Of a stretch of 58,825 nucleotides of DNA, positions 1 to 58,825 are shown piece after piece. The notes below the pieces were generated by a model that saw only the letters and a list, made by a program, of their open reading frames with translations, had not been told where the DNA came from and ran no database searches. Position 1 is the first letter of the stretch. The number at the start of each line of letters is the position of its first letter. The DNA comes from Chloroflexota bacterium. Its GTDB lineage: Bacteria > Chloroflexota > UBA5177. The stretch is taken from NCBI GenBank assembly GCA_025966365.1, contig JAICWV010000003.1, positions 1-58,825 on the forward strand. Direction: 5' to 3'. Position numbers and translations under genes: made by a program.

Positions 1-1948
1 CCTCCCGCTCCTGTGCGTCCTGTCGGTAGATGCGGGCCAGCTCCTCGCCGGCCGGCTTCAGGTTTCCGTGGAAGTCGATGATCGAGGTGTTGGCCGTGCA
101 CGGAAAGCTGTCGTGCCCCATCCAGACGAGAAAGCCGCCGCATCGTGGAAAGCGCCCCCTGGCGGACTGTGCCGCGATCGAAAGCGCCCGCCGCTGGCGT
201 TCCTGGCTCCAGGCCACATACTCCTCCAGGTCGTACGGCTCTCGACCCTGCTCTTCCTCGAATACCGGCCACTCGACCCACCACGACGTTCGCCGCCAGA
301 GCGGATTCTCCTTCGAGCCCGGAATCTCGGGAAGATCGCCCCTGTACCGCCGGATGATCTCGACAGGACTGGCTCCCGCCGCTCCGATCTCGGAGTGGAA
401 CAGGGCGTCATTCAGCTCCCAGTACGCCCGATACTCTCCCTCCAGGTCTCCGTGGACGTGCCAGGGCCCATGAACGTCCCAGTGCTGCCCCTTCCCGAAC
501 CTTTCCCGGTCAGCGCCGAAACGCGGCCCGCTGGGAGAGGTGGGGAGGTACCGGCGGGCCGGATCGAGCTCGGCGACGACCTCGCCGATACGGCGGAGCA
601 TGGGGTGAGCGCTGTCGAGTGGGGTGTGGTGTTCGTCCTGCAGCTCGTTTCCGCCGCACCAGATCACCAGGGAGACATGGTGTCCGCGCCGTTCCACATA
701 CGACCGTGCAATGCGCTCCATCTGGTCTACCGACACGGCGTCGGCCGGAGGCGAGTTATCCAGGCCAGAAGAGGACAGGGGAAACTCCTGCCACACCAGC
801 ATGCCAAGCTCGTCGCACAGCGAGTAAAAAATCTCTTTCTCCAGAAAGGCGCCGCCCCAAACGCGCAGCATGTTCACGCCCATATCGCGATAGAGAGTCA
901 AGAGGCGGCGGTATTGCTCGTCGCTCACGTCGGCAAAGTTGGGGAGAATCGGCGTCCAGTTGACACCCTGCAAGAAGATCGGATTCCCATTGACCACGCA
1001 AATCCAGGGGTCGGCCCCGGCGGGAGCGCCCTCGCAGGGTTCCCAACGGACCTCGGTAAATCCAACCAGCATGGTTCGCGTGTCCTCTGCCTGCCCATCG
1101 TTTCCCCACAGGTCGAGGCGCAGGGAGTAGAGTGGCTGCTCCCCTGCTCCGTTTGGCCACCACGGCCGGACCGGAAGGTCGCTCCAGGTTACGCCTGCCC
1201 GCAGCTGCTCGCTGCTGAACGTCTCCTCACGCACCAGGCCATCGGGGCCGCTAAGGGTTAGAGAGGCGTTCCCCGCGTCCCCGAATATCCCTGCCGACAC
1301 GCGGACCGTTCCCGTGTTGCGAGCCGCGTCGGCCTGCGTGCGGACATCCAGTGCCGCGATCTCCGTGCCGTCGGACACCTCCAGAAGGAGATGGTCCCAA
1401 ATGCCGAGCTGAACCAGACGGGAGGTCCAGTCCCAGAAATAGTTGTAGCGCTCCTTCCACTCGCGCACCTCGGAGGCATAACCGATCTGACCCAGCCAGC
1501 GCGGAGGCGTGTCAAAGATGATCTGAAGGCTGTTGTCGCCGTCGCGCAGGAACGGTGTCAGGTTGAAGACGTGCGGCACGAATGTGCCACGGAAGGTCCC
1601 GGCTTCGCGGCCGTTGACGAGGACCCACCCCGCGTAGTCAAGGCCGAGCGCCCGGAGCCGCACGCAGGGAGCGTCCGCGGTCCAGGCCGCCGGAATCGAC
1701 GCCGTGAATATCCAGTGCCGGTTCTCGACCCACTCGGCCGCTCGCGCTTCCAGCCCGATATTCCAGTCGGGAATGACACCTGCGTCGCGCAGGGCCCCCT
1801 GAACCGATCCCGGAACCCGCGCGGGCGCGGCCAGTACCTCGGCATTGAGCGAGACGCCGGATTCGATACTGCGCTGCTGCTTCCACACGTACGGTGTCCA
1901 GCCGGCAACCGTCCACTCGAGCTCTCCCAGCTCGTACGTCTGCTTCAT
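1..1948 (-). CDS. Glycoside hydrolase family 2 (beta-mannosidase-like), 3' end runs off the window
   Basis: Not in the ORF track because it has no stop in the window. Manual translation from ATG at 1948 gives MKQTYELGELEWTVAGWTP..., with GH2 motifs VPGSV, GLDYAGWVLVNG, WDWTSRLVQLGIWD, WWPNGAGEQPLY, GVNWTP, NMLRVWGG, CDELGMLVWQEF, WCGGNE (acid/base) and SEIG (nucleophile). Confidence 0.9.
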   Translation of the reverse strand, partial: MKQTYELGELEWTVAGWTPYVWKQQRSIESGVSLNAEVLAAPARVPGSVQGALRDAGVIPDWNIGLEARAAEWVENRHWIFTASIPAAWTADAPCVRLRALGLDYAGWVLVNGREAGTFRGTFVPHVFNLTPFLRDGDNSLQIIFDTPPRWLGQIGYASEVREWKERYNYFWDWTSRLVQLGIWDHLLLEVSDGTEIAALDVRTQADAARNTGTVRVSAGIFGDAGNASLTLSGPDGLVREETFSSEQLRAGVTWSDLPVRPWWPNGAGEQPLYSLRLDLWGNDGQAEDTRTMLVGFTEVRWEPCEGAPAGADPWICVVNGNPIFLQGVNWTPILPNFADVSDEQYRRLLTLYRDMGVNMLRVWGGAFLEKEIFYSLCDELGMLVWQEFPLSSSGLDNSPPADAVSVDQMERIARSYVERRGHHVSLVIWCGGNELQDEHHTPLDSAHPMLRRIGEVVAELDPARRYLPTSPSGPRFGADRERFGKGQHWDVHGPWHVHGDLEGEYRAYWELNDALFHSEIGAAGASPVEIIRRYRGDLPEIPGSKENPLWRRTSWWVEWPVFEEEQGREPYDLEEYVAWSQERQRRALSIAAQSARGRFPRCGGFLVWMGHDSFPCTANTSIIDFHGNLKPAGEELARIYRQDAQERE

Positions 1949-1976
1949 TCGTCCCTTCTCTGCACCGCGGCTCATA

Positions 1977-2006
1977 CTACTTCTTCACGACCAGGCGAAG
2001 AAGTAG
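1977..2006. repeat. Perfect 10-bp inverted repeat upstream of the GH2 gene
   Basis: CTACTTCTTC-N10-GAAGAAGTAG, about 30 nt from the GH2 start codon. Could be an operator or a leader hairpin. Confidence 0.5.
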
Positions 2007-2370
2007 CTTGACCTCCATGGGTGTGCCACCCGTCTGCGCAGAGGCCGAGCCCGGCGCGTCGTCTGCCGCCCACACATTCGTAGTTACGTCAGTTCATTGA
2101 TGTCTGCATCGCAGTGCAGCTTCGATGCAGGCGCCCTCAATGTCGCTCGGCCGCGCCGTCAACCATGCCACCCTCACCCACCCCTTGGGATGCGTCGCCA
2201 GGAGCTGCGCTGCGGCGCAGCAGCCAATAAAGTGGCCGAACTACGTAGGGTGTCGAGGGGGCTGTCGGGATAACGGTGCAAAAAGTTCTGGCACACCGGA
2301 CCTCGGCTGAACCGCCGATGTACCGAGGCAATACATTGGAGTGACGTGGAGCACACAGGCGGAGGGAAAG

Positions 2371-3747
2371 GTGTTACGAGTTGAAGGTCCGGCGGTCAAA
2401 GACGAGCAGGGCCGCCACGTCCAGCTCAAGGGGCTCGGCCTCGGCGGCTGGATGAACATGGAGAGCTTCATTTCGGGCTATCCGGGAAACGAGTCGGGAT
2501 GGCGCGCCGCTCTACGCGTCGCTCTCGGCGAGGAGCGGTACCGATTCTTCTTCGACCGGTTCCTGGAGTACTTTTTTGAGGATGCCGATGCCGCGTTCAT
2601 CGCGTCCCTCGGGCTCAATTGCCTTCGCCTCCCGATCAACTACCGGCACTTCGAGCGCGACACCGAGCCGTTTGTCATCCGTGAGGAGGGATTCAGGCAT
2701 CTCGATCGGGTGGTCGATCTATGTGCCCGGCACGGCCTTTATACCGTGATCGATCTGCATGCCGTTCAGGGCTATCAGAACCAGGACTGGCACTCGGACA
2801 ATCCGGGATTTATTGCTTCGCTGTGGACGCAGCGACAGTTTCAAGATCGCGCGGCCGGCCTGTGGGAGGCGATCGCACGGCGCTACCGCGGCAACCGCTG
2901 GGTCGCCGGGTACAACCTGATCAATGAGCCGAACGCTCCAGACGCGGAAACATACCTGGGTGTGCACAGGAGGCTGTACGAGACCGTTCGCGACGTGGAC
3001 CCGGACCACCTCGTCTTTATCGATGCCGACGCCTACGGCAGTAACCTCGACCGCTTCGACGAAGTCTGGCCCGATACCGTATATAGCATCCATGACTACG
3101 CCTATTGCGCCTTCAACTTTGGAGGAGAGTATCCCGGTGAAACGCGCGGAGTGTGGTGTGATGAGGCGTGGGCGGAGCGGCACTTCCTGAAAAAGTCGAG
3201 GTTTGCCCGCGAGAATAATGCCCCTGTCTGGGTCGGGGAGTTCGGGGCCGTCTTTTCCGGCGCTCCGGTCCGGGATGCCAACCGCTGCCGCATCATTCAC
3301 GACCAGATCGGCATTTACGACCGACACGGTGCGGGCTGGTCGCTCTGGACGTACAAGGATATCGGGAAGATGGGCCTGGTTTACCTTCCTCCAGACTCTC
3401 CGTACATGCAGAGGCTTCGGTCCGGTCTGGAGCGAAAGGAGCGCATGGGAGTCGACTCCTGGACGAGCACGGGAGTGGAAGTAGCCGAAGCGACGGACCC
3501 GCTTCTCGAGCTCATTTCGCGAGAGTTTCCCGACAGGACATCGCTTGGTTTTGATCCGGTGTGGATGGTGGAGCGGGTGGTTCGCAGCATCATGCTCTCC
3601 CAGGCGCTGGTGCCCGAGTTTGTCGATGCTTTTGCCGGCCTCTCGGAGTCGCAGCTGGACGCGCTCCTGCAGTGTTTCCGCCTGCAGAATTGCGTCGTTC
3701 GTGAGCCGCTGGCCAGGGTTCTTGCCGGTCAGCCGATCGGGGCGTGA
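2371..3747 (+). CDS. Glycoside hydrolase family 5 (cellulase family, beta-xylosidase/glucanase-like), no signal peptide
   Basis: GLGGWMNME, LNCLRLPINY, IDLHA, NLINEP (acid/base), SIHDY, WVGEFG (nucleophile), WSLWTYKD. GTG at 2371 follows a GGAGG SD (ORF track starts at 2341). Confidence 0.9.
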   Translation: MLRVEGPAVKDEQGRHVQLKGLGLGGWMNMESFISGYPGNESGWRAALRVALGEERYRFFFDRFLEYFFEDADAAFIASLGLNCLRLPINYRHFERDTEPFVIREEGFRHLDRVVDLCARHGLYTVIDLHAVQGYQNQDWHSDNPGFIASLWTQRQFQDRAAGLWEAIARRYRGNRWVAGYNLINEPNAPDAETYLGVHRRLYETVRDVDPDHLVFIDADAYGSNLDRFDEVWPDTVYSIHDYAYCAFNFGGEYPGETRGVWCDEAWAERHFLKKSRFARENNAPVWVGEFGAVFSGAPVRDANRCRIIHDQIGIYDRHGAGWSLWTYKDIGKMGLVYLPPDSPYMQRLRSGLERKERMGVDSWTSTGVEVAEATDPLLELISREFPDRTSLGFDPVWMVERVVRSIMLSQALVPEFVDAFAGLSESQLDALLQCFRLQNCVVREPLARVLAGQPIGA

Positions 3748-3789
3748 GGCAGTCTCCATCGCCAGTTTCCGACGTGACCGGACTCCTGA

Positions 3790-4335
3790 TTACTCGCCGA
3801 TCTCAGGAGCGCGGATAATCCGAGGATTGGCGAAGATGTCGGCGTCGTCGGTACTGGTCGAGGAGAACTCGGAGACGACGGCTCCCTCGTCACCTGCTTG
3901 AAACCAATGCCATGTGTCGGGCGGAATGGTGAACTGCTCGCCAGGCCGCAGGACGATCTCGTTCCGGACGGTGTAGTACGGTTCGCTCCCCGGCGGGACC
4001 TGCGCCCTGGGCTCATTGGATTCGGGGCCGGAGATGGAAAGGTAGACCTCGCCGGACCGGCAGCGGAACGTCTCTTGCTTGCCGGGACTGTCTCCGACCG
4101 GGGGGTGACGGTGCTGGGGGAAGGTCTGTCGAGGCAACAGGACTAGCTCCTTCGCGCAGTAGCGGTTGGTGTTCACGTAGGTGACCAGACACATGCCCTG
4201 GCGCGAGAACTCATCCAGGCCGCAGTCCGCTACCTCGATGGCGGACGCTTCGTCGGGTGTCAGTATCACGCCGACTTTCTGTAGCGCGTCTACCGCGTAC
4301 AGGCGCGCCTCCTCTGCCTGTGCCCGTGTCAGCAT
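3790..4335 (-). CDS. D-lyxose/D-mannose isomerase family cupin (YdaE-like)
   Basis: YVNTNRYCAKEL, QTFPQHRHPP, GKQETFRCR, PDTWHWFQAG, EFSSTSTDDADIF. ATG at 4335 has an AGGAGG SD. Confidence 0.88.
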   Translation of the reverse strand: MLTRAQAEEARLYAVDALQKVGVILTPDEASAIEVADCGLDEFSRQGMCLVTYVNTNRYCAKELVLLPRQTFPQHRHPPVGDSPGKQETFRCRSGEVYLSISGPESNEPRAQVPPGSEPYYTVRNEIVLRPGEQFTIPPDTWHWFQAGDEGAVVSEFSSTSTDDADIFANPRIIRAPEIGE

Positions 4336-4455
4336 CGATCGTACCTCCTGCCGCACGCAGAATACGCCGCGCGCTGATTCCAGCGCGAGTAGATCTGTCC
4401 AATTCGGCATGGTTTGTGCATCTCTGAGGCTGTAATCCAGGAAAGGAGATCTGGC

Positions 4456-5031
4456 ATGATTGGATACTCGCAGCCACCCCACGCCGCCACGACAGGCGCG
4501 GGCTGGGCTCTGATCATCATTGGCGCCCTTACCGTGATCGCCGGCATTCTCGCGGTCATTTTTCCCAGCCTGACGCTGTTCACGCTGGTGTTGCTGTTCG
4601 GATGGTTCGCCATCGCCGCCGGTGTCATGGAGGTCATTCACGCCTTTACCGGCAATAGATCCACCGAGGGAAAGGTGCTTCTCGGCCTCTGGGGCCTGGC
4701 AACGATCGTGATCGGCGTGATTGCGCTCGTCTTGCCCGGGATCACGCTGGCGTCATTTGTGGTCCTGCTTGCGGCATACTTCCTGATTACGGGTGTGACC
4801 CAGATCATCGCCGCATTCCGGGGCCACCTGCACGCATGGCTCCTCATCTGGGGCGTCATCGGCGTGATCGCCGGCCTGGCCGCCATGTTCTATCCCGGAG
4901 CCGCCGCTCTGACCCTGGCCATCATCTTCGGCATCTACGCGATCCTGGGTGGCCTGACCGCCCTGGTCTCCGGCATCGCCGTGCTTCGCCATAGCAGCGA
5001 TGAGAGCGGAGCTGTCAGCAGGGTGGCCTAA
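4456..5031 (+). CDS. HdeD/DUF308 family membrane protein
   Basis: About six hydrophobic helices with repeated G..aI..G...L..P....L motifs. AAAGGAG SD before ATG 4456. Confidence 0.8.
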   Translation: MIGYSQPPHAATTGAGWALIIIGALTVIAGILAVIFPSLTLFTLVLLFGWFAIAAGVMEVIHAFTGNRSTEGKVLLGLWGLATIVIGVIALVLPGITLASFVVLLAAYFLITGVTQIIAAFRGHLHAWLLIWGVIGVIAGLAAMFYPGAAALTLAIIFGIYAILGGLTALVSGIAVLRHSSDESGAVSRVA

Positions 5032-6566
5032 CGCCGATCGCCGTTCTCGGCCAATCTGGCGAGCGCGGCGAAATCGCCCGCGAGCGACGGGTAGAGGCGG
5101 TCATACAGCCGGTGATATCCGGAGTACACTCCCTGGAGATACTCATCCGGCGGAGTCTCTTTCGTGATATGGACCAGGGCGTCGGCGGCTTCGGCCACTG
5201 ATGCCCACTGCCCGGTACCAACCCCGGCCAGGATTGCAGCGCCAAAAGCAGGGCCGGAATCGGTGAGGGCGGTAAGGACGCGCGAACCGAGGAGCGAGGC
5301 GAGGATTTCGCGCCAGAGCGGACTTTGCGCGCCTCCACCGGTCGTGCGCACCGTGTGGAGCGGCACGTCGAGAGCTCGCATAAGATCTGCCGAATCAGCC
5401 AGAGCAAAACTCACGCCTTCCAGCACGCTCCGGGTCAGGTGGTCACGGCCGTGACGGAGCGAGAGGCCGAAGAAGGCGCCGCGGGCGTCTGGGTCCCCGT
5501 GTGGCGTGCGCTCTCCGGTCAAATAGGGGAGAAAGATGAGTCCGTCGCTGCCCGCCGGGACGCGCGACGCTCCTTCCAGCATGGCCCCGTACCCGGCATC
5601 GGTCTGGTTCTTTTCGTCACCCGGGAACAGGATGCTCCGCCACCACTGCAAGCTCCCACCGGCCGAGAGGACAACGCCCATGGCGTACCAGGTATCGGGG
5701 ACGGCGTGGCAAAACGTGTGCAGCCGGCCGGCAGGGTCAACCCGTGGCTCGCTCATTGGGGCGACCAGCGTGCCGGATGTCCCGATGCTTGCCAGCACCT
5801 GGCCCGTTCGGACGACGCCGGTGCCCACGGCGGCGCACGCGTTGTCGGCTCCGCCCGCGACTACCGGCGTTCCCGGGTGCAGCCCGCTGGCATCTGCGGC
5901 GTCTGCGCTCACCTGCCCGACCACCTCCGTCGATTCCAGGGCCGCCGGGAACCAGGAAGTCGGCACATCGACCGCTTGGGCCAGCGGCTCGGACCAGCAG
6001 CGATGCGCGACGTCGAAAAGGAGCGTCCCGCTGGCGTCGGAAACGTCCGTCGCCAAGCGGCCGGTTAACCGGAAATTGAGGTAATCCTTGGGCAGCAATA
6101 CCGTACGTATGCGGCTGTAAATCGCGGGCTCATGCCTGCGCACCCAGAGCAGTTTGGGTAGGGTGAAGCCGGCCAGCGCCGGGTTCCCGACCCACTCAAG
6201 CAGGGTGTCCAGGCCGACGCGGCCGGTGATCCAATCGCATTCGGCGCCACTCCGTTGATCATTCCAGAGTATGCAGGGCCGAAGCACGTGTCCCGCTTCG
6301 TCGAGCAGTGTCGCTCCATGCATCTGCCCGGATACAGCGATACCCTGGATCTCCGCCGCGTCGGTCCCGGTTCGACTCAACAGCTCACGGATAGCCCGGA
6401 CGCTTGCCTGCCACCAGTCACCGGGGTCCTGCTCGCTCCAACCGGGCCGCGGCGTGCTGAGTGAAAGAGGCACCGAGTATGAGCGAACCTCGGCTGTGGG
6501 CTCGCCGGACAGCAGAAGGGCTTTGACCGCGGAGGTGCCGAGATCGAGTCCAAGAAAATAGGTCAC
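5028..6566 (-). CDS. xylB: Xylulokinase (FGGY carbohydrate kinase)
   Basis: GLDLGTSAVK, SGQMHG, LWNDQR, TDVSDASGT, GGADNACAAVG, SIGTSG, LPYLTGERTP, GGGAQSPLW. Confidence 0.88.
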   Translation of the reverse strand: MTYFLGLDLGTSAVKALLLSGEPTAEVRSYSVPLSLSTPRPGWSEQDPGDWWQASVRAIRELLSRTGTDAAEIQGIAVSGQMHGATLLDEAGHVLRPCILWNDQRSGAECDWITGRVGLDTLLEWVGNPALAGFTLPKLLWVRRHEPAIYSRIRTVLLPKDYLNFRLTGRLATDVSDASGTLLFDVAHRCWSEPLAQAVDVPTSWFPAALESTEVVGQVSADAADASGLHPGTPVVAGGADNACAAVGTGVVRTGQVLASIGTSGTLVAPMSEPRVDPAGRLHTFCHAVPDTWYAMGVVLSAGGSLQWWRSILFPGDEKNQTDAGYGAMLEGASRVPAGSDGLIFLPYLTGERTPHGDPDARGAFFGLSLRHGRDHLTRSVLEGVSFALADSADLMRALDVPLHTVRTTGGGAQSPLWREILASLLGSRVLTALTDSGPAFGAAILAGVGTGQWASVAEAADALVHITKETPPDEYLQGVYSGYHRLYDRLYPSLAGDFAALARLAENGDRR

Positions 6567-7633
6567 AGCGTCCCGGACATCGTATGCGGCGGAAAGGCGG
6601 CCCCGACCATCTCGGGACTCATGCCCAGGGCCCCGAACACGGCGCGGTATGCAGCCAGGGCGTCTTTTTCCCTGTGAGCATCCCGCATCGCGGTCTCATC
6701 CACTTTTCCGGCAATCTCGTCCACAAAGCGCCATTGCAATAGACTCTGCCGCGCCGCCACGATGGGATCTTCGGTGTACGGATAGAGGTCCATCCCCAGC
6801 CGCTCGCCGTTGGAGCCGTATCCCACCTTGCGTAGAGCAAGGGCCATCTCCAGTGTCTCCATGAATCGCGTGGCGCCGACGATGTTGTCGTCGTCGAACT
6901 GGCCCCAGCCGGAATTCGCGTGCTGGTGGCCGAGAAGGCCCTGCATGGCCAGAAGCTCGGCGTACTCCGCCAGGTTCTCGCCGTTCATGATCAGGTGCTG
7001 CCAGTCCATATTGACTTTAGTCCGGGAGGTGTCGATCCCGCGGCGAGCCAGCGCGTTGATGACGAACATGGTCATGCCGATGTCGCGCATGTAGATCTTC
7101 ATCTGCGGCTCACTGTTTTTGTGTTCGAGGAACACGGTCACATCCTTTTCGGCGGCGTACGCCACCGCGTCCCCGAGGCCGTCGAGGAACACCGTCCACT
7201 GGTCGGTGTAGTCGGACTGGAAGGGATAGTTATAGCCCTCGATGCCGGGCCAGATAATGAGATGAGCGTCAAGCTCGGCGCACAGATCCACGGCGCTCCG
7301 GTTGGCGGCTCGGGCGTCTGCCCGGATGCGAGCATCGGGACTGGTCAGGGCGCCGCGCGCGTGGCGCGGAAAGGTATGGGTGCCGGTGGCGATGGCATAG
7401 ATGTCCATGGGCTTGATCGCTTCCATGATTGCCTGCGCGTTGTCCTCGTCGATTTCCCCCGGATAGTGGAACTCCAGCCCGTCGTACAGATCGGAGAGTC
7501 CCGAGGCCACGCGCCGGGCACGGTCGAGGGGCGCCTCACCCTGCACCTCCGGGTGATAGCCGGCCAGTAAGAAGCGCGTTCCCAGCGTCCCGAATGCCCA
7601 GATTCCCAGGCTCGTCTTTAGCTGCTCTGCCAT
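6563..7633 (-). CDS. Xylose-isomerase-like TIM-barrel sugar isomerase (atypical metal ligands)
   Basis: SLGIWAFG, GLEFHYP, IIWPGIEG, FLEHKNSEP, VNMDWQH, HQHAN..FDDD and GMDLYP align with the class I XylA/L-rhamnose isomerase motifs. Overlaps xylB by 4 nt. Confidence 0.8.
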   Translation of the reverse strand: MAEQLKTSLGIWAFGTLGTRFLLAGYHPEVQGEAPLDRARRVASGLSDLYDGLEFHYPGEIDEDNAQAIMEAIKPMDIYAIATGTHTFPRHARGALTSPDARIRADARAANRSAVDLCAELDAHLIIWPGIEGYNYPFQSDYTDQWTVFLDGLGDAVAYAAEKDVTVFLEHKNSEPQMKIYMRDIGMTMFVINALARRGIDTSRTKVNMDWQHLIMNGENLAEYAELLAMQGLLGHQHANSGWGQFDDDNIVGATRFMETLEMALALRKVGYGSNGERLGMDLYPYTEDPIVAARQSLLQWRFVDEIAGKVDETAMRDAHREKDALAAYRAVFGALGMSPEMVGAAFPPHTMSGTL

Positions 7634-7652
7634 GGAACCTCTCCTTCTCCGC

Positions 7653-8288
7653 TCATTGAACCGCTTGCGAGTCTTGCGCCTCTGCCGCGGCTAGCTCAGC
7701 TTCGGCCAGATCGCATAGCAAATGGGTTGCCATGAGGTGCATCTCCTGAATGATCGGCGTATCGGTGGCCGGCATTCGCAATGCAATGTCGGCGCTCCGC
7801 GATAGGCTGCTGTCGCCGGGGCCGATGAGCGCTATCACGGTCATGCCACGCCCGTGTGCCTCGTCGGCTGCCGCCAAGAGGTTCTTTGATTCGCCGCTGG
7901 TGGTGTAGGCGAGAAAGACGTCGCCCGCTCGTCCCAGCGCTCCCACCTGGCGCGCAAAGACGTCGTCGTAGCCGTAATCGTTGCCGATAGCGGTGAGGAT
8001 GGATGTATCGGTCGTCAATGCTATGGCAGGGTATGGCGACCGCTCGCGCTTGTAGCGGCCGACCAGCTCCGCGGCAAAGTGCTGCGCGTCGGCAGCGCTT
8101 CCGCCGTTCCCCGCGGTCAGTATCTTGTTTCCCTTGCGGACGGCGGAGACGATGGCGGAAGCCGCCTCGGCTACCTGGGAAGCCGAGCCCTGCCACGAGT
8201 CGAGCGCGCGCTGAAGGGCGCTGTTGTGCTGTCTCATAGCGTCCCGAATTGCGGACGTGTAGCCACCGTCCGGAGAGGCGTCGGTCAT
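7653..8288 (-). CDS. gmhA: SIS-domain phosphoheptose isomerase (GmhA-like)
   Basis: GNGGSAADAQHFAAELVGRY, ALTTDTSILTAIGNDYGYDDVFARQV, TTSGES, IQEMH. ATG 8288 has an AGGAGG SD. Confidence 0.85.
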   Translation of the reverse strand: MTDASPDGGYTSAIRDAMRQHNSALQRALDSWQGSASQVAEAASAIVSAVRKGNKILTAGNGGSAADAQHFAAELVGRYKRERSPYPAIALTTDTSILTAIGNDYGYDDVFARQVGALGRAGDVFLAYTTSGESKNLLAAADEAHGRGMTVIALIGPGDSSLSRSADIALRMPATDTPIIQEMHLMATHLLCDLAEAELAAAEAQDSQAVQ

Positions 8289-8371
8289 GCGTGACCTCCT
8301 GCCGCGCGTGTGTCTCCCCATGATAGGGACGCGGTGCGTGGTAGATAGAGTGAGAGCTGAGGAGGGGAGCG

Positions 8372-9433
8372 ATGAAGCAATACCGCATTGCGGTCATACC
8401 GGGTGATGGGGTGGGTCAGGAGGTGGTTCCGGCCGCGCTCCGGGTGTTGAACCGGGCGGCTGACCTGTCCGGGAACTTCGCTCTCCAGTGCAAGGAGTTC
8501 CCCTGGGGGAGCGGCTATTACCTGGAGACGGGCCGGATGATGGACGAGGACGGACTGAGCCGCCTGCGCGACTTCGACGCCATCTTTCTTGGCGCAGTTG
8601 GATATCCGTCGGTCCCGGACCATGTGACGCTTTGGGGCTTGCTCCTCCCCATCCGTCAGCGCTTCAATCTGTACGCCAATCTGCGTCCGGTCAAGCTGCT
8701 GCCGGGCATCCGGGGACCGTTGCGGGACAAGGGACCGGACCAGATCGACATGCTGGTCATCCGGGAGAATTCCGAGGGGGAGTATTCCGGTGTGGGCGGG
8801 CGCGTCCATCTCGGATTCGGCCATGAAGTGGCGATCCAGACGGATGTATTTACCCGCGAAGGCGTGGAGAAGGTTGTCCGCTACGCATTTGTGCGAGCGA
8901 GCGAACGTCGAAAGCGCCTGGCAAGCATCACCAAGTCCAACGCCAGCCCCTTCGCGTTCGTGTTCTGGGACGAGGTGGTGCGGGATGTGGGCAAGGATTT
9001 TCCGGATGTGTCGGTCGATCGAGTCCTGGTAGACGCTGCCGCGGCCTACTTCATCACCCGACCCGAAATGTTCGACGTGGTGGTTGCCTCCAATCTGTTT
9101 GGGGACGTGCTCACCGACATTGGAGCGGTCATTCAGGGCAGCATGGGTCTGGCGGCAAGCGCCAATATTAATCCCGATGGCGGCTACCCCGGAATGTTTG
9201 AGCCCGTCCACGGTTCGGCGCCGGATATTGCCGGCAAAGGCATCGCAAATCCACTCGGGTCCATCTGGGCAGGCGCGATGATGCTGCAGCAGCTCGGTGA
9301 GCCGGCATCCGGCGACCGCGTGCTGTCGGCGATAGAGAAGGCTCTTGCCGAAACCACCGTGAGGACGAGGGACCTCGGAGGGGATGCGACCACCGCCGAG
9401 ATGACCGAGGCGGTGATGGCGGCTCTCGGGTAA
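8372..9433 (+). CDS. Tartrate dehydrogenase / D-malate dehydrogenase (decarboxylating), isocitrate/isopropylmalate dehydrogenase family
   Basis: IAVIPGDGVG, PDHVTLWGLLLPIRQ, RENSEGEY, TKSNA, SNLFGDVLTD, MFEPVHGSAPDIAGKGIANP. GGAGG SD. Confidence 0.85.
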   Translation: MKQYRIAVIPGDGVGQEVVPAALRVLNRAADLSGNFALQCKEFPWGSGYYLETGRMMDEDGLSRLRDFDAIFLGAVGYPSVPDHVTLWGLLLPIRQRFNLYANLRPVKLLPGIRGPLRDKGPDQIDMLVIRENSEGEYSGVGGRVHLGFGHEVAIQTDVFTREGVEKVVRYAFVRASERRKRLASITKSNASPFAFVFWDEVVRDVGKDFPDVSVDRVLVDAAAAYFITRPEMFDVVVASNLFGDVLTDIGAVIQGSMGLAASANINPDGGYPGMFEPVHGSAPDIAGKGIANPLGSIWAGAMMLQQLGEPASGDRVLSAIEKALAETTVRTRDLGGDATTAEMTEAVMAALG

Positions 9434-10638
9434 TGCCTGGCCGCATCGAGTGGGTCCGAAGTCAAACCCGCTTGCTTCGCCGCACGGCCGAAGAATTTGC
9501 AGAAACGCGTCCGTTTGCAGGCATGACCATCGGAACCGGGATCCACCTCGAGCCCAAGACGGCATCCTTGCTCCTGACACTGCAAGCCGGCGGCGCCGGA
9601 CTCGTCTGCACCGGCAATCTCAATTCCACGCAGCCGGAGACGGTTGCCTATCTGGGAGAGCGAGGGGTGGAGGTGATCGCGTCGCAGACCCAGGACCTCG
9701 AGGAACACGAGAAGAATCTGCGTGCCGTTCTGGCCCAGCGGCCGCAGCTCCTTCTGGACAACGGCGGTGATCTGTTTGCGCTCTATCTGACGGATCCCTA
9801 TTCGGGCTTGTTGGGCGGGACAGAAGAGACGACGTCGGGACGCGCACGACTGCTCCCTCTTCGCGACCGGCTGCGAGTCCCGATCCTGGTCATCAACGAC
9901 AGCCCCATCAAGCAGTTCGCGGAGAATGAGCACGCGGTGGGGCAGAGCGTTCTGGAGTCGTATCTTCGGATCACCAACCGGATGACGAACGGTCAGCGAG
10001 TGACGGTGTTCGGTTACGGCGCCTGCGGGAGCGGGGTTGCGGAGAACTTTCGCGCCGCCGGGTCGTTGGTCTCAGTCGTCGAGGTCGATCCGGTGAAGCG
10101 ACTGCAGGCCCTTCTGGACGGATACGACACCCCCTCCCGGGAGGTCGCAACCTCGTCGGCCGACGTGATCATCACCGTGACCGGCGCGCGGACAGTCATC
10201 GGCGCCGACGATCTGCTTCTGCTCAAAGACGGGGCGATCCTGGCCAACGCCGGCCACTTTCCCTTCGAGATTGACGTGCCGGGAATCCGGTCGTCCGGTG
10301 AGATCCGGCGGGAAACCCGTTATGACGACGGTATTCAAGCCTATGAGCTACGAGACGGACGAACAGTGTACGTTCTGACCGATGGTCACATGGTGAACCT
10401 TGCCGGCCCCCGTCCGCTCGGAAACTCGATTGAGTCGATGGATCTCGGGTTCACACTGCAGGCTCGCTGCCTGGAAGCGGTGGCACGGGGCCTGGTGGAC
10501 ACGGAGCAGTGCGTGGTCCCGGTGCCGCCCGAGATTGACCGGCGAGTAGCCCAAGCGTATCTGGACTTACAGTACCCGCTAGCTCAGCCTGGCTCAAGGT
10601 CAACGATAACCACGCGCGCCCACGATGCTTCGCGGTGA
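9433..10638 (+). CDS. ahcY: Adenosylhomocysteinase-like protein (divergent AhcY paralog)
   Basis: HLEPKT, DNGGD, GGTEETTSG, INDSPIK, GYGACGSG (NAD-binding), NAGHF, VNLAG. TAATG stop/start overlap with the upstream gene. Confidence 0.8.
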   Translation: MPGRIEWVRSQTRLLRRTAEEFAETRPFAGMTIGTGIHLEPKTASLLLTLQAGGAGLVCTGNLNSTQPETVAYLGERGVEVIASQTQDLEEHEKNLRAVLAQRPQLLLDNGGDLFALYLTDPYSGLLGGTEETTSGRARLLPLRDRLRVPILVINDSPIKQFAENEHAVGQSVLESYLRITNRMTNGQRVTVFGYGACGSGVAENFRAAGSLVSVVEVDPVKRLQALLDGYDTPSREVATSSADVIITVTGARTVIGADDLLLLKDGAILANAGHFPFEIDVPGIRSSGEIRRETRYDDGIQAYELRDGRTVYVLTDGHMVNLAGPRPLGNSIESMDLGFTLQARCLEAVARGLVDTEQCVVPVPPEIDRRVAQAYLDLQYPLAQPGSRSTITTRAHDASR

Positions 10639-10791
10639 CATGGAGTGGAGTTTCCGGTGCCACCGGTGGCGACAGTCGCGGACGGGATGGTGGAGCGCGG
10701 TTTCATAAAGGCCGGCTTTTTCAAGTACATCGAGGGAAACCTGATCAGCATTGCCGAGTTTCAAGGCGGCGTGTCGTTTCGCCTCCAATAA
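10590..10791 (+). pseudogene. Probable degraded C-terminal fragment of a VOC/glyoxalase-family gene
   Basis: Frame 10639-10791 reads HGVEFPVPPVATVADGMVERGFIKAGFFKYIEGNLISIAEF, which resembles the VOC C-terminal signature GVEF...aaWFkDpEGNLl. VNDNHA occurs in a neighbouring frame just upstream. Confidence 0.45.
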
Positions 10792-10799
10792 TTCTGACC

Positions 10800-12182
10800 T
10801 CACAGATACGACGCGGCCGCCTCCGCGGCTCTTTGCCCGGACGCGATACAGTCCGGAATCCCCACGCCCCTGTAAGCCGCGCCGGCCACGAACACGCCGC
10901 GGTGTGAACGGAGTTTGGTCTCGATAGCGTCAACCCGTCTCGCGTGCCCGACCGTGTAGTGCGGCATGGAACGGATCAGCCGGAACACCCGTGTCATCAC
11001 CGGCTCCGCACCGATTCCCACCGTCGAGCGCAACTCCTCCCGCACGGGCCGAATCAGGTCCTCATCGCTCGCCGACTGGATTGATCCGGAGTCGCGAATA
11101 AAGCCGCGAACCAGAAGGGCGCCATCCGGCGCCCGGTGGCGGAATTTGCGCGAGGAAAAGGTTATCGCCATCACCGGGCCTCCTTCTCGGCAGGGAATGA
11201 GGTATCCGTGGCCGAGAGATTTCTCCCTTACCGTGCCAGGAGCGAATCCGAACGAGACGGTTGCGGTCGAGCCGTACGGAATGCCGGCAAGCAGCTCGGC
11301 CAGTTCGGGATCGAGCGACGACAGAACTCCGGCGGTAACAAACGCCGGAGTGGCGAGGATGACCGACCGGCACCGGAGTAGGCGCCCGTCGTCCAGCCTG
11401 ACGTTGTAACCGCCTGCCACCGATTCCAGGGCCTGGGCCGAGCGACCCGTCAGAATCCGCGTGGGACCAACCAATCGAGCAACAGCCTCCGGAAGCGCTC
11501 CCATGCCCTGAGTGGGGGTTATGAATGGCGACGGCCGTGGGCCGTTAGCCTTCTCGCGGGAGGATCGCTTCATGCCTCGCAGCACGCTGCCGTGAACGAT
11601 CTCGAGTCGGCGAAGCTGCGGGAAGGTCGCCTGGAGACTGAGCGAGTCCCCGTTTCCGCCGTAGATCCCCGACATCAGCGGCTCGATCAGTCGTTCGTAT
11701 GCCTCGCTTCCAAATCGGCGGCGCATGAATTCGCCAAGAGACTCGTCCTCGTCTGCGCTGCGCGCTCGAATTACCAGTTCGGCGGCGACTCGCGCTCTGC
11801 CTCCGAGCGACAGAAGGGTTGACCGGAAGAGCGGCTCGAGCCGCGCGGGAACCAGGCCGGACAGGCCCTCCGGAAGTGGATGGAGCCAGCCGTCTCGCAT
11901 GATGAAGGTTCGGCGCGTTTCCTCATTCACCCCTTCAAGGCAGCCATCGAGGCCCGCCTGGTGGGCGAGAGCAACACCGGCCGGCTTTGTCGACAGGAAG
12001 GAGTCGGGACCGGCTTCCACCGTGAACCCCTGGACCTGCTCTGTCCTGATCCAGCCGCCAGGGCGAGAATCTCGCTCCACGAGCGTGATCCGGAGATCGG
12101 GCGCGCAATATTGAAGGTGAAGGGCGGCAGCCAGCCCGGCGATTCCGCCGCCGACGATGATGATGTCCTGCACGCCGTCCAT
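10800..12182 (-). CDS. hemY: Protoporphyrinogen/coproporphyrinogen III oxidase (HemY/CgoX)
   Basis: IVGGGIAGLAAA FAD motif, EAGPDSF, IEPLMSGIYGG, MPHYTVGH, GVGIPDCI. Confidence 0.9.
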   Translation of the reverse strand: MDGVQDIIIVGGGIAGLAAALHLQYCAPDLRITLVERDSRPGGWIRTEQVQGFTVEAGPDSFLSTKPAGVALAHQAGLDGCLEGVNEETRRTFIMRDGWLHPLPEGLSGLVPARLEPLFRSTLLSLGGRARVAAELVIRARSADEDESLGEFMRRRFGSEAYERLIEPLMSGIYGGNGDSLSLQATFPQLRRLEIVHGSVLRGMKRSSREKANGPRPSPFITPTQGMGALPEAVARLVGPTRILTGRSAQALESVAGGYNVRLDDGRLLRCRSVILATPAFVTAGVLSSLDPELAELLAGIPYGSTATVSFGFAPGTVREKSLGHGYLIPCREGGPVMAITFSSRKFRHRAPDGALLVRGFIRDSGSIQSASDEDLIRPVREELRSTVGIGAEPVMTRVFRLIRSMPHYTVGHARRVDAIETKLRSHRGVFVAGAAYRGVGIPDCIASGQRAAEAAASYL

Positions 12183-12250
12183 AGACGTCTCACTCTACGC
12201 GGAAGTTGGTGGGATAGAATGTCGGGCAATTCGGGAGATATGAGATTGCC

Positions 12251-13576
12251 ATGACCGAAACCGAGGCGCCGAAGCGCTACTGGATCTGGACCGTCGGCTG
12301 CCAAATGAACAAGGTCGACAGCGACCGTGTCGCCGACACCCTCAGGGCTCGCGGCTACCTGCCGGCTGTGCGAGAGGAGGATGCGGATATCATCATCCTC
12401 AATTCCTGCGCGGTTCGGGAAAGCGCCGAGCGGCGCGTCAGCGGCAAGCTGGGCAATCTGGTGGCGTTGCGTGAGGAAAAGCCGGAGCTCCTCCTCGGTT
12501 TGACGGGGTGCTCCGTCTCACCGGACTTTGAGGCCACCCGCAAGCGCTTCAAGGGCGCCGACATGTACTTCCAGCCCACGCGCATCGATCAGTTTCTGGA
12601 TCAGCTGAACGAGCGCTGGCCGTCACCGACCGATGCGGGCGTGATGGCGTGCTGGGAAGAGCAGGCTGACGCCACGGAGAGCAAGGGCCCGGTTGCCTAT
12701 GTCCCTATCAGCAACGGCTGTGATAAGTTCTGCACCTATTGCATCGTTCCCTACCGGCGTGGGCGCGAGCGGAGCCGGCCGATGATGGAGATCGTTGATG
12801 AGTGCGGTTCCCTGGTCAAGGCCGGCGTCAAGGAAGTCACGCTTCTCGGCCAGCGGGTCAACGCGTACGGACGAGACTTCAAGAACGGGACCGACCTGGC
12901 CGATCTTCTGGTCCTGGTGAATAACATCCCCGGCCTGGATCGGCTTCGGTTTCTGACCTCCTATCCCAGGGACATGAGCGACAAGCTCATCGAGACCATC
13001 GCCGGCCTGGATAAGGTCTGTGAGCACATTCACCTGCCGGTACAGGCAGGCAACAATGTGGTTCTCGAAAATATGCGGCGCGGCTATACGAGAGAGGACT
13101 ATCTGGAGCTGGTCGCTAGAATCCGCGCTGCCGCTCCGGCCATCGCCCTCTCGACCGACATCATCGTCGGGTTCCCCGGGGAGACCGAGGAGCAATTCAG
13201 GGACACGCTGTCGTTGATTGAAGACGTGCGCTTTTCCACTGTGTACGTGGCAGCCTACTCGCCGCGGGCTGGGACGCTGTCGTCTCGCTGGCCGGATGAT
13301 GTACCGAAAGAGGAAAAGAAGGAGCGGGTCCAGCGGTTGAATGCTGTCCAGGAACGCATCTCGCTGAGTCAGCATCAGGAGCTGCGCGGAGGCGAGGTGG
13401 ACATCCTGGTGGAAAGCACGGAGTCGGAGCGCAGCGACCTGCCACAGTGGCAGGGCCGAACCCGACAGAACCGCAGAGTGTTCCTGCCGCGCGGGGATGA
13501 AGACCTCATGGGCCGAACTGTCCGGGTTCGCGTGGAGAAGGTCAGTCCCTGGGCCATGCAAGCGGTTCCCGCCTAG
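12251..13576 (+). CDS. miaB: tRNA-2-methylthio-N6-dimethylallyladenosine synthase (radical SAM)
   Basis: TVGCQMN, NSCAVRE, GCDKFCTYCIVP (CxxxCxxC), HLPVQAG, TDIIVGFPGET, C-terminal TRAM domain. Confidence 0.95.
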   Translation: MTETEAPKRYWIWTVGCQMNKVDSDRVADTLRARGYLPAVREEDADIIILNSCAVRESAERRVSGKLGNLVALREEKPELLLGLTGCSVSPDFEATRKRFKGADMYFQPTRIDQFLDQLNERWPSPTDAGVMACWEEQADATESKGPVAYVPISNGCDKFCTYCIVPYRRGRERSRPMMEIVDECGSLVKAGVKEVTLLGQRVNAYGRDFKNGTDLADLLVLVNNIPGLDRLRFLTSYPRDMSDKLIETIAGLDKVCEHIHLPVQAGNNVVLENMRRGYTREDYLELVARIRAAAPAIALSTDIIVGFPGETEEQFRDTLSLIEDVRFSTVYVAAYSPRAGTLSSRWPDDVPKEEKKERVQRLNAVQERISLSQHQELRGGEVDILVESTESERSDLPQWQGRTRQNRRVFLPRGDEDLMGRTVRVRVEKVSPWAMQAVPA

Positions 13577-13701
13577 CACTTTGCGGGATTTGAGGCGCCA
13601 CTCCCTGCCTGGAACGGCACTTGCAGGTGTATTTGGTGCGCAATGCGCCGACTGCGTATAGTCGGGCTTGTGCTATCGAATCACAAGTATTGGCGGGACA
13701 C

Positions 13702-14550
13702 ATGGACGTAGAAGATATTACTTCGACCGAAGAGCTTCCGGAAGAGACGCGCAGGGCGCGCGCCCGACACCTCTCTCAGCAGGCAATCCAGCTTGCGATG
13801 CAGGGGCGTTGGCAAGACGCCATCGAGATGAATTCCCAGATCGCGGAGTTGACGCCGAACGACGCAGAAGCGTACAACCGGCTGGGAAAGGCGTATTCCG
13901 AGACCGGACAGGTTTCCGAGGCCCGGGAGGCCTACGAGTCTGCCCTGCGGGCCGACGCGGCAAATCTGATCGCGCAGCGCAATCTGGAGCGGCTGAGCCG
14001 AATCACGGATGCCGAGGTCGCGGAGTTGATGCGCAAGCGGACCTTCACCCTTGATCCACGCTTCTTCATGGAGGAAACGGGAAAGACAGCGGTCGTGGCT
14101 CTGCAGCACCCTGCCTCACCGACGACACTGGCGGCTCTTGGCGCGGGCGATCAGGTAAAGCTGGAGACTCAGGACAGTCAGGTGGTTGCGACCACCATGG
14201 ACGGAACCTATATCGGGCGCGTCGACGACCAGCTGTCGGCCAGACTTATCCGGCTGATCAACGGCGGCAATGAGTACCAGGCGGGGGTCGTGGGCGTCGA
14301 CGGGAATGCCGTGCGGATCATCATGCGCGAGACCTACCAGAATCCGCAGAACGTGGGCCGCATCTCCTTTCCACCACGTACGGCGCCGGAAACGCTCCCC
14401 CGGCCCTACCTCCGCGAGGGCCTGATGCGGCGGGCGGGTGACGAGGAGGATGAGGACGAACTGGACGTGGATCTCGAGGCGGATTCGGACGACGAGGAAG
14501 AGGACCCGAGCGACTTCGGGTTCCACGAGGGGACGCTCGACGAGACATAA
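13702..14550 (+). CDS. Tetratricopeptide-repeat protein with a C-terminal beta domain and acidic tail
   Basis: TPR motifs (AEAYNRLGKAYSETGQVSEAREAYESAL), FMEETGKT, HIRAN-like LGAGDQV...YIGRV segment, D/E-rich tail. ATG 13702 preferred over the TTG start in the track. Confidence 0.75.
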   Translation: MDVEDITSTEELPEETRRARARHLSQQAIQLAMQGRWQDAIEMNSQIAELTPNDAEAYNRLGKAYSETGQVSEAREAYESALRADAANLIAQRNLERLSRITDAEVAELMRKRTFTLDPRFFMEETGKTAVVALQHPASPTTLAALGAGDQVKLETQDSQVVATTMDGTYIGRVDDQLSARLIRLINGGNEYQAGVVGVDGNAVRIIMRETYQNPQNVGRISFPPRTAPETLPRPYLREGLMRRAGDEEDEDELDVDLEADSDDEEEDPSDFGFHEGTLDET

Positions 14551-14571
14551 CGGACCTGTTTTGGCGTCTGC

Positions 14572-14600
14572 TTGCGGGTTCTTGACACCTCCCGTATAAT
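14572..14600 (+). promoter_or_regulatory. Sigma70-type promoter for the zinc-ribbon gene
   Basis: TTGCGG-N17-TATAAT. Confidence 0.6.
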
Positions 14601-14692
14601 TCCGTCTTGGTGCGACAGCTTAGGTCTCAGGCGATTCCCGAAGCTCAACTGCTGACCTACTGGGCCCAAATTCTGGAAAGGAGGTTAGCAGG

Positions 14693-14992
14693 GTGAGCTT
14701 GGCGGACAAGACCATCGCGTGTAGGGACTGTGGCGAGGACTTCCTGTTCACCACCGGTGAGCAGCAGTTTTACCAGACCAAGGGTCTACTACACGAACCG
14801 GGTCGATGCCCGTCCTGTCGCGCGATTTACAAGCGCGAGCGTGGACTGGCCTCGGACCGACCGATTCGCGAGTACCACGACACTGTCTGCGCCGAGTGCG
14901 GGCGCCCGGCACGTGTCCCGTTCGTTCCGCGGAATGATCGGCCGGTCTACTGCAGTCCTTGCTTTGACAAAGTTCGCGCCGCGAACTACTAG
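14693..14992 (+). CDS. CxxC-x17-CxxC domain / zinc-ribbon protein
   Basis: [23 protein letters not shown]...PGRCPSCR and VCAECG...[17 protein letters not shown]. Strong AAAGGAGG SD. Confidence 0.9.
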
Positions 14993-15010
14993 GGAGACAA
15001 GGAAGCCATC

Positions 15011-15042
15011 GCGGGCCGGGACACGTTCCCGGCCCGCTTTGT
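15011..15042 (+). terminator. Intrinsic terminator after the zinc-ribbon gene
   Basis: GCGGGCCGGGA-cacgt-TCCCGGCCCGC followed by TTTGT. Confidence 0.7.
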
Positions 15043-15063
15043 ATACTTGGCTGATTGGACGTA

Positions 15064-15131
15064 CGGTGCCCGGTGGTTGGCGCCTGCCGGCGAGCTGGAG
15101 TTCGCCGCCAGGCGCCAATCACGGAGCACCG
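15064..15131 (+). promoter_or_regulatory. Structured rpsO 5' leader (probable S15 autoregulatory RNA)
   Basis: Long hairpin CGGTGC/GCACCG, GTGGTTGGCGCCTG/CAGGCGCCAATCAC, GGCGAGCT/AGTTCGCC, lying between a TATACT -10 (15042-15047) and the rpsO SD. Confidence 0.6.
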
Positions 15132-15152
15132 ATTAATGCATTGGAGAATCGA

Positions 15153-15422
15153 GTGCCCGTTACGAAAGAGAAGAAAACCGAGATCATCGAGGAGTATCAG
15201 ACCCATCCGGGGGATGTCGGGTCGGCCGAGGTGCAGATCGCGCTGCTGACGCAGCGCATCGCCGAGCTGACCGACCATCTACGGGAGAATAAGCACGACT
15301 ACCACACGCAACGCGGCCTGCTGAAGCTGGTTGGCCGACGTCGCCGGCTCCAGGCCTATCTGGCGCGGAAATCGCCGGAGTCCTATCGGTCGGTCGTCAC
15401 TCGTCTCGGGCTGCGCAAGTAG
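15153..15422 (+). CDS. rpsO: 30S ribosomal protein S15
   Basis: 89 aa, with [43 protein letters not shown]...LGLRK. GTG start after GGAG. Confidence 0.97.
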
Positions 15423-15437
15423 CCCGAGTTTCTTTTC

Positions 15438-15548
15438 GTTGTGAGTTTTAAGTTCTGAGTTGTCGGCTCTCACGTGCTTGTGCATCTGACCCTGCGATGA
15501 GATGCCGCAGTCGAAGCTTTCGGCTCACGACTCACAACTTACGACTCG
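15438..15548. repeat. Inverted pair of degenerate heptamer tandem arrays between rpsO and pnp
   Basis: GTTGTGA GTTTTAA GTTCTGA GTTGTCG ... CTCACGA CTCACAA CTTACGA CTCG. Confidence 0.65.
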
Positions 15549-15561
15549 TTTTGGAGACTAT

Positions 15562-17853
15562 ATGGATATTCACCACGTAACCAAGGAGGTCGCCGGACGC
15601 GACCTCACCATTGAGTCCGGCAAAGTTGCCTGGCAGGCGGGCGGAGCAGTGACGGTTCGCTACGGCGACACCCTCGTCCTGGCCACAGCCACCGCGTCGA
15701 AAGAGCCCCGGCCCAACGTCGACTTCTTTCCACTTACGGTGGACTTCGAGGAGCGATTGTATGCGGCGGGAAAGATTCCCGGCGGATACATCAAGCGTGA
15801 AGGCCGGCCCAGTACGGAGGCGATCCTCACGTCGCGGCTGACGGACCGACCGCTTCGGCCGCTCTTCCCCAAGGGGTTCCGCAACGACGTTCAGATCGTC
15901 ATCACCCCGCTCTCCGTCGATCAGGAGAACGACCCGGGTGTGATGGCGGTGATCGGAGCCTCTGCCGCGCTGACTATCTCCGACATCCCGTTTAGCGGCC
16001 CGGTGGCTGCCGTGCGCGTGGGCTATATAGACGGCCAGATTGTCGTGAATCCCAAGCTGCAGGATCTGGAGCGCAGCGAGCTGGATCTGGTCATGGCCGC
16101 AACCCGCGACGCCGTCGTCATGGTCGAGGCTGGAGCCAATGAGGTTCCGGAGGAGACCGTCCTGGAAGCACTGCGGCTGGGACACGAGGCCATCATTCCC
16201 ATCATCGACATGCAGGAAGAGCTTCGGGAGCTATGTGGCAAAGAAAAGCGCGAGTTCCCGCTGAAGACATCGCCCGAAGCGTTGCAGACGGCGATGAAGG
16301 ATTACATCGGTACGCGCCTTCACGATAATCTCGTACACCCGGACAAGCAGCAGCGCGAAGCAGCCGTTGACGCGCTCGAAGCAGAAGTCACTGGCCACTT
16401 TGAAGCAGAGGAGACCTGGGAGACGGGAGACATCCGGTCAGTCTTCGAGAGCCTGGTCAAGAAGACAGTCCGCGAAATGATTCTGAAGGAAAACATCCGT
16501 CCAGACGGCCGCTCGCGGACGGAGATTCGTCCCCTTTCTGTTGAGGTCGGTGTGGTGCCTCGCGTCCACGGCAGCGGGCTATTTAGCCGCGGTCAGACGC
16601 AAGCGCTGACGATTGCCACACTGGGCTCCGGATCTGACGAGCAGATCATCGACGGACTGGGCATCGAAGAGTCGAAGCGCTACATGCATCACTACAATTT
16701 CCCACCCTTCAGTGTGGGTGAGACGAGGCCGCTGCGCGGCCCCGGTCGACGAGAAATTGGGCACGGCATGCTGGCGGAGCGTGCGCTTGAGGCGGTCATC
16801 CCGAGCCAGGACCAGTTCCCGTACACCATTCGGCTGGTGTCTGAAATTCTTTCCTCCAATGGCTCGACCTCCATGGCCGCCACCACCGGCAGCACCCTGG
16901 CCCTCATGGATGCGGGCGTGCCGATCAAGGCTCCCGTGTCCGGCATTGCCATGGGACTGATCACCAACGACGAAGGCGATTACGCGATTCTGACCGACAT
17001 CCAGGGTGTCGAGGATGCCCTGGGTGATATGGACTTCAAGGTGACGGGTACCCGGGATGGCGTGACCGCCATTCAAATGGACATCAAGGTGTCGGGGCTC
17101 TCCGGCCAGATCATGACGGAGGCACTGGAGCAAGCGCGCCGGGCCCGTCTCGTGATCCTGGATAAGATGCACGAGGTCATACCGGAGCCCCGCAAGGATC
17201 TGTCCCGATATGCCCCGCGCATCACCCGCATCCAGATCAACCCCGACAAGATCGGGACCGTGATCGGACCGGGCGGAAAGATGATCAAGCAGATCATCGC
17301 CGAGACCAAGGCCCAGATCGACATCGAGGACGACGGCACGGTGTTCATCGCCAGCAACGACGGCGATGCCGCCCAGAAGGCGATCGACATGATCAAGGGC
17401 CTCACGGCCGAGGTCGAGGTGGGTCAGACCTACAACGGCACAGTGCGCCGGATTCTTGACTTCGGAGCCTTCGTCGAGGTGCTTCCGGGTAAAGAGGGCC
17501 TTGTCCACATCTCGCAGCTGGCTGCCGAGCGCGTGAATCGGGTCGAGGACGTGGTCAATGTGGGGGACAAGTTCGAGGTAAAAGTGACCGGGATCGACTC
17601 GATGGGACGCATCAACCTGTCCCACCGCGCGCTGGTCGATCCCGAGGGTGCCGAGGAGGCAGCAGCTCGCTCCGAACGAGCGCGTGGGGGCGGGGGCGAT
17701 CGGGGTCCGCGACGCGGGTCCGGAGGCGGCGGAGACCGGCGCTTCGGCGATAACGGCCGGCGCGACGGCCCCCCCAGAGGCGACGGATTTCGTCGTGACG
17801 GGGGCGGGGAGCGCCGTGAGCCCACTGAGTCCCGGGATCGGGGCAGCGAGTAA
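15562..17853 (+). CDS. pnp: Polyribonucleotide nucleotidyltransferase (PNPase)
   Basis: [44 protein letters not shown] and S1 domains. ATG 15562 after GGAG. Confidence 0.97.
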
Positions 17854-17859
17854 GGAAGA

Positions 17860-18504
17860 ATGACGAACGCCGCGGCAGAGCTTGAGTCTCTCGAGGGGGA
17901 GATTCGACTCTGCACTCGGTGCGATCTGCACACGGTTGCAAACAAGGCGGTCCCGGGAGAGGGACCGGCGGACGCCGAGGTCATGCTGGTGGGCGAGGCG
18001 CCCGGATTCAACGAAGACAAGCAGGGCCGCCCCTTTGTCGGGGCGGCCGGCCGCTTTCTCGAGGAATTGCTGGGCGCCGCCGGACTGAAGCGGGAGGAGG
18101 TGTATATCACCAACGTGGTCAAACACCGTCCGCCCAACAACCGCGATCCTCTGCCCAACGAGCTTGCGGCCTGTCTGCCCTGGTTGGAGCGGCAGATCGA
18201 GATCATCAATCCGCGGTTTATCGTCACGCTTGGCCGCTTTTCTCTCGGAACCTTCTTTCCCGGCTCGATGATCTCGAAAGTCCACGGGGAAGTGCGCGAG
18301 AAGGATGGCCGGTTTTTCTTCGCCATGTACCACCCGGCCGCCGCGCTCCACCAGGAGAAGCTCCGGCAAACCCTGCTTGAGGACGCGGGGAAGCTGGGCG
18401 AGTTTCTACGCGAGAAAGCGAAGCCAACCGGACAGGCTGACAAGCCGGAAACCGCGAACGGGGCCGGTGAGGACGACTCGCCGGAGCAGCTCAGCTTCTT
18501 CTAG
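17860..18504 (+). CDS. udg: Uracil-DNA glycosylase family 4
   Basis: CTRCDL, VGEAPGFNEDKQGRPFVGAAG, ITNVVKHRPPNNRDP, YHPAAALH. Confidence 0.92.
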   Translation: MTNAAAELESLEGEIRLCTRCDLHTVANKAVPGEGPADAEVMLVGEAPGFNEDKQGRPFVGAAGRFLEELLGAAGLKREEVYITNVVKHRPPNNRDPLPNELAACLPWLERQIEIINPRFIVTLGRFSLGTFFPGSMISKVHGEVREKDGRFFFAMYHPAAALHQEKLRQTLLEDAGKLGEFLREKAKPTGQADKPETANGAGEDDSPEQLSFF

Positions 18505-18584
18505 GAGCGAGGGGGGCGCGGGCGGGAAACGTCCGGGGAATCCATACAATCGGGCGACATTGCCCAGAGCAGGAGCAACTTTCG

Positions 18585-20243
18585 GTGGCAAGAGGAAAGC
18601 TGCGCATCATTCCGCTAGGCGGGGTGGGCGAGATCGGGAAGAACATGACGGTGCTGGAGTACGGCAACAGCATCATCGTGGTTGATTGCGGGGTTATGTT
18701 CCCGAAGGAGAACATGCCGGGTATCGATCTGGTCATCCCCGATGTCACCTACCTACTGGAAAAGAAGCACAAGGTGAAAGCCTTCTTCATCACCCACGGA
18801 CATGAGGATCACATTGGCGCTTTGCCGTACGTGCTTCCCAACTTCGAGGTTCCGGTGTACGCTACCAAGCTGACTCGCGGCCTGATCTCGGTGAAGCTTC
18901 GCGAGCACAAGCTCCTCGACAGCACCGATCTGCGCGCAGCCGAGTTCAACCAGCCCATCGACTGCGGCCCATTCAGAATCGAGTATTTTCGGGTGGCCCA
19001 CAGCGTCCCGGACGCGGCCGGATTGGGCATTCGAACGCCGATAGGCACCGTGGTTCACACCGGCGACTTCAAGATCGATCTGAGCCCGATTGACGCCAAG
19101 CCGACTGACATTCGCTCGCTGGCACGGCTTGGCACCGAGGGAGTCCAGATCCTTCTGGCCGACAGCACTGGCGTGGAGCGGCCCGGCTACACCCCATCAG
19201 AGTCAACCGTCGGGCGCGCGCTTGACGAGTACATTCGCAACGCCGAAGGGCGAGTCATCGTTGCCACATTTTCCAGCCTGATCGCCCGAATTCAGCAGAT
19301 CGTCAATATATCGGCAAAGCACGGGCGCAAAGTTGCGTTCATGGGTCGAAGCATGACGCAGAATTCGCGCATGGCTCTCGATCTCGGATATCTCTCCGAC
19401 CCCGGCGGCGTGATCCTGCCCTGGGAGAGGGTGGCCCAGTTGCCGGCCGGCCAGATTACGGTGCTGACCACCGGCGCGCAGGGAGAGCCCTCCTCGGGCC
19501 TGAGCCGGATGGCCAATCGGGATCACCGGCAGATTCAGATTCGCAAGGGCGACACCGTGATCCTGTCCGCTGCCGCGATTCCGGGAAACGAAGAGTTGGT
19601 GGCCCGAAATATCGACAATCTCTTCGAGCTGGGCGCTACGGTCATCTACGGCCCGGAAGCGCACGTTCATGTCTCCGGGCATCCCGGGCGGGAAGAGTTG
19701 AAGATTTTGACCAGTATCATCAGTCCCAAATACCTGATTCCAGTCCACGGGGAGGCGAGGCACCTTATCTTGCATGCCCGCATGGCGGAGTCGATCGGGA
19801 TGCCGCCCGGGCATGTCCTGGTTCCGCAGAACGGACGCGTGATGGAATTTACCGAGGACTCCGCCCGTTTTGACGGTCGGGTGCCGGCGGACAATGTGTT
19901 CGTTGACGGGCTGGGCGTGGGCGATATCGGCGATATCGTTCTTCGCGACCGCCGTCACCTCTCGCAGGATGGCGTGGTCATCGCAGTGTTGACGGTCGAC
20001 CGGCGCTCGGGGCGTCCGGCCGGACCGGTCGAGCTCATCTCACGCGGGTTCGTGGACGGCAGCGACGAGCCCATCATGGACGACGCACGAAAGCAGCTCG
20101 TGAAGTCACTGCAGGGCATCCACTCCAGTGCCGCGGCTGAGCCGTCGTACATTCAGAACCGGGCCAGGGACATTCTGCAGAAGTTTCTGTACGAGCGAAC
20201 CAAGCGCCGCCCGATGGTGCTCGGACTCGTCGTCGAAGTGTGA
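18585..20243 (+). CDS. rnj: Ribonuclease J
   Basis: PLGGVGEIGKNM, THGHEDHIG, HTGDFK, TGAQGEP, HVSGH, PVHGE. Confidence 0.96.
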   Translation: MARGKLRIIPLGGVGEIGKNMTVLEYGNSIIVVDCGVMFPKENMPGIDLVIPDVTYLLEKKHKVKAFFITHGHEDHIGALPYVLPNFEVPVYATKLTRGLISVKLREHKLLDSTDLRAAEFNQPIDCGPFRIEYFRVAHSVPDAAGLGIRTPIGTVVHTGDFKIDLSPIDAKPTDIRSLARLGTEGVQILLADSTGVERPGYTPSESTVGRALDEYIRNAEGRVIVATFSSLIARIQQIVNISAKHGRKVAFMGRSMTQNSRMALDLGYLSDPGGVILPWERVAQLPAGQITVLTTGAQGEPSSGLSRMANRDHRQIQIRKGDTVILSAAAIPGNEELVARNIDNLFELGATVIYGPEAHVHVSGHPGREELKILTSIISPKYLIPVHGEARHLILHARMAESIGMPPGHVLVPQNGRVMEFTEDSARFDGRVPADNVFVDGLGVGDIGDIVLRDRRHLSQDGVVIAVLTVDRRSGRPAGPVELISRGFVDGSDEPIMDDARKQLVKSLQGIHSSAAAEPSYIQNRARDILQKFLYERTKRRPMVLGLVVEV

Positions 20244-20327
20244 CCTGGTTCACTGACAATTGCGCGCCTGGGGCGCAGAATAGTGGAAAGCACGTCCCCT
20301 AGAGCGCGGGCCAGCCCGCAAGACGCA

Positions 20328-20361
20328 CAGAAACCGGCGAGTCTCCTCCCGCCGGTTTCTG
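20328..20361. terminator. 12-bp hairpin between convergent genes (probable bidirectional terminator)
   Basis: CAGAAACCGGCG-agtctcctcc-CGCCGGTTTCTG. Confidence 0.6.
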
Positions 20362-20362
20362 C

Positions 20363-20611
20363 TTATGTGTCGTCGCCGTGGACGAAGCCGATGGAGCCCT
20401 TGTGACGCCGCTTGCCCTCGCGCAGCGCCACCACCTGGGCACTGCGGATTACCACCCTGTCCTCTGACTCGACCAATTCGAACGTGGGCCATTCCTCGGC
20501 CACCAGCCGCTCGGTGACCTCATGCATGGATCCCTTCACCAGGAATCCTCCTCCCTGTGTGAATACCAGCACCTCACCCGCAGACGGTTCCTTGGTGAGA
20601 TCTACTTCCAA
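20363..20611 (-). CDS. Small hypothetical protein
   Basis: 82-aa ORF, TTG start with a GGAGG SD, protein-like composition, ends at the terminator hairpin. Confidence 0.6.
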   Translation of the reverse strand: MEVDLTKEPSAGEVLVFTQGGGFLVKGSMHEVTERLVAEEWPTFELVESEDRVVIRSAQVVALREGKRRHKGSIGFVHGDDT

Positions 20612-20634
20612 CCCGGGCCTCCCGCGATAATTAC

Positions 20635-20949
20635 TTGTTCCGCGATGTCACTCTCACTATCCATGCTGCCGCGCTCCAGGTCCAAGCCGTGACCCAGCCG
20701 GATGATTCCTCGGTCGGGGACCAGTTGGTACGGGCTGCCCGGGACCTGTGGTCCAGCGTCGTCGAGTCGGGGGAGGACTATGTCGTCTTTACCGATCATC
20801 GGCGCCTCTCCACCCGGGTGCAGCGGACTCAACTGGGGACGTACCGGGTGAGCTGGGAGGATGCTGACGGCGATGGATGGATCGTGTATGAGCGGGAATT
20901 CGAGAACTTGCGCGAAGCAGCGTTCCATGGTTTTCAAGGGCCGCATTAA
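20635..20949 (+). CDS. Hypothetical protein (start uncertain, possibly GTG 20689)
   Basis: Protein-like ORF (YVVFTDH...YRVSWED...WIVYEREF) that fills the gap before the SRPBCC gene. Confidence 0.55.
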   Translation: MFRDVTLTIHAAALQVQAVTQPDDSSVGDQLVRAARDLWSSVVESGEDYVVFTDHRRLSTRVQRTQLGTYRVSWEDADGDGWIVYEREFENLREAAFHGFQGPH

Positions 20950-21011
20950 TCTGGAGCAGACCGGGTCGCGGTTCCGCGCACAGCCGCCCACGGCAGGGAG
21001 GAGGAGATTGG

Positions 21012-21479
21012 ATGCCCACCGTCCAGCGGAGCATTGACATAAACGCTCCTATTGGCGACGTTTTCGCGGCGGCCACCGACCCCAATCGCGGACCGGAATG
21101 GAATCCTAACATCCAGCAAGTCGAGGCGATGGCAGCGCCGATTGGCGAGGGATCGCAGTGGCGGCAGACCGCTGTGGCCATGGGCCGACCGGTTCAGCTC
21201 ACCTGCACTGTCGCTCGATTTCAGCCTCCCAGTTACGGCGAGCTGGTTATTTCCGGGGAGCAGCAGGGTCGGACCATTACGCGATGCGAGGAATTGGACG
21301 GGATTACGCGGCTGACGCAGGCTCTCGAATTTGTTATGCCCGGGGGCATGCTGGGCCGGGTGGTGAGTGGAATGGCCGAGAATATGCTCGGCCGGGAGCT
21401 CGACCAGTCGCTGCGCCGGATCAAGATGACTCTCGAGCTTGAGAAGGGGAGCGGGAATGGATCTGGGTCTACGGAATAA
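21012..21479 (+). CDS. SRPBCC / polyketide cyclase family protein
   Basis: VQRSIDINAPIGDVF...DP..GPEWNP and a C-terminal helix LDQSLRRIK. GGAGGAG SD. Confidence 0.85.
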   Translation: MPTVQRSIDINAPIGDVFAAATDPNRGPEWNPNIQQVEAMAAPIGEGSQWRQTAVAMGRPVQLTCTVARFQPPSYGELVISGEQQGRTITRCEELDGITRLTQALEFVMPGGMLGRVVSGMAENMLGRELDQSLRRIKMTLELEKGSGNGSGSTE

Positions 21480-22245
21480 AGTAGCGATCGTGTCGGCCTC
21501 ATCGGCGGGCCTGGGAAAGGCGACCGCCTTGACCTTCGCGCAGGAGGGAGCCCGTGTCGTCATTAACGGACGCCAGGCAGAATCGCTACGGCAGACGGCT
21601 GACGAGATTCGCCGCCAGACCGGTGCCGAGATCGAAGAAGTGGTGGGCGACGTCGCCGTCCCGGCGGACTGCCGGCGGCTGGTGGAAGCCGCGGTTGAGC
21701 GGTTTGGCCGCATTGATGCCATGGTCACGAACGCGGGAGGGCCCCCGGCAAAACGCTTTGAAGACGTCACCAATGAGGATTGGGACAGTGCCTATCACCT
21801 CACGCTGGGGAGCGTGATCTCTCTCGTTCGCTCGGCACTGCCGCACCTCCGCCAGACTCGAGGGGCGGTCACGGCCATCGGCTCCTACGTAGTCAAGCAG
21901 CCGGATCCGGTCATGACGCTTTCCAACACCTTTCGCACCGGTGTGGTTGCGCTGTTGAAGACATTGTCGGAGGAACTGGCCGGCGAGGGCGTGCGGTTCA
22001 ACCATGTGGGTCCCGGCCTGATCATGACCAACCGGCAGGTGCATCTCACCGAAGTCCAGTCGCAACGGGAAGGCATCTCCTATGAGGAGGCACTGGCCGG
22101 GCGAGAAGCAAGCGTGCCGCTCGGTCGCTTCGGCGACCCCCAGGAATTCGCGAGGGTGGTCGTGTTCCTGTGCTCCGATGCCGCCGCCTACGTGACCGGG
22201 CAGACGATTCTGGTGGACGGCGGTCTGTACAAGGGCCTGATGTAG
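21457..22245 (+). CDS. SDR family oxidoreductase
   Basis: MDLGLRNKVAIVSASSAGLG, VTNAGGPP, LSNTFR (atypical active-site motif), PLGRFGDPQEF, TGQTILVDGG. Confidence 0.9.
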   Translation: MDLGLRNKVAIVSASSAGLGKATALTFAQEGARVVINGRQAESLRQTADEIRRQTGAEIEEVVGDVAVPADCRRLVEAAVERFGRIDAMVTNAGGPPAKRFEDVTNEDWDSAYHLTLGSVISLVRSALPHLRQTRGAVTAIGSYVVKQPDPVMTLSNTFRTGVVALLKTLSEELAGEGVRFNHVGPGLIMTNRQVHLTEVQSQREGISYEEALAGREASVPLGRFGDPQEFARVVVFLCSDAAAYVTGQTILVDGGLYKGLM

Positions 22246-22341
22246 CAAGGCCATTCCAGCAGGAATCAGCCTGTAGAATGTCCCACACCGACCGCTACGC
22301 GCGGCCGGCACGTGGTCTTTCGGTCCTAGCGGGAGTTGTTC

Positions 22342-23736
22342 ATGTCGTTACCCAGCACCATTGGCGAGCTGCGAGCCAGCGAGTATCAGGTCCTTCCCAT
22401 CCGCGACGAGATGCGCAAGAATCTCATCGCGAAGATCGAAGCCGACGAGCCCCTGTTCCCCGGAATTGTCGGCTATGAGGAAACCGTACTTCCACAAATC
22501 GAAAATGCCATCCTTTCCGGGCAGGACATGATTCTGCTGGGAGAACGGGGCCAGGCCAAAACCCGCCTTGCTCGCGCCCTAATCTCCCTCCTGGACGAGC
22601 AGGTACCGGTCATCGAAGGCTGTGAGATCAACGACGATCCGTACGATCCTATTTGTGCCACGTGCCGGGAGAAGGTGCAGTCGCAGGGGGACTCGGTCGC
22701 CATTACGTGGATCGGTCGCGACCAGCGGTACGGAGAGAAGTTGGCCACGCCGGATACCACCATCGCCGACCTTATCGGCGAGGTAGACCCGATCAAGGTT
22801 GCCGAGGGTCGGTATCTCTCTGACGAGTTCGTCATCCATTACGGTCTGGTGCCGCGCACAAATCGCGGGGTTTTTTGCATCAATGAGCTCCCCGACCTGG
22901 CCGAGCGCATTCAGGTCGGCTTGCTTAACATCATGGAAGAGCGCGACGTTCAGATCCGAGGATTCAAAATCCGCCTTCCGCTGGACATTTTGCTCGTCGC
23001 CAGCGCCAATCCCGAGGACTATACCAATCGCGGCCGCATCATCACGCCACTGAAAGACCGCACCGGGTCCGAGATCCGGACGCACTACCCGCGTACCATC
23101 GAGCACGAGATCGACATTATGGAGCAAGAGGCCCAGGCGTTCGACAGCGCGGGGTACACAGTTCAGGTCCCGGGCTACATCAAGGAGATCCTCGCCGAGA
23201 TGACGCATCTGGCGCGCAAGAGCCCGGACATCAGCCAGCGATCGGGAGTGAGCGTGCGAGTCTCGATCGCGAACTACGAGAATGTGACCAGCAACGCGTT
23301 CAAGCGGGCCATTCGCCTGCATGAGTCAAACGTGGTGCCGCGAATTTCCGATCTCTCCGCGGTGACGGCATCGACTGCAGGGAAGATTGAGCTGGAAACG
23401 CTCGGCGACGTCAACGAGGACAAGATCATCGACAAACTGATCCAGGGCTCGATCGTCAATGTCTTCAATCGCTACTTTCTGGTGCAGGAGTTTGACGACC
23501 TGCTCAGAAGCTTTGAAAACGGGCTGAGTATCGACGTCTCCGACGATATGCCGTCGCTGGAGTATGCGCAGAAGGCATTTCGCGTAAACGGATTGAAGTC
23601 GGCGGTGTCGAAGCTGGGAGCGCAGGGTAACCCGGCGGCGATTGCTTCCGGCACCGAGTTCATCCTTGAAGGGCTTCATCTCAATCGCAAGCTCAACAAG
23701 GACCGCACCGAGGGGCGCGCTCACTACCGGAGGTAG
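22342..23736 (+). CDS. Magnesium-chelatase-like AAA+ ATPase (Rv0958-like)
   Basis: Walker A GERGQAKT, EKLATPDT, GEVDPIKVAEGR, INELPDL.ERIQVGLLN, ANPEDYTNRGRIITPLKDR, SGVSVR. Confidence 0.85.
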   Translation: MSLPSTIGELRASEYQVLPIRDEMRKNLIAKIEADEPLFPGIVGYEETVLPQIENAILSGQDMILLGERGQAKTRLARALISLLDEQVPVIEGCEINDDPYDPICATCREKVQSQGDSVAITWIGRDQRYGEKLATPDTTIADLIGEVDPIKVAEGRYLSDEFVIHYGLVPRTNRGVFCINELPDLAERIQVGLLNIMEERDVQIRGFKIRLPLDILLVASANPEDYTNRGRIITPLKDRTGSEIRTHYPRTIEHEIDIMEQEAQAFDSAGYTVQVPGYIKEILAEMTHLARKSPDISQRSGVSVRVSIANYENVTSNAFKRAIRLHESNVVPRISDLSAVTASTAGKIELETLGDVNEDKIIDKLIQGSIVNVFNRYFLVQEFDDLLRSFENGLSIDVSDDMPSLEYAQKAFRVNGLKSAVSKLGAQGNPAAIASGTEFILEGLHLNRKLNKDRTEGRAHYRR

Positions 23737-23739
23737 GGC

Positions 23740-25731
23740 ATTTCTCGATACACGTACTCGCGGTGGGACAGGACCCAGAGCGTCGAGGGATTTGATCCCG
23801 ACGAGTTGATGGAGGCCCTGTCGGACGACCTCATGTCGGACGGCGACATCTGGAATGCGCTGCAGCGGATCACTCGCTGGGGATTGCAGCGAGAGAACGA
23901 GCCCGCGGCGCCGGGCTTGCAGAGTCTCGTCCAGCGGCTTCGGTCGCAGCGGCAACAGGAGCTGGAGAAGTACAATCTCGATTCGCTCATGGATGACGTC
24001 CGCGAGCGCGTCACCGAAATCGTTCGAGCGGAGCGCGCGGGCATCGAACGAAAGGTTGCCGGGGCAGACGCGGGAGGTGATGCCGCGCTGCGCGCGATGC
24101 TCGAGGCTATTGCGAGCCGAAAGCGCGAATTTCTGGACACGCTGCCGGACGATCCCGGAGCCGCAATCTCTGCGCTGGCCGACTATGAATTCCTCGACGA
24201 GAGCGCCAGGACACAATTCGAGGCGCTGGAGGCGATGCTGGAGGAGCAGGTACTGCAGAGCCGCTTTCAGAACATGCAGGAATCTCTGGCCGCGCTTGGC
24301 GGTGCAGAGCTTGGCGACTTGAAGGCGATGATGCGCGACCTGAACTCCCTTCTCCGTGATCATCTGGACGGCCGGGATACCGACTTCGACCGGTTCATGG
24401 AGCAGCACGGCCGTTTTTTTCCGGGTGCCGGTTCCTTCGACGAGATTGCGTCCCAGCTGCACGATCAGTCACAGCAAATGGAATCGCTGTTGCGGAGCAT
24501 GTCACCGGAAATGCGCCGCTCACTCGACGACTTGATGAAGGCGCTTCTGCGGGATGAAGAGCTGCAAGATGAGCTGGCTACCATGGCTGAGATTCTGGAA
24601 TCGGTGGCCCAGTTCAGACGCCCGCCGCCGGGCTATGACTTTTCCGGCCATGAGTCCATCACTCTGGAAGAGGCTCTCAGGCTGATGCGGAGGCTGCACG
24701 ATCTCGACCTGCTGGAGCGCGAGATGCGCCGCGCGCAGGACACCGGCGACCTGGAGACCCTGGACCCGGCACGCGTTGCCGATCTGATGGGAGATGACGC
24801 AGGACAGGCCGTCGACCGGCTGAAGCAGCTGAGCCAGGTCCTGCAGGATGCCGGGTATATCCAGGGAGACGGCGGGGCCCTGACTCTGACTGCCCGGGGG
24901 ACGCGGATGATCGGCCAAAAGGCCCTCCAAGACATCTTCCAGCACCTGAAGCGTGAAGCCTTTGGTGGCCACGAAGTCTCGCAGCATGGACTTGGCGGCG
25001 ACCGAACCGATGATGTGAAAACCTATGAATTCGGCGACAACTTTCTGCTCGACATGTCCCGCACGGTCATGAACTCCGTCCGCAGAACCGGGGGTGGACG
25101 CCCGGTCAGCGTTCAGGTGGAGGACTTTGAGGTGTACCGGACCGAGCAGCTCTCCCAGGCATCGACAGTCCTGATGCTGGACATGAGTCGCTCCATGCCA
25201 CTCCGCGGCTGCTTCGTCGCTGCCAAGAAAGTAGCCCTGGCGCTGAATAGCCTCATTCGGACTCAGTTCCCGCGAGACAACCTGTACATCATCGGATTCT
25301 CCGACTTCGCCCGGGAACTTCGGCCGGAGAGTCTGCACCAGATCGCGTGGGGTGACTACGTCTACGGGACCAATATGCAGCACGGTTTCGTCATGGCCCG
25401 CAGGCTGCTCGGTCGGCATCAATCGGGTACGCGGCAGATCATCCTCATTACCGACGGCGAGCCCACGGCGCACCTCGAGGGCGACCGCGTGGAGTTTGCC
25501 TATCCGCCCACATTTCGCACCTTTCAGGAAACACTGCGAGAAGTGTCCCGCTGCACCCGGGAGGGCATCGTGATCAACACTTTCATGCTGGAGCGCAGTC
25601 ACTACTTGACCGACTTTGTCAATCAGATGACGCGCATAAACCGGGGCCGAGCTTTCTTTGCCACTCCCGAGCGGCTCGGCGACTACGTGCTGGTGGATTA
25701 CGTTGCCTCCAAGCGGAAGCGGATCAATTGA
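23740..25731 (+). CDS. VWA domain-containing protein (Rv0959-like partner of the AAA ATPase), probable ATT start
   Basis: MIDAS motif DMSRSM, YGTNMQHG, ITDGEPTAH. The frame is open back to 23737 (ISRYTYSRWDRTQ), and GGAGG lies 6 nt before ATT 23740. The ORF track start is 23806. Confidence 0.85.
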   Translation: MSRYTYSRWDRTQSVEGFDPDELMEALSDDLMSDGDIWNALQRITRWGLQRENEPAAPGLQSLVQRLRSQRQQELEKYNLDSLMDDVRERVTEIVRAERAGIERKVAGADAGGDAALRAMLEAIASRKREFLDTLPDDPGAAISALADYEFLDESARTQFEALEAMLEEQVLQSRFQNMQESLAALGGAELGDLKAMMRDLNSLLRDHLDGRDTDFDRFMEQHGRFFPGAGSFDEIASQLHDQSQQMESLLRSMSPEMRRSLDDLMKALLRDEELQDELATMAEILESVAQFRRPPPGYDFSGHESITLEEALRLMRRLHDLDLLEREMRRAQDTGDLETLDPARVADLMGDDAGQAVDRLKQLSQVLQDAGYIQGDGGALTLTARGTRMIGQKALQDIFQHLKREAFGGHEVSQHGLGGDRTDDVKTYEFGDNFLLDMSRTVMNSVRRTGGGRPVSVQVEDFEVYRTEQLSQASTVLMLDMSRSMPLRGCFVAAKKVALALNSLIRTQFPRDNLYIIGFSDFARELRPESLHQIAWGDYVYGTNMQHGFVMARRLLGRHQSGTRQIILITDGEPTAHLEGDRVEFAYPPTFRTFQETLREVSRCTREGIVINTFMLERSHYLTDFVNQMTRINRGRAFFATPERLGDYVLVDYVASKRKRIN

Positions 25732-25831
25732 CGCCCTTCTCTTGACAGATGCGACAACGGGAGTTGCCGGCGACGCCGATTTCGTGCTATTTTGAGGCCA
25801 GATAGGGCATTCCGCCCACGGAGGACACGTC

Positions 25832-26191
25832 ATGATCAGCCTGACAGATCAGGCAAAATTCCAGCTCAAGTCACTGATGGACCAGCAAGGGCTGACTGAT
25901 CTCGGGCTCCGGGTCTTTGTGGCGCCCGGGGGCTGCTCCGGGTTTCAGTACGGGATGCGCTTTGAGGACTCCACCCTCGACGGTGACATGATCGAAGCGC
26001 AAGACGGCATTCAACTTTTCGTGGACGAATTCAGCGCCCAGTACCTGGAAGGCGCGCAGATTGACTATGTGGACGAACTGATGGGCGGCGGGTTTACGAT
26101 TCATAATCCCAACGCTGTAACCAGTTGCTCCTGTGGTCAGTCCTTCACATCCGCCGACAGCGGTGGTGCAGCTCGTCCTTGCGGCCACTAA
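25832..26191 (+). CDS. HesB/IscA/ErpA family Fe-S cluster assembly accessory protein
   Basis: GGCSGFQY, IDYVDELMGGGF, NPNAVTSCSCGQSF. GGAGG SD. Confidence 0.93.
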   Translation: MISLTDQAKFQLKSLMDQQGLTDLGLRVFVAPGGCSGFQYGMRFEDSTLDGDMIEAQDGIQLFVDEFSAQYLEGAQIDYVDELMGGGFTIHNPNAVTSCSCGQSFTSADSGGAARPCGH

Positions 26192-26206
26192 TCTCGACCA
26201 GTCCTG

Positions 26207-26234
26207 GAGGCCGGCGCAATGTCGGCCTCTTTTT
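26207..26234 (+). terminator. Intrinsic terminator after the IscA-like gene
   Basis: GAGGCCGGC-gcaat-GTCGGCCTC-TTTTT. Confidence 0.75.
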
Positions 26235-26252
26235 GCGTAAAGGAGACGGACC

Positions 26253-26639
26253 ATGATCAGCAAGGAGCTGTCGAACCAGCTGCATGAGGCGCTCGTGCAG
26301 GAAAAGAGCCGCCTCAAGAGGGAAATCGGCAACTTGCAGGAAGGCGTCAATGCCGGGACATACGACCTTGAGGGAATGGACGCTGTCGACCAGCACCCGG
26401 CTGACGAAGGCAGCGAGCTCTTTGAACGCGAGAAGGATCTGGCGGTGCAAAGCACCCTGATGCGCGAGCTGGATGAGGTGAACATCGCCCTTAAGAAATT
26501 TGACGACGGCACCTACGGCATTTGCGAGATGTGCGGAAAGCCGATCGACGAGCGGCGTCTCCGCGCCTTTCCGGCCGCAACTCACGACGTCGAGTGTCAG
26601 GCCAAAATTGACCGCGCCCAGGGGCGGGTCCACGCCTAG
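26253..26639 (+). CDS. TraR/DksA C4-type zinc finger protein (YteA-like)
   Basis: DQHPADEGSELFEREKD, GTYGICEMCGKPIDERRLRAFP. AAGGAG SD. Confidence 0.88.
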   Translation: MISKELSNQLHEALVQEKSRLKREIGNLQEGVNAGTYDLEGMDAVDQHPADEGSELFEREKDLAVQSTLMRELDEVNIALKKFDDGTYGICEMCGKPIDERRLRAFPAATHDVECQAKIDRAQGRVHA

Positions 26640-26656
26640 CGCCCCGTCTGCTCCTA

Positions 26657-26684
26657 TTGACAACCGAGCAGAAATCCCTATAGT
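26657..26684 (+). promoter_or_regulatory. Near-consensus sigma70 promoter
   Basis: TTGACA-N16-TATAGT. Confidence 0.65.
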
Positions 26685-26716
26685 GGCAGGGAGACGAGGG
26701 GCGGAAGGAGTGGACC

Positions 26717-27004
26717 GTGGAATGCACATGTGGCGCTGAGTTGAGGCCATTCTGGATCTGGCGTGATGGAAACGGGACGCTGCACGCGTCGCGGTTCCGG
26801 CCGTCCGTCGGGTTTGAGCGTGGCCTTCTGGCCTCCTCGCCTCGCGATGCGCTGACGGCGGTGCTGGCGTCAAGTGCTCCCCGGCACCTCGTGGTGGCCG
26901 CCGACGATACCGCCGTCAGGTGGTCCGGGCGGTGCTCGGCTCCATCCGAGCTTCTTACGGCGGCGGCTCCGTCCGTGAGACTCGCGCCAACGAGCGTGCA
27001 ATAA
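26717..27004 (+). CDS. Small hypothetical protein (N-terminal CxC)
   Basis: 95-aa ORF with an AAGGAG SD and its own promoter. Its 3' end overlaps the convergent XRE gene by 50 nt. Confidence 0.5.
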   Translation: MECTCGAELRPFWIWRDGNGTLHASRFRPSVGFERGLLASSPRDALTAVLASSAPRHLVVAADDTAVRWSGRCSAPSELLTAAAPSVRLAPTSVQ

Positions 27005-27422
27005 CCAGAAGCGATACCTGTTGCTCGGTGGAAAGCAGCCGTGCAATCAGGTAGAGGTCAAACGCTGTCTCATCGTTTGCCCGCGCGACACCGGTCAGAT
27101 AGTCTGCCCGTCCTTCCCGCAGGTGCAAGGGCAGTGACGTCTGCTCTTCGGCACCGGCCGTGGCTTCGCCATCCAGCCAGGCCGCTACCCGCAAGTAGAG
27201 CTCTGAGAGTGGAGCATCGAGTGCCGTGGCCAACAGCGTCAGAGTGTTGGATGAAGGGTCCTTCTCCCCGCGCTCGATCTCGCCCAGGAAGACGGGAGAC
27301 ACGCCAGCCCGTGCCGCCATTTCCCGGCGTGAAAGACCCTTCCATTCGCGGTAGCGCCGGATCACCGATCCCCATGCTCGTAGCACAACCGCGCTGCCGT
27401 CTGCCCGCTGATCGGCTACCAT
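26955..27422 (-). CDS. XRE-family HTH transcriptional regulator (ClgR-like)
   Basis: GSVIRRYREWKGLSRREMAARAGVSPVFLGEIERGEKDPSS...LATALDAPLSEL. GAGG SD. Confidence 0.88.
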   Translation of the reverse strand: MVADQRADGSAVVLRAWGSVIRRYREWKGLSRREMAARAGVSPVFLGEIERGEKDPSSNTLTLLATALDAPLSELYLRVAAWLDGEATAGAEEQTSLPLHLREGRADYLTGVARANDETAFDLYLIARLLSTEQQVSLLVIARSLARVSRTEPPP

Positions 27423-27491
27423 CGCGCACCTCGCCGCCTATAATGTGGACGCTCTGGGCATATCCTACGCTTCGATTGAGGCTCCGTCAAC

Positions 27492-27893
27492 GTGGTTACT
27501 CCGACATTCATTGATGCGGCTTATGCCGCCGACTCGCTGCACGTTCCACTCGACACCATTCTCGACCTGGTTCGAGCCGGGCGTCTCCGCACCTACGGCG
27601 GAAGGACATCCAATCCCTTCTTGCGTAGCGCTGAGGTGACAGCCCTGGCCGGCGAGCTGGGCCTGGGAGATGACACGGAGTCGGAGACGCCACGGCGCGT
27701 GAAGAGCCCCTCTGCTCGGGTGCAGCAGCGGATCACGGCCGATTCGCGCTGGGGAGATGTGAGTGAGGCCGACATTCGCGACTGGGTAGAGCGAGCAGAT
27801 GACACTCGACTGCAGGCGGCCCGGAAGGCGGCGCAGCTCGCAACCGGCCGACTGAGCTTTCTGCTCGCGGCGCTGGAGGAGCGGCTGGGCTAG
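27492..27893 (+). CDS. MerR/excisionase-like (HTH_17/BldC-like) DNA-binding domain protein
   Basis: FIDAAYAADSLHVPLDTILDLVRAGRLRTYG. TATAAT at 27439-27444 upstream. Confidence 0.6.
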   Translation: MVTPTFIDAAYAADSLHVPLDTILDLVRAGRLRTYGGRTSNPFLRSAEVTALAGELGLGDDTESETPRRVKSPSARVQQRITADSRWGDVSEADIRDWVERADDTRLQAARKAAQLATGRLSFLLAALEERLG

Positions 27894-27898
27894 GGGCC

Positions 27899-29074
27899 TC
27901 AGCTCATCCCGCTCTGCACCTCGTCCAGGGCGTCCATACATCGCTCGACGTCGTCACGCGTGTTGTAGAAGTGCGGTGAGACGCGTAGCAGACCGGGCCG
28001 GTAATCAACGGTGAAGCCTCGGCGCAATAGCTCCGCCACGCTGTCCTGCGGCTGCTTGATCTCCAGCATCACGATGCCGCCGCGGCCATCGCCTAGCAGC
28101 GGCGAGCGGATTCCGTAGCCTGCCCGTTGGGCGCGAGTGATCACGCAATCGGTCAGAAATTTCAGTCGCGAGTAGATGCGGTCGGGCCTCGCCTCCAGAA
28201 TCATATCCATGCCTTCCACTCCGGCGTAGGCAGTTGCCACGGCTGGAGTTCCCAACTCGAGCCGGTTCGCAGTATCCGGCCAGACGAGATCGAGCGGGTC
28301 GAATGCAAATTGGTCCGCCGACGAAAACCACCCGGTAATGGACGGCTGCAATTGAGAAATGAGCTCTTCTCGAACGTAGATGAAGGTGAGGCCGGGACCG
28401 CCGAGCAGCCACTTCAGCGTACCGCCCACATAGAAATCGACGCCCAGGTCTTTCACATTCACCGGCAGGACGCCGACCGCGTGGTAGCCGTCCACCACGA
28501 TCCTGGCGCCGGCCGCGTGCGCGAGCTCCGAAAGCTGCGGAATCGGCATGATGGCCCCCGTGTTGTACAGGACGTGCGACACGGCGACGAAGGAGACCCG
28601 CGAGTCGATCAATCCGGAGAAACTGTCCACGGGGAAGGTCACGCGGTCGAGAGAACGTGCAAACCGCACGTTTACCCCCTCCCGTCCCTTCGCCAGCCAC
28701 TGGTAGGGGATGGTGGGAAAGTCGAGTTCAGCGCACACGACAGCGTTGCGCTCGTTGTAGGCGGCGGTGCTGGCGATCGAGGAAAGGGCCGAGGAGATGG
28801 AGTGGCTGATGGTGACCTCGTGCGTGCCCGCGCCGATGAGACGAGCGAACCGCTCTCTGGCCTCATTGAGCTTGGGAAGCCACGTCAGCCACCACGCGGG
28901 CGCTCCGTACCGGGACCAGTCCTCCCGGTACCGGTCCAGCGCATCAAAGACGCGGACGCTTGGCGGCCCGAGCGAGCAGCTATTGAGGTAGGTGGTGTGC
29001 TCAAAGATGGGGAACTCCGCCCGATAGCGCGCCGCATCCTCCTCGTCGATCGTCGCCGACACCGTCTGACTCAT
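27899..29074 (-). CDS. Class V PLP-dependent aminotransferase (kynureninase-like)
   Basis: YLNSCSLGP, ELDFPT, VDGYHAVG, GGTLKWLLGGPG (PLP Lys), LRVSPHFYNT. ATG 29074 has a GGAGG SD. Confidence 0.85.
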   Translation of the reverse strand: MSQTVSATIDEEDAARYRAEFPIFEHTTYLNSCSLGPPSVRVFDALDRYREDWSRYGAPAWWLTWLPKLNEARERFARLIGAGTHEVTISHSISSALSSIASTAAYNERNAVVCAELDFPTIPYQWLAKGREGVNVRFARSLDRVTFPVDSFSGLIDSRVSFVAVSHVLYNTGAIMPIPQLSELAHAAGARIVVDGYHAVGVLPVNVKDLGVDFYVGGTLKWLLGGPGLTFIYVREELISQLQPSITGWFSSADQFAFDPLDLVWPDTANRLELGTPAVATAYAGVEGMDMILEARPDRIYSRLKFLTDCVITRAQRAGYGIRSPLLGDGRGGIVMLEIKQPQDSVAELLRRGFTVDYRPGLLRVSPHFYNTRDDVERCMDALDEVQSGMS

Positions 29075-29123
29075 GGCTTTGCCCTCCAACCGGAGGATAG
29101 CAACGGCTGCGATAGAGTTAGAC

Positions 29124-29465
29124 GTGGATGATGTCATTGCCGTGGTCCCGGACCTGTTCTTCCAGTCGCGGATCAGCGCTGCTGCACGCCGGCTGGGACG
29201 AGCCGTGCGCTACACCACGCCGGAAGCTGTGGGTGTTGGAGATTTCCGCCTTGCCCTCATTGACCTCGACGCCGCACCGGACATCGCGTCGACGATCGTT
29301 CGGATCCGGGGGATGGGAAGCGGACAGGTAGTCGTCTTCGGTCCCCACGTGGACACGGAGCGGCGCAAGCTGGCCAGGCGGGCGGGTGCCGACAGAGTGC
29401 TGGCAAAATCAAAGTTTGTCACCGATCTGGCCTCAATTCTTGGCGCGGGCCGCGGCGAGGCGTGA
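29124..29465 (+). CDS. Atypical single-domain receiver (CheY-like) protein
   Basis: VVPDLFFQSRI, ALIDLD, VFGPHVD, ARRAGADRVLAKS. Confidence 0.65.
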   Translation: MDDVIAVVPDLFFQSRISAAARRLGRAVRYTTPEAVGVGDFRLALIDLDAAPDIASTIVRIRGMGSGQVVVFGPHVDTERRKLARRAGADRVLAKSKFVTDLASILGAGRGEA

Positions 29466-29947
29466 AAGACTGGCGAACCGAACAGTACCGGTGGGCGAGG
29501 CGGCTGGGCAGGATCACCGTCCGGGTCGCGGCGGCGCTCACTCTTGGGCGGATGCCGTCGTTTGTCTCGACATCGGCGGTGGTGGTGCGGGGCAGCAAGC
29601 TGCTGGTTGTCATCGATCCTATTCGGGACGAGCCGGTGCTTCCCGGCGGCCATCTGAAATGGGACGAGGATCCGCGCGACGCGGTGGTGCGCGAAGTGCG
29701 GGAGGAGACGGGCGTAACCGTGTATCCGACCGGTATCGTGGGGGTATTCTCCGGACGGAAGTGGGCCGGGGAGCGCGGGATCGTGCGGGTCATTTATCGA
29801 GCCGAACCGGGCAATGGGACGCTGAGGTCGTCGCCGGAAGGAGAAGCTCGTTGGGTACCGCTGGATGAAATCGCGCATTCCGGCACCCGAGATGCGGCTA
29901 TCCTCCTGATCCACCTCGAGCAGACGTCGCGCGCCGCGGTTCCCTAG
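29462..29947 (+). CDS. NUDIX hydrolase
   Basis: Nudix box LPGGHLKWDEDPRDAVVREVREETG. Confidence 0.88.
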   Translation: MKDWRTEQYRWARRLGRITVRVAAALTLGRMPSFVSTSAVVVRGSKLLVVIDPIRDEPVLPGGHLKWDEDPRDAVVREVREETGVTVYPTGIVGVFSGRKWAGERGIVRVIYRAEPGNGTLRSSPEGEARWVPLDEIAHSGTRDAAILLIHLEQTSRAAVP

Positions 29948-29966
29948 CGCGGGTGGATGACGGCTC

Positions 29967-30713
29967 ATGAGGGTGATGACCCTCAACATGTGGAACTACG
30001 AGTCAGGCTGGGAGACGCGTCGCGCCGCGATCGTTCAGATCATCGGGGACTACCTGCCGGACGTGATCGCACTCCAGGAGGCCAGGCATGATTTCCGCTT
30101 CGAGCGTGGAGTCGGACAGGGCGAACAAATCGCCGGCCGAACAAACTATACGGCCATAAGCGCCGTTTCCCAGGTCTATGTCCCCTTTCCGCGCATAGAC
30201 GAGGGGCTGGCAGTGCTCGCCCGCGACGCCCCGATACGCTCAAGGGTGCATCCGTTTACCCTCCATGCGCACCGCAGGGCCGACGAGAATCACCGCATTT
30301 GTCTCTCGATCACTGTCGACCGCGGCGGGACCGCCGTGCACGTGTTCGACACGCACTTTTCACTCGACCCCGTCGCTCGGCTCTCCAATGCGCACGAGCT
30401 TGCCGACCTGGTCGACCGGGTCGCGGGAGCGCAGCCAGCCGTGATCATGGGCGATCTGAACGCCGAGCCGGGGTCTCCGGAAATCGAATATCTGACTAGT
30501 GACGCCGGGTTTCTGGACATCTGGCCGGCTGCGCATGGAGAAGAGCCCGGCTTCACGTACGCCAGCTTCCATCCCGTGCGGCGCATTGACTTTATTCTTG
30601 TCAAGAACATGCCCGCCGGCTTCGTTTCGGCCCGATTGGTCGGCACGCAGCCGCTCGACGGTATCTACCCTTCGGACCATCTGGGAGTGGTTGCCGACCT
30701 GCCCCTGCCGTGA
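29967..30713 (+). CDS. Endonuclease/exonuclease/phosphatase family protein
   Basis: MTLNMW, DVIALQE, THF, MGDLNAEP, RIDFI, PSDHLGV. Confidence 0.9.
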   Translation: MRVMTLNMWNYESGWETRRAAIVQIIGDYLPDVIALQEARHDFRFERGVGQGEQIAGRTNYTAISAVSQVYVPFPRIDEGLAVLARDAPIRSRVHPFTLHAHRRADENHRICLSITVDRGGTAVHVFDTHFSLDPVARLSNAHELADLVDRVAGAQPAVIMGDLNAEPGSPEIEYLTSDAGFLDIWPAAHGEEPGFTYASFHPVRRIDFILVKNMPAGFVSARLVGTQPLDGIYPSDHLGVVADLPLP

Positions 30714-30765
30714 CTTCCACAATCTCGTATCCTGATCTGCGCACTACCGCTAGAAGTGAGTTGTT

Positions 30766-32583
30766 ATGACTGCTGCTCAGACTGCCCCGCGCTGGGACAT
30801 GAGCGTCGTCTTCCCCGGACTGAACTCCGACGAATTTCGCGACGAGTTTGCCGACGTGCTCGCCGCGATTGACGCCCTCGCGCATCTCTTCGACCAGCTT
30901 CAGATCGGGCCACGGGACCACACTGACGTCGACGCGGATACGGTAGATGCGTTTGACACAGTCATGGAGCAGTGCGGCCGGCTCATTGAGCGCGTGCAGA
31001 CGCTCAGTGCCTACATCGGCGCCTTTATCAGCACCGACTCGCGAGACACGGCCGCGCAGGCACGGATGAGCGAGCTGCAGCAGCACCTGGTCCGGCTTTC
31101 CCAGTTGCAGACGCGTTTTCTCGGCTGGATCGGCTCCCTCGACATCGGAGCCCTGATCGATCAGTCACCGGTGGCCTCGGACCACTCATACATGCTGCTC
31201 AAAGCGCAGGTCAGCTCTGAGCACCTTATGCCGCAGGGAGAGGAGGATCTTGCTGCCGAGCTGTCGCCGAGCGGAGGGGCGGCGTGGGGCAAGCTCCACG
31301 GCACATTGACATCACAGCTTACGGTCTCTGTCGAGCTCAAGGGTGAGAAGGCGGAACTGCCGATGAGTGTTGTGCGGAACCTGGCGATGGACGCGGACCG
31401 AGAGACCCGGCGCATTGCCTATGAGGCGGAGCTAGCGAGCTGGGCGCGCACCGCGGTCCCGCTGGCGGCGGCGCTCAACAGTGTCAAGGGAGAAACGAAC
31501 ACGCTGGATGACCGCCGCGGCTGGGAGTCGGTGCTGGATGTTTCGCTTTTCAATGGCAGCATCGACCGGCAGACGCTGGACGCCATGCTGAAAGCGGCCC
31601 GCGCCTCGTTTCCTGACTTTCGACGCTATCTCCGCGCCAAGGCCCGTGCTCTGGGTTTTCCGTTACTCACGTGGTATGACCTGTTCGCTCCGCTCGGACA
31701 GGATGAACGGTCATGGGACTTCGACTCGGCGCAGGAGTTCTTGCTGGATCAGTTCGGGGCGTATTCTGATCGGCTCCGCGCGTTTGCTGAGCGCGCGTTT
31801 CGGGAGCGCTGGATTGACGCCGAGCCGCGCGAAGGTAAGCGGGACGGCGCCTTCTGCATGCTGCTGCGCCGGGACGAGTCGCGCATCCTGTCCAACTTCG
31901 TCCCTACCTACGACGGCATGACTACCCTGGCACACGAGCTGGGCCACGCCTATCACAATTACAACCTGGCCCAACGCAGTCCGTTCCAGCGCTCTAACCC
32001 CATGACACTCGCCGAAACCGCCAGCATATTTTGCGAAACGATCGTGGAGCAGGCTGCCCTGGAGGGAGCCGGCCAGTCGGAGCGCCTGGCCATCCTGGAA
32101 TCGGCGCTCCAGGGCGCAACGCAGGTGGTCGTCGATATCTCGAGCCGGTTCATCTTTGAGACCGAAGTCCTGCAGCGTCGACGGAACCGAGAGCTGTCCG
32201 TCGACGAGCTGAATGCGCTCATGGTTGAGGCGCAGCAGGAAACATATGGAGACGGGCTGGATCAGACTGTCCTGCACCCCTACATGTGGGCGGTCAAAGG
32301 GCACTACTACAGCACGGCGCGAGCCTACTATAACTTCCCGTACATGTTCGGCCTTCTGTTCGGCCTCGGGCTCTACGCGCGGTACGAGGAGGATCCCGAC
32401 ACCTTCCGGGCCGGATATGACGATCTCCTGTCCTCAACTACTCTGGCGGACGCTGCTACCCTTGCCGCCCGGTTCGGCATGGACATTACCACTCCGGACT
32501 TCTGGGATGCGAGTCTGGATGTGATCCGGCGGAAAGTGGACGAGTTCGAACGCCTGGTAGATGCTGCCGCATCGGGCGTGTGA
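30766..32583 (+). CDS. pepF: M3 family oligoendopeptidase F
   Basis: GKRDGAFC, HELGHAYH (HExxH), LAETASIFCE, YYNFPYMFG. Confidence 0.9.
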   Translation: MTAAQTAPRWDMSVVFPGLNSDEFRDEFADVLAAIDALAHLFDQLQIGPRDHTDVDADTVDAFDTVMEQCGRLIERVQTLSAYIGAFISTDSRDTAAQARMSELQQHLVRLSQLQTRFLGWIGSLDIGALIDQSPVASDHSYMLLKAQVSSEHLMPQGEEDLAAELSPSGGAAWGKLHGTLTSQLTVSVELKGEKAELPMSVVRNLAMDADRETRRIAYEAELASWARTAVPLAAALNSVKGETNTLDDRRGWESVLDVSLFNGSIDRQTLDAMLKAARASFPDFRRYLRAKARALGFPLLTWYDLFAPLGQDERSWDFDSAQEFLLDQFGAYSDRLRAFAERAFRERWIDAEPREGKRDGAFCMLLRRDESRILSNFVPTYDGMTTLAHELGHAYHNYNLAQRSPFQRSNPMTLAETASIFCETIVEQAALEGAGQSERLAILESALQGATQVVVDISSRFIFETEVLQRRRNRELSVDELNALMVEAQQETYGDGLDQTVLHPYMWAVKGHYYSTARAYYNFPYMFGLLFGLGLYARYEEDPDTFRAGYDDLLSSTTLADAATLAARFGMDITTPDFWDASLDVIRRKVDEFERLVDAAASGV

Positions 32584-32672
32584 AACGAGGGACAGGTTCT
32601 CCCCGCACGAAGACAGTCAGGTTTGTGCCGATGTCGGGGGAGTGCCCATAATGCCGCACCAGGAGGCCCGGA

Positions 32673-32981
32673 TTGACTGACGAGTATTTCTCGACGCACA
32701 CCTACGAGCTTGATCCGGAGCGCTGGATCACGGTGGAAATCTCGCGCCGCTGGCCCAAGTACGTGGCGACCTGGTCGATCCGGCAGCGAGCCGGAGAGAG
32801 CGACTTCCCGCTGGCCTCGGGAGAGCTGGAGCGTATGCCACCCGGAAACCCCGGGGACATCGAGGCTGAGCTTGACGAGCTGAGGGAGCAGGCGCGACAG
32901 GTGGCCCGGGCTGCTCTGCCCCAGGAACAGCCAACCGAAACACACAGTCGGGGGTTCTTCAGCCGGCTCTTCGGCGGGTGA
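32673..32981 (+). CDS. Hypothetical protein with a C-terminal amphipathic tail
   Basis: AGGAGG SD with TTG start. Ends in RGFFSRLFGG. Confidence 0.6.
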   Translation: MTDEYFSTHTYELDPERWITVEISRRWPKYVATWSIRQRAGESDFPLASGELERMPPGNPGDIEAELDELREQARQVARAALPQEQPTETHSRGFFSRLFGG

Positions 32982-33519
32982 GTTTTCGCATGTGTCGCCG
33001 CCAGCCCTCTTGTTGACGTCCGCCTTCGGGCACCTGTGCTTCGATAGGCGGTATCTCCGATGCGAGCCGCTCCAGGGTTTCGGCCAGCGGGAACGGCCGG
33101 CGATGCAGGGCATCTGGAACCATTAAGTTGTGGTCGCGGATCACCCGATTCAGCTCCGGCAAGCGGACGCGCGCCTCTTCAAGCGCGTGCTCGCGGCGCA
33201 AGTTGAAGGCGGACGCATCTCTCTCAGTCACCTGGGGCTCAAGGGCCGTGAGTCTTGCGTGTCTTTGCCGGACCGGCTCCAGCAGTCGCCATACCTCGGC
33301 AATGGCTTCGTCAACGTCGCGGCCCCGCTCGATGAGCGGGTGCGACACTCCTTCTCGGCGCAGTAGCCGGTTCATGAACCAATTCGGGCTCTCGTCGCTC
33401 AGGTCGAGTGGACGGCCCCAAAGCGCGCGCAACTCGTCTCGCTCGCGGGCTTCCTGGAGGAGTTGCTCCTCAATTTCGAGCGCTGCTTCACGCCGTGTGC
33501 GTAATCGTTCCCTGGCCAT
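32959..33519 (-). CDS. DUF1992 (DnaJ-family-associated) domain protein
   Basis: IEEQLLQEARERDEL..L.GRPLDL, NRLLRREG..HPLIE, LNRVIRDHNL.VP. Confidence 0.7.
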   Translation of the reverse strand: MARERLRTRREAALEIEEQLLQEARERDELRALWGRPLDLSDESPNWFMNRLLRREGVSHPLIERGRDVDEAIAEVWRLLEPVRQRHARLTALEPQVTERDASAFNLRREHALEEARVRLPELNRVIRDHNLMVPDALHRRPFPLAETLERLASEIPPIEAQVPEGGRQQEGWRRHMRKLTRRRAG

Positions 33520-33580
33520 GACTGTCCAACCCAGGATAATCGGTGTGCAGGCTGAACAAAGAAGTAGGAGGGATGGAACC

Positions 33581-33889
33581 ATGATGACGGTTGTCACGGA
33601 GATTGAGATCACGTCGGGGCAGGAGCCGCGGTGGGACGCGGCCTTTCGCGATCGGCTGGAGGACGCGCCCAACCAGCCCGGCTGGGTCGCAATTCAGCTC
33701 GTGATTCCGCTCGACGCGGCCAATAAGCGCGTGGTGATCGGGACCTGGGAGAGCCGTGCTGACTGGGAAGCGTGGCACAACACTGATGTGTTCAAGTCGA
33801 CCCGCGATCGTTTGAATGAGGTTGAGCAGACGAGTAGCGAGGAGGCCTGGTATGAGGTGATTGACTTTCGCTCCATTGCTCGCCAGTGA
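33581..33889 (+). CDS. Antibiotic biosynthesis monooxygenase (ABM) family protein
   Basis: QPGWVAIQL, VIGTWESRADWEAWHNTDVF. AGGAGG SD. Confidence 0.85.
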   Translation: MMTVVTEIEITSGQEPRWDAAFRDRLEDAPNQPGWVAIQLVIPLDAANKRVVIGTWESRADWEAWHNTDVFKSTRDRLNEVEQTSSEEAWYEVIDFRSIARQ

Positions 33890-35091
33890 CGGTACAGGGC
33901 ACCCAGGACGCGCTGATCACGATCAACGCCGGCTCCTCCAGCGTCAAGGCTGCGGTGTATGATGCGACGCGCGTCGAAATTCCGCTCTGCCGCATTTCGA
34001 TTGAGCACGTCGGCGTCGGCGCCGGGGTGCGGGTGTCGGATGGCGACGGATTGTTGATCGACGAGCGCACGCTGGCTGGTGCGGGGTTTGAAGCGGCGAT
34101 AAAGGCTGTGGTCAGGGTGGCTGCCGCTCAGGGTTTTGCGCATCCGGAGGCAGTTGGTCACCGGATCGTGCACGGCGGCCCTCACCACGCCGGCCCACAA
34201 GCGGTGACGCCCGATCTGCTGTCCGAGCTGCGCGGTTTGGTGCCCATCGACCCCGAGCATCTCCCGCAAGCACTCGCCGCTATCCAGACGATGCAGGAAG
34301 CCTTCCCGGAGGCGTTGCACGTCGCGGCCTTTGATACGGCATTTCACCGCGCCATGCCCCGGGTTGCCCAGCTCTATGGGCTCCCAGTTGACCTGGCGGA
34401 CGAGGGCATCGTGCGCTACGGGTTCCACGGCCTGTCGTACGAATCGATCGTTACCCAGCTCCGGGGGCTTGGGGATCTGCCGGAACGTGTCGTCGTCGCG
34501 CACCTCGGCAATGGCTCGAGCATCGCCGCGATATACCGGGGCCGGAGCACAGACACGACCATGGGGTTCAGCCCCACCAGCGGGTTGGTCATGGGTACGC
34601 GGTCGGGAGATGTTGATCCCAGTGCGGTTCTCTACCTGCTGGAGTCGCGAGGACTCGCTCCTCCCGCCGTTCGAGGCATGCTCAACCGTGAATCCGGACT
34701 GCTCGGACTGTCCGGCATGAGCAGCGACATGCGAGCGCTACTGGAGGCGGCGGCGACGAATACGCGGGCCAATCTGGCGGTTGATGTGTACTGCTATGTC
34801 GCTCGCAAATTTGTGGTGTCGATGGCGGCGGCAATGGGAGGACTGGACGGTGTGGTGTTCACGGGGGGAATAGGCGAACATGGAGCGGAGGTACGCAGGC
34901 GCATCTGTTCTCAGCTCGGCTTTCTGGGAATATCCCTGGACGACGAGCGGAACCAGGAGAATGCGCCCGTCATCTCGAGCCAGAGCGGCATGACCGTGCG
35001 CGTCATGCACACGGACGAAGAGGCAGTGATTGCCCGGCATACGGCAGAAATTTTGAGTAGGGAGAACGGGCCGGACCATGTACGCATTTGA
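33886..35091 (+). CDS. ackA: Acetate/propionate kinase
   Basis: [62 protein letters not shown]. Confidence 0.93.
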
Positions 35092-37522
35092 TACGCGCAT
35101 CTCCAGCCAGGTCGAGTCGAATGGAGCAGTAGCGGAACTGGCGCCGGTCGAAGGACCGCTGAGCTCGACACAGCTCGAGCTCATGAATCGCTACTGGATG
35201 GCCGCTAACTACCTGACTGTCGGCCAGATCTATCTTCTGTCGAATCCACTCCTCCGCTATCCGCTGCGGTCGGAGGACATCAAGCCCCGATTGCTTGGAC
35301 ACTGGGGCACCTCTCCGGGCCTCAGCCTGATTTACGTCCACCTGAACCGTCTGATTACAGAGCGAGATGCCAACATCATGTACCTGGCGGGACCGGGACA
35401 CGGTGGTCCGGCCATCGTATCCAACGTGTATCTGGAAGGGACGTATTCGGAGATCTACCCGACCGTCACTCAAGACGTGGAAGGAATGCGGCACCTGTTC
35501 CGCCGATTTTCCACCCCGGGCGGCATTCCCAGCCATGTGAGCGTGCAGACCCCCGGATCCATCCACGAGGGAGGGGAGCTCGGATACGTCCTTACTCACG
35601 CATTTGGCGCCGCCTGGGACAATCCGGACCTCCTGGTGGTGGCGGTGGTGGGCGATGGCGAAGCGGAGACCGGCCCGCTGGCCGCGTCCTGGAAGAGTAC
35701 CTACTTCCTCAATCCGGCACGCGACGGAGCGGTCCTGCCAATCCTGCACCTCAATGGCTACAAGATCGCAAGCCCCACCGTGCTGGGACGGAGCTCAGAT
35801 GATGACGTGCGCCAGCTGATCGAAAGCAACAGCTACGAGGTGTTCTTCGTTGAAGGGGATGACCCGGCCCGGGTTCACCAGCAATTGGCTGCCACGCTGG
35901 ATACCTGCTATGAGAGGATCCGCGCGATCCAGAACGAGGCACGCGCCCATGGGGTGTCGGATCGGCCGCGCTGGCCGGCAATCGTCATGCGGACCCCGAA
36001 AGGGTGGACCGGCCCGCTGGAAGTGGGCGGCGTGCCGGTAGAGGGAACGTTCCGCGCGCACCAGGTTCCGCTGGCCGACGTCAAAACCGACCCGGAGCAG
36101 CTGCGGATGCTCGAAGAGTGGATGCGCAGCTACGGTCCCGACGAGCAGTTCGACCGGGAAGGTCGCCTTGTCCCGGAGCTGGCAGAGCTGTCACCTGAAG
36201 GTGACAGACGCATGGGAGCCAATCCACATGCCAACGGCCGGCCCACCGTGGATCTCAACCTTCCCGATTTCCGCGATTACGCGGTGGACATCACACGCCC
36301 GGCCAGTGAGTATCTCGAGTCCCCTCGCCGGCTGGGAATGATGCTGCGGGATACTTTCTCCCTGAACGCCGATGCCACCGGTTTCCGCATAACCTGTCCC
36401 GATGAACTCAACTCCAACCGCCTGGGCGCGGTCTTTGAGGTCGAGAACAGGTGCTTCGTCGGGCCCACGGTCTCCATCGACGACAAACTCGCTCCAGATG
36501 GACGCATCATGGAGGTGCTGAGCGAGCATCTGTGCGAGGGCTGGCTGGAGGGCTACAACTTGACGGGCCGCCACGGCCTCTACGTGACCTACGAAGCGTT
36601 TGCCATGGTTTCCGCCTCGATGACGGTTCAGCACACGAAGTGGCTGCAGGAGGCAATTCAGCTCTCCTGGCGGAATCCCGTGCCGTCGCTCAACATCATG
36701 CTCACGTCCACCTGCTGGCGGAACGACCATAACGGCTTCAGCCACCAGGGCCCCGGGCTTATTGACGTCATGCTGTCCAAGCGCGGGACCGTTGCCCGCA
36801 TCTACCTTCCCCCCGATGCCAATTGCCTGCTTTCCGTGGCAGACCACTGCTTCCGCAGCCGGAACTATGTGAATCTGATCGTGATTGATAAGCAGCCGCA
36901 ACTTCAGTACCTGCCAATCGGGGATGCCATTGACCACTGCACGCGCGGCGCATCGATCTGGTCATGGGCGGGCAACGAGCAGGGCGTCGAGCCCGACGTG
37001 GTCCTCGCTTGCGCCGGTGATATCCCCGCCATGGAAACCCTGGCGGCCGCGGACTGGCTGCGGCGCCATGTCCCTGAACTACGGCTGCGGGTAGTCAACG
37101 TGGTGGATCTCATGACCCTCTTCCCGCCCGAGGAACATCCGCACGGCATGAACGAGACAGAATTCGTCAACCTGTTTACGGCCGATCGGCCGGTGATCTT
37201 CGCCTTTCACGGCTACCAGCGGGCCATGCACGAGATCCTCCATGGCCGCGTCAATGCCGAGCGGTTCCATGTGCGCGGCTACAAGGAGCAGGGCACCACG
37301 ACCACCCCGTTCTACATGGTCATTCTCAACGGCATGAGCCGCTACCATCTCGCTATCGAAGCGCTGCGGCGTGCCACCCGCATTCGCTATCAGGCGCCCG
37401 GACTGATCGCCCAGCTGGAGAACCAGATCGCCAGAGCGAGTGACTACGCCGAGGAGCATCTGGAGGATGCGCCCGAGATTCGAGACTGGACGTGGGATCA
37501 GCAGGCCCATGTGATGCCGTGA
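35078..37522 (+). CDS. xfp: Phosphoketolase (xylulose-5-phosphate/fructose-6-phosphate)
   Basis: [66 protein letters not shown]. Confidence 0.95.
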
Positions 37523-37609
37523 ACCGATGGACCAGGCACGGCGCTCTGATAGAATGATCCGCTAATTTGGCTCCAGTGCTGGTATTGGGGCCGCTGGTAT
37601 GAGGGACGG

Positions 37610-38695
37610 GTGGAGAAAAGGACGCCGCTCTACGCCGAGCACGTACAGGCCGGAGCGCGGATGGTCCCTTTCGGGGGATACGTCATGCCCCTGCAGTACA
37701 CGGGCATCATCCCGGAGCACCGGGCGGTACGCGAGGCAGCCGGGCTCTTTGACCTCTCGCACATGGGCGAGTTTCGGGTCTCGGGTCCGGGCGCCGTGCA
37801 GGCGATCGATGGACTTGTCACCAATGACATCGCCGATCTCGGGGTCGGACAGGTGCGCTATACGCCCATGACCTACCCTGATGGCGGCATCGTGGACGAT
37901 CTCCTTGTGTATCGATTTGCAGATCATCTGATGCTGGTGGTCAATGCGGCCAACATCGAGAAAGACTTCGATTGGATTAGCAAGCATCTCCCCGAAGGAG
38001 TCGAGTTGCGGGACGAGAGCGATGCAACCGCGCTCATCGCTATCCAGGGTCCGCGCGCGGAGAAGATCCTGCAGCCGCTGACGGAGACTGATCTGACCGG
38101 CATACCCTACTACCACTTTGTAGAGGGGCAGGTTGCCGGTATCGGGAGCGTGATATCGCGGACCGGGTACACGGGTGAAGACGGCTTCGAGCTCTATGTC
38201 TCCGCCCGTGAGGCACCAGCGGTATGGACGGCGTTGCGGGAAGCTGGGGCCGGTCTGGTGCCGGTGGGACTGGGAGCGAGGGACACGCTACGACTGGAGG
38301 CCGCGTACATGCTCTACGGGAACGACATCGACGCCACCACATCTCCACTGGAAGCGGGTCTGGGATGGACCGTGAAGTTTGGTCCGCGGGACTTCCTGGG
38401 GCGAGAGGTGATGGAGAGTCAGAAGGCGGCCGGGCTCTCGCGCCGGCTGGTGCAGGTAGAGATGATGGACCGGGCTATACCTCGCCCGCATTACACAGTC
38501 TGGGCCGGAGGGGAGCAGGTCGGCGAGCTGACCAGCGGAACCTTTTCCCCGACATTCGGGCGGGGGGTCGGCCTGGGGTATGTTCGTGCTGAGTATGCGA
38601 AACCCGGAACGCAGCTGGAGATCGAGGTGCGGGGCGAGCGGCACCCCGCGCGGGTAGTAAAGAAGCCGTTATACCGTCGAGAAGGAGCCCGATGA
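37610..38695 (+). CDS. gcvT: Glycine cleavage system T protein
   Basis: KRTPLY, GLFDLSHMGE, SRTGYTGEDGFE, GLGARDTLRLEA. Confidence 0.96.
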   Translation: MEKRTPLYAEHVQAGARMVPFGGYVMPLQYTGIIPEHRAVREAAGLFDLSHMGEFRVSGPGAVQAIDGLVTNDIADLGVGQVRYTPMTYPDGGIVDDLLVYRFADHLMLVVNAANIEKDFDWISKHLPEGVELRDESDATALIAIQGPRAEKILQPLTETDLTGIPYYHFVEGQVAGIGSVISRTGYTGEDGFELYVSAREAPAVWTALREAGAGLVPVGLGARDTLRLEAAYMLYGNDIDATTSPLEAGLGWTVKFGPRDFLGREVMESQKAAGLSRRLVQVEMMDRAIPRPHYTVWAGGEQVGELTSGTFSPTFGRGVGLGYVRAEYAKPGTQLEIEVRGERHPARVVKKPLYRREGAR

Positions 38696-39087
38696 TGGCA
38701 GGAGACTATCCAGACGACCTTCGCTACACCACATCCGATGAGTGGGTCCGCCGCGAGGGAGACGAAATGGTCTCCGGGATCACCTCCTTTGCAGCGGAGC
38801 AGTTGGGAGACGTTGTCTATCTTCAGCTGCCCGAGAGCGGGAATCACTACGATGCCGGCCAGACCTATGGCGAGATCGAATCTGTGAAGGCGGTGTCCGA
38901 CCTGTATTTTCCGCTCGCCGGAACTGTTGCCGCCGCCAACGCAGACCTGGACCAGAATCCGGGACTGGTCAATGAGGAGCCCTACGGGCTGGGCTGGATG
39001 CTTCGATTCCGGCCCGATAATCCAGGAGACTACGATTCACTGCTCTCGGCTCAGGACTACGAGCAGTCTACAAAGGATCGCCATTAA
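38692..39087 (+). CDS. gcvH: Glycine cleavage system H protein
   Basis: GITSFAAEQLGDVVY, IESVKAVSD (lipoyl-Lys), VNEEPYG.GW. Confidence 0.96.
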   Translation: MMAGDYPDDLRYTTSDEWVRREGDEMVSGITSFAAEQLGDVVYLQLPESGNHYDAGQTYGEIESVKAVSDLYFPLAGTVAAANADLDQNPGLVNEEPYGLGWMLRFRPDNPGDYDSLLSAQDYEQSTKDRH

Positions 39088-40469
39088 TGTCGTATCTTCC
39101 CCACACGCCTGAAGAGCGCGATGAGATGCTCCGGGCTATCGGGGTCGAGTCGGTTGACGACCTCTTCTCCAATGTGCCGGAGGGCTTGCGCAGCGGTCCC
39201 CTTCCCATCCCTCAGGGCATAAGTGAGATGGAGGTACTTCGGCTCCTGCAATCGCTCGCGTCCGAAAATCTGAATCTGGACACGCACCCCGGCTTTCTGG
39301 GCGGCGGCGCCTATCACCACTACATACCCGCGGCGGTCGGCGCCATTACGGGCCGGTCGGAGTTCTATACCTCGTACACGCCGTATCAAGCCGAGGTGAG
39401 TCAGGGCACGCTTCAGGCGATGTATGAGTACCAGACGATGGTGGCCGAGCTGACCGGGCTGGATATCTCCAATGCTTCCCTCTACGATGCGGCCACCGCC
39501 ATCACCGAAGCGTGTACCATCGCCATCAATCAAACGAGGCGGGAACGGGTCGCTGTGCTCGGCGGACTGAATCCCGAGTATCGAAAAGTGATCGAGACTT
39601 ACATGCATGCGCAGGATTTCGAGGTTCTCGACATTCCGGAAACCTGGACGCTTGACCCCGCTGACCTCGAGGCCGCTCTCGACGACACAATTGCTGGGGT
39701 TATCGTGCAATCTCCGAACTTTTGGGGTGCGCTGGAGCGGATGCCGCAATTGACCGACGCGGCCCACGCTCACGGAGCGCTGGTGATCGTGGTCGGAAAC
39801 CCGCTCTCGTACGCTCTCCTCACCCCGCCGGGAGAGTACTCGGCGGACGTTGCCGTGGGATGTGGGCAGCCCTTCGGCATTCCCCTCAGCTACGGCGGGC
39901 CGTACCTCGGAATCATGGCGACCCGTGCCGGCCTGGAACGCAGGCTCCCCGGCCGGATCGCGGGGGAGACGGTCGACAACACGGGGAAGCGCGGATTCGT
40001 CCTGACGTTGCAGGCGCGCGAGCAGCATATCCGGAGGGAAAAAGCAACCTCCAACATCTGCACGAATCATCAGCTGATGGCACTGGCAGCCACCGTCTAC
40101 CTGTCGCTGATGGGCAAACAGGGCATCCGGGACCTCGCCAATCAGTGCGTCCAGCGCGCGCACTACGCGGCCGGACGGCTGGTGGAGATTCCGGGTTTCT
40201 CCCTGGCATTTGAGGCCCCGTTCTTCAACGAGTTCACGCTGCGTGCGCCTGTTCCCGCTGCCGAGGTCAATCGATTTCTGCTGTCCAGAGGGATCGTCGG
40301 CGGTGTGGACCTGGGCACCGTGTCAGGGGACATGGGTGACTGTCTCTTGCTCGCTTTCACCGAGATGAACTCGCGCCAACAGATCGACGATTTGGTTACA
40401 ACACTCCACCAGCTGCAACCGCAGACGGCAGCAGAATTTGTGGCCGGCGCCACGGGAGGGGCATCGTGA
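39087..40469 (+). CDS. gcvPA: Glycine dehydrogenase subunit 1
   Basis: [41 protein letters not shown]. Confidence 0.96.
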
Positions 40470-41971
40470 CCGAGCCGCTGATCTTCGAGCTGAGCTCACC
40501 AGGCCGGAAAGCGTATAGCCTGCCGGCGCTCGATGTTCCCGAGGTGCCGCTCACGGAGCTCATCCCCGAACCGTACCTCCGCAAAACACCGGCGCAGCTG
40601 CCTGAGCTGTCCGAGCCCGACGTCGTCCGGCATTTCACCCATCTCTCCAAGCTCAACTACAGCATCGACAGCGGCTTCTATCCGTTGGGCTCATGCACGA
40701 TGAAGTACAACCCCAAGATCAATGAAGTCGCCGTGAGCCAGCCCGGCTGGAAAGACATCCACCCGTTACAGGCGCAGAGCACGGTGCAGGGCGCGCTACG
40801 GCTCATGGTTGAGCTTCAGGAGCTCCTGGCCGCGATCTCAGGAATGGATGCATTCACGCTCCAGCCCGCCGCGGGAGCTCACGGTGAGCTGACTGGTCTC
40901 TTTATCATTCAGGCCTACCACCGCGCGCGGGGAGAGATGCGTGACCAGATCATCGCTCCCAACTCCTCCCACGGCACCAACCCGGCCAGTGCGGCCATGA
41001 TCGGGGCGCAGTTGGTTACGGTGGGCACCGACGAGCGAGGGCGGGTCAATATCGAGGAGCTTCGCTCGCTTGTCAACGAGCGGACGGCTGCCCTGATGCT
41101 CACCAATCCGAGCACGCTCGGCCTGTTCGAGGAAGATGTCGTCGAAATGGCCGACATCGTCCACCGGGCTGGTGGGCTGATGTATTACGACGGCGCGAAC
41201 ATGAACGCCATTATGGGAGTGGCCCGCCCGGGCGATATGGGCTTCGACGTCGTCCATCTGAATCTCCACAAGACCTTTACCACCCCTCACGGCGGAGGCG
41301 GGCCGGGGGCCGGCCCGGTCGGGGTCAAGCAATTTCTTGCCGGATATCTTCCCGTGCCGGTACCCACCCGCCGGGACGGAGTCTATATCCTCGACGCCGA
41401 TCGACCCGAGTCGATCGGTAAGGTGCGGAGTTTCTACGGTAATTTCGGCATGCTGGTCCGCGCGTTCACCTACATCCGGCGGATGGGCAGTGACGGCCTG
41501 GGGCAGGTAAGCCGTGACGCGGTGCTCGCTGCAAACTATGTCCGCGCCAGGCTCAACGACCTGTACCCCCAGGCGTACCCGGGGACCAACATGCACGAGG
41601 TGGTGCTTTCCGGTCGCGGTCTCAGAGAGCACGGCGTGCGGACGTTGGACCTCGCCAAGCGATTGATGGACTACGGGTTTCACTCACCCACGGTGTACTT
41701 CCCGCTCATCGTGGACGAGGCCCTGATGATCGAGCCCACGGAGACCGAGAACAAGGACACGCTGGACGCGTTTGTTGATGCCATGCGGGCCATCGCGGCC
41801 GAAGCGGAGGTGAATCCGGAGGTGGTCACCTCCGCGCCGCACTCAGCGCCGGTGGGCCGGCTGGACGAAGCACGGGCGGCCCGAAAGCCCAATCTTCGTT
41901 GGCGGCCGGGGGGAGACCAGGAGCCGGCACAAGTTCCACCAGCAGGGGAAGAGAAGCCGCTCGGCGTATGA
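40466..41971 (+). CDS. gcvPB: Glycine dehydrogenase subunit 2
   Basis: [35 protein letters not shown] (PLP Lys), [15 protein letters not shown]. Confidence 0.96.
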
Positions 41972-42080
41972 CCGCGCCCTCCCGAAACACCTCTCTTTCC
42001 ATAACACAGAAGAAGCAGGCGATATGAAGTACGATAAGACTAAATTCCGGTCATGTTGCCCGCTGAGGATGAGCTGATAC

Positions 42081-43145
42081 ATGAGTGAGAGTGCGGAGAC
42101 TCGTGACGGAGGCCCTCTCCTTCGTATCGAGAACCTGAGAACGTATTTCCAGACCCACGCCGGCGTTGTTCGCGCCGTTCAGGGAGTCAATATCGAGCTC
42201 GCCAAGGGCGAGACGCTGGGGATCGTCGGCGAATCGGGCAGTGGGAAGAGTGTCACCGCGCTATCCATCATGCGCCTGATTCCCCGGCCGCCGGGGCGCT
42301 TCGAGGGCGGAAAGATCATATTCCGCGATATCCCGATCGTCGATATTGAAACCCAGCGGGATAACGGCAGCACCCGGCGCGTTGATCACAGCGTGTCCGA
42401 AAGCCGCATGCGAGAGATTCGAGGCGGGGACATCTCGATGATCTTCCAGGATCCGATGACCTCACTGAATCCGCTGCTGACCATCGGCCGGCAGATTGCC
42501 GAGACGGTTCAGGAACACATGGGGCTCAACAAGAAAGAGTCGTACGAGCGTGCCCGCGAGATGCTGGAGAAGGTGGGTATTCCCAGCGCCAAGGCAAGGC
42601 TGGGCGATTACCCCTTCCAGTTCAGCGGCGGCATGCGACAGCGGGTCATGATTGCCATCGCGCTGGCTACCAACCCGGACCTGCTCATCGCCGACGAACC
42701 GACGACGGCTCTGGACGTGACGATCCAGGCACAGATTCTGGATCTAATGCGGGAGCTCTCCCGAGAGTTCGGGTCCTCGGTCATTTTGATCACCCACGAT
42801 CTTGGAGTCGTGGCGGGCATGGCCGACCGGGTGGCAGTGATGTACGCCGGGTACGTGGTGGAGACAGGGTCCCTGGAAAGCATCTTTTACCGCGGCCAGC
42901 ATCCGTACACGCATATGCTGCTTCAGTCGATTCCTCGGATGGATCAACCACGCGACGAGCCCCTGGTCCCTATACCGGGAGCGCCGCCTGACCTGCTGAC
43001 CCTGGGCCCCGGATGCCCGTTCGCGCCGCGGTGCCCGAACGTCCTACCGGTGTGTCGCCAGCAGATGCCTCCGCTCGATCCCGTGACCGGAGGACAGGGC
43101 CATCTGGCTGCCTGCTGGAATCCGGTGAAAGAGGCAGCAGCGTGA
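42081..43145 (+). CDS. oppD: Oligopeptide/dipeptide ABC transporter ATP-binding protein (OppD/DppD)
   Basis: [36 protein letters not shown]-terminal CPFAPRC...ACW. Confidence 0.9.
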
Positions 43146-44179
43146 ACGGGCACAACTCTATCGTCGATATCCGCAATCTGAGCATCCACTTTCCCATCAA
43201 GGGAGGTTTCCTCGGGCGTCAGGTCGGCGCTGTCCACGCAGTCAACGACGTCAACCTTCAGGTCTATGAAGGCGAGACACTGGGCCTGGTGGGAGAGAGC
43301 GGATCGGGGAAGACGACCCTCGGCCGCGCCATTCTCAAGCTCCTGCCCATTACCGCGGGGAGTGTCGAATTCGAAGGCACTGACATCACCCGGATGAGCG
43401 CCGGGCAGGTGCGTCCCCTGCGCCGACAGATGCAGATGATTTTCCAGGACCCGTTCGGGTCGCTGGATCCGCGCATGACGGTCTTTCAGATCGTGTCGGA
43501 GCCTCTGGTCAACTTTGACATGGGCAGTAAGCGCGAGCAGAAGACCCAGGTGCAGGAATTGCTGCGCATCGTGGGACTTAACCCCGACCACATCAATCGC
43601 TACCCCCACGAGTTCAGTGGCGGCCAGCGGCAGCGCGTTGGCATTGCCCGGGCCCTGGCACTGCGACCGAAGTTCGTTGTCGCGGACGAGCCCGTTTCGG
43701 CCCTTGATGTCTCAATTCAGGCGCAGATCCTGAACCTGCTCGAGCAGCTCCAGTCCGAGTTTGGACTCACGTTCCTGTTCGTCGCTCATAACCTGAGCGT
43801 CGTGCGTCACATTAGCGACCGCGTTGCGGTGATGTACCTCGGTCATCTGGTCGAGTTGGCCGGGGCCGACACGTTGTATGCGGAGCCGCTCCATCCGTAC
43901 ACTCAGGCGCTCATGTCGGCCATTCCGCTGCCTGATCCGATCCAGGAACGAAAGAAGGAACGGATCATCCTCAAGGGCGACATGCCCAGCCCGGTCAATC
44001 CTCCGCCCGCCTGCCCCTTCCACACCCGGTGCTTCAAGGCTCGCCCCATCTGCGGTCAGGTTGCGCCCGCGTTCGAGGAGAAGTCGCCCGGGCACTGGGC
44101 CGCATGCCACTTCGCGGAAGTACCAGGCGTCACGCATCCGGAGGAGATCAAGGGACCGCTGGCGCAGGAAACCGCCTGA
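43142..44179 (+). CDS. oppF: Oligopeptide/dipeptide ABC transporter ATP-binding protein (OppF/DppF)
   Basis: GESGSGKT, YPHEFSGGQRQR, DEPVSALD, CPFHTRC...ACH. GTGA overlap with oppD. Confidence 0.9.
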   Translation: MNGHNSIVDIRNLSIHFPIKGGFLGRQVGAVHAVNDVNLQVYEGETLGLVGESGSGKTTLGRAILKLLPITAGSVEFEGTDITRMSAGQVRPLRRQMQMIFQDPFGSLDPRMTVFQIVSEPLVNFDMGSKREQKTQVQELLRIVGLNPDHINRYPHEFSGGQRQRVGIARALALRPKFVVADEPVSALDVSIQAQILNLLEQLQSEFGLTFLFVAHNLSVVRHISDRVAVMYLGHLVELAGADTLYAEPLHPYTQALMSAIPLPDPIQERKKERIILKGDMPSPVNPPPACPFHTRCFKARPICGQVAPAFEEKSPGHWAACHFAEVPGVTHPEEIKGPLAQETA

Positions 44180-44186
44180 CCGTCTC

Positions 44187-44630
44187 TCAGGCAGGCACCT
44201 CGTCCTCATCGGGTTTGATGACGTCCTGCAAAGCGGCGCTGAAGAGCGAGGACTCCAGGCGCCCCAGATCCCGCCGGTTGGCTTCCATGATGTCGTCCAG
44301 CAGGGCCTGACCATCGTCACTCAGGCGCACCAACGCGCGCCGGCGGTCCGTGGGGTCCTCGGTACGCCACACCAGGCCTCGCTTGACGCAGCGCTCAACC
44401 AGGAGGGAGGTGGACGACTGCTGCAGCTTGAGCGAGTCTGAGATATTGCTGATGGACACCGCAGGGTATTTCCCGTGTCCTCGAACCGCGAGCATAAGTA
44501 CAAACTGTTGCGATGTCAGTCCCTGCTTTCGCGCCCGTTCATCTGCCCGTCTCAGGAACTCGTGAAGGGCGCGATAGAACTCCGCCCTCTCACGGTATTC
44601 CTCTTCCTCGAACGCACCACGAGTATCCAT
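44187..44630 (-). CDS. MarR family transcriptional regulator
   Basis: GLTSQQFVLML, LVERCVKRGLV.R.EDPTDRRRALVRLS..G. ATG 44630 preferred. Confidence 0.88.
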   Translation of the reverse strand: MDTRGAFEEEEYRERAEFYRALHEFLRRADERARKQGLTSQQFVLMLAVRGHGKYPAVSISNISDSLKLQQSSTSLLVERCVKRGLVWRTEDPTDRRRALVRLSDDGQALLDDIMEANRRDLGRLESSLFSAALQDVIKPDEDEVPA

Positions 44631-44711
44631 GTCCCTGTAACACGATACTAAATGTTCAAGAGCACAATGTAAAGCGATTATGGCAATTCCCGCCTGCACC
44701 GTGCCTGGATG

Positions 44712-47123
44712 TCAGTCCTCAGGAATGGAGACGACAGTCCCTGGCTCCGCGGTCGGCACCAACCGGACATCCTGCGCCCGGGTCACGCTTCGTATGTCTG
44801 CAGCGGACTCAGAGAGTGTTGGAACGATCGAGGACTGGACTTCCACAAGCAGTCTCGGAACCGGGGCTCCAAGCGACATGCCGCGATCGCTCTTATACCG
44901 GCGTACTGCTGCCGCGATGTCCAGTAGGGCCCGTCCTGCCGCTTCCGCCTGAGGATTGCGCCAGTCGGGGACGGGACGGGGCCAGCGGGTGCCGTGAATG
45001 GAAGTGGGCCAGGACGAGTCCTGGAACACTTCTCGGTACACGGCGTCGGTAACGAACGGAAGAAAGGGGGCAAAGAGCTTGAGAACCGTGAGAAGCAGAT
45101 TGTAGAGCGTGTACCGCGCTGCCCCGGCAAGGGGATCATTCAGGTCATAGAGCCGTCCCTTCGCCATCTCCAGATAGTTGTCGGCCAGGTCGTGCCAGAA
45201 GAAGATCTCGATATCGTTCTTCGCCGTCGCGTAGTCGTACTCGTCCATCGCGGTGGTGCAGCGCTCGATCAGGGCCTCGAGTGAGGTGAGAATCCAGGCG
45301 TCTGCGGCAGACAGCCGAGGGCAGGCATGGGGTGGCCGGTAGTCCTGTAAAAACCTACGTCCGAACATTCCCACATTCCACAGCTTGGTGGCCAGTTTGG
45401 AGCCGGCGGCAATCTTGTCCTCACTGATCACCGTGTCCTTTCCCGGGCCGGTGCTGGCCGCCCAGTAGCGAATCGCGTCGGCCGACCACTGGTCGAGCAT
45501 GGCCATCGGGGACATCGGGCCACCGCCCTTGCTCTTGCTGATCTTTCCTTCCCCCTCCGGCGCCAGGCCCCAGCCCGAAATCATGATCGTTTTCCACGGA
45601 GCCATGCCTGAGCCGTACAGGGACTGAACGATGGTGTAGAAAGCCCATGTTCGAATAATCTCGTGCGCCTGCGGCCGGAGGGCCATCGGAAATACGTCGC
45701 GGTAGAGGGGTGGATCTTCGAGCTGCCGGCCGGCAATCTGGGGCGTCAGTGAGGACGTCGCCCACGTGTCCATCACGTCGGTCTCGGGCATCCACTCCGT
45801 GCTTCCGCAGCGGCACGGACGCGGCGGCGTGATGGTCGGATCGATTGGCAGCTCGCTCTCGTCGGGCGTCAGGATTTGACCGCAGGAGCAATACCAGATG
45901 GGAAAGGGAACCCCGTACGTCCGCTGCCGGGAGATCAGCCAGTCCCAGCGCAGGTTTTCGATCCAGTCACGGTAGCGCGATTGCATGGCAGCCGGCACCC
46001 ACCGGATTGCGTCACCCGCGGCCAGTAGCTCCTCTTTGCGATCAAGTACCCGGATAAACCATTGGCGGGTCACGAGGTACTCGACCGCGGTCCCGCAGCG
46101 CTCGTGCACCCGGACGGTTTGTTCCGCGGGACGGGTCGCGAGGAGCAGACCGGTGTCCTGCGCGCCCTCAATGGCACGGCGCCTGGCGTCGGCCACCTCC
46201 AGCCCGGAAAGGTTTCCCGCCGACGATCCAAGCCGGCCTTCCGGGGTCAGTATCGGCTTCAAGGGCAGGTTGCGTTCATACCACCACTCGATGTCGGTGG
46301 GATCTCCGAAGGTGCAGCACATGACGGCGCCGGTCCCCTTGTCGGGCTGTGCTTTCTGGTCGGTATACACCGCCACCGACTCACCCGTGAGCGGAACGGT
46401 GACACTCTGGCCGACGAACGCCGCATACCGCTCGTCACCGGGATGGACGAACACGGCCACGCAGGCGGGAAGAAGCTCCGGCCGCGTGGTGGCGACAGGC
46501 AGCTCCCGGCCGGCCAGGGTACGAAAGGAAAGAGTTACGAACTCTGTCTCGCGGTCCAGGTCGTCCACCTCTGCCTGGGCGATGGCGGTGCGACAGAGCG
46601 GACACCAGATCACCGGAGCTTCGCGCCTGTATGCGCTGTCATCTCTCATGAGGGCAAGAAAGGCAGCTTGCGCAGCTCTCCGCGCGTCCGCGTCGATGGT
46701 GTGATAGGTGTACTTCCAGTCGATCGAGAGCCCCAGGCGCTCCCAGACGGCACGATACCGCTCGGCAAAGGTACGGGTCGTTTGCAGGCACGCCTCGATG
46801 AATTCCTTCCGACCCACGTCAGCCGGCGTGATGCCCAGCTCACGCTCGACCAGGCGCTCACTGGGAAGGCCGTTGTCGTCAAATCCCATGGGATAGAAGA
46901 CGTTTTCGCCGCGCATGCGGCGGTATCGAGCGATGAAGTCGGTGTGGCTGTAGGAGTACACATTGCCAAGGTGCAGGTTGCCCGAGACCGACGGCGGGGG
47001 AGTATCGATTGCGTAAACGGCTTCGGCGGAGCCGCGGTGGAAGGCATACACATCCCGCCGCGCCCAGGATGCGGCAATTTCCGGCTCCGCCAGGCGCGGT
47101 TCATAACGTGGAGGTTTACTCAC
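44712..47123 (-). CDS. valS: Valine--tRNA ligase (archaeal/actinobacterial type, no C-terminal coiled coil)
   Basis: DTPPPSVSGNLHLGN (HIGH), GFDDNGLPSER, ATTRPELL, WLISRQR, RPQAHEIIRTW, KISKS (KMSKS). GTG 47123 chosen as the start. Confidence 0.92.
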   Translation of the reverse strand: MSKPPRYEPRLAEPEIAASWARRDVYAFHRGSAEAVYAIDTPPPSVSGNLHLGNVYSYSHTDFIARYRRMRGENVFYPMGFDDNGLPSERLVERELGITPADVGRKEFIEACLQTTRTFAERYRAVWERLGLSIDWKYTYHTIDADARRAAQAAFLALMRDDSAYRREAPVIWCPLCRTAIAQAEVDDLDRETEFVTLSFRTLAGRELPVATTRPELLPACVAVFVHPGDERYAAFVGQSVTVPLTGESVAVYTDQKAQPDKGTGAVMCCTFGDPTDIEWWYERNLPLKPILTPEGRLGSSAGNLSGLEVADARRRAIEGAQDTGLLLATRPAEQTVRVHERCGTAVEYLVTRQWFIRVLDRKEELLAAGDAIRWVPAAMQSRYRDWIENLRWDWLISRQRTYGVPFPIWYCSCGQILTPDESELPIDPTITPPRPCRCGSTEWMPETDVMDTWATSSLTPQIAGRQLEDPPLYRDVFPMALRPQAHEIIRTWAFYTIVQSLYGSGMAPWKTIMISGWGLAPEGEGKISKSKGGGPMSPMAMLDQWSADAIRYWAASTGPGKDTVISEDKIAAGSKLATKLWNVGMFGRRFLQDYRPPHACPRLSAADAWILTSLEALIERCTTAMDEYDYATAKNDIEIFFWHDLADNYLEMAKGRLYDLNDPLAGAARYTLYNLLLTVLKLFAPFLPFVTDAVYREVFQDSSWPTSIHGTRWPRPVPDWRNPQAEAAGRALLDIAAAVRRYKSDRGMSLGAPVPRLLVEVQSSIVPTLSESAADIRSVTRAQDVRLVPTAEPGTVVSIPED

Positions 47124-47315
47124 CTCTCGGCTTTCTGTGGCATAACGTCCGGGGACAGCGCCGTGCGTCGACCGTGCCGGCTTTGAACCTGCGGTGGGAC
47201 CTTCGCTGACGGCGTGTGCATGCGCGCCCGAACCGAACGGCGAACGTATAGAACTGTGGAGAATTATACGGTCCTGCGGACTCACGGTCCGGTAACGGGG
47301 GACTATCCTGGGGGT

Positions 47316-48623
47316 ATGGAGGTCTCATTCGAAATCCCGGAGGGGATCCTGGCGACCCTGCTGGATGGCGTGCCCGTTCCTGCGATGTCGTGTATCCGCT
47401 ACCGGCAATCAACCCCGTCCGCGCTGACGGATGTGGGAGCGCGCATTCGGTCGGAGATGCAAAACGCCGGAGACGGGGTCGCGTTTCGCCCGGGCGAGCG
47501 TATCGCGGTGGCCGTCGGGAGCCGGGGGATTGCCCGGCTTCCGGAGATCGTCGCCGCGGTGGTGGCCGAGATCAAGGCGTGCGGGGCGACGCCCTTTATT
47601 GTCCCGGCCATGGGAAGTCATGGTGGCGCCACCGCTGAGGGCCAGCAAGAGGTGCTGACACGTCTCGGCGTCACCGAGGAGGTTGCCGGCGCTCCCATTC
47701 GCTCTCAGATGGACACCGTGCGGCTCGGCAAGACGGCTGAGGGAGCAACTGTGTATCTGGACCGTCTTGCTGCCGGAGCGGACGGTATTGTCCCGATCGT
47801 GCGCATCAAGCCGCACACGGCCTTTCGTGGACCATACGAGAGCGGGGTGGCGAAAATGCTGGCCATCGGGCTGGGCAAGCAGAGCGGGGCGGCTTCCACC
47901 CACGCGCGAGGGTTCGGAGCGATGAGTCGCATGGTGCCGGCGATGGCCGAGATCGTCCTGGCCAGGTCGCGGGTGGTGATGGCGGTCGCCGTTCTCGAAA
48001 ATGCCCGCGACGAGCCCTTCAAGCTTGTGATCCTTCCGGCATCGCGGATCATGCAGGAGGAGCCAGGATTGCTGGACGAGGCGCGGGCGGCCATGCCCCG
48101 CCTCCCTTTTAACCGGTTTGACATTCTTGTTATCGACCGCATTGGCAAGAACATCAGTGGAGACGGAGCCGACCCCAATGTCACCGGCCGCTATCCGACT
48201 CCCGACGCGTCCGGGGGACCGCTGGTGAACAAGCAAGTCGTGCTTGATCTCGACACGGCCTCAGCAGGAAATGCCAACGGGCTGGGAACCGCTGATTTCA
48301 CAACCATACGCGCCGCCAGGCGTGTCTCTCTGGCCGCCACCTATCCGAACGCGCTCACTTCCACCGTTCCAGGCCCGGTCAAGATTCCGATGATCCTTCC
48401 GTCCGACCGGCGCGCATTTCAGGCCGCGATTCTCACATGCAACACCATCGGCCGCGCCCCCCGCATGGTGCGGATAAGAGACACCCTTCATCTGGAGACG
48501 ATGTGGGTCTCACAGGCGCTGCTGGAGGAGGCGGAGGCGAATCCTGAGATCGAGTTTGAGGGCGGTCCGGAGGAGGTCGAGTTCACGGCCGACGGCAACT
48601 TACCGGACCTGGCTTGCCCGTAA
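47316..48623 (+). CDS. Lactate-racemase-domain (LarA-like / DUF2088) protein
   Basis: AVGSRGI, PAMGSHGG, RIKPHTAF.G.YESG..KMLAIGLGK, GKNISG.G.D.NV.GR. Confidence 0.75.
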   Translation: MEVSFEIPEGILATLLDGVPVPAMSCIRYRQSTPSALTDVGARIRSEMQNAGDGVAFRPGERIAVAVGSRGIARLPEIVAAVVAEIKACGATPFIVPAMGSHGGATAEGQQEVLTRLGVTEEVAGAPIRSQMDTVRLGKTAEGATVYLDRLAAGADGIVPIVRIKPHTAFRGPYESGVAKMLAIGLGKQSGAASTHARGFGAMSRMVPAMAEIVLARSRVVMAVAVLENARDEPFKLVILPASRIMQEEPGLLDEARAAMPRLPFNRFDILVIDRIGKNISGDGADPNVTGRYPTPDASGGPLVNKQVVLDLDTASAGNANGLGTADFTTIRAARRVSLAATYPNALTSTVPGPVKIPMILPSDRRAFQAAILTCNTIGRAPRMVRIRDTLHLETMWVSQALLEEAEANPEIEFEGGPEEVEFTADGNLPDLACP

Positions 48624-48689
48624 TCCGCCGGCCCTGGCACGGCCCCAGCTGAGTTAGGTTTCTCGCGTGCAGGCGCCCATAATGAGTCG

Positions 48690-49934
48690 ATGACAACAGC
48701 CCTCGACACCTCGACACCGCTTGACGTCACGACCGTTCGGAAGGACTTTCCGCTCCTGACCCGGTCCATGCACGACCGGCCGCTCGTCTACCTGGACAGC
48801 GCGGCGACATCGCAGAAGCCCGAAGTGGTCCTGCGCGCCCTCGACGACTACTATCGCTTCCACAACGCCAATGTGCATCGGGGAGTGTACGAGCTCGCCG
48901 AGGAAGCGACCGCCCACTACGAGACTGCCCGCTCGGTGCTTGCCTCCTTTATCGGCGCAACGCCGGAAGAGACAATATTCGTGCGGAATGCTACGGAGGG
49001 AATCAACCTCGTGGCGAATGCCTGGGGTCGGGCCAACCTGTGCGCAGGAGATGCGCTCCTGCTGACGGAGATGGAACACCACAGCAACCTGGTGCCGTGG
49101 CAAATCGTGGCGGAGGCCACCGGAGCGGAATTGCGTTATGCCGCGCTGCATGAAGACGGATCGCTCGATCTCGAAAGTCTGGAAAACCACCTGTCGGATG
49201 GGCGGGTCCGGATGGTCGCTACGACATTTATCTCCAATGTGCTGGGCACGGTGGTGCCGGTTGGGCGGGTCGCGGCGATGGCGCACAGCGCCGGAGCGCT
49301 CTACCTGGTGGATGCCGCGCAGGCAGCACCGCACGTTACCGTGGACGTGCGGGAGCTGGAGGTGGATTTTCTGGTTGTGACGGGCCACAAGATGCTGGGA
49401 CCGATGGGTATCGGCGTCCTGTATGGGCGGAAAAGCGTCCTCGATGCCATGCCGCCGTTTCTTGGCGGTGGAGAGATGATCCGGCGGGTGAGGTTACAAG
49501 GATCCAGCTGGAACGAGCTGCCCTGGAAGTTCGAAGCCGGCACTCCCAGCGTCGGCGACGCCGTAGGTCTGGCGGCTGCGGTTGGATACCTGCGTGACCT
49601 CGGCATGGACCGAATTGCGGCCCATGACATGGTGCTGGCGAACTACGCCCTGAGGGCGCTCGAAAGCGTACCGGGCGTGAATATTGTCGGGCCGCGAGAA
49701 CGGGGCGCCCTGGTGGCTTTCGCCGTCGACGGAATCCATCCGCACGATCTCGCCTCCGTCCTGGACGAGCAGGGTATCGCAGTTCGGGCCGGGCACCATT
49801 GCGCGCAGCCGCTCCATGACCGCCTGGGACTGGCGGCGACCACGCGCGCCAGCTTTTACGTGTACAACGACGAAGCCGATGTGAACCAACTGATTTCCGG
49901 CATCGGCGTCGCGCAGCAGGTGCTGCGGGCATGA
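48690..49934 (+). CDS. sufS: SufS-type cysteine desulfurase
   Basis: YLDSAATSQKP, EHHSNLVPW, TGHKMLGP, FEAGTP, RAGHHCAQPL. Confidence 0.95.
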   Translation: MTTALDTSTPLDVTTVRKDFPLLTRSMHDRPLVYLDSAATSQKPEVVLRALDDYYRFHNANVHRGVYELAEEATAHYETARSVLASFIGATPEETIFVRNATEGINLVANAWGRANLCAGDALLLTEMEHHSNLVPWQIVAEATGAELRYAALHEDGSLDLESLENHLSDGRVRMVATTFISNVLGTVVPVGRVAAMAHSAGALYLVDAAQAAPHVTVDVRELEVDFLVVTGHKMLGPMGIGVLYGRKSVLDAMPPFLGGGEMIRRVRLQGSSWNELPWKFEAGTPSVGDAVGLAAAVGYLRDLGMDRIAAHDMVLANYALRALESVPGVNIVGPRERGALVAFAVDGIHPHDLASVLDEQGIAVRAGHHCAQPLHDRLGLAATTRASFYVYNDEADVNQLISGIGVAQQVLRA

Positions 49935-50347
49935 GCACGCTGTACACCGAGATCATTCACGACGCTTACCGCAATCCGCGTCTCCGGGGCCGCATCGACC
50001 GGCCGTCGCACTCCTTCGAGGATGAGAACCCACTGTGTGGAGACACGCTTCATATCGAACTCCGTGTGGAGGATGGACGCGTTGTGGATGCCCGGTTCGA
50101 CGGCCGCGGATGCGCCATCAGCCAGGCCTCAGCTGAGCTGCTGCTGGACCGAATCACGGGAGAGTCCACGGAGACCATTGCGGGCCTGGATCGCGAGGAC
50201 GTGCTGGAAGAGCTCGGGATACCGTCGATCTCACCTGCCAGGCTCAAATGCGCCCTGCTGGCGCTCAAGGTGCTGAAGGGCGCGCTCTATGGTCTGGACA
50301 CGGCGACAGGGCCTGGCACGGCACCTGCAACGCAGCCGATAGACTAA
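49931..50347 (+). CDS. sufU: SufU/IscU-like Fe-S scaffold / sulfur acceptor
   Basis: NPLCGD, GCAISQAS, RLKCALL. ATGA overlap with sufS. Confidence 0.88.
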   Translation: MSTLYTEIIHDAYRNPRLRGRIDRPSHSFEDENPLCGDTLHIELRVEDGRVVDARFDGRGCAISQASAELLLDRITGESTETIAGLDREDVLEELGIPSISPARLKCALLALKVLKGALYGLDTATGPGTAPATQPID

Positions 50348-50384
50348 TATCGAGCGACGCGAACGGCGCAAGGGAGGATGACGC

Positions 50385-50573
50385 ATGGAGACGAGGACGG
50401 ACCTCGGCGGCCCGGCACTGGCGGAAGCGGAGCCAGACGCCGTCTCCCCGGCTGACGCCGGTGTTCGGATGGGTGAAGAGCGTCAGATACTCCTCTTTGG
50501 GTTCGGCCTGGGAATGACCATCGGCCTGATCTTCTTGCTCTACGTCGTCCTCGGCACCGCGCACCTGCTCTAG
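50385..50573 (+). CDS. Small single-pass membrane protein
   Basis: GGAGG SD, 62 aa, C-terminal TM segment ILLFGFGLGMTIGLIFLLYVVLG. Confidence 0.6.
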   Translation: METRTDLGGPALAEAEPDAVSPADAGVRMGEERQILLFGFGLGMTIGLIFLLYVVLGTAHLL

Positions 50574-51067
50574 TCGTTCGGCCCTTCCAGCTGCTCGCGC
50601 ATCCAGCCGGCTTCGGGTGCTCGCCGGGTGGCGATCTCACCGGCGACGATGCCCGGGTCTCGCAGCCACAGCTTCTCGGTGGCTCGACCCAGTTTTCCGG
50701 CCAGCACCTCTCGTGCGGCAAGCTGCGCCGCCGACAGGCGGCGCCTGGATCGTTTCGAGTTCAGACTGGACAGCGCTCTGCCCCAGAACGCCACCAGCGA
50801 GCGCGGAGTGAACGCAACCTCGCGGGTCCCGCCCGCGCCCTGATCGCGGACCGACTCGACGAAGGCACCGAGCCACCGACTTTCTTCGGCGACGAAGTCA
50901 AACCTCTGGCGGATCGGTCCCGGAGAGGTGAGCCGCACAACGTGGCGCATGAATCCCATGGAACGCTGGTAGTATGCCGCCAGTTGCGCCAGGTCTTCTA
51001 TCTCCTCCGCGGTCAATGTGACGCTCACGGTAGAGGGGGAGCGGCGAGCCTGACTGTTTTTCGGCAT
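50570..51067 (-). CDS. Hypothetical protein
   Basis: 165-aa ORF with a GGAAGG SD and an upstream promoter. No recognisable family. Confidence 0.6.
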   Translation of the reverse strand: MPKNSQARRSPSTVSVTLTAEEIEDLAQLAAYYQRSMGFMRHVVRLTSPGPIRQRFDFVAEESRWLGAFVESVRDQGAGGTREVAFTPRSLVAFWGRALSSLNSKRSRRRLSAAQLAAREVLAGKLGRATEKLWLRDPGIVAGEIATRRAPEAGWMREQLEGPND

Positions 51068-51158
51068 CCTTCCCGATTATGCAGGACAGAGAGAGCGGCC
51101 GGACCGAGGTGGCCCGGCCGCTTGTCCGCCTCATAGGCGGGACTCAGCACGCACTCAA

Positions 51159-51187
51159 AGCGTAAAGCACGCTCGGACCCGGGTCAA
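51159..51187 (-). promoter_or_regulatory. Sigma70-type promoter for the 50570-51067 gene
   Basis: Minus strand TTGACC-N17-TACGCT. Confidence 0.5.
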
Positions 51188-51261
51188 CTTGACAGCATCG
51201 CGAATTTGTGCATGTGCAAAACTCTGTGGAGGAAGTTGTGGACGGCTCTGTCAATTGGGGT

Positions 51262-51588
51262 GGCAGCGGTGGATGAGTGGTGGTAAAGGATCCGCCGCTG
51301 CCGATCTGCGGGCCCCGACACCACAAAAAGCGCTCGACATAACGCGCGTGGCACCACCAGGTGCCGGCGGACGGGGCTGTACGTAACGGCCGCCGATGGG
51401 TATCGTATGCCCAGGTAATCTGTGGAGGTGGGGGATTACCGACGGGTGGCCACCGGCCACCCGGGTCCTCATTACCTAGTCCTTCTCCTTTCCGTCCCGC
51501 CTGCCGGCGAAGCCCGATATTCACACTTCGCCGGCAGGCACCGCCCTCCGAACAGAATTCGGCCCCGATGGGGCCGTTGTTCGTTTCT
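51262..51588 (+). ncRNA. Candidate structured non-coding RNA (multi-hairpin, anti-SD tract, own terminator)
   Basis: Eight hairpins, several directly abutting, with G-U wobbles that work only on the + strand. CCTTCTCCTTTCC tract at 51481-51493. Terminal hairpin followed by a U-rich tail. Confidence 0.55.
51560..51588 (+). terminator. Probable + strand intrinsic terminator
   Basis: CGGCCCC-gat-GGGGCCG-TTGTTCGTTTCT. Confidence 0.55.
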
Positions 51589-51631
51589 GGGCCGGGAAAA
51601 TGGGAGATCCGGGGGGTTCCCAGCCGAATGC

Positions 51632-51952
51632 TCAGGCCGTAAGGGACAGGAGACTGGGGAGCCCGTCCAGCCTGGACAGCCCGGACGGGTCCACCAGGTA
51701 CATATCGACCTCATTGCGATCCAGCGACGAGACGGCGATCCGTACCGGCGAGACCAGGCTGGCCAGAAGTAAGAGCACGTCCTGCGCCAGGACCCCGGTC
51801 ACGTCGAGGACGACGAGGCCAGCGTCACCGTGCAGGCACTTCTCGCGGTCGGCCCAGGTCAGGTCGACGACGGTGTGGCTTCCCTCGAGGGAGCGGCGAA
51901 TACCCGTCGAGAGGATCGGGTAATCAGATATGACGTACGCGAGCGGGCCCAA
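51632..51952 (-). CDS. Small degenerate receiver-like hypothetical protein
   Basis: AAGGAG SD with TTG start. YVISDYPILSTGIRRSL...LVVLDV resembles the N-terminal half of a receiver domain. Confidence 0.6.
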   Translation of the reverse strand: MGPLAYVISDYPILSTGIRRSLEGSHTVVDLTWADREKCLHGDAGLVVLDVTGVLAQDVLLLLASLVSPVRIAVSSLDRNEVDMYLVDPSGLSRLDGLPSLLSLTA

Positions 51953-52204
51953 TGAATTCTCCTTGCGCGAGAATACCCCGCTTTCCCGCGCCGGCGCATG
52001 GGTCGAAAGGCCCGACTTGACGATCCAATGAGTACGACTGAAACGCGATCCTCGGACTGCCGCCGGGAGAAGCCTGGTCCGGACGGGCCGGCAGGTCCTC
52101 GCCCCATTTTGTATCTTCCCTGCGTATCTGCTTGCTAAGGGCTATATTCCTAGAGAAGGCACCCCGGGCCCATCGGAAATCCATAGTGTCGGGAGGAGAA
52201 GACC

Positions 52205-53743
52205 ATGAGGATTTCTCGCTTGGTAGGCCGCGTCCTACCGTTACTGGTTATTGCCGGAATCGCCTTGCCGGCGTCGCTCGGGCACGCGGCAAGCCCGCGG
52301 GGGCCGGCGAAGGCGAGCAATGGCACGCTCGTCATTCAGCTGAATGCCGATCCTCCAAGTCTGGATCCGTCCTACTCGACGGCACTGGTAGATCGGCAGG
52401 TGCTCAACAACCTCTGTGACAAGCTCTTCGACCTCAATGCCAGGGGAAAAATCGTCGGAGACCTAGTGCAGAAGGTGACCACATCCAAGAACGGCAAGAC
52501 GTACACGCTGACGCTGCATAAGGGCATCAAGTTCACGGATGGAACGCCGCTGGATGCCAATGCGGTGAAATTCAACCTCGACCGTTACCGCCAACCGGCT
52601 TCCCTGCGCGCACTTGAGGTCCAGTACATCCAGAACATCACGGTAACCGGGAAGTACACCCTCAAAATCGCACTGACAACTCCATTCGCGCCGTTCCTGT
52701 CGATCCTCACCGACCGCTCCGGCATGATCGTCTCGCCGAAAGCAGTCCAGGACGAGGGTGAGACCGGATTCCGCAACAACCCCGTTTGCAGCGGACCGTA
52801 CAAGTTCGTGGACCGCGTCAAGGCAGACCACATTGACCTGACGGCGAACACCCACTACTGGAAGAAGGGACTTCCGAAGACCAAAAACCTGGTGTTCAAG
52901 ATCTTCACCGACGCGAACTCTGCGCTCGTCAATCTCGAGTCAGGTGAGCTCGATTTCATCATCCCGCCCCCGACGGCCCTTGCCGTCCTGAAAGGGCAGA
53001 AGAAGTTCACCGTGGTAAACAAGTCGAGCATCAGCTACTTCGGCATCTATCTCAACGTGACGGCGGCTCCGCTGAATAACCGTGATCTGCGACAAGCCAT
53101 CGACGCAGCGGTGAACCGAAAGGGGCTGGCCCGGGTTGTCTACCAGAACACGGTTCGGGCTGCATGGTCGCCTTTCGGGGCTGGTGTGCTTGGCCACGAC
53201 AAGAACGACATCGCACCAAAGCCGGACGTCAAGAAGGCAAAGCAACTGGTAGCGAAGTCCGGCATCTCCAACCCGACGTTCACCTTGAAGATCGCATCCG
53301 GAAGCACCATCGCCCAGCAAGAAGCCGCTTTCATCCAGAGCAACCTGAAACTCGCCGGCATCACGATGAACATCCAGCCGGAAGATTTCGGCACGCTGCT
53401 GAGTGACGGTGGAAAGCACAACTTCCAGGCGATGGACCTTGGTTGGTCGGGCCGTCCCGACCCGGACCAGAACATTTACGACTTCTTCGTGACCGGGAGC
53501 AAGAACAACTACGAGGCCTACAGCAATGCCACCGTGGACTCTCTGCTGGCGAAGGCGCGCAAGACCTTGAAGTCGAGCAAGCGAAGGGCACTCTACGACC
53601 AGGTGATGTCCATCCTGCACAAGGACGTGCCGTACGTGTTCACCTACCACGGCAACAACGTCTTTGCCTACAGCAGCAAGCTCACCGGTTTCGAGTACGT
53701 GCCGGACGGGATCATCCGCGCGTACCGGATTTCGAAGAAGTAG
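52205..53743 (+). CDS. Peptide/nickel ABC transporter substrate-binding protein (family 5)
   Basis: Signal peptide, DPPSLDP, KFTDGTPLDANAVKFNLDR, SGPYKF, GWSGRPDPD. GGAGGAG SD. Confidence 0.92.
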   Translation: MRISRLVGRVLPLLVIAGIALPASLGHAASPRGPAKASNGTLVIQLNADPPSLDPSYSTALVDRQVLNNLCDKLFDLNARGKIVGDLVQKVTTSKNGKTYTLTLHKGIKFTDGTPLDANAVKFNLDRYRQPASLRALEVQYIQNITVTGKYTLKIALTTPFAPFLSILTDRSGMIVSPKAVQDEGETGFRNNPVCSGPYKFVDRVKADHIDLTANTHYWKKGLPKTKNLVFKIFTDANSALVNLESGELDFIIPPPTALAVLKGQKKFTVVNKSSISYFGIYLNVTAAPLNNRDLRQAIDAAVNRKGLARVVYQNTVRAAWSPFGAGVLGHDKNDIAPKPDVKKAKQLVAKSGISNPTFTLKIASGSTIAQQEAAFIQSNLKLAGITMNIQPEDFGTLLSDGGKHNFQAMDLGWSGRPDPDQNIYDFFVTGSKNNYEAYSNATVDSLLAKARKTLKSSKRRALYDQVMSILHKDVPYVFTYHGNNVFAYSSKLTGFEYVPDGIIRAYRISKK

Positions 53744-53771
53744 CCTAGATACCCATCACGGGGAGAAGACC

Positions 53772-54710
53772 GTGACGTTTCTCATCAGGCGAATCATCCT
53801 TACCATTCCGATTCTCCTGCTGGTCACCATCATGGTCTTCTCCCTGATCCACCTGATTCCCGGTGATGTGGCGACGGTCGTTTTGGGGCAGGAGGCCACT
53901 CCCCAGGCGAAAATTGCCATGCGTCACCGGTTGGGGCTCGATCAATCGCTTCCAGTTCAGTACGCCAACTGGCTGGGAAACGTTCTGCACGGAAACCTTG
54001 GACGCTCGCTCACGGACGAAACTCCGGTGTCGGCAGAGATCCAGCAGCGACTGCCAGTCACCGGTGAGCTGGCTCTGGCGTCATTTATCGTCGCTATTCT
54101 GATCGCGATTCCCACCGGCATTATCTCGGCGGTATACCGGGGCCGCGCGGTCGACTATCTCGCCACCCTGTTCGCATTTCTTGGCATGAGCGTTCCGGGA
54201 TTCTGGCTGGCCATGCTGATGATCATCCTATTTGCCCTGAAGCTGGGCTGGCTCCCGTCGTCCGGGTACGTGGCCTTTACCCACGACCCCGGCGCTAATC
54301 TCCGGGCCATGGTCCTGCCCGCCGTCGCCACCGGCGTACGTGAGTCCGCGGTGTTGATGCGAATGATGCGTTCCAGCTTGCTGGAGGTGCTGGGTCAGGA
54401 CTACATCCGGACAGCCCGCGGGAAAGGACTCGCGCTGCGAACGGTGGTCTTCGCTCACGGACTTCGCAACGCGCTGGTTCCGGTTATCACGCAGTCTGGT
54501 CTCCTGATTGCCGGACTCCTCGGCGGATTGGTCATCACCGAAACCCTCTTTTCGATTCCGGGATTCGGCAGGCTCATCGTGACCGCGATATTCGAGCGGG
54601 ACTTTATCACCGTCCAGGGCGCGGTTCTCGTATCCGCGCTCCTGGTGGTCCTGGTCAACCTCCTCGTCGATATTCTGTACGGAGTGCTCGATCCGAGGAT
54701 CCGCATATGA
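53772..54710 (+). CDS. oppB: Peptide ABC transporter permease (OppB/DppB)
   Basis: LIPGD, LGLDQ...QY, GNLGRS, RLPVTGEL, DYIRTARGKGL, TETLFSIPGFG, DPRIR. Confidence 0.9.
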   Translation: MTFLIRRIILTIPILLLVTIMVFSLIHLIPGDVATVVLGQEATPQAKIAMRHRLGLDQSLPVQYANWLGNVLHGNLGRSLTDETPVSAEIQQRLPVTGELALASFIVAILIAIPTGIISAVYRGRAVDYLATLFAFLGMSVPGFWLAMLMIILFALKLGWLPSSGYVAFTHDPGANLRAMVLPAVATGVRESAVLMRMMRSSLLEVLGQDYIRTARGKGLALRTVVFAHGLRNALVPVITQSGLLIAGLLGGLVITETLFSIPGFGRLIVTAIFERDFITVQGAVLVSALLVVLVNLLVDILYGVLDPRIRI

Positions 54711-55630
54711 GTCGGGAACTCGAAGATCGCTCGCCTCTCCTGATCGTGGAGACCGGCGACGATCTGGGCCTCACCATCGTTCGCAGCGAATCTCCCACGC
54801 GGATCTTTCTGCGTCGATTCGCCCACAACAAACTCGCGCTCATAGGCGCGGCCATCATTCTGATCATGCTTCTGGCGGCGCTCACTGCGCCGCTGATATC
54901 TCCCTACGACCCCCAATACCAGGACTACAGCAGCCTCTACAGTCAGCCAAGCCGGGCTCACTTCATGGGGACCGACCAACTGGGCCGGGACATGCTGTCA
55001 CGCATCATCTTCGGCGCACGGATCTCGATGGCCGCGTCCGTCATCGCCGTCCTCATCGCTCTCATCATCGGTCTCCCTATCGGTCTCATCGCCGGGTATT
55101 ACCGGGGCATCCTGGGTGAGTGGATCATCATGCGTATCGTGGATGCCGTACAATCGTTTCCCTTTCTCATCCTGGCCCTGGCGCTGGAGGCCACTCTCGG
55201 CATTTCCTTCATCAATGCCATGATTGCGATCGGCATCGGCTTTTCACCGGCCTTCATTCGCATCGTCCGAGGCGAGGTTCTCCGCGTCGGCACCCAGGAC
55301 TACATCCTGGCCTGCCGCGCCATCGGAACCCGCGACCGGCGCATTATTCTGCGCCACATTCTGCCCAATTCCATGCCTCCGCTCCTGGTACTCACATCGG
55401 TCAGCATGGCCGGCGCGGTACTCGCCGAGGCCGGGCTGGCTTTTCTGGGCCTTGGCGTGGCGCCGCCGACGCCGTCGTGGGGCGTCATGCTGACCGACGC
55501 GCAGAGTTACATATTTCTGGACTACAACCTGGCTATCTGGCCCGGTCTCGCCATTTTTCTGGTTGTATTCGGGTTCAACGTGCTCGGCGACGGCGTTCGC
55601 GACAGCCTTGACCCGCGGTTCAGTCCCTGA
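54707..55630 (+). CDS. oppC: Peptide ABC transporter permease (OppC/DppC)
   Basis: HFMGTDQLGRDMLSRIIFGARIS, RHILPN, EAGLAFLGLG, PSWGVML, GDGVRDSLDP. Confidence 0.9.
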   Translation: MSRELEDRSPLLIVETGDDLGLTIVRSESPTRIFLRRFAHNKLALIGAAIILIMLLAALTAPLISPYDPQYQDYSSLYSQPSRAHFMGTDQLGRDMLSRIIFGARISMAASVIAVLIALIIGLPIGLIAGYYRGILGEWIIMRIVDAVQSFPFLILALALEATLGISFINAMIAIGIGFSPAFIRIVRGEVLRVGTQDYILACRAIGTRDRRIILRHILPNSMPPLLVLTSVSMAGAVLAEAGLAFLGLGVAPPTPSWGVMLTDAQSYIFLDYNLAIWPGLAIFLVVFGFNVLGDGVRDSLDPRFSP

Positions 55631-55651
55631 CGCCACGCGCTATCCTGTTCG

Positions 55652-56830
55652 GTGGTCCTTTCCCTGTCCCTCGCCGAGGCGACGCGCATCCTCGTCGCGT
55701 ACCAGCTAGAGCGCTCCGACATTCCAGGTGTCTTCGACCGGCTTGGAAGCATTCAGTACGATCCGCTCAATCCTGTGGGTCGGAATGTGGATCTGGTACT
55801 TCAGGCGCGTGTGCCGGGGTATCGCGTCCACGGCTGGCTCGCGCCGACCTACCGTGACCGCGTCGCCTATGATGCCTGGGACAAGCAAGCCTGCCTCGTC
55901 CCGGTGTCCGACTGGCCGCACCGCCATCCCATCCGCGACCGGTTTCATCCGTGGCACGACCGGCAGATTCTCGGAGAGTACCCGGATACGGTTGGCGCTG
56001 TCTTCCGTGAACTTGACGCGCGTGGCCCGATGTCGTCGATTGACTTCGAAGACCGGACGCAGGCGCCCGGACGGCACACCTGGTATGGGCCGACGGTGGT
56101 GAAGAGAGTCCTGCGTGCACTGTGGGCCAGGGGTGAGCTGGTGACCCATCACCGGGTGGCGGGGCGTCACTATTATCATCGGCCGGAGCATGTCATTCCT
56201 GAGCCGTACCGCTCTCAGCCCGGTAGCCAGGATCTCAGCGCATACTTTCGCTGGGTCGTGTTGCGCAGGCATCAAACGGCGGGTCTCCTGCGTCCGGGCG
56301 CGCCGGCCGAAATCTGGAGCGTGTGCGGCGCTCGCCCTGACCGCGACCGCGCCGTCCGCGAGCTCGTGGACGCGGGGGACCTCATTCCGGCCCGCGTGGG
56401 ACCGCGCCAGGTTCCCTTCCACCTGCCCGCGTCAGCGGTGCCCTACCTCGGCGGTGGGCCGGTGGTCCGGTTGGTCAGATTCCTGGGACCGCTCGACAGT
56501 CTTCTGTGGGACCGGCGAGCGGTGCGCGAGATTTTCGGATTCGACTATATCTGGGAGGTATACAAGAAACCGCAGGATCGCCGGTGGGGGTATTACGTGC
56601 TCCCGGTGCTATGGGGTGACCGGTTTGTGGCTCGGATCGATTCGCGCTTCGAGAACGGAACATGGCGAATTGCGCGCTGGTGGTGGGAAGAGGATGTACG
56701 AGTGACGGTGGATCTGCTGGCGGCGGTGCGATCCGCTTCCCGCCGGTTTTCCCGTTACCTGGGCGCTTTCGCCATCGAAATCAGCGAGTCGGTCGAACCG
56801 CGAGTCCGGGCGGCCCTCGGCGCTCGATGA
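55652..56830 (+). CDS. Winged-helix (HTH_42) DNA glycosylase, YcaQ family (crosslink repair)
   Basis: SIQYDPLN (QxD catalytic motif), FLGPLDSLLWDR, FGFDYIWEVY, RRWGYYVLPVLWGDRFVARID. Confidence 0.85.
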   Translation: MVLSLSLAEATRILVAYQLERSDIPGVFDRLGSIQYDPLNPVGRNVDLVLQARVPGYRVHGWLAPTYRDRVAYDAWDKQACLVPVSDWPHRHPIRDRFHPWHDRQILGEYPDTVGAVFRELDARGPMSSIDFEDRTQAPGRHTWYGPTVVKRVLRALWARGELVTHHRVAGRHYYHRPEHVIPEPYRSQPGSQDLSAYFRWVVLRRHQTAGLLRPGAPAEIWSVCGARPDRDRAVRELVDAGDLIPARVGPRQVPFHLPASAVPYLGGGPVVRLVRFLGPLDSLLWDRRAVREIFGFDYIWEVYKKPQDRRWGYYVLPVLWGDRFVARIDSRFENGTWRIARWWWEEDVRVTVDLLAAVRSASRRFSRYLGAFAIEISESVEPRVRAALGAR

Positions 56831-58311
56831 ACCGCCCCGACGCGGTCCTTCGCTCGCCCAACCGGTTTCCGGCGGCGCAGGGCGTGGTCTGGGTCGTCGT
56901 CGCCCTGGGCATTCCGCGCTTGATCGGAGCCATCATCACGGTGGCGCTGCGCCGCTATCTTGGCCCGGCAGCGTCCGGCATCTTCGATCTCGCGTTCACC
57001 CCGTACAAGCTTCTGGACACGTTTCGCAGCTTCGGTACCGGCCCTGCACTGGTCTTCGAGCGGGAACTGACCCCGGTCATCGCCGACACCGCCTGGACGC
57101 TCAATATGATCGCCGCGGTTGTGATCGCGCTGCTGCTACAGCTGATCGCTGCTCCCGCCGCCGAGTACTTTCGTCACCCTGCCATCGAGGGGGTCGTGCG
57201 GGTGCTCTCGATCGCGTATATCTTCGCATCGCTGGCGTCGGTGCACTACTTCTTGCTACTGCGAGACCTGAACTTTCGGGCAAGGGCGGTGCCCCCGGTA
57301 GGTCAGGTCTCGGTGGCAGGAATGGTGGCGGTGCTGTTTGCCGTGTGGGGCTTCGGCGTCGGTGCACTGGTAGCGCGGGAAGTCGCGAGTGCCGCGGCCG
57401 GCGCGGTGCTGCTATGGCTCATTCACCCTTTCCGCCCGGGGATTCGGATTAACCGTGACGTCGCGCGCAAGATTCTGAGCTACGGCGTATGGGTGGGAGC
57501 CGGCCTTTCGCTTCTCTATCTGTCTCAAAACGCGGACCTGTTTGTCGGTGGCCGCATCATTCGTCGCGCACGGGATATCGGGTTCTATTCCACCAGCTGG
57601 ACGCTCGCCTTCATGATGGCGGGCATTCTCACTGTGCTCGTGGGGAACGTCGTCTTTCCGACACTCAGCCGGGTTCGGGACGACTCCGAACAGCTACACG
57701 CCAAACTGCTTACCGGATTGCAGCAAGTGTCGATTGTTATGCTACCGGCGGGTGTGCTGCTCGCCTGCGTCGCGCCGGTGCTGATCGTGCCGGTCCTCGG
57801 CCACCGATTCGCTCCCTACCGCGCGTCCTTCGTCGTCCTCTCCGTCCTGGGCGTCTATGCGGCCGTCAGGACCCTGCTGGGGGTCTTTTTCGAGGGATAC
57901 AAGGCGGTTGGGAAGCCATGGCTGGTGCCCCTCTATAACGGCTGCAAGCTGGTGGTACTGGTCCCGTCGATGATTGTCGGCGCGCACCATGGCGTGGTGG
58001 GCCTGGCGCTGGGGTACATTCCCGTGACGGTATTGGAGATCCCGGCGGCGCTTGGCTTGGTTTTCGTCGTTCTCGACGTGACGCCAAGGCAGGTCTGGGC
58101 CAGCATCCGCTCGCCGATCCTGGCAACTGCCTGCATGGCGTCGGTTACCGTCGCCGTGGAAACCGCAGTGGTGGCCGGAACCGGCGGCCTGGATGTGGCC
58201 GCTCTCGCGCTGTCCATCATCGGCGGCGCCGCCACGTACGCGGCGGCGCTCTACCTGTTCGATCGCGCGCTCCTGGTGGAAGCCCGGCTGGTACTCCTTG
58301 CCGGGCTCTGA
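56827..58311 (+). CDS. Oligosaccharide flippase (Wzx/MOP superfamily, WzxC-like)
   Basis: RYLGP...G.F, LLLRDLNFR, GFGVGALV, NADLFVGG, IGFYS, VFPTLSR, many TM helices. ATGA overlap with ycaQ. Confidence 0.82.
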   Translation: MNRPDAVLRSPNRFPAAQGVVWVVVALGIPRLIGAIITVALRRYLGPAASGIFDLAFTPYKLLDTFRSFGTGPALVFERELTPVIADTAWTLNMIAAVVIALLLQLIAAPAAEYFRHPAIEGVVRVLSIAYIFASLASVHYFLLLRDLNFRARAVPPVGQVSVAGMVAVLFAVWGFGVGALVAREVASAAAGAVLLWLIHPFRPGIRINRDVARKILSYGVWVGAGLSLLYLSQNADLFVGGRIIRRARDIGFYSTSWTLAFMMAGILTVLVGNVVFPTLSRVRDDSEQLHAKLLTGLQQVSIVMLPAGVLLACVAPVLIVPVLGHRFAPYRASFVVLSVLGVYAAVRTLLGVFFEGYKAVGKPWLVPLYNGCKLVVLVPSMIVGAHHGVVGLALGYIPVTVLEIPAALGLVFVVLDVTPRQVWASIRSPILATACMASVTVAVETAVVAGTGGLDVAALALSIIGGAATYAAALYLFDRALLVEARLVLLAGL

Positions 58312-58434
58312 GCTGTCGTACACGCCGCGGCGGGACTCGGTTGCTCGTGCCCTATGGGACGATAATGAGACCGATGGTGAACATGTGGCGGCACGCGAAC
58401 AGGTCCCACGCCCTTCCCTCCAGCGGCGGTCGCG

Positions 58435-58825
58435 ATGAGTGACACTCGCTTCGCTCCCGAATTCGTGTGGGGCAGCGCCACTGCTGCGTATCAGATCGAG
58501 GGAGCGGTGGACGAGGATGGCCGGGGCCGGAGCATCTGGGACACCTTCTGCGCTGAGCCGGGCAATGTGCGTAACGGCGAAACGGGAGCCGTGGCCGACG
58601 ATCACTACCACCGCTTCCGCCAGGATGTTGCGCTCATGAGCCAGCTCGGCCTCAACGGCTATCGCTTCTCCATCGCCTGGCCCAGAGTGCTTCCCCAGGG
58701 CACGGGGTCCGCCAACGAGGCCGGCGCGTCCTTCTATGACGCACTCGTCGATGTCCTGCTCGAGGCCGGAATCGAGCCGTTTGTCACTCTGTATCACTGG
58801 GATCTCCCGCAGCCTCTCGAGGATC
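58435..58825 (+). CDS. Glycoside hydrolase family 1 beta-glucosidase, 3' end runs off the window
   Basis: Manual translation: [15 protein letters not shown]...SIWDTF...[29 protein letters not shown]...TLYHWDLPQ. Confidence 0.93.

What the first reader, a model, noticed from the sequence alone, without database searches (positions are those of the whole stretch)
51262..51588. Candidate novel ~325-nt structured ncRNA with an anti-Shine-Dalgarno tract
Seen in the sequence: a gap between two minus-strand genes is packed with hairpins. They are GGCAGCGGTGGAT/ATCCGCCGCTGCC (51262-51302), GGCACC/GGTGCC (51350-65), GGCTGT/ACGGCC within GGCGG/CCGCC (51366-94), TGGGTAT/ATGCCCA (51397-413), GGTAATC/GATTACC (51414-40), CGGGTGGCC/GGCCACCCG (51443-63), a perfect 14-bp stem (51499-51539) and a terminator-like stem with a U-rich tail (51560-88). 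Five stems abut with 0-2 nt spacers and may be closed by GGGCCC (51310-15)/GGGTCC (51463-68) into a multibranch junction. The imperfect positions in three stems are U-G pairs on the + strand but A-C mismatches on the - strand, so the + strand is the likelier RNA. No + strand gene lies upstream to need that terminator. A single-stranded CCUUCUCCUUUCC tract is complementary to AAAGGAG-type SD sequences like those in this window (e.g. 4442-4448, 14677-14684). ATTACCT (51471-77) can alternatively pair with AGGTAAT (51413-19), which suggests a switch. It lacks the tmRNA, RNase P and SRP hallmark motifs. Inference: an undescribed trans-acting or scaffold RNA.
Basis: partly seen in the sequence, partly recalled or inferred. 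Interest (0 to 1): 0.78.

Follow-up and report, generated by a model that had tools for sequence, protein, structure and literature searches.

The report
New small RNA family in soil Chloroflexota
The gap holds a real, conserved, structured small RNA gene of about 175 bases on the + strand, in no known RNA family, that carries a copy-like stretch of the ribosome's mRNA-docking tail and is therefore most likely a regulator of translation.

Summary
The hairpins are all in the sequence, but only the 3' half of the finding is RNA. Comparison with 11 same-family genomes and 19 metagenome copies shows a conserved unit at about 51413-51588 (+). It has a -35/-10 promoter, a 5' hairpin whose loop is a perfect Shine-Dalgarno (GGAGGUG), a second hairpin and an invariant unpaired 21-nt C/U tract. 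That tract shares CUCCUUUC with the 16S 3' tail. A third hairpin, a CACCGCC box and a terminator follow.

- **Covariation:** it is strong (15 of 30 pairs compensatory).
- **Strand:** G-U pairs outnumber A-C 27 to 2, which points to the + strand.
- **Rfam 15:** there is no match.

Positions 51262-51405 are not conserved except for one promoter-upstream motif (TCGACATAAC, at fixed spacing). They fold barely better than shuffles, so the 325-nt multibranch RNA and the proposed switch are not supported.

The RNA belongs to a modular, multi-copy family (1-5 model matches per genome, 2-5 where completeness is at least 80%). It was found only in one order of soil Chloroflexota MAGs, the same order that holds an orphan arginine-rich protein usually encoded divergently next to it.

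My best reading is a trans-acting sRNA that occludes Shine-Dalgarno sites. Its expression and targets are untested.

The parts
51213..51243 (+). Three head-to-tail GTGsA/GTGGA repeats with a period of 12 nt (GTGCAAAACTCT GTGGAGGAAGTT GTGGAC). This is a conserved block 85-150 nt upstream of the ACATAA motif and a possible protein-binding site.
   Evidence: Present in all 11 type-A loci aligned, including the 2 that lack the p165 neighbour. Its function was not tested.
51334..51343 (+). TCGACATAAC, the upstream motif shared by all paralogs. It is inferred to be an activator or other protein site centred near -75.
   Evidence: the motif starts 69-72 nt upstream of the model match in 23 of 23 loci that carry the 5' hairpin, and lies 57-59 nt from the -10; only 4 sites in the 3.59-Mb genome fit [AT]CATAA-N57-59-TAnnnT, and 3 of them are the three sRNA loci.
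51378..51383 (+). -35-like hexamer TGTACG. It is weak here and is TCGACA, TTGAGT or TTGAAT in orthologs and paralogs.
   Evidence: Alignments. The tool calls TTGAAT-16-TATAGT directly upstream of the paralog in L093. No promoter reached the tool's threshold in the window itself.
51401..51406 (+). -10 hexamer TATCGT (TAnnnT in all orthologs).
   Evidence: Read from the alignments; there is no transcript data.
51413..51588 (+). Predicted sRNA transcript, about 175 nt. Both ends are inferred: the 5' end from the -10 and the 3' end from the terminator.
   Evidence: Model R1 matches 51408-51552 at 151.1 bits, E 2.4e-34. The fold has z -5.15.
51414..51440 (+). Hairpin 1 (module M1): stem GGUAAUC(U)/(G)GAUUACC, loop GUGGAGGUGGG, which contains the perfect SD GGAGGUG.
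   Evidence: 184 of 184 cells are paired across 23 distinct sequences, and 2 pairs show changes on both sides; the slid controls give 15-67% paired. GGAGGUG is the exact complement of CACCUCC in the 16S 3' end of relatives.
51443..51463 (+). Hairpin 2: CGGGUGGCC/GGCCACCCG.
   Evidence: 8 pairs. 4 of them show compensatory changes in A1 and 4 do in A6.
51481..51501 (+). C/U tract CCUUCUCCUUUCCGUCCCGCC (start of module M2). It is unpaired in the consensus fold up to the first three bases of hairpin 3.
   Evidence: Invariant or nearly invariant in 11 and 23 sequences. Mean unpaired probability is 0.75-0.87 in 6 of 9 orthologs. It shares CUCCUUUC with the 16S tail CACCUCCUUUCU.
51499..51539 (+). 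Hairpin 3, a 14-bp stem.
   Evidence: 8 of 14 pairs show compensatory changes in A1 and 10 of 13 do in A6. Its G-U pairs fall on the + strand.
51539..51545 (+). CACCGCC box 3' of hairpin 3. It resembles the 16S CACCUCC, and two metagenome variants read CACCUCC.
   Evidence: Nearly invariant. The variants are L126 and L130. Minimum-energy folds of 6 of 9 orthologs pair it and the bases after it with the G-rich loop region.
51560..51588 (+). Intrinsic terminator CGGCCCCGAUGGGGCCG plus a U-rich tail. It is also terminator-like on the - strand, so it may serve the convergent gene too.
   Evidence: Orthologs have their own non-homologous terminators 35-50 nt after hairpin 3, for example L064, L134, L125 and the L119 group.
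50570..51067 (-). p165, a divergently transcribed orphan protein with the invariant motif AFWGR..L..L.S.RSRRR. It is a candidate partner or regulator; this is inferred.
   Evidence: It lies next to the type-A RNA in 8 of 10 orthologous loci. It is single-copy in 10 of 11 f1 genomes and 4 of 4 f2 genomes, and absent from 0 of 5 f3 genomes. It has 27 relatives among 5.8 billion clusters and none is named. There is no Pfam or NCBIfam hit. The AF2 model has pLDDT 88.8, and no PDB fold match is better than E 0.22.
51632..51952 (-). p106, a convergent small ORF downstream with no family match. It is found downstream of the RNA in some relatives.
   Evidence: Relatives lie downstream on the opposite strand in L067, L069 and L071 as well as in the window. 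There is no Pfam or NCBIfam hit.
51262..51405 (+). The upstream half of the original finding. It is species-specific hairpin-rich DNA between the GTGGA repeats and the promoter, and is probably not part of the RNA.
   Evidence: It cannot be aligned between genera except for ACATAA. z is -2.19, with 5 of 200 shuffles as good.

Best explanation
Window ~51413-51588 (+) is an independently transcribed small RNA of about 175 nt.

**Architecture, 5' to 3'.**
- Hairpin 1, whose loop shows a perfect SD sequence (GGAGGUG).
- Hairpin 2.
- An invariant single-stranded C/U tract (CCUUCUCCUUUCCGUCCCGCC) that copies the core of the 16S anti-SD tail.
- Hairpin 3.
- A CACCGCC box.
- An intrinsic terminator.

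**Family.** It is one member (type A) of a modular family, with 1-5 model matches per genome. All copies share a promoter-upstream motif (TCGACATAAC) at fixed spacing. The family is confined to one order of soil Chloroflexota.

**Most likely mode of action.** The exposed C/U tract, and perhaps the CACCGCC box, base-pairs in trans with GGAAAGGAG-type SD regions of mRNAs and blocks 30S binding. C-rich sRNAs of other phyla work this way.

**Shown here.** Conservation, covarying structure, strand, family structure, phyletic range and complementarity.

**Inferred.** The transcript ends, expression, targets and translational repression.
For: **Conservation.**
- BLAST of the gap hits 11 of 11 same-family genomes and 0 of 29 others, over window 51389-51549 only.
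- Model R1 finds it in 12 of 12 family genomes.

**Structure.**
- A1 (11 sequences): 31 pairs, 95.8% of cells paired against 87.2 +/- 0.9 in shuffles.
- 13 pairs have changes on both sides against 4.3 +/- 1.5 (0 of 500 shuffles reach this), and the slid controls give 2-5.
- A6 (23 distinct sequences, with metagenome copies): 30 pairs, 15 compensatory, covariation term -4.31.
- Hairpin 1: 184 of 184 cells paired.

**Strand.** 27 G-U against 2 A-C cells.

**Not coding on the - strand.** ORFs behind the SD-like complement run 1 to 86+ aa (two run off the extracted stretch), in different frames.

**Own transcription unit.**
- A conserved TAnnnT with a -35-like hexamer lies just upstream.
- Terminators are lineage-specific.
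- No downstream same-strand gene is conserved.

**Anti-SD reading.**
- The 16S of relatives ends in GGAUCACCUCCUUUCU.
- The tract stays unpaired, with unpaired probability 0.75-0.87 in 6 of 9 orthologs.
- Genes in this genome use GGAAAGGAG SDs.
- 56 GGAAAGGAG sites occur in the genome. 15 of them are followed by a start codon and an ORF of at least 60 aa.
Against: - There is no transcript evidence. All 20 sequencing runs that hold the locus are DNA (recorded under Tried and rejected), so the promoter, ends and expression are read from sequence only.
- The tool's promoter scan finds nothing in the window itself.
- No conserved target was found. The best extended complement in the genome (14 nt, before a 61-aa gene) is not conserved in relatives.
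- The 13 candidate genes behind GGAAAGGAG[AG] show no common theme.
- An invariant 21-nt tract is longer than a usual sRNA seed. Up to three tract-hairpin modules occur in tandem. Both points fit a sponge or a protein-binding role at least as well.
- A perfect SD in the 5' loop is not explained by simple SD occlusion.
- Kin are few and related: 12 genomes of one family, plus metagenome copies that are partly near-identical.
Confidence: 0.45

Rival explanations
1. It is a sponge or decoy RNA. The repeated tract-hairpin-CACCGCC modules titrate a factor rather than regulate mRNAs directly. The factor could be the co-distributed arginine-rich protein p165, or the G-rich loops of the short paralogs (type C), which carry only the SD-like hairpin.
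For: - 5 of 24 distinct type-A sequences carry a second module within 45 nt, and one locus (L137) has three.
- Paralogs exist with only the G-rich hairpin (type C, 9 loci) or only the C-rich module (type D, 7-9 loci), and all sit behind the same upstream motif.
- p165 lies next to the RNA in 8 of 10 loci. In G004 it lies about 1.4 kb from another paralog.
- p165 has the same order-level range as the RNA family and an invariant RSRRR-type motif.
- The 21-nt invariance exceeds a usual seed.
Against: - RNAduplex of the genome's own type C against types A and B is no better than shuffles (z -1.1 to -1.8; 7, 16 and 29 of 200 shuffles as good). This is a crude test.
- p165 has no recognisable RNA-binding fold.
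- In the sister family f2, p165 and the RNA are not adjacent.
Confidence: 0.25
2. It is a ribosome-directed RNA. The 5' hairpin loop GGAGGUG docks on the 16S anti-SD of free 30S subunits, as an SD mimic, and the C/U tract modulates that docking within the same molecule.
For: - The loop core GAGGUGGGG is kept in nearly all of the 25 M1-bearing sequences, including the sister family.
- It is the exact complement of CACCUCC at the 16S 3' end.
- Minimum-energy folds of 6 of 9 orthologs pair the G-rich segment with the 3' CACCGCC(G)CCUC region.
- Two natural variants change CACCGCC to CACCUCC, which would make that pairing perfect.
Against: - No covariation can test the loop contacts, because both partners are invariant.
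- No start codon or ORF follows the SD. The AUU in the stem becomes GCU in three type-A variants, G002, L123 and L137.
- Type D paralogs lack the hairpin altogether.
Confidence: 0.1
3. It is a cis-acting leader or Rho-loading element. The C-rich unstructured segments flanking a hairpin act as a rut-like site, or as a leader for the gene downstream.
For: - In 3 of 8 loci with enough downstream sequence (L065, L067, L071), a homologous same-strand gene of about 250 aa begins right after the RNA.
- In G001 no terminator intervenes.
- The likeness to a rut site split by a hairpin is recalled, not tested.
Against: - The downstream gene is not conserved. The window and L069 have a convergent gene instead, and L066 and L070 have a different gene.
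- Most single-module copies have their own intrinsic terminator.
- Exact 21-nt invariance is not expected of a rut site.
Confidence: 0.07
4. One reading: a ~325-nt multibranch scaffold RNA spanning 51262-51588, closed by GGGCCC/GGGUCC and switching through ATTACCT/AGGTAAT.
For: - The hairpins exist.
- The 327-nt fold has z -5.17.
- GTGGA repeats conserved further upstream show that something functional lies 5' of the core.
Against: - 51262-51405 is not alignable between genera except for ACATAA and folds at z -2.19.
- A conserved -35/-10 sits inside the proposed RNA, directly before hairpin 1.
- The closing-helix and switch sequences are not conserved.
Confidence: 0.05
5. It is not an RNA gene. 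It is instead a DNA-level repeat or protein-binding region, or a small - strand ORF behind the SD-like GGAAAGGAGAAGG.
For: - On the - strand the tract reads as a strong SD followed by ATG and a 73-aa ORF.
- Parts of the element recur elsewhere in each genome.
Against: - The - strand ORFs differ in frame and length among the 11 orthologs.
- Indels in loops and linker are not multiples of three.
- Changes in three stems are compensatory, and G-U pairs fall on the + strand 27 to 2.
Confidence: 0.03

Closest known systems
Cuckoo / CcsR (alpha-r14-type) sRNAs of Alphaproteobacteria. I saw only the search listing and the starts of the abstracts of PMC4615179 and PMC8034643; the details are recalled.
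   Same: - Multi-copy, partly tandem sRNA modules.
- An invariant pyrimidine-rich anti-SD-like motif.
- A modular family that sequence models track poorly.
   Different: - The motif here is CCUUCUCCUUUCCGUCCCGCC, in a single-stranded linker. It is not CCUCCUCCC in hairpin loops.
- This family has an extra SD-like G-rich hairpin.
- The phylum is different.
- No Rfam model matches.
RsaE/RoxS (Bacillota) and 6C RNA (Actinomycetota), which are C-rich sRNAs that pair with SD regions (recalled; both families are in Rfam).
   Same: - A stand-alone sRNA with a 5' hairpin and an intrinsic terminator.
- Exposed C-rich sequence complementary to G-rich SDs.
   Different: - There is no sequence or structure match.
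- The C/U tract is 21 nt long and mimics the 16S tail (CUCCUUUC) rather than consisting of short CCCC motifs.
- The family is modular, with tandem units.
Protein-sequestering sRNAs such as CsrB/RsmZ (recalled).
   Same: - A repeated identical motif separated by hairpins, in a multi-copy family.
- A shared upstream activating sequence at a fixed distance from the promoter.
   Different: - The repeats number 1-3, not about 5-20.
- The motif is pyrimidine-rich and lies in the linker. It is not GGA in loops.
- No CsrA link was tested. The candidate partner, p165, is an orphan.
The 3' tail of 16S rRNA (the anti-SD) itself.
   Same: - CUCCUUUC (tract) and CACC(G/U)CC (box) together cover CACCUCCUUUCU, as read from the 16S of relatives.
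   Different: - The two parts are in permuted order and split by a hairpin.
- They sit in a 175-nt RNA with its own promoter.
- The genome's own 16S is not assembled.

Membership tests
Any Rfam 15 family (including 6S, tmRNA, RNase P, SRP, RsaE, 6C, alpha-r14, riboswitches) | A covariance-model score at or above the family's gathering threshold | tested here: not met
   There are 0 matches at gathering score in the whole window on both strands. With permissive filters on 51000-51750 there are 8 matches, E 1.4-8.7, of which the best is 18.9 bits against a threshold of 74. ARAGORN finds no tRNA or tmRNA.
Cuckoo / CcsR family | A CCUCCUCCC motif presented in hairpin loops | tested here: not met
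   The sequence 51413-51588 has no CCTCCTCCC. The C/U tract lies between hairpins in the consensus fold. The defining feature itself is recalled, plus the listing.
Stand-alone bacterial sRNA gene (generic kind) | Its own promoter and its own intrinsic terminator, with no conserved cis-linked ORF | tested here: inconclusive
   A conserved TAnnnT and -35-like hexamer are present. A tool-called promoter lies before a paralog, but none is called in the window. There is a terminator at 51560-76. The downstream gene is not conserved. No transcript data exist.
Stand-alone bacterial sRNA gene (generic kind) | Secondary structure conserved by compensatory change | tested here: met
   13 of 31 pairs (A1) and 15 of 30 pairs (A6) have changes on both sides. 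0 of 500 shuffles reach the observed values, and the slid controls give 2-5 pairs.
SD-occluding trans-acting sRNA (functional class) | An accessible seed complementary to the SDs of the host's mRNAs | tested here: met
   The tract is unpaired in the consensus fold and in 6 of 9 ensembles. It is the complement of GGAAAGGAG(A), which is found before start codons.
SD-occluding trans-acting sRNA (functional class) | Demonstrated or conserved mRNA targets, with translational repression | tested here: inconclusive
   The best candidate is not conserved. There is no functional theme. Repression cannot be tested with these tools.
Csr/Rsm-type protein sponge | Many GGA motifs in hairpin loops | tested here: not met
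   There is one GGA-containing loop (hairpin 1) per RNA. The repeated element is the pyrimidine tract.

The most novel reading that the evidence does not exclude
One order of Chloroflexota runs a dedicated RNA system built from mimics of the two partners of translation initiation. One module copies the 16S anti-SD tail (the C/U tract plus CACC(G/U)CC). Another copies a perfect SD in a hairpin loop. The modules are encoded separately (types C and D), fused (types A and B), or with the anti-SD-like module repeated in tandem. All copies sit behind one shared upstream control motif, and the system co-occurs with an orphan arginine-rich protein (p165). Together they would act as a global, tunable throttle of translation initiation, with built-in antagonism between the mimics, rather than as a gene-specific sRNA.
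Probability: 0.17. Interest if true: 0.82.

Novelty: new variant of a known kind. Interest (0 to 1): 0.58.

Why it matters
Almost nothing is known about RNA regulators in Chloroflexota, a major and mostly uncultured soil phylum. This family is well defined and supported by covariation. It has clear modules, a shared promoter signature and a candidate protein partner, so it can be taken straight to the bench by synthesis, 30S and mRNA binding assays, and toeprinting.

An RNA that carries both a perfect SD and a copy of the anti-SD tail, in a family where the two modules also occur alone and the anti-SD-like module also occurs in tandem, is an unusual design. It could reveal a new way of tuning translation initiation. 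If it proves to be an ordinary SD-occluding sRNA, it still extends that mechanism to a new phylum and gives Rfam a new family.

Tried and rejected
- **Expression.** The look-up of sequencing runs listed no RNA holder. 20 rows hold the stretch or part of it and all are soil or metagenome DNA. Expression therefore could not be examined, and read laying was not used.
- **Intermolecular pairing of the genome's own short paralog with types A and B.** RNAduplex gave z -1.83, -1.40 and -1.06 against mononucleotide shuffles, which is not significant. This is a crude test that ignores intramolecular structure.
- **Target search.** There are 36 loci with an exact complement of at least 11 nt to the tract. 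The best, 14 nt before a 61-aa gene on contig C9, has relatives in only 5 of 12 family genomes, and none keeps the complementarity.
- **DnaA-box reading of the GTGGA repeats.** TGTGGAYAA with up to 1 mismatch gives 9 window hits against 11.8 expected, and none lies at 51213-51243. The GC-skew sign change near 50-52 kb rests on the last 7 kb only. I dropped this reading.
- **p165 function.**
  - There is no Pfam or NCBIfam hit.
  - Foldseek against the PDB gives a best E of 0.22.
  - The pdb_via_wide library was not available.
  - The ESM Atlas gave only ferritin-like leads at 0.90 and unnamed structural neighbours. I do not rely on these.
- **Earlier notes of this scan.** There was nothing relevant.
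- **Literature.** Three searches found no paper on such an RNA in Chloroflexota, judged from the listings only. Supplements were not consulted.
Full report
**1. What is in the sequence**

The gap between the - strand ORFs 50570-51067 and 51632-51952 is 564 nt long.

| Stretch folded | z-score | Shuffles as good |
|---|---|---|
| 51262-51588, + strand (MFE -168.8) | -5.17 | 0 of 100 |
| 51262-51588, - strand | -3.73 | 0 of 100 |
| 51410-51590 | -5.15 | 0 of 200 |
| 51262-51405 | -2.19 | 5 of 200 |

The folding signal is therefore uneven and sits in the 3' half. Rfam 15 gives nothing at gathering score in the whole window. With permissive filters it gives only 8 chance-level matches, E 1.4-8.7, each at most 18.9 bits. 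ARAGORN finds nothing.

**2. What is conserved**

BLAST of the gap against 41 related genomes hits all 11 genomes of the same family and none of 29 others. Only window 51389-51549 is covered, at 74-81% identity.

The alignment shows, in order:
- a -35-like hexamer;
- 17 nt later a TAnnnT (51401-51406);
- hairpin 1 (51414-51440);
- hairpin 2 (51443-51463);
- a variable U-rich linker;
- an invariant CCTTCTCCTTTCCGTCCCGCC (51481-51501);
- hairpin 3 (51499-51539);
- CACCGCC (51539-51545).

Everything 5' of the promoter fails to align except TCGACATAAC (51334-51343) and, further up, a block of three GTGGA-type repeats (51213-51243).

Two of the 11 rows (G009, G002) are cut by contig ends. G002 is an unpublished genome. 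It contributes one row to A1, two rows to A4 and one count to each family tally. No conclusion depends on it alone.

**3. Structure and strand**

- RNAalifold on the 11 sequences gives three hairpins with 31 pairs.
- 95.8% of cells are paired, against 87.2 +/- 0.9 in shuffles.
- 13 pairs have changes on both sides, against 4.3 +/- 1.5. No shuffle of 500 reaches this, and sliding the partner by 1-3 columns gives 2-5.
- Within paired columns there are 273 Watson-Crick cells, 27 G-U, 2 A-C and 11 other. The + strand is therefore the RNA.
- A scan of metagenome contigs for the tract gave 28 stretches. Model R1 found 26 matches in them, 19 of them full-length at 107-158 bits.
- With the genome copies this makes 23 distinct full-length sequences. 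They give 30 pairs, 15 of them compensatory, and a covariation term of -4.31.
- Hairpin 1 was counted over all 25 sequences that carry it (23 distinct). 184 of 184 cells are paired, and there is a C-G/U-A exchange between paralog types.

On the - strand the tract reads as an SD followed by ATG and a 73-aa ORF. The equivalent ORFs in the 11 orthologs run 1 to 86+ aa (two run off the extracted stretch), in different frames, so this is not a gene.

**4. Transcription unit (inferred)**

- **5' end.** The conserved -10 puts the 5' end near 51413, so hairpin 1 is 5'-terminal.
- **3' end.** The window has an intrinsic terminator at 51560-51576 with a T-rich tail.
- **Terminators in orthologs.** They have unrelated terminators 35-50 nt after hairpin 3, for example in L064, L134, L125 and the L119 group.
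- **Promoter calls.** The promoter scan calls nothing in the window, whose -35 is weak. It does call TTGAAT-16-TATAGT ending one base before the paralog in L093.
- **Downstream genes.** These differ between genera. There is a convergent small ORF in the window and L069, a ~250-aa same-strand gene in L065, L067 and L071, and another gene in L066 and L070. The element is therefore not a conserved leader.
- **Expression.** No RNA sequencing run holds the locus, so expression is untested.

**5. A modular family**

Model R1 finds 1-5 matches in each of the 12 family genomes. The single-match genome, G010, is 64% complete; genomes at least 80% complete have 2-5. Reading the 23 secondary matches gives four types.

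| Type | Composition | Loci or number |
|---|---|---|
| A | hairpin 1 + hairpin 2 + tract + hairpin 3 + CACCGCC | 11 orthologs, including the window |
| B | hairpin 1 + hairpin 2 + variant C/U tract + terminator | L076, L078 |
| C | about 70 nt: hairpin 1 + a terminator whose 3' arm is GCACCGCCCGG | 9 loci |
| D | a different 5' part + tract + hairpin 3 + CACCGCC | 7-9 loci |

- This genome has type A (the window), type B (C241:12258-12419) and type C (C211:11071-11178).
- The tract-hairpin module can be repeated. 5 of 24 distinct type-A sequences have a second copy within 45 nt, and L137 has three.
- All types share (T)CGACATAA(C/G). The motif starts 69-72 nt before the model match in 23 of 23 loci with hairpin 1, and ends 57-59 nt before the -10.
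- In the whole 3.59-Mb genome only 4 sites fit [AT]CATAA-N57-59-TAnnnT, and 3 of them are these loci. Fixed spacing across non-conserved sequence points to a protein contact at the DNA level; this is an inference.

**6. Range**

- **Class (21 genomes held).** f1 11 of 11; sister family f2 3 of 4 at 30-32 bits; f3 only one partial, hairpin-only match. The f2 copies have hairpin 1, hairpin 2 and a different 3' part.
- **Phylum sample of 151 genomes.** 11 have matches, and all are in f1 (9 of 9 plus this genome) or f2 (1 of 4).
- **Pattern for the type B/C hairpin.** It occurs in 10 stretches among 185,579 species' genomes.
  - 7 are labelled Chloroflexota, Chloroflexi or Chloroflexia.
  - 3 are labelled as proteobacterial MAGs.
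  - Two of these three have exactly the contig lengths of the f2 hits G012:C23 and G015:C15.
- **Habitat.** Holders of the locus are soil metagenomes (DNA only).

**7. What it resembles functionally**

- The 16S rRNA of two relatives ends in GGAUCACCUCCUUUCU. This MAG has no 16S assembled.
- The tract contains CUCCUUUC, 8 nt identical to that tail. The 3' box CACCGCC differs by one base from CACCUCC, and two metagenome variants (L126, L130) read CACCUCC.
- The loop of hairpin 1 contains GGAGGUG, the exact complement of CACCUCC. Its core GAGGUGGGG is kept in nearly all of the 25 M1 sequences.
- Genes here use GGAAAGGAG-type SDs. The genome has 56 such sites, 15 of them before a start codon and an ORF.
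- The tract stays unpaired in the consensus fold and in most ensembles.
- In 6 of 9 orthologs the minimum-energy fold replaces hairpin 1 by a helix between the G-rich segment and the 3' CCGCC(G)CCUC region. Covariation cannot test this, because both sides are invariant.

**8. Neighbour**

- The divergent 165-aa ORF (p165) has relatives next to the type-A RNA in 8 of 10 loci.
- In G004 it lies about 1.4 kb from another paralog.
- It is single-copy in f1 10 of 11 and f2 4 of 4, and absent from f3 0 of 5. The f1 miss is a genome that is 64% complete. This is the same range as the RNA family.
- It has only 27 relatives in 5.8 billion clusters, and none is named.
- There is no Pfam or NCBIfam match.
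- The AF2 model is confident (pLDDT 88.8) and mostly helical, with no PDB fold match better than E 0.22.
- It has an invariant AFWGR..L..L.S.RSRRR stretch.
- Whether it binds the RNA, the DNA motifs or neither is open.

**9. Verdict**

It is a real, previously undescribed, structured sRNA gene on the + strand; I put about 0.9 on that part. It is about 175 nt long, not 325 nt.

The mechanism is inferred. The reading I favour (0.45) is SD occlusion in trans by the anti-SD-like tract. The invariance of 21 nt, the tandem modules, the SD-like loop and the co-distributed orphan protein keep a sponge or partner model (0.25) and a 30S-directed model (0.10) alive.

No paper on such an RNA turned up in three full-text searches, of which I saw listings only. 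The comparison with cuckoo/CcsR, RsaE/RoxS, 6C and Csr-type RNAs rests on recall plus those listings.

Noticed in passing
window 51094-51214: The stretch upstream of the p165 start is conserved in two other genera: G001 at 72% over 125 nt and G005 at 69% over 101 nt. It includes a palindromic GTCAACTTGAC. It may be the leader or promoter of p165, or a second small element. No Rfam match lies in it apart from a chance-level hit at 51090-51141 (E 3).
   Followed up: partly
window 51213-51243 (and GTGGAT at 51269-51275): Three head-to-tail GTGGA-type repeats with a 12-nt period are conserved in all 11 type-A loci, and further GTGGA(T/C) copies lie downstream. The repeats look like an iteron or response-regulator site. 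A DnaA-box reading did not hold up.
   Followed up: partly
G000 contigs C1:1204, C80:17196, C106:4140, C150:9095, C242:45449 (own genome, outside the window): A different repeated element of about 50 nt occurs at least five times: (G)ACGACATAAYGG-N8-10-GTAGCGGAGGGCTTYAGCCCGCAGTC. It shares CGACATAA with the sRNA upstream motif. Its nature is unknown.
   Followed up: no
window 51632-51952 (-): This 106-aa ORF has no family match, and its sequence looks to me like a degenerate receiver domain (judged by eye, not tested). It is found convergent to the RNA in the window, L067, L069 and L071.
   Followed up: partly
window 50000-58000: GC skew turns from positive to negative at about 50-52 kb. This rests on the last 7 kb of the contig only, so it is weak.
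   Followed up: no
L009, L010 (contig ends in G009, G002): Two assemblies break inside the loop of hairpin 3. This is probably an assembler artefact at a long perfect inverted repeat.
   Followed up: no
window 48690-50347 (+): sufS (Aminotran_5, E 4e-139) and sufU (NifU_N) lie upstream. An SBP_bac_5 / ABC permease operon starts at 52205. These are ordinary genes and their neighbourhood is not conserved in relatives.
   Followed up: no
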